In this document: piece after piece, positions 1 to 27,518 of the stretch | Layout of the letters: each line of letters begins with the position of its first letter | Numbering within the stretch: position 1 is the stretch's first letter | IMG/VR virus record: IMGVR_UViG_3300031896_000088 | Location: 1 to 27,518 of that record | DNA length: 27,518 nt | Origin: a virus | Taxonomy: Duplodnaviria > Caudoviricetes | Direction: 5' to 3' (one strand) | Notes under the pieces: generated by a model | What the model saw: the letters and a program-made list of their open reading frames with translations, nothing else | Databases searched by the model: none | Told to the model about the DNA's origin: nothing | Program-made: the position numbers and the translations under genes

Positions 1-34
1 CTCAATCCTGGGGCACTTTTTACTGGGAGGTTCA

Positions 35-220
35 ATGATGGAAGGACCCATCATCGACCAGGTGGTCGTCATCGTGACGGATGCTGGGCCGCACGTACAG
101 CTGAAGTCGAACAACGGCGAGATCGTTGCATCGACTGAGGTGTACGAAAGCGTTCAGCACGCCAACGACACAGCCACCCGGATGGCCGAGCAGTTCGCCT
201 GCGAAGTCAGAACAGCCTAG
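35..220 (+). CDS. YegP/DUF1508-family small protein
   Basis: LKSNNGEIVASTEVYES matches the YegP signature (LkA.NGeiia.SE.Y.s). SD GGGAGG at 25-30; ATG at 35 or 38. Confidence 0.75.
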   Translation: MMEGPIIDQVVVIVTDAGPHVQLKSNNGEIVASTEVYESVQHANDTATRMAEQFACEVRTA

Positions 221-245
221 TAACCCACCTACAGGGAGGACCACA

Positions 246-500
246 ATGAGTGGCGAAGGATTTATCCTTGACACGCCCGAGCAGATTCGTGCGTTCGGCA
301 TGCTTCAGGTGTACCACAAGCTGAAGATGGAAGTCGAGCATCCCAACGGACCGAAGTGGCGTGGCAGCCCCATGATGCAGGCGATCTCGATCCTCGAGGC
401 TGCCGACATAAAGGTGCAGAAGCGCACCAAGAAGGCTGTGTTCGTCGAGTACCGTGCCTACCTCACGGTCATCGGCGTGCTGAAGGACACGGACAACTGA
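246..500 (+). CDS. Hypothetical phage protein (84 aa)
   Basis: ATG 246 follows SD CAGGGAGG (232-239); codon usage is phage-like from this ATG onward. Confidence 0.8.
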   Translation: MSGEGFILDTPEQIRAFGMLQVYHKLKMEVEHPNGPKWRGSPMMQAISILEAADIKVQKRTKKAVFVEYRAYLTVIGVLKDTDN

Positions 501-505
501 GCAGC

Positions 506-556
506 GGTGTCCTGCCTCACGGCAGGCACCCGGTGTTCAGTATCCTGCTGAACATC
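506..556 (+). other. Twin intergenic hairpins upstream of an SD
   Basis: CCTGCC(511-516)/GGCAGG(521-526) with outer GGTG/CACC, then GGTGTTCAGTA(532-542)/TGCTGAACATC(546-556). No U-tract follows. Confidence 0.6.
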
Positions 557-573
557 AAAACAGGGAGGTTACA

Positions 574-906
574 GTGACGGATAAGAAGCCAACTCCCGCG
601 AAGCAGTTCTCACTGCTGAGCACGGAGAACAAGCTGAAGATCCGCGGTGCGTATCGCCGTGGGCAGAAGCTTGTTGTCCTGGGCGACGGCAAGAAGTACA
701 TGATCTCTCTTCAGATCCGCAACGTCACCTACAGCACCAGCAAGCCGGTGACCAAGGTGGTGGACGATAAGCAACCGCGCAAGACGATCACTGAGAAGCA
801 GATCGTCAAGCGCACCGAGAAGTGGCTCATCGTGCGACCGGAGAAGAGTTCGTTGCCTCTCGCCAGCATCGCGCTGGATCCCAGCGAGAACGTCAGGTCA
901 CGCTAA
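574..906 (+). CDS. Hypothetical basic protein (110 aa)
   Basis: GTG start after CAGGGAGGT (561-569); its stop overlaps the next start (TAATG). Confidence 0.8.
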   Translation: MTDKKPTPAKQFSLLSTENKLKIRGAYRRGQKLVVLGDGKKYMISLQIRNVTYSTSKPVTKVVDDKQPRKTITEKQIVKRTEKWLIVRPEKSSLPLASIALDPSENVRSR

Positions 907-1661
907 TGGACAAGATCAACGTCACGTCCAAGCGGTCCTCCGTTCCCAACTGGGCCAAGTCGCCCGAAGCGGGCACTGCCGAGGAAGTCACCAACGAGGC
1001 ACTCAGCGGTGAGCCGAAGATCACGCCCAACCAGCGTGGTTTCCTGCTCGACCTGATCGCCAAGAAGCAGGTGAAGCCCGATCAAGAAGGCAAGATCGAC
1101 CTGATCATGAAGTGCCTGCGGATCTCTGAGGATCCGGAGGAGTACGGCATGAGCAAGTCTAAGGCCAGTGAGCTCATCACGTGGTTCCTGAAGCAGGACG
1201 ACAAGCCGAAGGAACGGTTCGAGGATGGCTCAACCATGATGGGCTTCATGAAGCAGCGGTTCGAGATGGAAGTGCCGGCAGGCAGGTACGCTGTCGACAA
1301 CGACCAGGGCGAGCTCCGCTTCTACAACGTCTGGGTCAGCCGCGATAAGATGCGTCTCAACGTGTACGTCGCGCATGGTCCGGAGGACAGCAACCTGAAG
1401 TACCAGCAGACCGTCATGGGTGTGCTGCGCAAGATCAAGGACGCCGGTATTCGCGAGGCTGCGATCCGGTACGGCATGGAGATCGGCTCATGCAGCAACT
1501 GTGGACGCCGACTCACCAACCGCATCAGCCGTGAGCTGGGCATCGGCCCGATTTGTGGTGGCCGCATGTTCGGCGAGGCTGACTGGAAGGACGAGGTCAA
1601 GACCAAGCGGCAAGAGATCATGCTGCGCGGTGAAGACCCCGATGAAGAGCTGGACGACTGA
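906..1661 (+). CDS. DUF6011-like C-terminal zinc-binding domain protein
   Basis: C-terminal CSNCGRRLTNRISRELGIGPIC fits CxxCGRxLT...S..GIGPxC. ATG 906 is coupled to the upstream stop. Confidence 0.8.
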   Translation: MDKINVTSKRSSVPNWAKSPEAGTAEEVTNEALSGEPKITPNQRGFLLDLIAKKQVKPDQEGKIDLIMKCLRISEDPEEYGMSKSKASELITWFLKQDDKPKERFEDGSTMMGFMKQRFEMEVPAGRYAVDNDQGELRFYNVWVSRDKMRLNVYVAHGPEDSNLKYQQTVMGVLRKIKDAGIREAAIRYGMEIGSCSNCGRRLTNRISRELGIGPICGGRMFGEADWKDEVKTKRQEIMLRGEDPDEELDD

Positions 1662-1729
1662 GTGTCCTGCGGTCCTGCCCCCACTCGGTCGGGGGCAGTT
1701 CCGGAGTACACCAACAACAGGGAGACCCA

Positions 1730-1975
1730 ATGAAGACAACGTCAGGCAAGACCACAGCCACACGCAGGCATGGTCGTGTCGTGCACATCTTTGGCGAGAA
1801 AGACGATCTGCTCGCCATCATCAGAGCTCCCACCTTGCGCCAGGCTCTCCTGGACTACGCCAAGGTGACTCTGTCAGGCTATGGCTGGACTAAGCCAGCC
1901 GTGGTGGGCAACGTCTTGACCATCAAGACCAAGACAGGACGAGTGCGCAGCTTCACCGCGCGCGAGGTGAAATAA
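1730..1975 (+). CDS. Hypothetical protein (81 aa)
   Basis: ATG follows CAGGGAG (1718-1724), with a hairpin at 1662-1711 upstream. Confidence 0.75.
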   Translation: MKTTSGKTTATRRHGRVVHIFGEKDDLLAIIRAPTLRQALLDYAKVTLSGYGWTKPAVVGNVLTIKTKTGRVRSFTAREVK

Positions 1976-1984
1976 CCTCAGTTT

Positions 1985-2066
1985 GCAGCGCATGGCGCTG
2001 CCGCTGCCCGCATGTTTTCCACCTCCCTGGGACATGCGGGTTGGCGGGAACGCCAAGTGGTGTTCC
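1985..2066 (+). ncRNA. Candidate three-hairpin small RNA with an anti-SD loop
   Basis: Stems GCAGCGC/GCGCTGC (1985-2001), CCCGCATGT/ACATGCGGG (2007-2040) enclosing CCACCTCCCTGG, and GGAACGCC/GGTGTTCC (2047-2066). Confidence 0.45.
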
Positions 2067-2068
2067 AC

Positions 2069-2132
2069 AAAGTCCCTGGTAATCTTGGGGATTTTGACAG
2101 GGTGGTCTGATCAGGTATCATTTCAGACCACC
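2069..2132 (+). promoter_or_regulatory. Sigma70-type promoter with an upstream 22-bp box and an overlapping inverted repeat
   Basis: TTGACA 2094-2099, 16-bp spacer, TATCAT 2116-2121. Inverted repeat GGTGGTCTGA (2101-2110)/TCAGACCACC (2123-2132). Box AAAGTCCCTGGTAATCTTGGGG at 2069-2090. Confidence 0.7.
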
Positions 2133-2176
2133 AGACGCCGTGCCATGCGGCGAAACTCAGAGTGAAGGGAGCAACC

Positions 2177-2710
2177 ATGGCAGTAACGGAAAAGCAGTAC
2201 GACGCGCTGGTCCGGGAGTTGAAGAAGAACCCCGGCAACAGCGAGCGTCACTACGCGGAAGCCACTGGCATTCCGCAGGGCCAGATCGGCAGCGTCTTGT
2301 ACGACGCCGAGTTGGAGGCAGACCCCAGCCTGAAGATGGCGGCCACCGCGAAGGCGGTCGTCAAGGCACGCGCAGACGGTCTGCGCTGGCCGCGCATCGC
2401 CGCCTACGCTGACATCTCCGTCAGCAAGGCGAAGCAGCTGTACGAGGAGGGCTCTGGCGAGTCCGCTTCGGACAGCTACGCTGGCCGTGGCCGGAACTTC
2501 ACCAACGGCAACGGTACCTCCAGCACCACCAAGTCGACCGGTGCCTCCGGTCGGCGGCAGACCGCCAAGACCAAGACGGCCACCAAGGAGCAGACCGGCA
2601 CGTCCGGTCGGCGTCGCGGTCGGCCTCCGGGATCGACCAACAAGCCGGCACCGGCCGGTCGTCGGCCTGCCGGTCGGCGCGGCACGAGGGCGAGCGCAAA
2701 CCCTCGCTAG
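2177..2710 (+). CDS. DNA-binding protein with two HTH-like motifs and a basic tail containing an AT-hook-like motif
   Basis: NPGNSERHYAEATGIPQGQIGSVL and GLRWPRIAAYADISVSKAKQLY look like HTHs; the tail contains RRRGRPPGS. SD AAGGGAG precedes ATG 2177. Confidence 0.7.
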   Translation: MAVTEKQYDALVRELKKNPGNSERHYAEATGIPQGQIGSVLYDAELEADPSLKMAATAKAVVKARADGLRWPRIAAYADISVSKAKQLYEEGSGESASDSYAGRGRNFTNGNGTSSTTKSTGASGRRQTAKTKTATKEQTGTSGRRRGRPPGSTNKPAPAGRRPAGRRGTRASANPR

Positions 2711-3048
2711 TGGCGGCAGCCCAGAGTGTTCTCAAGAGCGGCGACCCATCAGAGCTTGAACAGTTTCTGGTGGGTCGTCGCATCTGGGTGCAGATTCCAC
2801 GCAGCGAGCGCATGGGCGCGGACGGACACAAGTACACCATTCCGGAGCACTTGTATGACATCCGCGTCCTCTCGTTCAAGGGCTTCTTCCCTGCCGATCC
2901 GTCGGAGGGGCGACCGAAGCATCTCGTCCAACTCTGGACGGATCCCGGCGGCATGAGAACGCTGTCGCTTGGCAGCATTCATCTCCGGGACCCGAACAAG
3001 GTCAAAGCTGGTAAGGCGGCAGCCGCTGCCCGAGCCAGCAAGCGGTGA
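2710..3048 (+). CDS. Hypothetical protein, possibly a small SH3/WYL-like beta fold
   Basis: TAGTG stop/start coupling. LVQLWTDPGGMRTLSLGSI weakly resembles the WYL R.f.l.rI motif; the fold call is weak. Confidence 0.7.
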   Translation: MAAAQSVLKSGDPSELEQFLVGRRIWVQIPRSERMGADGHKYTIPEHLYDIRVLSFKGFFPADPSEGRPKHLVQLWTDPGGMRTLSLGSIHLRDPNKVKAGKAAAAARASKR

Positions 3049-3055
3049 CGTTGCA

Positions 3056-3151
3056 GCTGGTCCGTAGCGCGTTTCCAGGCTACGGTCCGGCTAGAGCGCC
3101 ACGCTCTACTGTCCAACCATGGAGGAACCACCCTCCAAAGCCGTAGGACGG
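3056..3151 (+). other. Intergenic three-hairpin structure
   Basis: CCGTAGC/GCTACGG, TAGAGCG/CGCTCTA and TGGAGG/CCTCCA stems lie in series before SD CCAGGGAGGT (3165-3174). Confidence 0.5.
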
Positions 3152-3179
3152 TCGTAAACACCCACCAGGGAGGTCTAAC

Positions 3180-3398
3180 ATGGCGAGTGACGCGATGAAG
3201 CGTATCACCAGCCTTGCAGTACAAGAGCTCGTGAACGACTGGGTCGATCAGAAGATCACCGATGAGTGGGAATCGGAGCAACGTGAGCCGAAGCTCACCA
3301 TCGAGGTCAGCAACATCGACCACAACAACACCATGATCCGTGTCGCGGGTCTTGGTGCTCCTCGCTACTTCAACGTGAAGCTCAGCGAGGTGCTTTGA
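3180..3398 (+). CDS. Hypothetical protein (72 aa)
   Basis: Strong SD; TGATG coupling to the next gene. Confidence 0.8.
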   Translation: MASDAMKRITSLAVQELVNDWVDQKITDEWESEQREPKLTIEVSNIDHNNTMIRVAGLGAPRYFNVKLSEVL

Positions 3399-3598
3399 TG
3401 CACGTCGTGATCGAGATCATCCAGCACCAAGAAGACAACACCGGCGATCCGAGGATCGACATCGAGATCGAATACGAGGTGTGGGGTCCGTTCGAAGATG
3501 GCGAGCAGGCGCAAGCCTGGACTCTGGAGAAGGCTGACGACAAGAGCACCAGCTACTACATCCTCCAGATGTCGACACCGGACACCTGGCGACGATGA
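3398..3598 (+). CDS. Hypothetical acidic protein (66 aa)
   Basis: ATG 3398 overlaps the upstream TGA. VWGPFEDGEQAQAW resembles the GPF.s.e.A..w motif of small phage proteins. Confidence 0.75.
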   Translation: MHVVIEIIQHQEDNTGDPRIDIEIEYEVWGPFEDGEQAQAWTLEKADDKSTSYYILQMSTPDTWRR

Positions 3599-3903
3599 CC
3601 ATCGTTGACTCATGGATGACGGTCTGCACGATCATCATCCTCGCTGTCGTACTCTGGCGAATCATCCTGGCGTTTGATCAGCTTCGGTTCGATCAGCGCC
3701 GGGACGCCAGGAACAGGCTCCTGATGCGAGCCAACATCAACGAGCTCATAGAATTGCTCTGTGAGGAAGACGAACCGATGCTGTGGATCGCACTCCACAA
3801 TAGCATTCGGAAGTACAGAAAGTGGGACGGCATCGATGTACCCGTTGGGCACCAAGATCCTGGTGAACGACAAGCCGGCAATTTACATCTACAAGAGCAG
3901 TGA
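3595..3903 (+). CDS. Membrane-anchored hypothetical protein
   Basis: ATGA overlap; N-terminal hydrophobic helix WMTVCTIIILAVVLWRIILA. Confidence 0.7.
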   Translation: MTIVDSWMTVCTIIILAVVLWRIILAFDQLRFDQRRDARNRLLMRANINELIELLCEEDEPMLWIALHNSIRKYRKWDGIDVPVGHQDPGERQAGNLHLQEQ

Positions 3904-3985
3904 GTCGGCAGCCGTCATCAGGTACAGCCACGAGAAAGACACGCGCGTAGTTCCTGCGCGCAAGATCAGGTTGCAGCCCAGCTGA
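3836..3985 (+). CDS. Small hypothetical protein, SH3/Tudor-like beta pattern (49 aa)
   Basis: MYPLGTKILVNDKPAIYIY...AVIRY...TRVVPARKI. It overlaps the upstream gene by 68 nt and ends at a long hairpin. Confidence 0.55.
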   Translation: MYPLGTKILVNDKPAIYIYKSSESAAVIRYSHEKDTRVVPARKIRLQPS

Positions 3986-4051
3986 CCCTGACGGTCCTCT
4001 CCTATGCGGTGGGAGAGGGTCGTGAAGGTCAGGTAACAATAGGAGGTCCCA

Positions 4052-4312
4052 ATGGCACACGTGAGGTCCAATGTGGAGCACGTGAGTCAGCTGCCTGTCT
4101 ATGAGGCCAAGCGGTCTTTGGACTTCCCCAGCTGGCTGATTGTTACGTGCCCGCGCGAGGACTGCCGTGAACAGTTCCTCGTGCAGTCAACAAGGTGGAT
4201 AAAGCCTCGCAGGTACACATCCCTGCGTGGCGAAAGCCACACCATCAAAGGTCGCTCGTGCCCTTACTGCATGCGTGTAGGTCGTGTACCGACACGTGCG
4301 AAGATAGGGTAG
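4052..4312 (+). CDS. Zinc-ribbon-like small protein
   Basis: SD AGGAGGT; CPREDC ... CPYC cysteine pairs. Confidence 0.7.
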   Translation: MAHVRSNVEHVSQLPVYEAKRSLDFPSWLIVTCPREDCREQFLVQSTRWIKPRRYTSLRGESHTIKGRSCPYCMRVGRVPTRAKIG

Positions 4313-4348
4313 ACTTACGGGTCGACCACTACCACCCGGGAGTACGGT

Positions 4349-6328
4349 ATGAGCAAAAGAGTATTTGCGGAACTCAGCCCATCGGGTGATGCGATCGAGG
4401 TTCATTTTCGTTATGACATCGATCTCCTCAACCTGATGCGAGAGCTACCAGGTGCTCGATACATCAACCAGCAACAGGGTGGGCCTCACTGGCTCGTTCC
4501 ACTCAATCTCGATAGTGCGAGACGGTTGAACGAGAACATGGGCCCAGATTTGGTGCTGGGTCTAGCACTACGGCAGTGGGGAAAGGAAGCAACGAAGCGT
4601 GAAGCCAGCTTGCAGACCATGGCGATCACTGATGATCTGCCGTTGGGCAAGCTGAAAATCGCGAAGGAACTTCCAGAGCTCGCAGAGTGGCTGCGTGGCT
4701 ACCAACGGGCAGACACGCAGTTCCTTGCGGCAACTTCCGCACTGAACCTCAATCAGCAGCGCCTCGGGAAGACCCCTGAGACCATCGCTGCTATCTTCGA
4801 GGCTGGGCTGGAGCAGGGACCACACCTGGTCGCTGCCCCGCGCACCAGCCTCAACACCGTGTGGCGTTTCGAAATCGAGCGTTGGACAGCGAAGCTCGAG
4901 AAACCGCACGAGGTCATCACCTACTCAGGTGAGATGACTAAGACCGCACGCCAGGCTGCAATTGATGAGTTCTGGCAATGCATCGACGACGAGTGGCCAG
5001 TCTGGTTTGTTTGCACCTACCAGACTGTACGCGATGGAGCCGAGCCGTTCATGGATCCCACTGAGTTTCCGGATGGCTGGGCGACCTTCACCATCGACGA
5101 GTTCCACAAGTCAGGACTACCGCGTGCCAATGGGAAGGGTAACGATGTGAAGGGTAACAGCAAGTTCTCGCTTGCGTGCAAGCAGATCAACGCACAAAGG
5201 CGTTACGCGCTGTCGGGCACCCCGATGGGAGGCAAGCCTATCAAGCTGTGGGGTGCGCTTCACTTCCTGTACCCACAGCAGTTCACCAGCAAGTGGCAGT
5301 GGGCTAAGACCTGGCTCGAAGTCAGCAACAACGGCTTCGGCACTGACATCGGTAGCATTCAGCGCGGACGCGCTGATGAGTTCTACCGGACCCACGCACC
5401 ATACATGGTCCGCAGGCTGCGGTCTGAGGTTCTGCCTCAGCTACCGCCAGCGCAATGGATCGACGTCTGGTGCGACATGTCACCCGCGCAAGCCAAGCAG
5501 TACCAAGAGTTCGCTGCACGTGCGGAGACGACGATCGAGGATCTTCAGCTCAATGCACTCGGCATTCTCGCCGAGTACACGCGGTTGAAGGTGTTCGCTG
5601 ACTCGTACTGCGCCACGATGCAGGAGCGAGAGGTACGTTGCGACCGCTGCGACGGTACTGGTGACATCAACGGCATGACTTGCGTTCGGTGCATCGGCAC
5701 CGGCAAGCGCAAGGTGCAGCATCCGATCCCGACTGCCCAAGAGCCGGGCGGCAACTTGTCTGGCAAGCTGCCGTTCCTGCTTGAGCGTCTGGCGGAGCAG
5801 GGCATCGTCGGTGCCAAGGTGCGCGGTGAGGAGGCTGATGACGCTGAAGGCGATTCGCTCGCCATCGTCGCGTCTCAGTTCAAGGAGATCGCGGACATGT
5901 ACCATGCGTATCTCAACCACATCGGCATCAAGGCTGTGAAGATCACCGGTGACACGAAGGATGAGGAGCGAACGGTCAACCAGATGCTGTTCCGTCAGGA
6001 TGGCACCAGACGACCGGACGATCCTCGCGTGATCGTCATGACCACCACAGCTGGCGGTGTCGCAATCACGCTTGACCTCGTGGAGAACGTCCACATCATG
6101 GACGAGACGTGGACTCCCGACGACCAGGAACAGCTGGCCGATCGGGCAGTCAACACCTCACGCATGCACCAGGTGGGTGTGTATGTCTACCGTTCCAGGA
6201 ACACGGTCGAGCATCATATCGCCGAGACCAACGTCGATAAGGCTCACATCAACCGTGAGATCCTCGACTTGCGGCGACAGGGCTTCCGCGCGACCATGCG
6301 TGAAGAGGCCAAGAACGGGAAGTCATGA
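4349..6328 (+). CDS. SNF2-like (SF2) helicase/translocase with a CxxCxGxG zinc-finger insertion
   Basis: LRGYQ (Q motif), RLGKT (I), DEFH (II), LSGTP (III), MVRRLRSEVLPQLP, TAGGVAITL (V), WTP..QEQLADRA (VI); insertion CDRCDGTG...CVRCIGTG. Confidence 0.9.
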   Translation: MSKRVFAELSPSGDAIEVHFRYDIDLLNLMRELPGARYINQQQGGPHWLVPLNLDSARRLNENMGPDLVLGLALRQWGKEATKREASLQTMAITDDLPLGKLKIAKELPELAEWLRGYQRADTQFLAATSALNLNQQRLGKTPETIAAIFEAGLEQGPHLVAAPRTSLNTVWRFEIERWTAKLEKPHEVITYSGEMTKTARQAAIDEFWQCIDDEWPVWFVCTYQTVRDGAEPFMDPTEFPDGWATFTIDEFHKSGLPRANGKGNDVKGNSKFSLACKQINAQRRYALSGTPMGGKPIKLWGALHFLYPQQFTSKWQWAKTWLEVSNNGFGTDIGSIQRGRADEFYRTHAPYMVRRLRSEVLPQLPPAQWIDVWCDMSPAQAKQYQEFAARAETTIEDLQLNALGILAEYTRLKVFADSYCATMQEREVRCDRCDGTGDINGMTCVRCIGTGKRKVQHPIPTAQEPGGNLSGKLPFLLERLAEQGIVGAKVRGEEADDAEGDSLAIVASQFKEIADMYHAYLNHIGIKAVKITGDTKDEERTVNQMLFRQDGTRRPDDPRVIVMTTTAGGVAITLDLVENVHIMDETWTPDDQEQLADRAVNTSRMHQVGVYVYRSRNTVEHHIAETNVDKAHINREILDLRRQGFRATMREEAKNGKS

Positions 6329-6831
6329 GTACCACGGAGAAGGATGTTACCCAGAAGAACTTCGAAGTGGTGGATCACAACATAGCCGCTGGCTATGTAA
6401 CGTACATCGTTGACCTCTGGGAAGGTGACCGTAATGACCCCGCCACCACTGTAACAAGGCACATTGGTGTGTGGCGGGGTGAGTCACTCGAGAAGGAAGA
6501 CGGTGAAGCGTTCGATCCGGACTGGCTTGACACCAGCAGCAGTTACAGCAAGTACAGGTGGCGGCCAGTACCCAAGCCAGAACCTGTCGTCTGGGAACAG
6601 ATCGAGCAAGTCTCCGGCGACAAGGAGGCTATGAAGGCTCGTGAGGACTACAAGAACCTCACGACTAAGCAAGAGGATCGTTACTACAGCACTGCGCATA
6701 ATACGCAGGTGGATGCATATGAGGCATTCATGACTGCTGTAGACCGCGTGGCCGAGGACGATACGGACGAGGCTGCCTGGAAGACGATAGAACAGTGGCG
6801 TATGAAGCACGCCATGAAGCACGAACGATAA
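6325..6831 (+). CDS. Hypothetical protein (168 aa)
   Basis: ATGA overlap with the helicase stop; normal codon usage. Confidence 0.8.
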   Translation: MSTTEKDVTQKNFEVVDHNIAAGYVTYIVDLWEGDRNDPATTVTRHIGVWRGESLEKEDGEAFDPDWLDTSSSYSKYRWRPVPKPEPVVWEQIEQVSGDKEAMKAREDYKNLTTKQEDRYYSTAHNTQVDAYEAFMTAVDRVAEDDTDEAAWKTIEQWRMKHAMKHER

Positions 6832-6844
6832 GAAGGGAGGACAG

Positions 6845-7084
6845 ATGGCGACATATCCTGCCGAGCATGTGCAGTGGCGCTCGACACAGCACAGCACCAA
6901 CGTCACGTCTGTCGGCTGGGACTGCAACGGTAACATGTACGTCAACTTCCGCGATGGAAGATTGTACATGTATCGTGGCGTCAGCCGGCAGCGTGTCGTT
7001 GCTGCCTGGCGTAGCAAGAGCGCAGGACGCTACATCAACCGTCAGATCAAGCCATTCTTCAAGGCTATCCGACTGGCGGGATGA
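6845..7084 (+). CDS. KTSC domain protein
   Basis: STNVTSVGWD...MYVNFRDGRLYMYRGV...SKSAGRYINRQIK matches the KTSC pattern; SD GGGAGG. Confidence 0.9.
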   Translation: MATYPAEHVQWRSTQHSTNVTSVGWDCNGNMYVNFRDGRLYMYRGVSRQRVVAAWRSKSAGRYINRQIKPFFKAIRLAG

Positions 7085-7464
7085 TGGGCGTGCTCGACTG
7101 GCTCTTCATCATTCTGGTCGGCTACTGCTTCCTGTGGGGGCTGAATCAGGGTAAGAAGACATTCCAGTGGCATCGTCGCCAGCGAAGGGATGCGTGGAAG
7201 CATGAACCGCCGAAGCGCATCCCCAAAGCTGGCACGGTGTTCTTCATGGACAAAACCATCGACGACGATCATCCACAGCCAATAGCGGTGGCTGCCCAGA
7301 TGCAGGCAGGCTACCGATTGCTGTACTCGTACGCAGCGCCCGACATCACCCGAGAGATGCGTGCGGTGAAGCAGGTGCTACAGCCATACAAGGTGCGTGG
7401 TGGATACCACTACGACGCCACTCGCATGATCATTGACAAACTGAGGGAGGGTGACCTTGCTTGA
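7081..7464 (+). CDS. Membrane-anchored hypothetical protein
   Basis: N-terminal transmembrane-like segment VLDWLFIILVGYCFLWGL; ATGA overlap. Confidence 0.75.
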   Translation: MMGVLDWLFIILVGYCFLWGLNQGKKTFQWHRRQRRDAWKHEPPKRIPKAGTVFFMDKTIDDDHPQPIAVAAQMQAGYRLLYSYAAPDITREMRAVKQVLQPYKVRGGYHYDATRMIIDKLREGDLA

Positions 7465-7798
7465 CGAAGTGAAGAAGCTGATGCTGCTCGACGCCCATGA
7501 CGACGAAGCGATGCTCCTGATCGACGGAAAGCAGGTCACCCTGCCAATCGGTGCGGAGATCGTGTTTCACGAGCCGCAAGAGATCGTTGAACAAGGAATC
7601 ACTGCGCTCAGGCTACAAGAGCCGGGAGGAGAAGTGCGGACCACCACTCCGCTAGACGGATTTGTGAAGTGGTTCCGCGATGAATTCGGATCTCTGTGGG
7701 TTAAGTATTCCATAATTGGAGAAGACCCCACCACGAAAATCACGCATGTATGTCCCGCATGGCGTGTGATTGACGTGCAGTATCGGAAGTCTTTGTAA
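7451..7798 (+). CDS. Hypothetical protein (115 aa)
   Basis: GTG follows GAGGGAGG; last gene before a 460-bp non-coding region. Confidence 0.75.
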   Translation: MTLLDEVKKLMLLDAHDDEAMLLIDGKQVTLPIGAEIVFHEPQEIVEQGITALRLQEPGGEVRTTTPLDGFVKWFRDEFGSLWVKYSIIGEDPTTKITHVCPAWRVIDVQYRKSL

Positions 7799-7802
7799 GC
7801 GT

Positions 7803-7924
7803 GAATGTGGCGTCAAAGCCGGTAGAACGGGATCGTCACCCTGTCCTCCCCGGCCAAGGGACGCGCTGTTCAGTCAGCTAGCCGCGTGATGCTGGGCGGT
7901 GAAGCGTCTCTGCGCCACATTCCA
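7803..7924 (+). ncRNA. Candidate ~120-nt three-way-junction RNA
   Basis: P1 GAATGTGGCG(7803-7812)/CGCCACATTC(7913-7922); P2 GCCGG(7818-7822)/CCGGC(7850-7854) with an inner stem; P3 AGGGACGC(7857-7864)/GCGTCTCT(7904-7911) plus GCTGTTCAG(7865-7873)/CTGGGCGGT(7892-7900), rich in G-U pairs. Confidence 0.55.
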
Positions 7925-7934
7925 AACCTTTGTT

Positions 7935-8140
7935 CGCGCGCGTGCCCGAGCGCGCGCCCGTCAATAAGGATCGCGCATAGCGCGCTCGGGAGGCTTTCGC
8001 GTGCGCACGTCTCCGCGCGTATACGCGCGCTATAGAAAACGTCAAGTCTTAGAAGATCTAGATCTTACGCGCGCGTGTACGCGCTCGGGCGTACGCGCTC
8101 GCCTACTATGCGCGCGCCGCGAGAGCGCGCCCGCGCGAGG
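7935..8140. repeat. CpG-rich palindrome/short-repeat tract around an AT-rich core; candidate replication origin
   Basis: Palindromes CGCGCGTATACGCGCG (8014-8029), AAGATCTAGATCTT (8053-8066), ACGCGCGCGT (8067-8076) and CGTGCGCACG (8000-8009). CGCGCTCG occurs at 7981, 8080 and 8094, and inverted within 7945-7954. Confidence 0.7.
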
Positions 8141-8157
8141 GCAGCACAAAGATCCGT

Positions 8158-8208
8158 AAAGTCCCTGCTAATCTGGGGGTAGCTTTCCGTCTCGAGATCC
8201 GGTAGGGT
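8158..8208 (+). promoter_or_regulatory. Second copy of the 22-bp box with a downstream -10-like element
   Basis: AAAGTCCCTGCTAATCTGGGGG (8158-8179) is 20/22 identical to 2069-2090; TAGGGT at 8203-8208 fits the actinobacterial TAnnnT -10. Confidence 0.55.
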
Positions 8209-8260
8209 TCTCTCTCCGCTTCACCGCACGACCGGGAGACTACGAGGCTAGGAGGCCACA

Positions 8261-9442
8261 ATGGCAGGTCGGAGAACTCAGCAGCAGCGTGAGACGAATG
8301 TGAAGAAGGGGAGCTCGCGTTCGTCTCACGGTGCTGCTGACCCTCATCCTGCCAGCGGCACTGGTCGCAGGCGGCCAGGGAGGCAGGCTGACTCCTCAAT
8401 CACTCTCCCCGAGGGTGTCAGCCTGCCTCTTCTTCGTACAAGTGAGCGCACCACCTACAAGAAGTGCGAGTTTTTGTGGTGGTTGATATACGAGAATAAG
8501 CTCCAGCCGCAAACAGAGATGCCTGCGCTTAGGTTCGGCAGTCTCGTACACAAAGCCCTGGCAGCCTACTACGTGCCTGGCGTGAAGCGCGGCGTGCATC
8601 CAGCACGTGCCTTTGAGAAAGCCTACGAAGAGGACGCAAAGCACAACAGCGAGATCTTCGGCATGCGCGTTGACGAGGAAGATCGATGGGTCAATGCGCT
8701 AGAGCTCGGCGTGGCCATGCTTGAGAACTACGTGTCTGAGTATGGCAAGGACGACCGCTGGGAAGTCCTAGTCACCGAGATGCCATTCCGTGTGCTGGTA
8801 AGCCACGAGGTACGCATAGACGCATGGCCACACAGCAAGGTCGTGCCGTGGTTCTGGTACACCGGCGTGCTGGATGGTGTGTGGCGTGATCGAATGGACA
8901 AGACTCTGTGGATCCCTGATCACAAGACGACTGCCGGCATAGGCGACAGCAAGCTGAAGTATCTACAGGTTGACGACCAGGCGGGTGCGTATTGGTCATG
9001 GGGCGTGCAGTTCTTGCGCGAGCAGGGTATGCTGGGGCCCAAGCAGCAGCTTAATGGCATGATGTACAACTTCTTACGCAAAGCCCTGCCCGACGAACGG
9101 GCAAGCAAGATCGTCAATGGTAAGCGGGTGTACGTGAACCTTGATGGGAGCATCAGCAAGAAGCAGCCATCACCGTACTTCTTGCGACAGCCGATCTTTC
9201 GTGATGAGTTCGACCGCGCCGAAGCACAGCGGCGCTCACTCATTGACCAGCATCGGCTGGAACTACTGCGCTCAGGCGAGCTAGAGATCAGCAAAAATCC
9301 CGGCATGTTCACCTGTCCGACTTGTTCAATGCGGGATGTCTGCGAGCTACACGAGACGGGCAACGACTGGAAGACGTTCCTGAAGCAGACAACAAAGCCG
9401 TGGGATCCTTACGCGGAGCATGAGGTGTACGATGGCCGGTAG
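8261..9442 (+). CDS. PD-(D/E)XK exonuclease, RecB/Cas4-like with Fe-S-type cysteines
   Basis: TSERTTYKKC, FGSLVHKALA, GVLDGV...IPDHKT, QAGAY, C-terminal CPTCSMRDVC; SD AGGAGG. Confidence 0.88.
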   Translation: MAGRRTQQQRETNVKKGSSRSSHGAADPHPASGTGRRRPGRQADSSITLPEGVSLPLLRTSERTTYKKCEFLWWLIYENKLQPQTEMPALRFGSLVHKALAAYYVPGVKRGVHPARAFEKAYEEDAKHNSEIFGMRVDEEDRWVNALELGVAMLENYVSEYGKDDRWEVLVTEMPFRVLVSHEVRIDAWPHSKVVPWFWYTGVLDGVWRDRMDKTLWIPDHKTTAGIGDSKLKYLQVDDQAGAYWSWGVQFLREQGMLGPKQQLNGMMYNFLRKALPDERASKIVNGKRVYVNLDGSISKKQPSPYFLRQPIFRDEFDRAEAQRRSLIDQHRLELLRSGELEISKNPGMFTCPTCSMRDVCELHETGNDWKTFLKQTTKPWDPYAEHEVYDGR

Positions 9443-10340
9443 ACGCGCAGCCCCACAGCGTAGGGATGCACAGTCTAATCAGTACGACATTCTTGCCGGT
9501 ATCACGCCGGTAGGTACGGGTGACTGGATACGGCTAGGATTGTACAGCTATCCTGGTTGGGGCAAGACGTCCCTGGCGGGCACAGCCGCTGAGGCAGGAC
9601 GCACGCTTATCATACACAGTAGCCTCAGCCTGCTACCGTCACGCATTCTGAAGCTGCCGAATCTAGAGCATTTCTTGGCCGACAACTGGGAGCAGATGCT
9701 TGAGGTGCAGGAATACCTACGCATGAGCCAGCATCCGTACCTGTGGGTGTGGTGGGACTGCGTCAGTATTGATCAAGACGTGCTGCTGGATGATGTTTGG
9801 GACGCTACCGTGGCTGAGAAGCCTGCTCGCGCATACCAGATCGGCGCTGATGGCAAGCCTGGTAAGCCCAATTTGTCGCCAACCAGCGGCCTCGATCGCG
9901 GTGAGTACGGCCGCAACATGGAGCGGATACAGCAATGGATCCGACACATGGTCGGTGCAAACAGCTTTCACTTCGGGGTCACATTCCACCCGCATGAAGG
10001 GCAGCATCCTACCAATGATGAGGGTGGATCACTTCTCCGTCCGTATGTGCAGGGCAGAAACATGACGGAGAAGATCTGTGGGTACATGAACATGGTCGCA
10101 TTCTTGGAGGTGATTGAAAACGACGACAAAGATCTGAAGTGGCGTCGGCTGCATGTGGCGGAGAATAGCCGATTCTATGCCAAAGATCAGTACGACGCTT
10201 TCTTGCCCAAGGGCTACACGGACAACCCAACAATACCGAAGATCATGAGGGCAATCGAGGGTGCACGTGGTAAGCCACTGGGTGGGACATACCACACCAC
10301 CAACAACGGACCACGCCGTCGTGGTCGAAGGGAGCAATAG
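9432..10340 (+). CDS. AAA_24/Sak4-like P-loop ATPase (putative recombinase)
   Basis: Walker A LYSYPGWGKT, Walker B WVWWDCVS, EYG and AKDQ motifs; located between the exonuclease and the SSB-like gene. Confidence 0.8.
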   Translation: MAGRRAAPQRRDAQSNQYDILAGITPVGTGDWIRLGLYSYPGWGKTSLAGTAAEAGRTLIIHSSLSLLPSRILKLPNLEHFLADNWEQMLEVQEYLRMSQHPYLWVWWDCVSIDQDVLLDDVWDATVAEKPARAYQIGADGKPGKPNLSPTSGLDRGEYGRNMERIQQWIRHMVGANSFHFGVTFHPHEGQHPTNDEGGSLLRPYVQGRNMTEKICGYMNMVAFLEVIENDDKDLKWRRLHVAENSRFYAKDQYDAFLPKGYTDNPTIPKIMRAIEGARGKPLGGTYHTTNNGPRRRGRREQ

Positions 10341-11224
10341 TGGCAAAATTGATCAAGTACGACGTCTCAGGCGTCGAGGAGTCAGGTGGCGGCACCGGCG
10401 TGAAGGTGAAGCCAGGACTGCGCATCGCCAAGATCGTCCGCTGCCAACAGCGCGAAGCGAAGCGGGACGGATCACCCGCCAACGATATCGAGGTCGCGCT
10501 CGACTTCGGGTCTGAGTACGACTGGGGCTTCACATACATCGGTCTCAGCGAAGCTGCCGACTGGAAGCTGGCCGAATTCGTACGCGCAGTGGGGCTCAAG
10601 GACAGAGGCCAATTCGACCCCGACAAGATGCTCGACAAGTTCGTGCGCGTCAAGGTCAACTCTGGCCAGTACGAGGGTGAGTACAGCCCGCAGATGGGCA
10701 AGTTGATGAAAGCTGTGTCTGGCGACGACGAGACGTGGGCTGAGGGCAACGGTTCAGTCAGCGAGCTCTCAGGCAGCAGCAAGAGTGGTCCCGAAGATGA
10801 CGACGACAACGGAGATGACGACGACGACGCAGCCGTCGACACCAAGACATACAGCAAAGCTGGCTTCGAGCCGTCGCGCGAGGGTGAGGAGTTCGGCTCG
10901 TACGACGACTGGACAGACGACGACTTGTACGCAGAGGCTGAGGACCGTGACCTCACCCTGCCCGGTGGTAGGGGCAGCAAGCGCAACAAGACCATTGCGG
11001 CTCTGCGCGCAGAGGACAACGCTGTGTCGGATGCGGCGGACGAAGCTGAGACCACCGAAGACGACTACGACGAGTGGGACCTCGACCAGCTGAAGGAGGA
11101 GTGGGATCAGCGTCAGCTGGGTAAGCTGCCGGCAATCCGTGGGCGTGGTGCTGAGGAGCGCATGATGGCCGCCATCATCGAGCAGCTTCGCGCCGACGAC
11201 TCCGAGAATCCATTCGACGCATAG
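10340..11224 (+). CDS. SSB-like (DUF669-type OB fold) protein with an acidic linker and two small helical repeats
   Basis: N-terminal beta pattern (PG.RIAKIV...WKLAEFVRAVG...VRVKV..YEG), long Asp tract, two YD.W..D.L..E...R.L repeats and a C-terminal NPF tail. Confidence 0.7.
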   Translation: MAKLIKYDVSGVEESGGGTGVKVKPGLRIAKIVRCQQREAKRDGSPANDIEVALDFGSEYDWGFTYIGLSEAADWKLAEFVRAVGLKDRGQFDPDKMLDKFVRVKVNSGQYEGEYSPQMGKLMKAVSGDDETWAEGNGSVSELSGSSKSGPEDDDDNGDDDDDAAVDTKTYSKAGFEPSREGEEFGSYDDWTDDDLYAEAEDRDLTLPGGRGSKRNKTIAALRAEDNAVSDAADEAETTEDDYDEWDLDQLKEEWDQRQLGKLPAIRGRGAEERMMAAIIEQLRADDSENPFDA

Positions 11225-11234
11225 ACCAAAGGCT

Positions 11235-11540
11235 ATGAGCGAGGCTTTTCGCACAGACGATATGACGCTGGCTACCGTGCTCGCTATGAGCGGACACACG
11301 TACCGGCTAGAGTCACTCGTGGGACGAACTGGTAAGCGCATCAACTGGGTGTTTTCTTGCTCCATTAGTGAGCGGCAAGATGTTGACGTCACTGTCTCAC
11401 ATTACCTGCGCGGTGAATGCAGGGTTGAGCCCAAGATGTTCGTCACACGCACGTCGCTGATCCGTGAAGAGATGTACCGGAAGATCGGTACGCCTGACAG
11501 ACGGATGCAGAGTAAGCGAGAAGCCTCGTCTCAAGCCTGA
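11235..11540 (+). CDS. DUF5659-like small protein
   Basis: FRTDDMTLATVLAMSG...WVF...Y..G...VEP..F pattern, directly upstream of the primase. Confidence 0.6.
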   Translation: MSEAFRTDDMTLATVLAMSGHTYRLESLVGRTGKRINWVFSCSISERQDVDVTVSHYLRGECRVEPKMFVTRTSLIREEMYRKIGTPDRRMQSKREASSQA

Positions 11541-11544
11541 GGCG

Positions 11545-14352
11545 ATGCCCGTCACAAAACGACAGATTCGTCTGCTTGCCCCATATCTTGAGGGCGAACA
11601 GCCGACCCATATAAACATCGACGGTACGCGGGAGTGGAACCTGAAGTGCCCGCTGCATGACGATGAGAAGCGGTCCGCCAGTCTCAACATTGAGAAGGGT
11701 GTGTTCTACTGCTTCCGTTGTGGTGGTATGCCCATCACGGCGCTGATCAGGCGCATGAGCGAGTGGCGTGAGACTGACGGTCACAGTAATGGTGATCCCG
11801 ACCTTAATGGGCAGCCTACGCCAAAGCCCACACGTCTGCTCAATGAAGGCATGATCGCAGGCTGGCACAGCGCACTGCTCAGCAACGAGAGCGCACTACA
11901 ATGGCTGCTAGAGCGGCGCGGCATCACGCTAGAGACCGTGCGTACCTACGAGATCGGTATGGAAGACAAGAAGCACTACACCATCCCGGTCCGCTCTGTC
12001 GACGGTGAGATACTCAATGTGCGTTACTACAATCCCACGCCCGGTACAGGCAGAAAGATCTGGGGTGAGCGCGGCTACAACAGCCCACCACAGCTGTATC
12101 CTTTGGCTAAGCTGAATGCCGGCCTGGACAAATACATCATCGCTGCCGGTGAATGGGACACCCTTCGCACGCTACAGGCAGGCTACAACTGTGTGACTCG
12201 TACCGCCGGTGAGAACGTGTGGCACACCGAATGGAACGAGTGGTTCAAGGGTAAAACCGTTTATGTCTGCCAAGACCGCGATGAGGAGGGACAAGCGGGC
12301 GCACGAAAGATCGCGCGAGCATTATCTGTGATGGCGGATGTGCGCCTAGTTGAGCTGCCCTATGAGTTGGTCAAGAAGCACGGCAAGGATCTGACCGACT
12401 TCTTCCTCGAGCATGAGGAGAGCGAGCTACAGACCTACCTGGACGCAGCACAGCCTTACGCGCGTGGTAAGCCAGTACCAGAGTTGCAGACAATTTCGGT
12501 GCTGGATACATTTGACTCCAAGCGTATAGGCAAGCCTGTGCGCGTTATGGTTACTATCAGAGGCAGGAAAGAGCCTGGCTACTCGGTGCCGCAGGTGATA
12601 CGGCTGGCATGTACACAAGATGCCGGCAACAAGTGTCATTCCTGCCCTCTTAACGGGCTGAATGGCGAGACAGAGATCAACGTGGCTAGCGACAACCCGA
12701 TGGTGTTGTCTATGATTGAGTCTTCGATCAATACGTTAAACCAGGTCATCGCTGAATCATTCGGCATCCCGGGAGGGAGGTGCACGAAGCTGCAGTTCGA
12801 ACACCTCGAGCATCAAGCCGTTGAGGTGCTGTATGGTAGACCAGCCCTGGACTACACCGACGGATCCGAACGCGGTCCTAGTGCTGCTGCATACAAGAAC
12901 ATCACGATCACGTCCGTGGGGAGATACGACACCGCACCGAATAACACGGTTAGTGTCATTGGAGCTCTACATCCTAATCCGCGCACGCATAACAACGAGT
13001 TCCTGGCTTCTGAACTAACGCAGATGGAAACGAGCGTTGACCGCTTTGACCTGGACGCTAAAACAATCAAGATGTTGCGTCGGTTCCAGCCTAGCAGCAT
13101 ACAGACGCCTCTCAAGAAGGTGGCCGAGATCAGTCGTGCGCTGGCTTCACATGTCACACACATACACGGACGTCCAGAGATGCATGCGCTCATGGATCTG
13201 ACGTTCCACAGCCTACTGTCTTTCAATTTTGCAGGTGAGCTCGTAGCGCGAGGGTGGCTGGAATCACTCATCATCGGTGATACGCGCACGGGCAAGAGCC
13301 TGGCAGCCGAGCGGTTGGTCCGCCACTTCGGGGGAGGCGAGATCATAAGCTGTGAGGCTGCCAGTTTTGCTGGAGTGGTGGGTGGTGTGCAGCAACTCAA
13401 TGGTAGAGAATGGGCGATCACCTGGGGTGTGGTGCCGCTCAATGACCGGCGTCTGGTGGTGATGGACGAGATCAGCGGTCTTACGCCTGAGCAGATCGGA
13501 CAAATGAGCGATATCCGTTCATCCGGGCAAGCAAAGCTGACGAAGATTCAGCAGGAGACGACGTGGGCACGTACACGGTTACTATGGCTGGGCAATCCGC
13601 GTAACGCGACGATGGCAAACTACACCTACGGCGTGGACGCTATCAAGCCGCTGATTGGCAACGCTGAGGACATCGCCCGTTTCGATCTGGCGATGGCCGC
13701 CACACTGTACGATGTACCGGCTGAGACTATCAACCAACCTGCGAGTGGTGGTGAGCTACGGTACACGGAAGAGGCGTGCCATAACATGTTGATGTGGACC
13801 TGGACGCGCACTGCCGACCAGGTGCGGTTCTATAAGCCCGCCGAAGAGCAGATCTTCAACGCAGCAAATGAGATGGGCAAGATGTACATCGAAGATCCAC
13901 CGCTTGTACAGGCAGCGAATATCCGCATCAAGATCGCACGTGTAGCGGCTGCCCTGGCTGCTCGCACATTCAGCACGGACGCTAAGGGTGAGAGCGTCAT
14001 CGTTACACCAGCGCATGTGAAAGACGCTGTGGCGTTCATGAATCTGATCTACAACATGCCGGCGTTCGGCTATCGCGAACGCTCGAAGGAGATGTTGTCT
14101 GACAGATCGGAGGCTGAGAACAACAAGGATAAGATCAGAGAGTACCTACTAGGCCGTAAGCTGTTGGCCAAGCATCTGCGTAACGCAGGAAAGTTCCGTC
14201 GTCAGGATCTCGAGGAGCTCCTCAACATCAGCCGAGACGAGGCAAACGCCATCATCAACACACTGTACGAAGCCAGAATGATACGAAGGGTGCTGGGCGA
14301 CATCTATGTCGAGCCAACACTGCATGCGCTCTTGAGGGAGGTAAAGCTGTGA
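11545..14352 (+). CDS. CHC2 zinc finger + TOPRIM primase-like region fused to an MCM-family AAA+ helicase
   Basis: CPLHDD...SAS...FYCFRCG; AAGEWD / QDRDEEG / GKDLTDFF. MCM motifs LIIGDTRTGKS, VVMDEI, ARTRLLWLGNP and arginine finger ARFDL; winged-helix-like C-terminus. Confidence 0.85.
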   Translation: MPVTKRQIRLLAPYLEGEQPTHINIDGTREWNLKCPLHDDEKRSASLNIEKGVFYCFRCGGMPITALIRRMSEWRETDGHSNGDPDLNGQPTPKPTRLLNEGMIAGWHSALLSNESALQWLLERRGITLETVRTYEIGMEDKKHYTIPVRSVDGEILNVRYYNPTPGTGRKIWGERGYNSPPQLYPLAKLNAGLDKYIIAAGEWDTLRTLQAGYNCVTRTAGENVWHTEWNEWFKGKTVYVCQDRDEEGQAGARKIARALSVMADVRLVELPYELVKKHGKDLTDFFLEHEESELQTYLDAAQPYARGKPVPELQTISVLDTFDSKRIGKPVRVMVTIRGRKEPGYSVPQVIRLACTQDAGNKCHSCPLNGLNGETEINVASDNPMVLSMIESSINTLNQVIAESFGIPGGRCTKLQFEHLEHQAVEVLYGRPALDYTDGSERGPSAAAYKNITITSVGRYDTAPNNTVSVIGALHPNPRTHNNEFLASELTQMETSVDRFDLDAKTIKMLRRFQPSSIQTPLKKVAEISRALASHVTHIHGRPEMHALMDLTFHSLLSFNFAGELVARGWLESLIIGDTRTGKSLAAERLVRHFGGGEIISCEAASFAGVVGGVQQLNGREWAITWGVVPLNDRRLVVMDEISGLTPEQIGQMSDIRSSGQAKLTKIQQETTWARTRLLWLGNPRNATMANYTYGVDAIKPLIGNAEDIARFDLAMAATLYDVPAETINQPASGGELRYTEEACHNMLMWTWTRTADQVRFYKPAEEQIFNAANEMGKMYIEDPPLVQAANIRIKIARVAAALAARTFSTDAKGESVIVTPAHVKDAVAFMNLIYNMPAFGYRERSKEMLSDRSEAENNKDKIREYLLGRKLLAKHLRNAGKFRRQDLEELLNISRDEANAIINTLYEARMIRRVLGDIYVEPTLHALLREVKL

Positions 14353-15107
14353 GAGTGGCTGTGCTAGGGTGTGGGCCTGCGGGACTGCTGTGTGCGCTCG
14401 CGGTGGAGCAGGCAGGACACACTCCTGTGATCTACAGCCGCAAGCATAAGAGCGACATACCAGGCTCGCAGCACCTACATGGGCCAGTGCTAAACGTCAC
14501 GTCACCCTACGCGGAGGGCACCATTCAGTTCATCCGCATTGGGAACGCGCGCGACTACGCGCTGAAGGTGTACGGTGACCCTGAGCGTGAGACTGGCTGG
14601 GACAACTATCTGCAGGTGTATCCGTCCTGGAATGTACAGCGTGCGTACGACAAGCTGTGGGATCATTTCGACAGACAGATACACCACATTGACGTTGATC
14701 CTGATGTCGTGCGGTTCGTGGTGAAGGACTTTGGCCCAGGACACGTCATCAGCACCCTGCCTGCGCAGGAGATCTGCATCAACCAAGGTCATCGCTTTGA
14801 CGGGCAGCGATACTACATCAAGACGCTGCCCACTCCGGAAGCAGATCGAGAGCACGAGATCGTCGTCTACAATGGCATGCTAGAAGATCACTGGTACCGC
14901 TGGTCGATTCTTGGTGGCAAGTGCACCATCGAGAGCACGCAGCCATTTCCGGGCGAGGAAGTCGTCACCGGCTACAAAGCGGTGAACAATGACTGTGACT
15001 GCTTCCAGGATTACGTCCACCGCTGCGGCAGGTGGGCGGAGTGGCGTCACGGTGTCACCATGTACAATGCATACAACAAGGCGGGGGAGATCGCGAGGAA
15101 CCTATGA
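14349..15107 (+). CDS. FAD/NAD(P)-binding oxidoreductase- or mutase-like protein
   Basis: N-terminal Rossmann motif VAVLGCGPAGLLCA, ISTLP, and C-terminal GRWAEW (compare GR.aeY of UDP-galactopyranose mutase-type flavoproteins). Confidence 0.8.
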   Translation: MRVAVLGCGPAGLLCALAVEQAGHTPVIYSRKHKSDIPGSQHLHGPVLNVTSPYAEGTIQFIRIGNARDYALKVYGDPERETGWDNYLQVYPSWNVQRAYDKLWDHFDRQIHHIDVDPDVVRFVVKDFGPGHVISTLPAQEICINQGHRFDGQRYYIKTLPTPEADREHEIVVYNGMLEDHWYRWSILGGKCTIESTQPFPGEEVVTGYKAVNNDCDCFQDYVHRCGRWAEWRHGVTMYNAYNKAGEIARNL

Positions 15108-15451
15108 CCGGAGAACACTTGCAGCAAGTCATTCAGACATTCGGGCGAGGTACGCTCGTCACCAGTGACGTGGGCGACTACTTCGATGTGGTACGTGATG
15201 CGTACAACGTACACCTGGATCGTGAGGAGATCAGGTGTGGGCTGTGGAAAGAGTACACAGCTATGGACCAAGTCAACACAATGCGCTTGAAAGTCGACCG
15301 TGTAGTGCGCTCACTCGAGAGACTCGAGATCATGCGCAATGGCGACCAAGATGGCTTAGCAGAGTTGATCGAGCAGCTGACCTTCAGCACAGCAAGTGAG
15401 CTACATGACATCATCAACTATGCGAATTTCGCGGTGAGGCAACTTGGCTGA
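15104..15451 (+). CDS. DUF1599/nucleotide-modification-associated, MazG-like all-alpha protein
   Basis: ATGA overlap; MRLKVDRV...ELHDIINYANF resembles the K..R...D.L.DlaNYa pattern. Confidence 0.6.
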   Translation: MTGEHLQQVIQTFGRGTLVTSDVGDYFDVVRDAYNVHLDREEIRCGLWKEYTAMDQVNTMRLKVDRVVRSLERLEIMRNGDQDGLAELIEQLTFSTASELHDIINYANFAVRQLG

Positions 15452-18400
15452 ACGCGGACACGAACGTAGTGAACACGGACTAGACGAACTCAGCGTCCGC
15501 GTACCCGTTTATAGAGACGAGCATGTACAAGCACCTGTTCTGGTTCGAAAAGTCAAACGCACACGGCGACTACCGCAACGGTCAAGGGAGATGACATTTG
15601 CGAGTCTCCATCATCATACAACCTTCTCGTACGGAGACGGTTATTCTCTCCCCGAAGCTCACGTTAGACGAGCAGCGGAGATTGGCATGGCATCTCTCGC
15701 AGTCACTGAACACGGAAACATTTCTAGTCACGTTCAAATGGAAGTGGCTGCGAAGAAGATGGGTATCAAACCCATCTACGGCGTGGAGCTATACACCGGA
15801 GGGCTCGGAGAGACAGCTACACAACGTAAGAATCACCTTACAGTCCTTGCTGAAGATACCAGAGGATACCAAAATCTCCTTCAACTGGTAAGCGCAACCT
15901 ACGCGGAGGGTTTCTATCATGAGCCAACTGCTGATGGAAGAATGCTTGCCGCCCATAGTGGTGGGCTTGTTGTTCTATCTGGTTGTCAGGGCAGTGCGCT
16001 CTTCACGGCACTCGTCGGAGGAAAGCATATTGCTGAGTCGGATGCTAGCTACTCACGCGCTCGAAGAGTTGCCTCACAGTTCAAGAGGACATTCGGTGAC
16101 AGCTACTACATTGAATTACAGGCCTTTCCTGAGCTCGAGAAGACGCGTCGGGCCAATCCGTTACTGGCTCAGATTGCGGAGGAGCTACATATTCCATACG
16201 TGGTGACGTTCGACTGTCACTACACCGTGCCCGAGGAGAAGGAGATGCAGAAGATCCTGCACAACCTTCGCCCCGGCGAGCGACGATCACTGGAGGACAT
16301 GGCGCGTGAATGGGGATATGATTCCAATCTCTGTCCGCCTTGGACCGACGCCATGGTCATACGTAAACTTATGGGTACAGGGCTCACACGTGCTCAATCC
16401 ATTCGGGCAACACTTACCACGAGGGACGTGGCAGACCGTTGTCTGGTCACGCTTCCCTCGCTGCCTATGGTTCGCTATCCTCTCCCACCAGGGTATTCAG
16501 ACCCGGTACATCTATGGCGAGACTGGCTGAAAGAGGGGTGGAAGTATCGAGGTTGCCACCGACTATCGGCAACAGAGCGGCGACGCTACAAGGAGAGGCT
16601 CCAGCATGAGGCCAAGATCATCGAGGACAAAGACTTCGTCGACTACTTCCTCATCATCAGTGATGCTGTACGATACGCAAAGGATCGGGACATTGCTGTG
16701 GGACCGGCAAGAGGATCTGCCGCTGGTTCCCTCGCTTGTTGGCTCCTCCGCATCACTGAAGTCAACCCCATGCTCTACGATGATCTTGTTTTCGAACGAT
16801 TCATTGACGTCACGCGCCAAGATCTGCCTGACGTTGATATCGACTTCTCTTCGGATCGCCGCTCGGAGGTCTACAGTTACTTTGTTGCAAAGTACGGAAC
16901 AGATCAAGTCAGCAACGTCGGCACCTTCACGCGATTCAAGGGGAAGAACAGTCTGGACGCTGCCGCCCGAGTCTTTCACGTTCCCAAGTGGGAAATCGAC
17001 AAAGTCAAGGATGTTCTCATCGAACGATCTTCGGGTGACCTCCGGGCTAGTGCTACTATTGAGGACACAGCTGAGCAATTCCCGCAAGCTCGCGATGTCT
17101 TTGAGCGATACCCCGATCTTGGAGCGGCGCTCGATCTGGAAGGAAACTATGCAGGATTTGGCGTCCATTCTGCAGGTCTTGTCATCTCAACTGGACCAAT
17201 TACAGAGGTCGCAGCTTTCTACGAGCGGGATGTAAAGGGTGAGAAACGACGTGTCATCAGTATGGACAAGTACGACGCTGAGAAGAAGGGTCTGCTCAAG
17301 ATCGACGCGCTGGGACTCAGCACTGTGCAAGCCCTTGATCATATGCGAAAGGAGATGGACTGGACTCTTGACGAACTCTACAATCTACCACTGGACGATC
17401 CGGAAGTTATTCAGGGATTCAAGGAGAACGACGTCACCGGCGTCTTTCAGTTTGATGGGCGTGCGTGCCGATACGTCAACGGTGCTCTCCAACCGGAACA
17501 CTTCAAGCACATCTACGACGTTACTGCCCTCGGACGACCTGGACCCCTCCACAATGGAGCCGCCAACGCCTACATAGACATCAAGTGGGGACGCGCTGAG
17601 CCAGAGCTCCTTCATCCGGCGATGAGCAATATCTGCGATTCCACCTACGGACAGATCGTGTACCAGGAGCAGATCCTTCGCATCTTGGGAGACGTGTTCG
17701 ACTTCGACTGGACACACAGAGCCGAGGTGCGAAGGATCATCTCGAAGAAGCACGGTGATCAGGAATTCAACCGTAAGTGGGAGCAAGCACTGACCGGCGC
17801 GATGAAGCTACACGGTGACGACGGTATCATGACGCCTGAGCTCGCACGAGGAATCTGGATGCGGTTGATCACGGCAGGATCCTATGCCTTCAACGCATCC
17901 CATGCGGTGAGTTACGGGATGATCGGATATCAAACAATGTGGTTCAAGCGCAAGCATCCAGAGGTCTTCTATCTGGCGTCACTCAATGTCACGGACGACG
18001 ACGATAAGGTACGACGCCTGCTCCGCGACTCGCAGCGGTTCGGTCGTAGCGTGGAGATTAAGCCACCGCACCCGAGATCTAGTAGGGTACGGTGGTCTAA
18101 GGAAGACGACGCACTTACGGCAGGCTTCTCGCAGGTGCCGGGTATCGGGGTCAAAACGGGCAATGCGATTGTTGCCTACCGTGAAGAACATGGTATGGAG
18201 GACTGGGAAGATCTACTCAACGTCAAAGGCATAGGACCAATCACAATGGAAGCAATCCGAAAGTTCTCACAAAAGGGCGATGATCCATTCGGCGCGCTAT
18301 GGCTTGACCGTGCCATCGCCTCGGTGAAGCACGAGATCATCCATCCCGACGGAGAGCTCTATCGTGAGGTGCCCCAGCCTACACATGTGGCGACAGACCT

Positions 18401-18773
18401 GCCCTACGAACGGGGCGACGACATTGAGGTGATCTGGCTGGGTTGTATCTATACGCGCAACGAGCGCGATCTCTTTGAGTTCAACCAGGCTAAGGGTGCT
18501 GAGTTAGACATGTCTGATCCGAAGCACCCAAAACTCAACGGTCAGCCCATCCGCGATCCGCACCTAGATAAGTGGGTTGTTATGGTGGGTGACGACGAAA
18601 CAGACCAGCTGGGTCTGCGCGTGGATAGGTGGCGCTATCCCCGGCTGAGAGATCAGGTCTGGAGACTGCGTCCAGGGAAAGACCTGGTATTGGTAAGAGG
18701 GGTCAAGCCGGGGTGGATGCCCACAAGACAGATTACAATCAGCGAGATGTGGGTTATCGACCCAGAGATGTGA
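15444..18773 (+). CDS. dnaE: DNA polymerase III alpha subunit (C family, PHP domain)
   Basis: FASLHHHTTFSYGDG, AVTEHGN, GPARGSAAGSL, FERF...R.DLPDVDID, GVHSAG, LLKIDALGL, YQEQI, YAFNASHA. Start is TTG 15444 (SD GGTGAGG) or ATG 15591. Confidence 0.97.
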   Translation: MAERGHERSEHGLDELSVRVPVYRDEHVQAPVLVRKVKRTRRLPQRSREMTFASLHHHTTFSYGDGYSLPEAHVRRAAEIGMASLAVTEHGNISSHVQMEVAAKKMGIKPIYGVELYTGGLGETATQRKNHLTVLAEDTRGYQNLLQLVSATYAEGFYHEPTADGRMLAAHSGGLVVLSGCQGSALFTALVGGKHIAESDASYSRARRVASQFKRTFGDSYYIELQAFPELEKTRRANPLLAQIAEELHIPYVVTFDCHYTVPEEKEMQKILHNLRPGERRSLEDMAREWGYDSNLCPPWTDAMVIRKLMGTGLTRAQSIRATLTTRDVADRCLVTLPSLPMVRYPLPPGYSDPVHLWRDWLKEGWKYRGCHRLSATERRRYKERLQHEAKIIEDKDFVDYFLIISDAVRYAKDRDIAVGPARGSAAGSLACWLLRITEVNPMLYDDLVFERFIDVTRQDLPDVDIDFSSDRRSEVYSYFVAKYGTDQVSNVGTFTRFKGKNSLDAAARVFHVPKWEIDKVKDVLIERSSGDLRASATIEDTAEQFPQARDVFERYPDLGAALDLEGNYAGFGVHSAGLVISTGPITEVAAFYERDVKGEKRRVISMDKYDAEKKGLLKIDALGLSTVQALDHMRKEMDWTLDELYNLPLDDPEVIQGFKENDVTGVFQFDGRACRYVNGALQPEHFKHIYDVTALGRPGPLHNGAANAYIDIKWGRAEPELLHPAMSNICDSTYGQIVYQEQILRILGDVFDFDWTHRAEVRRIISKKHGDQEFNRKWEQALTGAMKLHGDDGIMTPELARGIWMRLITAGSYAFNASHAVSYGMIGYQTMWFKRKHPEVFYLASLNVTDDDDKVRRLLRDSQRFGRSVEIKPPHPRSSRVRWSKEDDALTAGFSQVPGIGVKTGNAIVAYREEHGMEDWEDLLNVKGIGPITMEAIRKFSQKGDDPFGALWLDRAIASVKHEIIHPDGELYREVPQPTHVATDLPYERGDDIEVIWLGCIYTRNERDLFEFNQAKGAELDMSDPKHPKLNGQPIRDPHLDKWVVMVGDDETDQLGLRVDRWRYPRLRDQVWRLRPGKDLVLVRGVKPGWMPTRQITISEMWVIDPEM

Positions 18774-18787
18774 GAGGAGGTGTCACC

Positions 18788-18928
18788 ATGAGCGACGAAG
18801 AGAAGCAGGAGGAGTTGTCAGAGGATCAGCAGGCCGCGCAAGAGTCAGGCCGGCAACCGGACGACCCTGTGGACGAGTCCGCAGGACAGGCTGAGGAAGC
18901 CGAGAGCGACGAGTCAGAGGACGAATAG
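18788..18928 (+). CDS. Very acidic 46-aa protein
   Basis: Strong SD GAGGAGGTG; 20 Asp/Glu against 2 basic residues. Confidence 0.75.
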   Translation: MSDEEKQEELSEDQQAAQESGRQPDDPVDESAGQAEEAESDESEDE

Positions 18929-18936
18929 GAGGAAAC

Positions 18937-19341
18937 ATGCCCGGACAGTCAGTAAGGCGAGCTTCAAAGGCTAGCAGCCCCAAGAAGCGTCGTGCGAACC
19001 CTGCCCTAAGCCGAGTCAGGGGTGCACCGAAGTACGTGCACGAGATGATGTATGCAATCGTGCAGTCGGCTATCAGGACATTCCGCAAGGAAGGTCCGCA
19101 GGAACTGATCATCGACAAGATGTTCTGGTCCTACGATAATGCAAACAACTGGCTCCACGGCATGAAGCGTGGGTTCTTCCGTACCATCTTGGAGGAAAGA
19201 CCTACGATTACCGTCAAGATCAACGGAAGCGAGAGGGTCTATTGCGACCTCGGTGCCAAGTTGATGGGTAAGGTCGATACATCCAAACTGGCAGATGGTC
19301 GTCAGTTCTGGTACATCGTCCTAACCGGATTGGCGGAGTGA
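18937..19341 (+). CDS. Hypothetical protein with a basic N-terminus
   Basis: SD AGGAGG; 134-aa ORF. Confidence 0.8.
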   Translation: MPGQSVRRASKASSPKKRRANPALSRVRGAPKYVHEMMYAIVQSAIRTFRKEGPQELIIDKMFWSYDNANNWLHGMKRGFFRTILEERPTITVKINGSERVYCDLGAKLMGKVDTSKLADGRQFWYIVLTGLAE

Positions 19342-19431
19342 ACATGCGGGAGCGTAGCATTTGGATAGTAGAGGGGCTGCGCAGGCGTGGTGGGGTAACC
19401 ATGCCATCATATTGTCAACCCAAGGAGGGCT

Positions 19432-19761
19432 GTGAGGGTAACGGCCATCACTCTAGCCGCACTCTGTGTGGCGTTCGTACTAACGGCTTCTGCGTCGGCG
19501 AGTCGCAAAGACTACGTGACGCAGGGGTTGCTATGCATCCATCATTACGAGGGTGCCTGGAACGATCGTGGCGCTCCGTACTACGGCGGATTGCAGATGG
19601 ACTACTCCTTCCAGTGGACGTATGGGAGGGCGTTCCTCCGTCGATGGGGCACAGCAGATCACTGGCCGATATGGGCACAGTTACAAGCCGGACGGAACGG
19701 ATACAGGGCGCGCGGCTGGTGGCCGTGGCCCAATACTGCCCATATGTGCGGGTTGCTGTAA
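19432..19761 (+). CDS. Secreted Rpf-like lytic transglycosylase (lysozyme fold)
   Basis: Signal peptide ending ASASA, catalytic Glu in CIHHYEG.W, YYGGLQM, and GWWPWP..A..CG, parallel to Rpf CESGGNW / YYGGLQF / G.gAWPvC. SD AAGGAGG. Confidence 0.85.
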   Translation: MRVTAITLAALCVAFVLTASASASRKDYVTQGLLCIHHYEGAWNDRGAPYYGGLQMDYSFQWTYGRAFLRRWGTADHWPIWAQLQAGRNGYRARGWWPWPNTAHMCGLL

Positions 19762-19780
19762 CTGAACCGAAAGGGAGCAC

Positions 19781-20176
19781 ATGCTGACTAAGAACGACAT
19801 CGCACAGGAGATCGAGGAGATGACCGGGGTCAAGCCTAACCTGGTCAAGAACGTGATGGACGCTATGGCCGAGATCGCTGCCGACGAGGTGGCAAACGGT
19901 GAAGACTTCGCCATTCCGGGCATCGCGCGTATTGTGTGGCGGTATCGCAAGCCACAAGCGAAGGGAGCACGCTGGAAGAAGGGCGAAGAGGTCCAGGGCT
20001 TTGGAGGGATAGTCCAGACCAAAGACAGTGACAGCCCACCTGTGAAGGCTCAGGCTCGGCTGGTAGCTGTGCCGACCGGCGATGTCAACCGGGCCAAGCC
20101 CAAGCGTGACCCGGTCTCTCAGGCAGCATTCCTGAAGACCCGTGCAGGCAAAGCAATAGCTGCGCGGCGAGGCTAG
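19781..20176 (+). CDS. HU/IHF-family DNA-binding protein
   Basis: MLTKNDIAQEIEEMTGV...V..VMDAMAEI...V.NGEDF.IPGIA followed by an extended arm; SD AAGGGAG. Confidence 0.85.
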   Translation: MLTKNDIAQEIEEMTGVKPNLVKNVMDAMAEIAADEVANGEDFAIPGIARIVWRYRKPQAKGARWKKGEEVQGFGGIVQTKDSDSPPVKAQARLVAVPTGDVNRAKPKRDPVSQAAFLKTRAGKAIAARRG

Positions 20177-20177
20177 C

Positions 20178-21080
20178 ATGAGCAAGGAAATGCTCCGCTG
20201 GGCAGACGCTGCGATGTACGAATCGCAGCCGATGCTCGTCGAGGAGGACACGGGGCTGGTGAAGCCCCGTGTCTTCCTCATCAATGCGACACCAGATCCT
20301 CTGGGTACGCTCGCGGTGGACATGCGTATGTACCGTGGCGATCCGGTGTACAGCCTGAAGGAGATCACCAATGAGGAGCGACACTGGGCGTGGGAGGAGC
20401 TAAGCAAGACGCATCTCAACACGCCGCTTGAAGGTGTCCACCTCAAGTTTATGATCGAGGCGGTGACACGCAGCTTCACTCACCAGATGGTCAGGCAGAG
20501 GGTGGGTGCGTACTACGTGCAGGAGAGCCTGCGCTTCGCCGTCAAGCGTGGACTGGCTGATGAGGTGGCGATACCGCCCAGCATCGTTGACGGTGACGAG
20601 TCAGCACAGATGATCTGGGAGACCGTCATCAAGCACATCGAAGCAGCATACGAGAGCCTGGTCAATGCCGGCATCCCTGCCGAAGATGCGCGCGGAATTC
20701 TTCCGCACTGTACCACCACGCGCATCATCTACAACACTAACCTGCGGGCATTGTTCGAGCATGCGGGCAATCGGCTGTGCACGCAGGCACAGTTCGAATG
20801 GCGCGCGGTGTTCTTGGAGATGATGAAAGCGATCCGGGAATATGGGACGCCACACCTACGTGAGGATTGGCAGTGGAAGATGATCGCCACGCCCACACGG
20901 TACACGTTCACGCCGATCTGCTATCGGCTCGGCAGGTGTGCGTTCATGAGTATGCTCGACAGAGGCTGCACTATCCGCGAGCGCGTCAATGCCGGCGAGT
21001 GGGACAAGATCGAGCCGGACGAGTGGATGGCCTCACCGACTGCTGGCGTCACAACGGAGGACAATCCGCGTCCTGAGTGA
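20178..21080 (+). CDS. thyX: Flavin-dependent thymidylate synthase
   Basis: TPLE, VTRSFTHQMVRQR...QESLRF, EDARGILP, NLRAL, R.C..AQFEWR. Confidence 0.92.
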   Translation: MSKEMLRWADAAMYESQPMLVEEDTGLVKPRVFLINATPDPLGTLAVDMRMYRGDPVYSLKEITNEERHWAWEELSKTHLNTPLEGVHLKFMIEAVTRSFTHQMVRQRVGAYYVQESLRFAVKRGLADEVAIPPSIVDGDESAQMIWETVIKHIEAAYESLVNAGIPAEDARGILPHCTTTRIIYNTNLRALFEHAGNRLCTQAQFEWRAVFLEMMKAIREYGTPHLREDWQWKMIATPTRYTFTPICYRLGRCAFMSMLDRGCTIRERVNAGEWDKIEPDEWMASPTAGVTTEDNPRPE

Positions 21081-21610
21081 TGCCCAAGGGACCATTCTAC
21101 AGAGATGGGAATGGGCGACGACACCAGGAACGCCTCTACGGTGTACCGTGGTGGGAGCAGTGTGCCTACGTGGATGTAGAGGCGTTCCGTGTCGCGTACC
21201 ATGTTGAGGAGCGTAGGAAGAATGGCGGCCTCTCATATGAAGAGCGGCAGATCGTGCGAGCCAGAATCTCTGAGATTCAGATTGCGAAAGAACTGAGAAC
21301 ACGCCAGGTTGAGAAAGCGCAGCGGAAATCGTACAGGAGCCGCATGAATCTGAACAGAGCACAAGCACTCGGACTATGGAAGCTGACGATGGAGCTTCCG
21401 CGTGATGTGGAGATCATCCTTGATAGCGTAGACAACTACGGTGCCATTCACCTATCAGCCGTCTCGAGCAGCATCAATGCTGTAGAGACCGCTGATGGGT
21501 CTTTTGTACAGCGATTCACACTTCCAAGGGCTGGCGGCTACCGTGAGCTCCCGCTCCCACCGGCGGCTCCTCCTCCACCAGTTTCCAAGCCATCGGAGGC
21601 TTTGGAGTAG
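21080..21610 (+). CDS. Hypothetical protein (possible internal start at 21344)
   Basis: TGATG coupling to thyX; proline-rich C-terminus. Confidence 0.7.
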   Translation: MPKGPFYRDGNGRRHQERLYGVPWWEQCAYVDVEAFRVAYHVEERRKNGGLSYEERQIVRARISEIQIAKELRTRQVEKAQRKSYRSRMNLNRAQALGLWKLTMELPRDVEIILDSVDNYGAIHLSAVSSSINAVETADGSFVQRFTLPRAGGYRELPLPPAAPPPPVSKPSEALE

Positions 21611-21615
21611 CCATT

Positions 21616-21942
21616 TTGCACCACCGGGCCACACCGAATACCGGGTCGTACACCGCGACCACACTCCAACCACTAGAGACACGCGGGGCTAGATCCCTGT
21701 ACCTAGAAGCGTACCCTTCTCCGCCGTGGCTGTGTATCTTCTGCGGTCGCATGATCGACAGACCTCGGGATCTACAAGTTCATCACCTTGATGGCGACTA
21801 TGAGAACAAAAGCCTGGACAACTTACACGGGAGTCATATGCCATGCCATCACAGATATCACGCCGTGATACGGAACAGAGCGTTGAGAATGGGTATGAGC
21901 GCAAAGAATCCACTAGAGGTTGAGAGAGCATGGCCTATCTAG
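21616..21942 (+). CDS. HNH endonuclease
   Basis: CIFCG...LQVHHLDGDYEN...DNL...H..CH..YH. The start codon is uncertain. Confidence 0.8.
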   Translation: MHHRATPNTGSYTATTLQPLETRGARSLYLEAYPSPPWLCIFCGRMIDRPRDLQVHHLDGDYENKSLDNLHGSHMPCHHRYHAVIRNRALRMGMSAKNPLEVERAWPI

Positions 21943-22382
21943 ACGCCTACCTAGACCCCGCGCTCGATATCCCGAAGGGCGAGACGCCCAAGAAGATCAC
22001 TGTTCAAGAAGTCAAGCGACTCAACCATCTGTTGGCCGTCGCTACAGCCGCCCAGAAGATCCAACGTAGACTCGGCGCTGATGCAAGCGATGAAGAAATT
22101 GCACGCGATAAAGTCCAATCAAGGCGAATCGCCCATGTGGCGCGACAGTGCATCGCTGCCTGGGATGATGTGCCCAAGAAGCGGCTGGAGAAGTGTGAGA
22201 GTGAAGCTGCTCAAATAGTCTGGGCGAATTGGGCTGCCGAACACCAGACACGCCTATTGAACAGAATGCGCTACATCGCCACGTGGCAGTACAAGTACAG
22301 CACCGAGGAGCTATGGGCGAAGAGCGCAGTTGTCCGACTCAACAACGAGTTGAGTTGGATTGACTACGCTCTTCGGGATTGA
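21930..22382 (+). CDS. Hypothetical helical protein (150 aa)
   Basis: Last + strand ORF; ATG preceded by GAGG/GAGAG. Confidence 0.75.
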   Translation: MAYLDAYLDPALDIPKGETPKKITVQEVKRLNHLLAVATAAQKIQRRLGADASDEEIARDKVQSRRIAHVARQCIAAWDDVPKKRLEKCESEAAQIVWANWAAEHQTRLLNRMRYIATWQYKYSTEELWAKSAVVRLNNELSWIDYALRD

Positions 22383-22479
22383 GACGTCGCGACAACCACG
22401 GCGCTACCAATAGCGCAACGGGAAACGACAGAAGGATCCACAAGGACACTCCGAGAATCACCCAAGCCCACCAGTTCAC
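22339..22479 (-). CDS. Small single-pass membrane protein (46 aa), absent from the ORF track
   Basis: GTG overlaps the TAG of the tail gene; translates as MNWWAWVILGVSLWILLSFPVALLVAPWLSRRLNPEERSQSNSTRC. Confidence 0.6.
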   Translation of the reverse strand: MNWWAWVILGVSLWILLSFPVALLVAPWLSRRLNPEERSQSNSTRC

Positions 22480-23615
22480 TACTGACTAATCCACCTACAC
22501 AGAATCGTCGAATCTCCGATCTGTTTGTTGTAACCCGTACCAGCAGCCTTGCCCCGACCCTCGATGACGAGCATCACCCCATCTGCCGGCAGCGAGGCCG
22601 GTGATCCCCACGGTCCCTTGAACCACGTCCAGTTACCAGCGGGCACCGGTGTGATTTGCGGAGACACTGCAAACTCAGTCACAAACGCCAAGTTTGACTC
22701 ATAGACATAGCCACCGTTCGACAAGTTGGTCGGAGCGCAGGTGATGGCTGCAATCCCATGCTCGATGGGGTTCGGTGTCCAGTCAGCCATCTGGAATTGC
22801 CCCATGAAACAGCACTCGATGGTCAGACCAGCTGTGCGCTGTGCCGTCCAGGGCAGAAAGAAGTACCGGGATCCACGCTGATATGCTGCATTGTTGATAC
22901 TATATGTGTGCCCCACATCGGTAAAGGTCATAGTGCTGCTGACCCACTTACCGCGCGTCGCACTGTAGAACACTGGAATGATCTCGTATGGCGATGAACC
23001 ACATACGATCATCCCTGCCTTACCGTCGGTAGCTACGCCCAGGCCGGCAACTGTGCTGGCCGGTACAACACTCAGACCGGGAAATGCTGGCCAAGTTCCA
23101 TCGCCAGCCAGGTACTGCGCTGAGTTCCCCGGATAACCGGCCAACTTCGAGACCCCAATGCCGGCAGCCGCTGCGATCATCGCATTGGTGATCTGCGCCC
23201 AGGAACCGTCTGCTCTCAGCGCACGTGTGGCGTCGTTTGGGAAGCCAGCGAGCTTCAGGATCTGAATGGCAGCCGAGGCGCTGATGTCTGCATCTACGAT
23301 AGAACCATCAGCGATCTTGCTGCTGTCAACACTGTTGGCCGCTAGCATGGCGTTGGTGACGCTCAGCGGACCAGGAGGACCACCCACGACAATCCACGCC
23401 GAAGCGTTGTCGTAGTAGTGCAGCTGTGTATCTGTCTCATAATAGATGCGTCCCTGCACACCGGCTGCTGGACGAGCAGCGTGAGTGCCTTGCCCGTACT
23501 GCATGCCCAGAGCCTCCAGCTGCGTGACAATAGAGCCAATATCACGCGGTACATCTGCCGTATCCGTGCGAGTCGGATTCGGGTAGTTGATCTGGAACCT
23601 GGAGCTAGTGAGCAT
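22479..23615 (-). CDS. Tail fiber / receptor-binding protein
   Basis: Follows the baseplate genes. It has GT.AARPAAG..GR.YY.TDT, two internal repeats (TNAM.A...I...KLAG.P......L..DG.W) and a beta-rich C-terminus. Confidence 0.75.
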   Translation of the reverse strand: MLTSSRFQINYPNPTRTDTADVPRDIGSIVTQLEALGMQYGQGTHAARPAAGVQGRIYYETDTQLHYYDNASAWIVVGGPPGPLSVTNAMLAANSVDSSKIADGSIVDADISASAAIQILKLAGFPNDATRALRADGSWAQITNAMIAAAAGIGVSKLAGYPGNSAQYLAGDGTWPAFPGLSVVPASTVAGLGVATDGKAGMIVCGSSPYEIIPVFYSATRGKWVSSTMTFTDVGHTYSINNAAYQRGSRYFFLPWTAQRTAGLTIECCFMGQFQMADWTPNPIEHGIAAITCAPTNLSNGGYVYESNLAFVTEFAVSPQITPVPAGNWTWFKGPWGSPASLPADGVMLVIEGRGKAAGTGYNKQIGDSTILCRWISQ

Positions 23616-23624
23616 GCTGCCTCC

Positions 23625-24266
23625 TTAGTACGTGTCCAGGAGCACGTCGTTGTAGGTTGGGTATGTTGTGAACGTGGCCTGGTAACTTGCCTCGTCCGTG
23701 TACAGCTTCTGGTAGTCCTGTCCAGCCAGGTACTCATACACGAGCACTAGGCCAGCAGGCTTCTGAGCCATGAGCGCATTCAACACCAAGGTCGGGTTCG
23801 GTGTCTCAGCAGTCTTACTGATGAATGTAATCCCATATGCCGGCTGTGAAGGGCAAGCAGAAGCATCACGCTCACGCACGATGAGTGACTTAGTCCCTAC
23901 GAGGTACAACTGCGCCGCAGCTATCATGGCGTTGAGCGTACCCCTGTTCCATCCGGCCACGCTACGAATCTGCTGGCGCTGTAGAGCCTCAGACAGACTG
24001 TCGTCAACTGAGACGCCCACGAACTGCCCTAGCCAGGGTAAGACCTCTGCAGGAGCACGGTTAATGTCCATGACCTGAGACCAACCCGGAGCAAGTAGAT
24101 TGCCCACCATCTGGTCACGACCATAGTCGTCAAGTAGCTGGAACATCTCGCCGATCGCTCCCAAGAAGTTCGCCAGTGCGTACTGCTGGTTGGCCTCGTC
24201 GTACGTGAGCGGACCCATGCGGGCATATATGTCCGCGGAGAAGCTCTCGAGCATCGGCTCAGACAT
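23625..24266 (-). CDS. Baseplate wedge protein, P2 gpI-like
   Basis: APAEVLPWLGQFVGV...R..I......RGT...M and KPAG motifs; lies downstream of baseplate J. Confidence 0.85.
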   Translation of the reverse strand: MSEPMLESFSADIYARMGPLTYDEANQQYALANFLGAIGEMFQLLDDYGRDQMVGNLLAPGWSQVMDINRAPAEVLPWLGQFVGVSVDDSLSEALQRQQIRSVAGWNRGTLNAMIAAAQLYLVGTKSLIVRERDASACPSQPAYGITFISKTAETPNPTLVLNALMAQKPAGLVLVYEYLAGQDYQKLYTDEASYQATFTTYPTYNDVLLDTY

Positions 24267-25426
24267 CAGCTGATCACCCCGGTGATTGTTCCATCATTAG
24301 CCAGCGGCGCGATTCCGGTCATCGTGAGATCAGACGTGCCCATAGAGCCACCGTGGATACCGATAGTCAAGCTCACGATGTAGTCTACACCGGACACATC
24401 GTTGATCACATTCGCTATCTCGAGATAGCGGACCGTTGTCACGTTGTTCCAAACCTGCGGATCGCCGCTGATGTCTGTCCCCCACGTAGCAGGATTCAGG
24501 TAGCCAGACAGAGCCGTATTCACCGCCGTTGCCAAAGCCGTAGGATCTTGACCCACAAGAGCCTTGGCGTTGTACGTTACGTCGATCAGGACGACATTCG
24601 CGTCGGCGGTGTTGACGACGAAGTTGACCTCGCGCCGCGCAGTGAGATCAGCGGCCACAGCTGCCTTCACGGGCGTGCTGACCGGATTACCGTTCTGGTC
24701 GATCGAGATCACCGTCACCATACGTGGGTTGCCCGTGGAAGGACCGGAAGGATTGTAGCCATCGATCGTCGTCGCCCGATAGACACCAGGGATGTTGCGC
24801 GCAAACACGGAGAAGTCGGCCGGCAAGATCGGACGTGGCGCTAGCAGCTGAAGCTCTGCTACTAGACGGCTGAGATAGTCATCATCAGCCTCAGCGTCTA
24901 CACCTCCGGCAGTGGGGCCAGTCAGTGTAATGGTCGACACAAACGTGAGCGGATCAATCAGGTCAACCGTACTGCCTGGAGCGCCCAGGTTAGTTGAATC
25001 AGCGCCGGGATCCTGTGCGATGATGGTGATAGTCGCCGTGGTGCTTCCCGGAGGAACCGTCACATCACCCGAGGTTAGGAACACATAGCTCACATCGCCA
25101 GATGCGGGAACGCCCACCTGTGTACCGTCCGGAATGGTGTAGCCAGCATTGTCTAGCATCGTCCACGTCGTCGTCCCCGAGGCAGGCTGCGCATCCTGCG
25201 GCGGCAGCTGAAGCAGGTTTGCTCCAAACCAGCGGAAGATGCTCGATGGTACTGCACTCGCCACATCGCGCGACTCAGCGGCGACAAACGCCATGGACAT
25301 AAGCAACCAAACATCAAGGCTACCAGGATTAGGCGTCCACCCCGGCACGACGGTCTGAAGGAAGGTGTAGCATTCGTTCAGGATGTCCTGAGGATCAGTG
25401 TCGATCGGGATATCAATGTACGTCAT
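24266..25426 (-). CDS. Baseplate J/gp47-like protein
   Basis: TIPDGTQV, A..PGA..N, GGVDAE.DDDY..RL, A..IPGV.RA, V.GVDYI. Confidence 0.92.
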   Translation of the reverse strand: MTYIDIPIDTDPQDILNECYTFLQTVVPGWTPNPGSLDVWLLMSMAFVAAESRDVASAVPSSIFRWFGANLLQLPPQDAQPASGTTTWTMLDNAGYTIPDGTQVGVPASGDVSYVFLTSGDVTVPPGSTTATITIIAQDPGADSTNLGAPGSTVDLIDPLTFVSTITLTGPTAGGVDAEADDDYLSRLVAELQLLAPRPILPADFSVFARNIPGVYRATTIDGYNPSGPSTGNPRMVTVISIDQNGNPVSTPVKAAVAADLTARREVNFVVNTADANVVLIDVTYNAKALVGQDPTALATAVNTALSGYLNPATWGTDISGDPQVWNNVTTVRYLEIANVINDVSGVDYIVSLTIGIHGGSMGTSDLTMTGIAPLANDGTITGVIS

Positions 25427-25752
25427 ACGTTCACCTCCTTCGCCGACACCGCCAACAAGACGCGAGCGATGAGCTGATCAAACTCGTCCGGAGACTGCGA
25501 CATGTACAGAGCAGCACGTGGTTCGTACTTCAAGACAGCATCGATGATTCTCTGCACATCAATCGGCTGAATTCCGAATGTAGGGTCTGGAATGCCGAAG
25601 TCAGGGAGCTCTTCACGCTGCCCGATGATGGTGAGGCACGATGCCTCAACACATGCGCTGATATCTTCGATCGTATCCTGCTCAATGACAGCCGCACTGC
25701 TACCGTCCCAATTGAACGGGATAGCCAGATGCGGGACTAGAACGGCCACCAT
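25423..25752 (-). CDS. Baseplate wedge protein, gp25/gpW-like
   Basis: T..GQR..LPDFG.P and I..AV.KYEPRA; probable start ATG 25752. Confidence 0.85.
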   Translation of the reverse strand: MVAVLVPHLAIPFNWDGSSAAVIEQDTIEDISACVEASCLTIIGQREELPDFGIPDPTFGIQPIDVQRIIDAVLKYEPRAALYMSQSPDEFDQLIARVLLAVSAKEVNV

Positions 25753-25991
25753 GCCACCACCCAGGGAGTACGACGATTGTCCCAAACGATCAAACACGGA
25801 TCCCCCTTTGCGGGCAGGGACGTTGCATCCCTAGCCTGCCAAGGGCAAGGACCCCATTCAAGCTTCGGATCAAATTCTGGTATGATTACATACGCCTTCT
25901 TGGCGAAGTCAGTCACGGCGTGCGCGAAGAAGCCAAATAGCCTATCGGGCATCTCTGTATGATCCGGCATCAAGTCGCGAAAATCAGCCAT
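25737..25991 (-). CDS. Short baseplate spike-like protein (gpV/gp5 OB-fold N-terminal type)
   Basis: V.IP.F....WGPCPW...LPAKGD.CLIVWD...PWVV, between the hub and gp25 genes. Confidence 0.65.
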   Translation of the reverse strand: MADFRDLMPDHTEMPDRLFGFFAHAVTDFAKKAYVIIPEFDPKLEWGPCPWQARDATSLPAKGDPCLIVWDNRRTPWVVAWWPF

Positions 25992-27518
25992 CAGTTATGC
26001 GCCACCTGCGCATTCATGATATCCTGGATGTCGGGATGCCCCTTAGCCGGAGGATGTACACCCAGATGCACGTGATTGGCACCACCGTACTTGGCATAGT
26101 TCCCGATCGTCGCGATGACGTTGCCCTCGCCAACGCGCTGCCCCACATGGCAGGAGCGCGTCCCCAGGTGGGTGTAGAAGTAGTCCGCACCCGAGTCGCC
26201 GTGCAGATAGATGTTCCAGCCGAATGGCCCATGAATCCCGAGGGTAGGATCCCACGGTCCCAGGGCAGGATCTTCTCCTGAGAAACGAGTGATCGTGCCG
26301 CTCTCAACCGCAAGCACGGGAGCGCCAGCATTGCCGCCGAAGTCGCAGGCTGGATAGCCAGGTAGGCCAGCTGTGGGGTGTACACCCTGAATGATGTGCG
26401 TATCGTACCCTGCCGGGACAGGCTGCACTAGTACCCCAGGATCGATCGGATAGGAGGCTGGTGGCTTAGGCTGCGGTGTGCCACCCCAGGTCCACTTGTT
26501 AGTGCCCGCGCCCTGTGTCGTACTAGTGTTGCTACCAGACGGCTCAGGTAGGCTGGGCAATGGCTTCTTCAGGGTGATGGTGCCCTCTCGGCTGAAGACA
26601 CTACGGCTCACATCATTGACTAGCCAGCGTCCATTCCACGGTCCCATGTTCTGTAGCTGTATCACGCTGCCTGGTGGAGACGTCCAGCGACCCATCATCA
26701 CATTCAAGGTTACTGTCGCGGCCTTGGTATTTTCATCGTAGTCACCATCAATAGACATCACACCGGGTGACCACTCGTTGAGCGTGGCGATGGGCTGTGA
26801 TTTGAACAGATCATCTTCAGAGATAAAGTAGAACGTACCGCTTACGAAGAATGCGCGCCACTGCACCTCGTTGGCTAGACGCTGCCAAGCTTCCCAAGTG
26901 CTCTCCTTGCCCCAGGAACCAGCCTTACCCTTCTTCTTCTGGGTGGAGCTCATGGGCGGAATGCCCCTGTAGAACTCGTAGTCACCCATACTACCGCTGG
27001 TTGTCTGTTGCTCCCACTGGGCATTCATTGCAGCAGAAGAACCATCAGTCACACCATAGGCATTCACGATACGTTCTGCTTCAGTGCGCCACTGAGCATA
27101 GGCTTGACCGTTACCGCTGTTTTGCACACGCTCGATCAGCGTGTAGTATTGCTGCCCCTTGCTAGACTGATAGATCGGCGAGAGTTTGTTGTAGAATGCT
27201 AGCGCATCTCTCGAGACATCACGCGAGGCAGGCCAGCCCCACTTGGCAATCTGCTGGAAGCAACCCACCGGATTTCCGCGCGGATCGGGACCCAGATAGT
27301 TGCCAGAGCCCGGAGACCCGGCCATCAAGTTGATGATCGAGCTCTCCTGCTCAACGCACATGATTGCCATTACGAGCATCGGACGAGGCAGCGCATGACT
27401 CGCGCCCACGTCCAAGATCAGATTTGCGTTCTTGCGTTGCTCGGCAGAAATCGGCTGACCCTTGACGGTCAGATCAGTCCCAGCAGGGATGCCAAGTGAC
27501 TTGTCGTGTTGCTTCTGC
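25991..27518 (-). CDS. Baseplate hub-like protein with lysozyme-like and C-terminal M23 peptidase domains (5' partial)
   Basis: Frame is open to the window edge (QKQHDK...EQRKNANLILD). QES...GCFQQ..WG...AFY...VQ.S...AYA.W marks a lysozyme-like domain; ESTW....RLA.E..W..F...G..YF and PG..I.L..G..NG.W.V..V mark a gpD-type hub; H...D, YTHL and HVH mark M23. Confidence 0.85.
   Translation of the reverse strand, partial: QKQHDKSLGIPAGTDLTVKGQPISAEQRKNANLILDVGASHALPRPMLVMAIMCVEQESSIINLMAGSPGSGNYLGPDPRGNPVGCFQQIAKWGWPASRDVSRDALAFYNKLSPIYQSSKGQQYYTLIERVQNSGNGQAYAQWRTEAERIVNAYGVTDGSSAAMNAQWEQQTTSGSMGDYEFYRGIPPMSSTQKKKGKAGSWGKESTWEAWQRLANEVQWRAFFVSGTFYFISEDDLFKSQPIATLNEWSPGVMSIDGDYDENTKAATVTLNVMMGRWTSPPGSVIQLQNMGPWNGRWLVNDVSRSVFSREGTITLKKPLPSLPEPSGSNTSTTQGAGTNKWTWGGTPQPKPPASYPIDPGVLVQPVPAGYDTHIIQGVHPTAGLPGYPACDFGGNAGAPVLAVESGTITRFSGEDPALGPWDPTLGIHGPFGWNIYLHGDSGADYFYTHLGTRSCHVGQRVGEGNVIATIGNYAKYGGANHVHLGVHPPAKGHPDIQDIMNAQVAHN

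What the first reader, a model, noticed from the sequence alone, without database searches (positions are those of the whole stretch)
1985..2066. Candidate phage sRNA displaying an anti-Shine-Dalgarno loop complementary to its own early RBSs
Seen: three consecutive hairpins. The central one (9-bp perfect core) encloses ACCTCCCTGG (2021-2030), the exact complement of CCAGGGAGGT at 3165-3174 (10 nt), with 9 nt to 561-569, 8 nt to 232-239 and 7 nt to 1718-1724. CAT at 2011-2013 lies 7 nt away, so the element is an antisense copy of SD plus start codon. G-U pairs favour the + strand. Known: C-rich loops of sRNAs such as staphylococcal RNAIII and RsaE repress translation by pairing to SDs. Inference: a 3'-UTR-derived RNA that shuts off early phage or host translation. 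Alternative: a minus-strand SD and ATG for the 11-aa peptide MRAAAAPCAAN (2013-1978).
Basis: partly seen in the sequence, partly recalled or inferred. Interest (0 to 1): 0.8.

Follow-up and report, generated by a model that had tools for sequence, protein, structure and literature searches.

The report
Phage RNA mirroring early-gene ribosome tag
An uncultured phage family keeps a folded RNA element, at the end of its likely early operon, whose unchanging loop is the mirror image of a ribosome-binding tag on about a dozen genes of that operon, so one RNA would likely switch off a whole gene class, though no transcript has been seen.

Summary
In 18 of 18 loci with a true homolog of the downstream HTH gene, the same place holds three abutting hairpins (15 distinct versions in all). 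Stems covary (70 of 72 upper-stem pairs kept at 33% arm identity; 8 G-U against 0 A-C, so + strand). The loop UCCCUG never changes; 0 of 58 sister hairpins carry UCCC. Its complement CAGGGAG(G) precedes 12 genes of this phage's likely early region. In one complete relative, replication and structural genes use other ribosome sites. The minus-strand peptide is not conserved. The element shares a G·G-mismatch stem with hairpins before 58 of 84 tagged genes, so it may be cut from the early transcript. A second anti-tag lies in the 5' leader (8 of 8). Best reading: a 3'-end-derived RNA that represses tagged genes (about 55%). Against: no RNA data; predicted binding overlaps that of some replication genes; loop-tag covariation rests on two changes and this phage is the exception. 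No Rfam match. The scan noted this layout before in at least 11 other genomes. The cluster K parallel is partial (3 of 12).

The parts
1985..2001 (+). P1 hairpin, starting 10 nt after the stop codon of the last gene of the operon
   Evidence: First three pairs invariant in 15 of 15 elements; pairs 4-6 change on both sides
2002..2046 (+). P2, the long hairpin that displays the anti-tag loop
   Evidence: Upper stem 70 of 72 canonical in 9 lineages at 33% arm identity; 98.3% paired, 12 pairs changed on both sides, 0 of 500 shuffles on an unfitted 6-sequence alignment
2021..2030 (+). Anti-tag segment; UCCC (2024-2027) is the open core, UCCCUG (2024-2029) the invariant hexamer
   Evidence: UCCC unpaired with probability 0.97 or more in 15 of 15; 0 of 58 sister hairpin loops hold UCCC
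2047..2066 (+). P3 hairpin beginning GGA
   Evidence: Folds; a similar GG(A/U) hairpin follows 48 of 54 sister hairpins
1999..2049 (+). Alternative extended fold: U1999-A2049 pair, G2000·G2048 mismatch, C2001-G2047 pair; the motif shared with the intergenic hairpins; predicted processing site
   Evidence: 3.5 kcal/mol above the three-hairpin form here, favoured in 7 of 15 elements. Cleavage is inferred
232..239 (+). Tagged ribosome site of gene 246-500 (candidate target)
561..569 (+). Tagged ribosome site of gene 574-906 (candidate target)
1718..1724 (+). Tagged ribosome site of gene 1730-1975, nearest upstream target (7 bp)
3165..3174 (+). Tagged ribosome site of gene 3180-3398, best predicted target (10 bp), downstream of the element
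   Evidence: -20.1 naked duplex, -10.6 with opening costs; a tagged start lies 1.0-1.9 kb downstream in most relatives
503..534 (+). Intergenic G·G-mismatch hairpin before the 561 tag
1668..1705 (+). Intergenic G·G-mismatch hairpin before the 1718 tag
1730..1975 (+). Last gene of the operon (81 aa, no family); the element is its 3' trailer. The upstream gene differs between relatives
2069..2083 (+). Conserved motif AAAGTCCCTGGTAAT, likely a DNA site upstream of promoters rather than part of the RNA
   Evidence: Second copy at 8158; two copies 30 bp apart before the promoter-like site in G006; both orientations in relatives
2094..2121 (+). Sigma-70-type promoter-like site for the HTH gene; lies after the element, so it cannot drive it
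   Evidence: 11 of 12 consensus; similar sites in 9 of 15 elements
2177..2710 (+). HTH protein with a basic tail, always downstream of the element; its ribosome site (AAGGGAGC, 2165-2172) is of the replication-gene class
   Evidence: phrog_686, E 2.7e-6; synteny; class counts

Best explanation
The element is a conserved three-hairpin structure at the end of the phage's likely early operon whose open UCCCUG loop is complementary to a ribosome-binding tag (CAGGGAGG) before about a dozen genes, and it likely acts as a small RNA that pairs with those tags and blocks their translation as a class. Shown: structure, strand, invariant loop, tag distribution, a shared G·G-mismatch stem with the intergenic hairpins. 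Inferred: (1) the block is early and is transcribed as one message from a promoter about 7.5 kb upstream; (2) a host nuclease, most plausibly RNase III, cuts the G·G stems, giving single-gene messages with a 5' hairpin, an A/C-rich leader and the tag; (3) cutting the last stem, or 3' trimming, leaves a stable 40-85 nt RNA; (4) this RNA builds up with a delay and seeds on the tags through UCCC, a timed negative feedback on early translation. Step 2 is the weakest (about 40%); steps 3-4 do not need that particular enzyme.
For: Synteny 18 of 18 true homolog loci, 0 of 3 weak hits. Covariation. G-U 8, A-C 0; plus strand folds better in 13 of 15. Loop UCCC open in 15 of 15, absent from 58 sister loops. 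A loop-blind pattern scan gave 87 hits; the 6 family members all carry the hexamer, the other 81 do not. Complete relative G001: tag before 9 clustered small genes, AAGGGAGC at 6 replication-strand starts, AAGGAGG/AAAGGAG at 5 structural-strand starts and 1 replication-strand start. The base after the hexamer matches the base before the tag in 12 of 13 genomes. Tag leaders are 72-89% A+C. G·G hairpins precede 58 of 84 tags against 51 of 900 random windows and 6 of 84 reverse complements. No -10-like hexamer at a fixed distance upstream of the element. Precedents read as passages or abstract: icaR 3'-UTR UCCCCUG (PMC3868564), 6C RNA (PMC6486639), C4 (PMC5320573), T7 early processing (PMC3867540).
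Against: No transcript, end or target has been measured. With opening costs the 12 tags score -5.2 to -10.6 kcal/mol, overlapping the HTH gene (-5.0), 10340 (-6.9) and 14349 (-8.2), so sparing of replication genes is not clean. The loop-tag match needs only two changes on the tree, one origin is not ruled out, two of the 13 genomes rest on 1-2 tags, and this phage is the exception (loop G, tags A in 11 of 12). Only 5 of 11 tags in this phage and 1 of 8 in G002 meet the G·G descriptor; for the elements that test is partly circular, because my pattern required those bases. G002 has two tagged starts on the opposite strand. The leader anti-tag is predicted to pair in cis, so cis action is a live option. 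'Early' and the host (likely an actinobacterium) are inferred.
Confidence: 0.55

Rival explanations
1. The loop pairs with tags in cis, as part of the unprocessed message (icaR-like 3'-UTR), damping nearby genes or steering processing; no free small RNA is needed.
For: No own promoter; the nearest tag is 306 nt upstream; the family's leader anti-tag is predicted to pair in cis with the first gene's site, P 0.69-1.0 in 8 of 8; for icaR, ectopic 3'-UTR did not act in trans (PMC3868564, passage).
Against: The element keeps its loop while the upstream gene and tag distance change (about 0.3-1.7 kb); the best site in this phage (3165) lies downstream behind another promoter-like site; processing between genes would separate most tags from the element.
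Confidence: 0.2
2. It is only the last processing or stabilising hairpin of the operon; the loop is conserved for a protein or tertiary contact and its match to the tag is incidental, as any C-rich loop resembles an anti-SD.
For: Shares design with the intergenic hairpins; invariant core is just 6 nt.
Against: Sister loops are freely variable, 0 of 58 with UCCC; the hexamer includes the UG that matches the tag's CA, which a generic anti-SD does not need; the next base follows the tag in 12 of 13 genomes.
Confidence: 0.1
3. The RNA pairs with tagged messages to protect, sort or activate them, or it targets host messages with G-rich ribosome sites.
For: Complementarity does not give the sign of regulation; SAS function is still open (PMC11373665, PMC12699233, passages).
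Against: Pairing covers the Shine-Dalgarno itself, which represses in the precedents read (icaR, C4 passages); canonical sites pair 5-6 bp only. Host messages were not searched: no host genome was found.
Confidence: 0.08
4. The tag is a protein-binding site (CsrA-like, or a DNA site like a stoperator) and the hairpin is a minus-strand decoy that shows the tag in its loop.
For: Tags fit the recalled CsrA/RsmE consensus in 9 of 12 (this phage), 8 of 9 and 9 of 10 cases in three genomes; the minus strand also folds.
Against: The fit is 0-2 tags in each of the other six genomes; G-U 8 against A-C 0; the minus-strand tag is largely paired in L016, L022 and L125; no minus-strand -10 in this phage.
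Confidence: 0.05
5. The motif is the ribosome site of a minus-strand 11-aa peptide.
For: Site and ATG are correctly spaced in this window.
Against: ATG at that spacing in 1 of 15; no start codon within 25 nt in 7 of 15; stems change freely with compensation.
Confidence: 0.02

Closest known systems
UCCC / C-rich-loop sRNAs (S. aureus RNAIII, RsaE; actinobacterial 6C RNA, PMC6486639 abstract)
   Same: An unpaired C-rich loop complementary to G-rich ribosome sites; 6C works without chaperones in high-GC Gram-positives.
   Different: Phage-borne, one loop, aimed at a tag on the phage's own genes; no Rfam match.
icaR 3'-UTR anti-SD motif UCCCCUG (PMC3868564, passages)
   Same: Anti-SD motif in a 3' trailer, nearly the same hexamer, no promoter of its own, RNase III involved.
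   Different: icaR acts on its own single gene; here about 12 genes share the target and the motif sits at the tip of a covarying hairpin.
C4 antisense RNA of phages P1/P7 (PMC5320573, passages; P4 CI recalled)
   Same: Phage RNA of about 80 nt, three stem-loops, processed from a longer transcript, loop occludes the phage's own ribosome site.
   Different: C4 uses two loops (a', b') for immunity control; here one loop, hairpins in series, many targets, no C4 model match.
Start-associated sequences (SAS) of cluster K mycobacteriophages and cluster EF Microbacterium phages (PMC3203893, PMC7302621, PMC11373665, PMC12699233, passages)
   Same: Over-conserved, oriented ribosome-site motif before non-structural genes, function open. 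In Anaya, Niklas and Nutello the single reverse copy lies in a hairpin loop, P(unpaired) 0.92-0.98.
   Different: Different sequence, 8 rather than 13 nt. The reverse copy was exact in 3 of 12 cluster K phages, mismatched in 2 (whose SAS is unchanged) and absent in 7; none in AnnaSerena (whole genome) or the Ajin right arm.
RNase III processing signals of the T7 early transcript (one passage in PMC3867540; site anatomy recalled)
   Same: Repeated irregular hairpins between small genes of one polycistronic block.
   Different: A G·G mismatch and a refolding 3' arm recur here; cleavage untested; one member carries a targeting loop.

Membership tests
UCCC / C-rich-loop trans-acting sRNAs | Unpaired UCCC or C-rich loop | tested here: met
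   P(unpaired) 0.97 or more in 15 of 15
UCCC / C-rich-loop trans-acting sRNAs | Complementarity to ribosome sites of several mRNAs | tested here: met
   12 tagged starts, 7-10 bp
UCCC / C-rich-loop trans-acting sRNAs | Homology to a described family (RNAIII, RsaE, 6C, cuckoo) | tested here: not met
   No gathering-level Rfam hit; best E 0.087 at 19 bits against a 40-bit cut-off
UCCC / C-rich-loop trans-acting sRNAs | Discrete RNA that represses translation in trans | not testable with these tools
   Needs expression and reporter data
C4 antisense RNA | Match to the C4 covariance models | tested here: not met
C4 antisense RNA | Two targeting loops (a', b') | tested here: not met
   P1 and P3 loops vary freely; only the P2 loop is conserved
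C4 antisense RNA | Processing from a longer transcript by a host RNase | not testable with these tools
   Inferred from lack of a promoter and the shared stem motif
Start-associated sequences (the tag) | Oriented repeat a few nt before start codons, conserved beyond the SD core, outside structural genes | tested here: met
   two opposite-strand exceptions in G002
Start-associated sequences (the tag) | The cluster K or EF 13-nt consensus | tested here: not met
   Tag contexts differ from both published consensus sequences
RNase III processing signals | Long irregular hairpins between cistrons | tested here: met
   58 of 84 by descriptor; folds
RNase III processing signals | Cleavage by RNase III | not testable with these tools
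   No end-mapping data; no RNase domain in 66 of 80 called ORFs of G001 scanned
CsrB/RsmZ-type decoy (minus strand) | Several GGA loops on the expressed strand | tested here: not met
   One loop; strand asymmetry favours +

The most novel reading that the evidence does not exclude
The phage marks its temporal gene classes with different ribosome-site words and carries, in the last processing hairpin of its early transcript, a pre-miRNA-like guide that host RNase III cuts out; the freed hairpin accumulates as a timer and silences exactly the early class. This would be an RNA-only early shut-off and an explanation for at least some start-associated sequences.
Probability: 0.3. Interest if true: 0.9.

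Novelty: new variant of a known kind. Interest (0 to 1): 0.72.

Why it matters
How phages turn off early genes is known mostly through proteins (T4 RegB and RegA, recalled). An RNA that reads a self-written tag on a whole gene class would be a protein-free alternative, and a compact, portable multi-gene switch. It also gives a concrete test for start-associated sequences, whose role was still called unknown in 2024 and 2025 (PMC11373665, PMC12699233): subcluster K1 phages, which grow on M. smegmatis, carry the same layout. This family adds what a single genome cannot show: stem covariation, a sister-hairpin control, distinct ribosome-site classes and a candidate route of biogenesis.

Tried and rejected
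Rfam: nothing at gathering level in the window or in three leader-containing loci, only chance-level hits locally. No similar DNA among 50,697 annotated phages. No prophage or host in genome contigs. Sequencing runs: no RNA holder listed; this says nothing on expression. Pattern scans of viral contigs: one search covered 17 of 64 parts, 120 loci, 1 new member (L125), 12 loci, all known, 87 loci, none new. MAFFT misaligned the loop in mixed-length sets, so pairs were counted in fixed registers and on 6 equal-length sequences that exclude the window. My first leader test picked the wrong SD in G001 and G004 and was redone. The strict G·G descriptor gave 54 of 84, the relaxed one 58 of 84. Loci L049-L051 (E 1e-4 to 1e-5) were counted as non-homologs; L046 has no upstream DNA; 12 of the 33 loci (11 repeats of examined contigs or elements, plus L046) were not re-examined. 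Atlas search of the HTH protein gave leads only, 0.80 or less. Rejected: peptide, CsrA decoy, own promoter, a general SAS-plus-antisense rule for all cluster K and EF phages. Paper searches found no report of a phage RNA antisense to a shared RBS tag; only open-licence papers are covered, and no supplements were read (Pope et al. Figs S3-S4 list further reverse sites).

Full report
1. Observation. Bases 1985-2066 fold on the + strand into three abutting hairpins, -50 kcal/mol, z -5.2, with 0 of 200 shuffles as stable. P1 is 1985-2001, P2 2002-2046, P3 2047-2066. Only CCUCCC (2022-2027) is fully open; the rest of the 10-mer forms a weak cap that costs about 3 kcal/mol to open. Over the whole window the 7-mer count is not above chance (8 against 5.0). 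The signal lies in position and conservation.

2. Setting. The window is a phage contig: small unknown genes, then helicase, nuclease, primase, DnaE, HU and ThyX on +, and contractile-tail genes on -. The closest cultured DnaE proteins belong to Microbacterium phages, 43-44% identical, so an actinobacterial host is likely but not shown; no host genome was found. The element starts 10 nt after the stop of gene 1730-1975 and ends before a promoter-like site (2094-2121) of an HTH gene. Contig G006, 99.98% identical over 4.5 kb, extends the phage upstream. It holds 12 CAGGGAG sites, each 5-9 nt before a start codon, 11 upstream of the element within 6.3 kb and one 1.1 kb downstream; shuffles give 1.1 on average and at most 6. 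Calling this block 'early' is an inference from its small genes, its long leader with a promoter-like site, and its place before the replication genes.

3. Conservation. Searches with the HTH protein, which are blind to the RNA, gave 33 loci; 21 were examined. All 18 with a true homolog (43-100% identity) carry a hairpin with UCCCUG about 145-165 nt upstream; the 3 weak hits do not. They give 13 distinct elements. L016 and L125 were added by pattern, and both lie before a diverged homolog of the same gene. In fixed registers, P1 and P2 stay paired with many two-sided changes: 70 of 72 upper-P2 pairs in 9 lineages whose 5' arms are 33% identical, against 4.6 of 8 when arms are swapped. On an unfitted alignment of 6 equal-length members, 98.3% of cells pair, 12 of 20 pairs change on both sides, 0 of 500 shuffles reach this, and slid registers give at most 62% (the tool warns that relatedness alone can beat shuffles on some measures, rarely on the pair count). 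G-U pairs number 8 and A-C 0, and + folds better in 13 of 15. UCCC is unpaired in all 15. A loop-blind scan of viral contigs returned 87 matches; the 6 family members all carry the hexamer and none of the other 81 does.

4. The match to the tag. Every relative with enough DNA has the same tag before its small genes. In the complete genome G001 the tag precedes 9 clustered genes; AAGGGAGC precedes 6 starts on the replication strand, the HTH gene among them; AAGGAGG or AAAGGAG precede 5 starts on the structural strand and one on the replication strand. G002 is similar but has two tagged starts on the opposite strand. The naked loop pairs with tags at -14 to -20 kcal/mol, with canonical sites at -9 to -11 and with AAGGGAGC at -10.4; two replication-region genes with AGGGAGG reach -14 and -15.5. 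With opening costs the tags give -5.2 to -10.6, overlapping 2177 (-5.0), 10340 (-6.9) and 14349 (-8.2); 7 of 15 other starts cannot pair with all of UCCC. Discrimination from canonical sites is therefore clear, from replication genes partial. The base after UCCCUG (U or G) matches the base before the tag (A or C) in 12 of 13 genomes with data. This is weak: the tree needs two changes and does not rule out one, two genomes rest on 1-2 tags, and this phage is the exception.

5. The element belongs to a family of intergenic hairpins. Before most tags lies a hairpin of one design: lower stem, G·G mismatch between an A-U or U-A pair and a C-G pair, 3-4 pairs, often a 2x2 internal loop, and an upper hairpin, followed by an A/C-rich leader. 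A descriptor finds it before 58 of 84 tags in 9 genomes, in 51 of 900 random windows and in 6 of 84 reverse complements; the rate ranges from 9 of 9 (G001) to 1 of 8 (G002) and is 5 of 11 in this phage. Its 3' arm can refold into a GG(A/U) hairpin like P3 in 48 of 54 cases. The element has the same motif in an extended fold (U1999-A2049, G·G, C2001-G2047), favoured in 7 of 15 members and 3.5 kcal/mol less stable here; that count is partly circular, since my pattern required those bases. The sister loops are a natural control: 0 of 58 contain UCCC. Repeated irregular hairpins between early genes recall the five RNase III signals of the T7 early transcript (passage in PMC3867540). Cleavage is not shown. 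No RNase domain appeared in 66 of 80 called G001 ORFs, so a host enzyme is assumed. An earlier scan note (e1-8234091) reads other phage hairpins the same way; I saw it after forming this idea.

6. A second anti-tag. In 8 of 8 genomes with the leader, ACCU(C/U)CCU(C/U)CC lies 88-164 nt before the ribosome site of the first gene and is predicted to pair with it in cis, P 0.69-1.0. The C-to-U form in G002 and G007 keeps pairing through G-U. This supports selection on RNA-RNA pairing with the tag, and it also keeps a cis role open for the element.

7. Mechanism. Most likely the element is a 3'-derived RNA that accumulates and blocks ribosome loading on tagged messages (0.55). It has no -10 hexamer at a fixed distance upstream, so it would come from the operon transcript, by cutting at the G·G stem or by trimming. 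Rivals: cis action (0.2), a pure processing hairpin (0.1), a protective role or host targets (0.08), a minus-strand decoy (0.05), the peptide (0.02). The peptide's ATG is at that spacing in 1 of 15 members. The recalled CsrA consensus fits the tags in three genomes only.

8. Known systems. There is no Rfam match. It works like UCCC-loop sRNAs, 6C RNA (abstract and outline), the icaR 3'-UTR (passages) and C4 (passages of a secondary paper), but is a member of none. The tag resembles start-associated sequences (passages), whose role remains open (passages). Pope et al. noted one reverse SAS in K1 phages; in Anaya it lies in a 10-nt hairpin loop, within a region matched by 215 phage records. Of 12 cluster K phages examined (right-end stretches of 0.7-33 kb), 3 have the exact loop, 2 a mismatched C/U loop with unchanged SAS, and 7 none; AnnaSerena and the Ajin right arm have none. 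The parallel is real but not general.

9. Novelty. Five paper searches found no report of such a system. The scan's own notes list the same layout in at least 11 other genomes, with no sequence look-alike to this locus; these are unchecked AI notes and not support. I rate it a new variant of a known kind, interest 0.72: strong comparative evidence for a real RNA with a selected loop, an untested function, and a direct route to a test.

Noticed in passing
L300 (G006) reversed 1000-1012; homologs in G001-G005, G007, G008: Conserved anti-SD ACCU(C/U)CCU(C/U)CC in the leader, predicted to sequester the first early gene's ribosome site in cis across long hairpins (8 of 8).
   Followed up: partly
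L300 (G006) reversed about 380-1140: About 750 nt of GC-rich, hairpin-rich non-coding DNA between a promoter-like site and the first gene; little sequence similarity between relatives, no Rfam hit. Possible large ncRNA.
   Followed up: partly
window 2069-2083 and 8158-8172: Motif AAAGTCCCTG(G/C)TAAT upstream of promoter-like sites; two copies 30 bp apart in G006, and on either strand in relatives. Candidate binding site of a phage transcription regulator.
   Followed up: partly
window 2101-2132: Inverted repeat overlapping the spacer and -10 of the HTH promoter; candidate operator for autoregulation; different inverted repeats occur at this place in some relatives.
   Followed up: no
window 2165-2172, 10328-10335, about 19771: AAGGGAGC as a second conserved ribosome-site class before HTH, replication and HU genes; 6 such starts in G001.
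   Followed up: partly
L300 (G006), hairpins upstream of the first tags: A second hairpin type with a UACCC/GGGUA-like base and a 2x2 purine internal loop replaces the G·G type before several genes of this phage.
   Followed up: no
window 7930-8150: Non-coding stretch of CGCG-rich inverted repeats flanking an AT-rich core, upstream of the nuclease gene; candidate replication origin.
   Followed up: no
window 3980-4034: Long hairpin (-32 kcal/mol) before gene 4052 that meets the G·G descriptor although the gene has a canonical ribosome site.
   Followed up: no
L052 31760-31990 (Anaya 59759-59989): Multi-hairpin non-coding region near the right end of cluster K genomes, matched by 215 records and often annotated as a hypothetical protein; the anti-SAS loop is present in only some.
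   Followed up: partly
window 8278-8340: 26-bp hairpin inside the 5' end of ORF 8261-9442; the true start may lie downstream.
   Followed up: no

Follow-up and report, generated by a model that had tools for sequence, protein, structure and literature searches.

A row of open reading frames (ORFs) led by Shine-Dalgarno (SD) sequences lies in the +1 frame across the 5' two-thirds of the phage polymerase gene dnaE, and appears to be kept by selection across relatives. At a probability of about 0.7, we read these ORFs as selectively maintained and translated into small basic accessory proteins, with at least those of slots B and D acting as proteins. On the replication-gene mRNA, each internal SD would recruit ribosomes on its own, each product would come from its own internal start, and the slots would be gained, lost, fused (D and E here) or restarted lineage by lineage. 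The wobble bases of dnaE would serve at the same time as the second (middle) positions of the +1 codons, and this double use would explain why the dnaE wobble is A/T-rich. Sequence comparison points to a modular set of genes overprinted on an essential one, a real feature that is under selection and likely translated.

The dnaE host frame and its +1 slots

The window, the whole stretch of 27,518 nt that was analysed, is a linear virus record that is ~45% complete. Its replication module comprises, by Pfam, an SNF2 helicase, a PD-(D/E)XK nuclease, an AAA ATPase, a primase-MCM, DnaE and ThyX, and is faced by baseplate genes. All 24 runs listed for the window sequence are soil metagenomes, with no RNA dataset among them; contigs from 4/4 runs reproduced the sequence without differences and in long pieces, these runs possibly being the window's own source. 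The window DnaE matches 1440 phage records. Its nearest cultured counterparts (~43-44% identity) come from phages of Microbacterium, Arthrobacter and cluster D Mycobacterium, from which we infer an actinobacterial host.

ATG 15591, taken as the dnaE start in the original prediction, is probably internal. The dnaE frame runs open beyond it and the upstream extension is conserved in relatives, so the start is likely TTG 15444, overlapping the stop of the upstream gene, and all SDs discussed here are internal. Positions 15444-15590 encode a basic conserved N-terminal extension of DnaE (~45-50 aa, ...VRKVKRTRRLPQR.KE) ahead of the PHP domain. Codon numbers in dnaE are counted from 15591. The slots all lie wholly inside the intact dnaE, on the same strand and in another frame:

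15444..18773, + strand: phage dnaE, the host frame, with PHP, NTPase, finger and HhH domains (Pfam, PHROGs phrog_405, conserved N-terminal extension, start context)
15584..15590, + strand: putative slot A SD AAGGGAG, internal, 7 nt 5' of TTG 15598 (SD/start co-occurrence)
15598..15891, + strand: slot A, +1 ORF, 97 aa (start conserved, synonymous constraint absent)
15919..16206, + strand: slot B, +1 ORF, 95 aa, GGAGG (15905-15909) 9 nt before ATG (strongest short-range constraint)
16306..16530, + strand: slot C, +1 ORF, 74 aa, GGAGG (16292-16296) 9 nt before GTG (start kept in a subset of relatives)
16606..17235, + strand: slot D (first ~95 aa, conserved) reading through into slot E, 209 aa, SD AAGGAG-AGG (16590-16598) before ATG (recurrence, constraint, alignment)
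17035..17235, + strand: slot E; the window retains the GTG and its SD is missing, while in relatives a GTG with its own SD opens a separate ORF (coincides in frame and stretch with the Patience ORF)
17239..17577, + strand: slot F, +1 ORF, 112 aa (SD weak, -5.0 kcal/mol; start unsupported)

A recount returned the five +1 ORFs that had been predicted, with +1 stops at 15592, 15889, 16204, 16528, 17233 and 17575, giving five in dnaE codons 3-662. The SDs assigned to TTG 15598, ATG 15919, GTG 16306 and ATG 16606 were all located at their predicted spacing. The comparison gene held up equally, primase-MCM having a single +1 ORF of at least 60 aa (12821-13018), as did the A/T-rich wobble: GC3 is 0.55 over the +1-ORF stretch of dnaE, against 0.66 in its 3' part and 0.63-0.80 in 12 other window genes.

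Open frames and initiation signals across lineages

The five +1 stops in the 5' stretch of dnaE compare with 16.1 expected from a synonymous shuffle of the whole gene (P=0.0002), 12.9 from a shuffle inside the region (P=0.0008) and 22.5 from the codon usage of the other genes, and correction for the best window gave 0/5000. The deficit exceeds chance, and the codon-shuffle check proposed at the outset places it outside expectation. Since primase-MCM also fell below its own simple shuffle (37 vs 52 stops), we adopted a null that preserves amino acids and next-base context, under which 19.2 stops are expected in the dnaE stretch. This context null fits the primase (11 genes; 412 vs 363 stops, and 1 vs 0.9 long SD-led +1 ORFs) as well as the nuclease, ATPase, ThyX and baseplate J genes, and underpredicts the long SD-led +1 ORFs of the dnaE 5' part ~18-fold.

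Across 20 close lineages, 225 +1 stops were counted against 396 expected in codons 3-662, and 223 against 187 beyond; individual relatives have 5-21 stops, at differing positions. Observed and expected stops per slot were 12/33 in A, 3/32 in B, 34/53 in C, 26/87 in D, 4/45 in E and 29/53 in F, with slot limits set after inspection of the data (B as codons 111-180, F as codons 595-660); between slots the counts were at expectation (ratio 0.85-1.18). The frame is therefore open beyond what host protein and codon usage predict, relatives included, clearly in B, E, D and A and more weakly in C and F. The codon shift behind this is specific to context. G3 of Val/Leu codons is reduced before A (0.14 vs 0.37), T (0.17 vs 0.43) and C (0.26 vs 0.39) and unchanged before G (0.29 vs 0.29), which in +1 means fewer TGA and Cys codons with Trp spared. 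Overall, TGA, TGT, TGC and TAG are lowered in +1 and TGG is not. In the 5' part only, the +1 composition gains E (1.79), D (1.39), L (1.35), K and F, with less C and fewer stops.

Two other genes of the window show low +1 stop counts. The SNF2 helicase gene (4349-6328) has 27 vs 43.4 across three homologues, with 145 open codons in the window and no excess of SD-led +1 starts, and gene 10340-11224 has 65 vs 100.5 across 11 homologues, with SD-led long +1 ORFs in 3/11 (2.4 expected).

To follow the starts, which had been named from the window alone, 62 dnaE sequences were reduced to 36 at 97% nucleotide identity, comprising 28 close lineages (63-73% identical to the window), seven far ones and one split gene, which was omitted; L099 and L104 were reassigned to the close group after results had been seen (tree support for the group, 0.996). 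An SD was scored as AGGAG or GGAGG lying 4-12 nt ahead of ATG or GTG in +1, and the per-slot recurrence and covariation tests also accept GGGAG and TTG, added partway through the analysis. In the dnaE 5' part of the 28 close lineages, SD-plus-start pairs numbered 59 against 19.0 expected, and SD-led +1 ORFs of at least 50 codons 52 against 2.9; because the lineages are akin, such pooled counts overstate independence. The 3' part gave 9 vs 8.6 pairs and 5 vs 1.8 long ORFs, and the +2 frame 6 vs 10.2 and 0 vs 0.8. The seven far lineages had no excess of pairs (6 vs 5.85) and 4 vs 0.98 long ORFs.

Individual starts recur with their SDs. Slot A has SD, start and an ORF of at least 50 codons in 10/18 relatives (0.63 expected), and among 19 lineages SD and TTG occur together in 11, TTG alone in one, neither in seven and SD alone in none. 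The slot B ATG is kept in 15/19 lineages, with SD, start and long ORF in 4/18 relatives (0.21 expected). The corresponding counts are 6/20 for C (0.12 expected), 11/24 for D (0.27) and 14/24 for the SD and GTG of slot E at codon 482 (0.43), where the window instead reads through from 16606. Long ORFs follow the signals: in slot C an ORF of at least 50 codons is found in 7/9 lineages with SD and start vs 1/12 without, and in slot D a long ORF in 12/12 vs 4/13. SDs and starts covary at codons 3 (Fisher P=1.6e-4), 239 (P=0.024), 339 (P=0.010) and 482 (P=6.9e-4), with at least 4, 5, 2 and 7 tree changes, respectively; at codon 110 (slot B) covariation was not significant (P=0.53). Among 701 control pairs of wobble traits, 1.3% reached P 0.01 and 0.14% reached 0.001, so about 0-2% of control pairs attain the values seen at the four covarying sites.

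On this evidence the slots are patchy on the tree, with their own initiation signals maintained in relatives for A, B, C and D and not for the start at 17239, which has an SD and long ORF in 0/27 relatives (0.00 expected). Translation of slot F might depend on coupling to the stop at 17233; in relatives this slot opens from different starts, at codons 593-643. In one subclade (L026, L082, L092) the start is at codon 614 and the slot F product contains a 19-mer of strong hydrophobicity (hydropathy 2.3-2.6), which makes it a candidate membrane protein. Slots C and D are missing from L026, L033 and L034, where ~190 codons are without a detected SD-led ORF. We regard translated nested genes as very probable.

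Further variation was seen elsewhere in the gene. SD-led +1 ORFs occur in the 3' part of L099, L103 and L104 at codon 919 (52-82 aa) and in Nocardia phage P3.1 (L168) at codon 668 (176 aa), which suggests further slots. One DnaE of 1356 codons (L042:10001-14059) has a ~300-codon insertion near window codon 767, possibly an intein, and in the cultured L124, L150, L151, L158 and L152 dnaE is divided into two genes close to codon 300 or 580, in some cases separated by an HNH or small gene.

Synonymous constraint, predicted products and cultured relatives

A first pass over nine lineages gave no four-fold identity peak over the region. The signal emerged when carriers were split from non-carriers, and the earlier absence is put down to saturation and to the mixing of the two. 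Among close pairs, four-fold identity is 0.76 in B (181/239), 0.63 in E and 0.62 in D, against 0.48 outside; slots C (34/70=0.49) and A (59/131=0.45) show no constraint over this background. The slot B carrier lists took in lineages with the ATG and a weaker SD. Shared ORFs were more conserved inside in seven of eight close pairs, a ninth pair having no shared ORF. In distant comparisons, slot D carriers reach 0.436 vs 0.305 in the 3' part (0/20,000 column resamplings) and non-carriers 0.311 vs 0.330; a local peak of constraint falls at codons 391-420, and deep constraint was found in D only, with none in B, C or E. Slot D carriers share the pattern S-L-[KR]-S-[TI]-P-C-x-I-L-I-x-S-S-x-x-S-x-x-S-R-x-[KR]-I-x-x-T-L. 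The constraint that had been proposed as a check is thus found in the ORFs at 15919 and 16606 and not in those at 15598 and 16306. On the BLOSUM62 scale, wobble changes inside the ORFs (-1.34) are no more conservative than those of the 3' part (-1.24). A protein-level function is probable for at least B and D.

No family in Pfam or PHROGs matched any +1 product, no homologue of the 209-aa product was found among shorter proteins, and a profile search with slot D returned none. A profile of the cluster-D-like slot B gave two matches lacking context, in which the same nested frame has probably been annotated as a gene. Matches in the ESM Atlas were set aside as mere shadows of DnaE, a stated artefact of shifted frames. 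The younger +1 frame is restricted to few taxa, and the older DnaE frame is widespread. The TM-like and amphipathic segments once read in the products are not conserved among carriers: no TM segment is conserved, the best 19-residue hydropathy being 0.1-2.3 among carriers of slot B and not above 2.0 in C, D and E. As a promoter and terminator scan found promoter-like sites at chance (3 vs 2.5), translation would be from the replication-gene mRNA.

The 18 annotated isolates have about as many +1 stops overall as expected (572 vs 575), and their dnaE genes hold 14 long +1 ORFs led by an SD vs 5.1, three of the 14 in Butterscotch, with 7 vs 9.6 in control genes. The lack of a general stop deficit together with the modest ORF excess indicates a patchy trait. 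No gene nested inside dnaE is annotated in any of 25 annotated isolate dnaE regions. The cluster D phages Butterscotch, Chill and Hawkeye each carry three unannotated SD-led +1 ORFs (145, 77-81 and 145 aa), with identical bounds in Butterscotch and Hawkeye; the predicted Butterscotch starts are at dnaE codons 153, 391 and 477. Four-fold identity of the first Butterscotch ORF is 49/65 inside vs 82/163 outside against Hawkeye (P=4e-4) and 83/84 vs 180/198 against Chill; GC3 falls here to 0.36 at codons 201-250, with 0.72 over the whole gene. In the second ORF constraint was not seen (15/38). The frame of a +1 protein similar to the first cluster D ORF is open in 15 aligned IMG/VR loci, and this ORF may share a common origin with slot B.

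Mycobacteriophage Patience supplies a proteomic precedent. Pope et al. 2014 (PMC4324244) report a 372-bp out-of-frame ORF inside its gene 91 (DnaE), found by mass spectrometry with 17 spectra and seven peptides, ten of the identifications at the N-terminal Met; their Table S1 gives CDS 59546-59983 17 stringent spectra vs 16 for the whole polymerase. The authors describe its function as unclear and its conservation as ambiguous, and allow for an expression artefact. We find that it lies in the +1 frame and ends at window codon ~554 (the window stop is at 548), and from the stated 372 bp it would start near window codon 437; in the window it falls over slot E and over the C-terminal half of ORF 16606-17235. 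The 5' part of Patience dnaE has nine +1 stops vs 18.4. Most of gene 91 (L172:2266-5484) is covered by eight +1 ORFs, 65-145 aa long, despite a GC3 of 0.46; one alone of them appears in the published peptide table, where the slot-B-like ORF (58643-59068 of the Patience record) is absent (PMC4324244). A search of the open-access literature found this paper alone on nested ORFs in phage dnaE.

Competing readings and comparison with known systems

Translation of the +1 frame could matter while its peptides do not, ribosomes shielding the dnaE mRNA from Rho or nucleases or throttling DnaE output. This would suit the starts and open frames of A and C at background four-fold identity, the negative BLOSUM62 test, the widely varying ORF ends, the slot E frame that is open in 11/11 lineages without its SD, and slots that tile the gene, with a stop sometimes adjoining a start. 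We nevertheless consider it unlikely, for constraint follows ORF carriage in D and marks B, the +1 composition is shifted to ordinary protein residues, the lineages without C and D leave their ~190 codons uncovered, and longer genes such as primase-MCM have no such tiling. For slots A and C, protection or throttling by translation may apply. An RNA or DNA element (structure, binding sites or an antisense gene) that constrains the wobble and leaves the +1 ORFs as by-products is quite improbable. Antisense frames are not depleted over the whole 5' part (1.02, 1.19, 1.12), the fold of the D core is weak (SCI 0.30-0.33, with 3' controls unusable owing to gaps), promoter-like sites are at chance, and SD/start covariation and the Patience peptides go unexplained. 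The local nature of the constraint, with its peak at codons 391-420, and a 201-aa antisense ORF at 16563-17168 of the window would fit such an element, as would the low in-register antisense stops in D (27 vs 52) and B (17 vs 27), although this drop shares the NTA codons removed by +1 stop avoidance.

That low G3 and Glu/Gly/Arg-rich motifs give open +1 frames and SD look-alikes by chance and codon bias is highly improbable, being largely refuted by the ORF excess, the SD/start covariation and the recurrence of starts. The shortfall of primase-MCM under its own shuffle, the deficits without SD starts in SNF2 and gene 10340, and the differing stop positions of relatives lean towards it; against them, the null that fits primase and four other genes misses the dnaE 5' part, and the shift removes TGA, TGT, TGC and TAG and spares TGG. 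Least probable is programmed ribosomal frameshifting, in which truncated DnaE fusions with +1 tails would be made and the SDs would act as shift stimulators. Internal SDs do stimulate shifts in prfB and dnaX, and the split of dnaE near codon 300 or 580 in some relatives would be compatible with it. However, three different start codons covary with the SDs, at a distance of 5-10 nt, and the Patience product has ten peptide identifications at its own N-terminal Met (PMC4324244). Of the two proposals in the original prediction, frameshifting is not supported, as the SDs track start codons at initiation spacing; nested genes are supported for four of the five ORFs (recurrence, SD/start covariation, frame-specific stop loss, and constraint in two), and the start at 17239 is not.

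If the nested genes are selectively kept and translated, products that are small and basic, turn over fast and are carried patchily would fit host interaction or counter-defence. It is a guess, and one we would not bet on, that they are fast-evolving factors of this kind, made at replication and tied to an essential gene. Somewhat short of even odds, the actinophage-like DnaE family may be a two-layer cassette with up to six independently initiated +1 accessory genes, likely for counter-defence or host takeover, and repeated de novo birth in the same slots. If so, the cassette genes would escape annotation and could not be parted from the essential polymerase, the slots would offer a natural series for following de novo gene birth, and the 2014 proteomics oddity of Patience would likely be a selected family trait. 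Unannotated candidate genes of this kind lie in the cultured mycobacteriophages Butterscotch, PBI1, Chill, Hawkeye and Patience, with function testable in M. smegmatis.

Embedded phage genes are known from lambda (Rz1 in Rz), T7 (18.7 in 18.5), phiX174 (E in D) and MS2 (L). Like the dnaE slots, these are small genes lying entirely or for the most part inside an older same-strand gene, with their own initiation site. Each of them, however, is a lone lysis gene marked by a conserved membrane or lipoprotein signal, whereas the dnaE slots are several, separately gained and lost, lie in a replicative polymerase and have no conserved TM segment. Most known nested phage genes are lone lysis genes. 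Four to six selected, modular genes in a row within one conserved enzyme would, if true, be a new architecture.

The Patience ORF is the closest likeness, sharing a homologous host gene (37% aa identity), strand, +1 frame and window codons ~437-554. It differs in that one ORF is reported in the published peptide data (PMC4324244), against four to six slots with evidence of selection here, and in its predicted start at ~codon 437 vs 339 in the window and 482 in close relatives. Read side by side, with no statistic, the Patience and window +1 sequences have few identities beyond what DnaE forces. Overprinting in mycobacteriophage tail tips is described in a conference report (PMC12908700). Nested genes and one nested dnaE ORF are already in print, and a selected multi-gene array was not found in the open literature. 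Long overlapping genes under purifying selection are reported in Pseudomonas aeruginosa (PMC8850804), and resemble the slots in that alternative-frame coding is backed by selection analysis; as described there, they are antisense, single and chromosomal, whereas the dnaE slots would form a sense-strand array within a phage enzyme.
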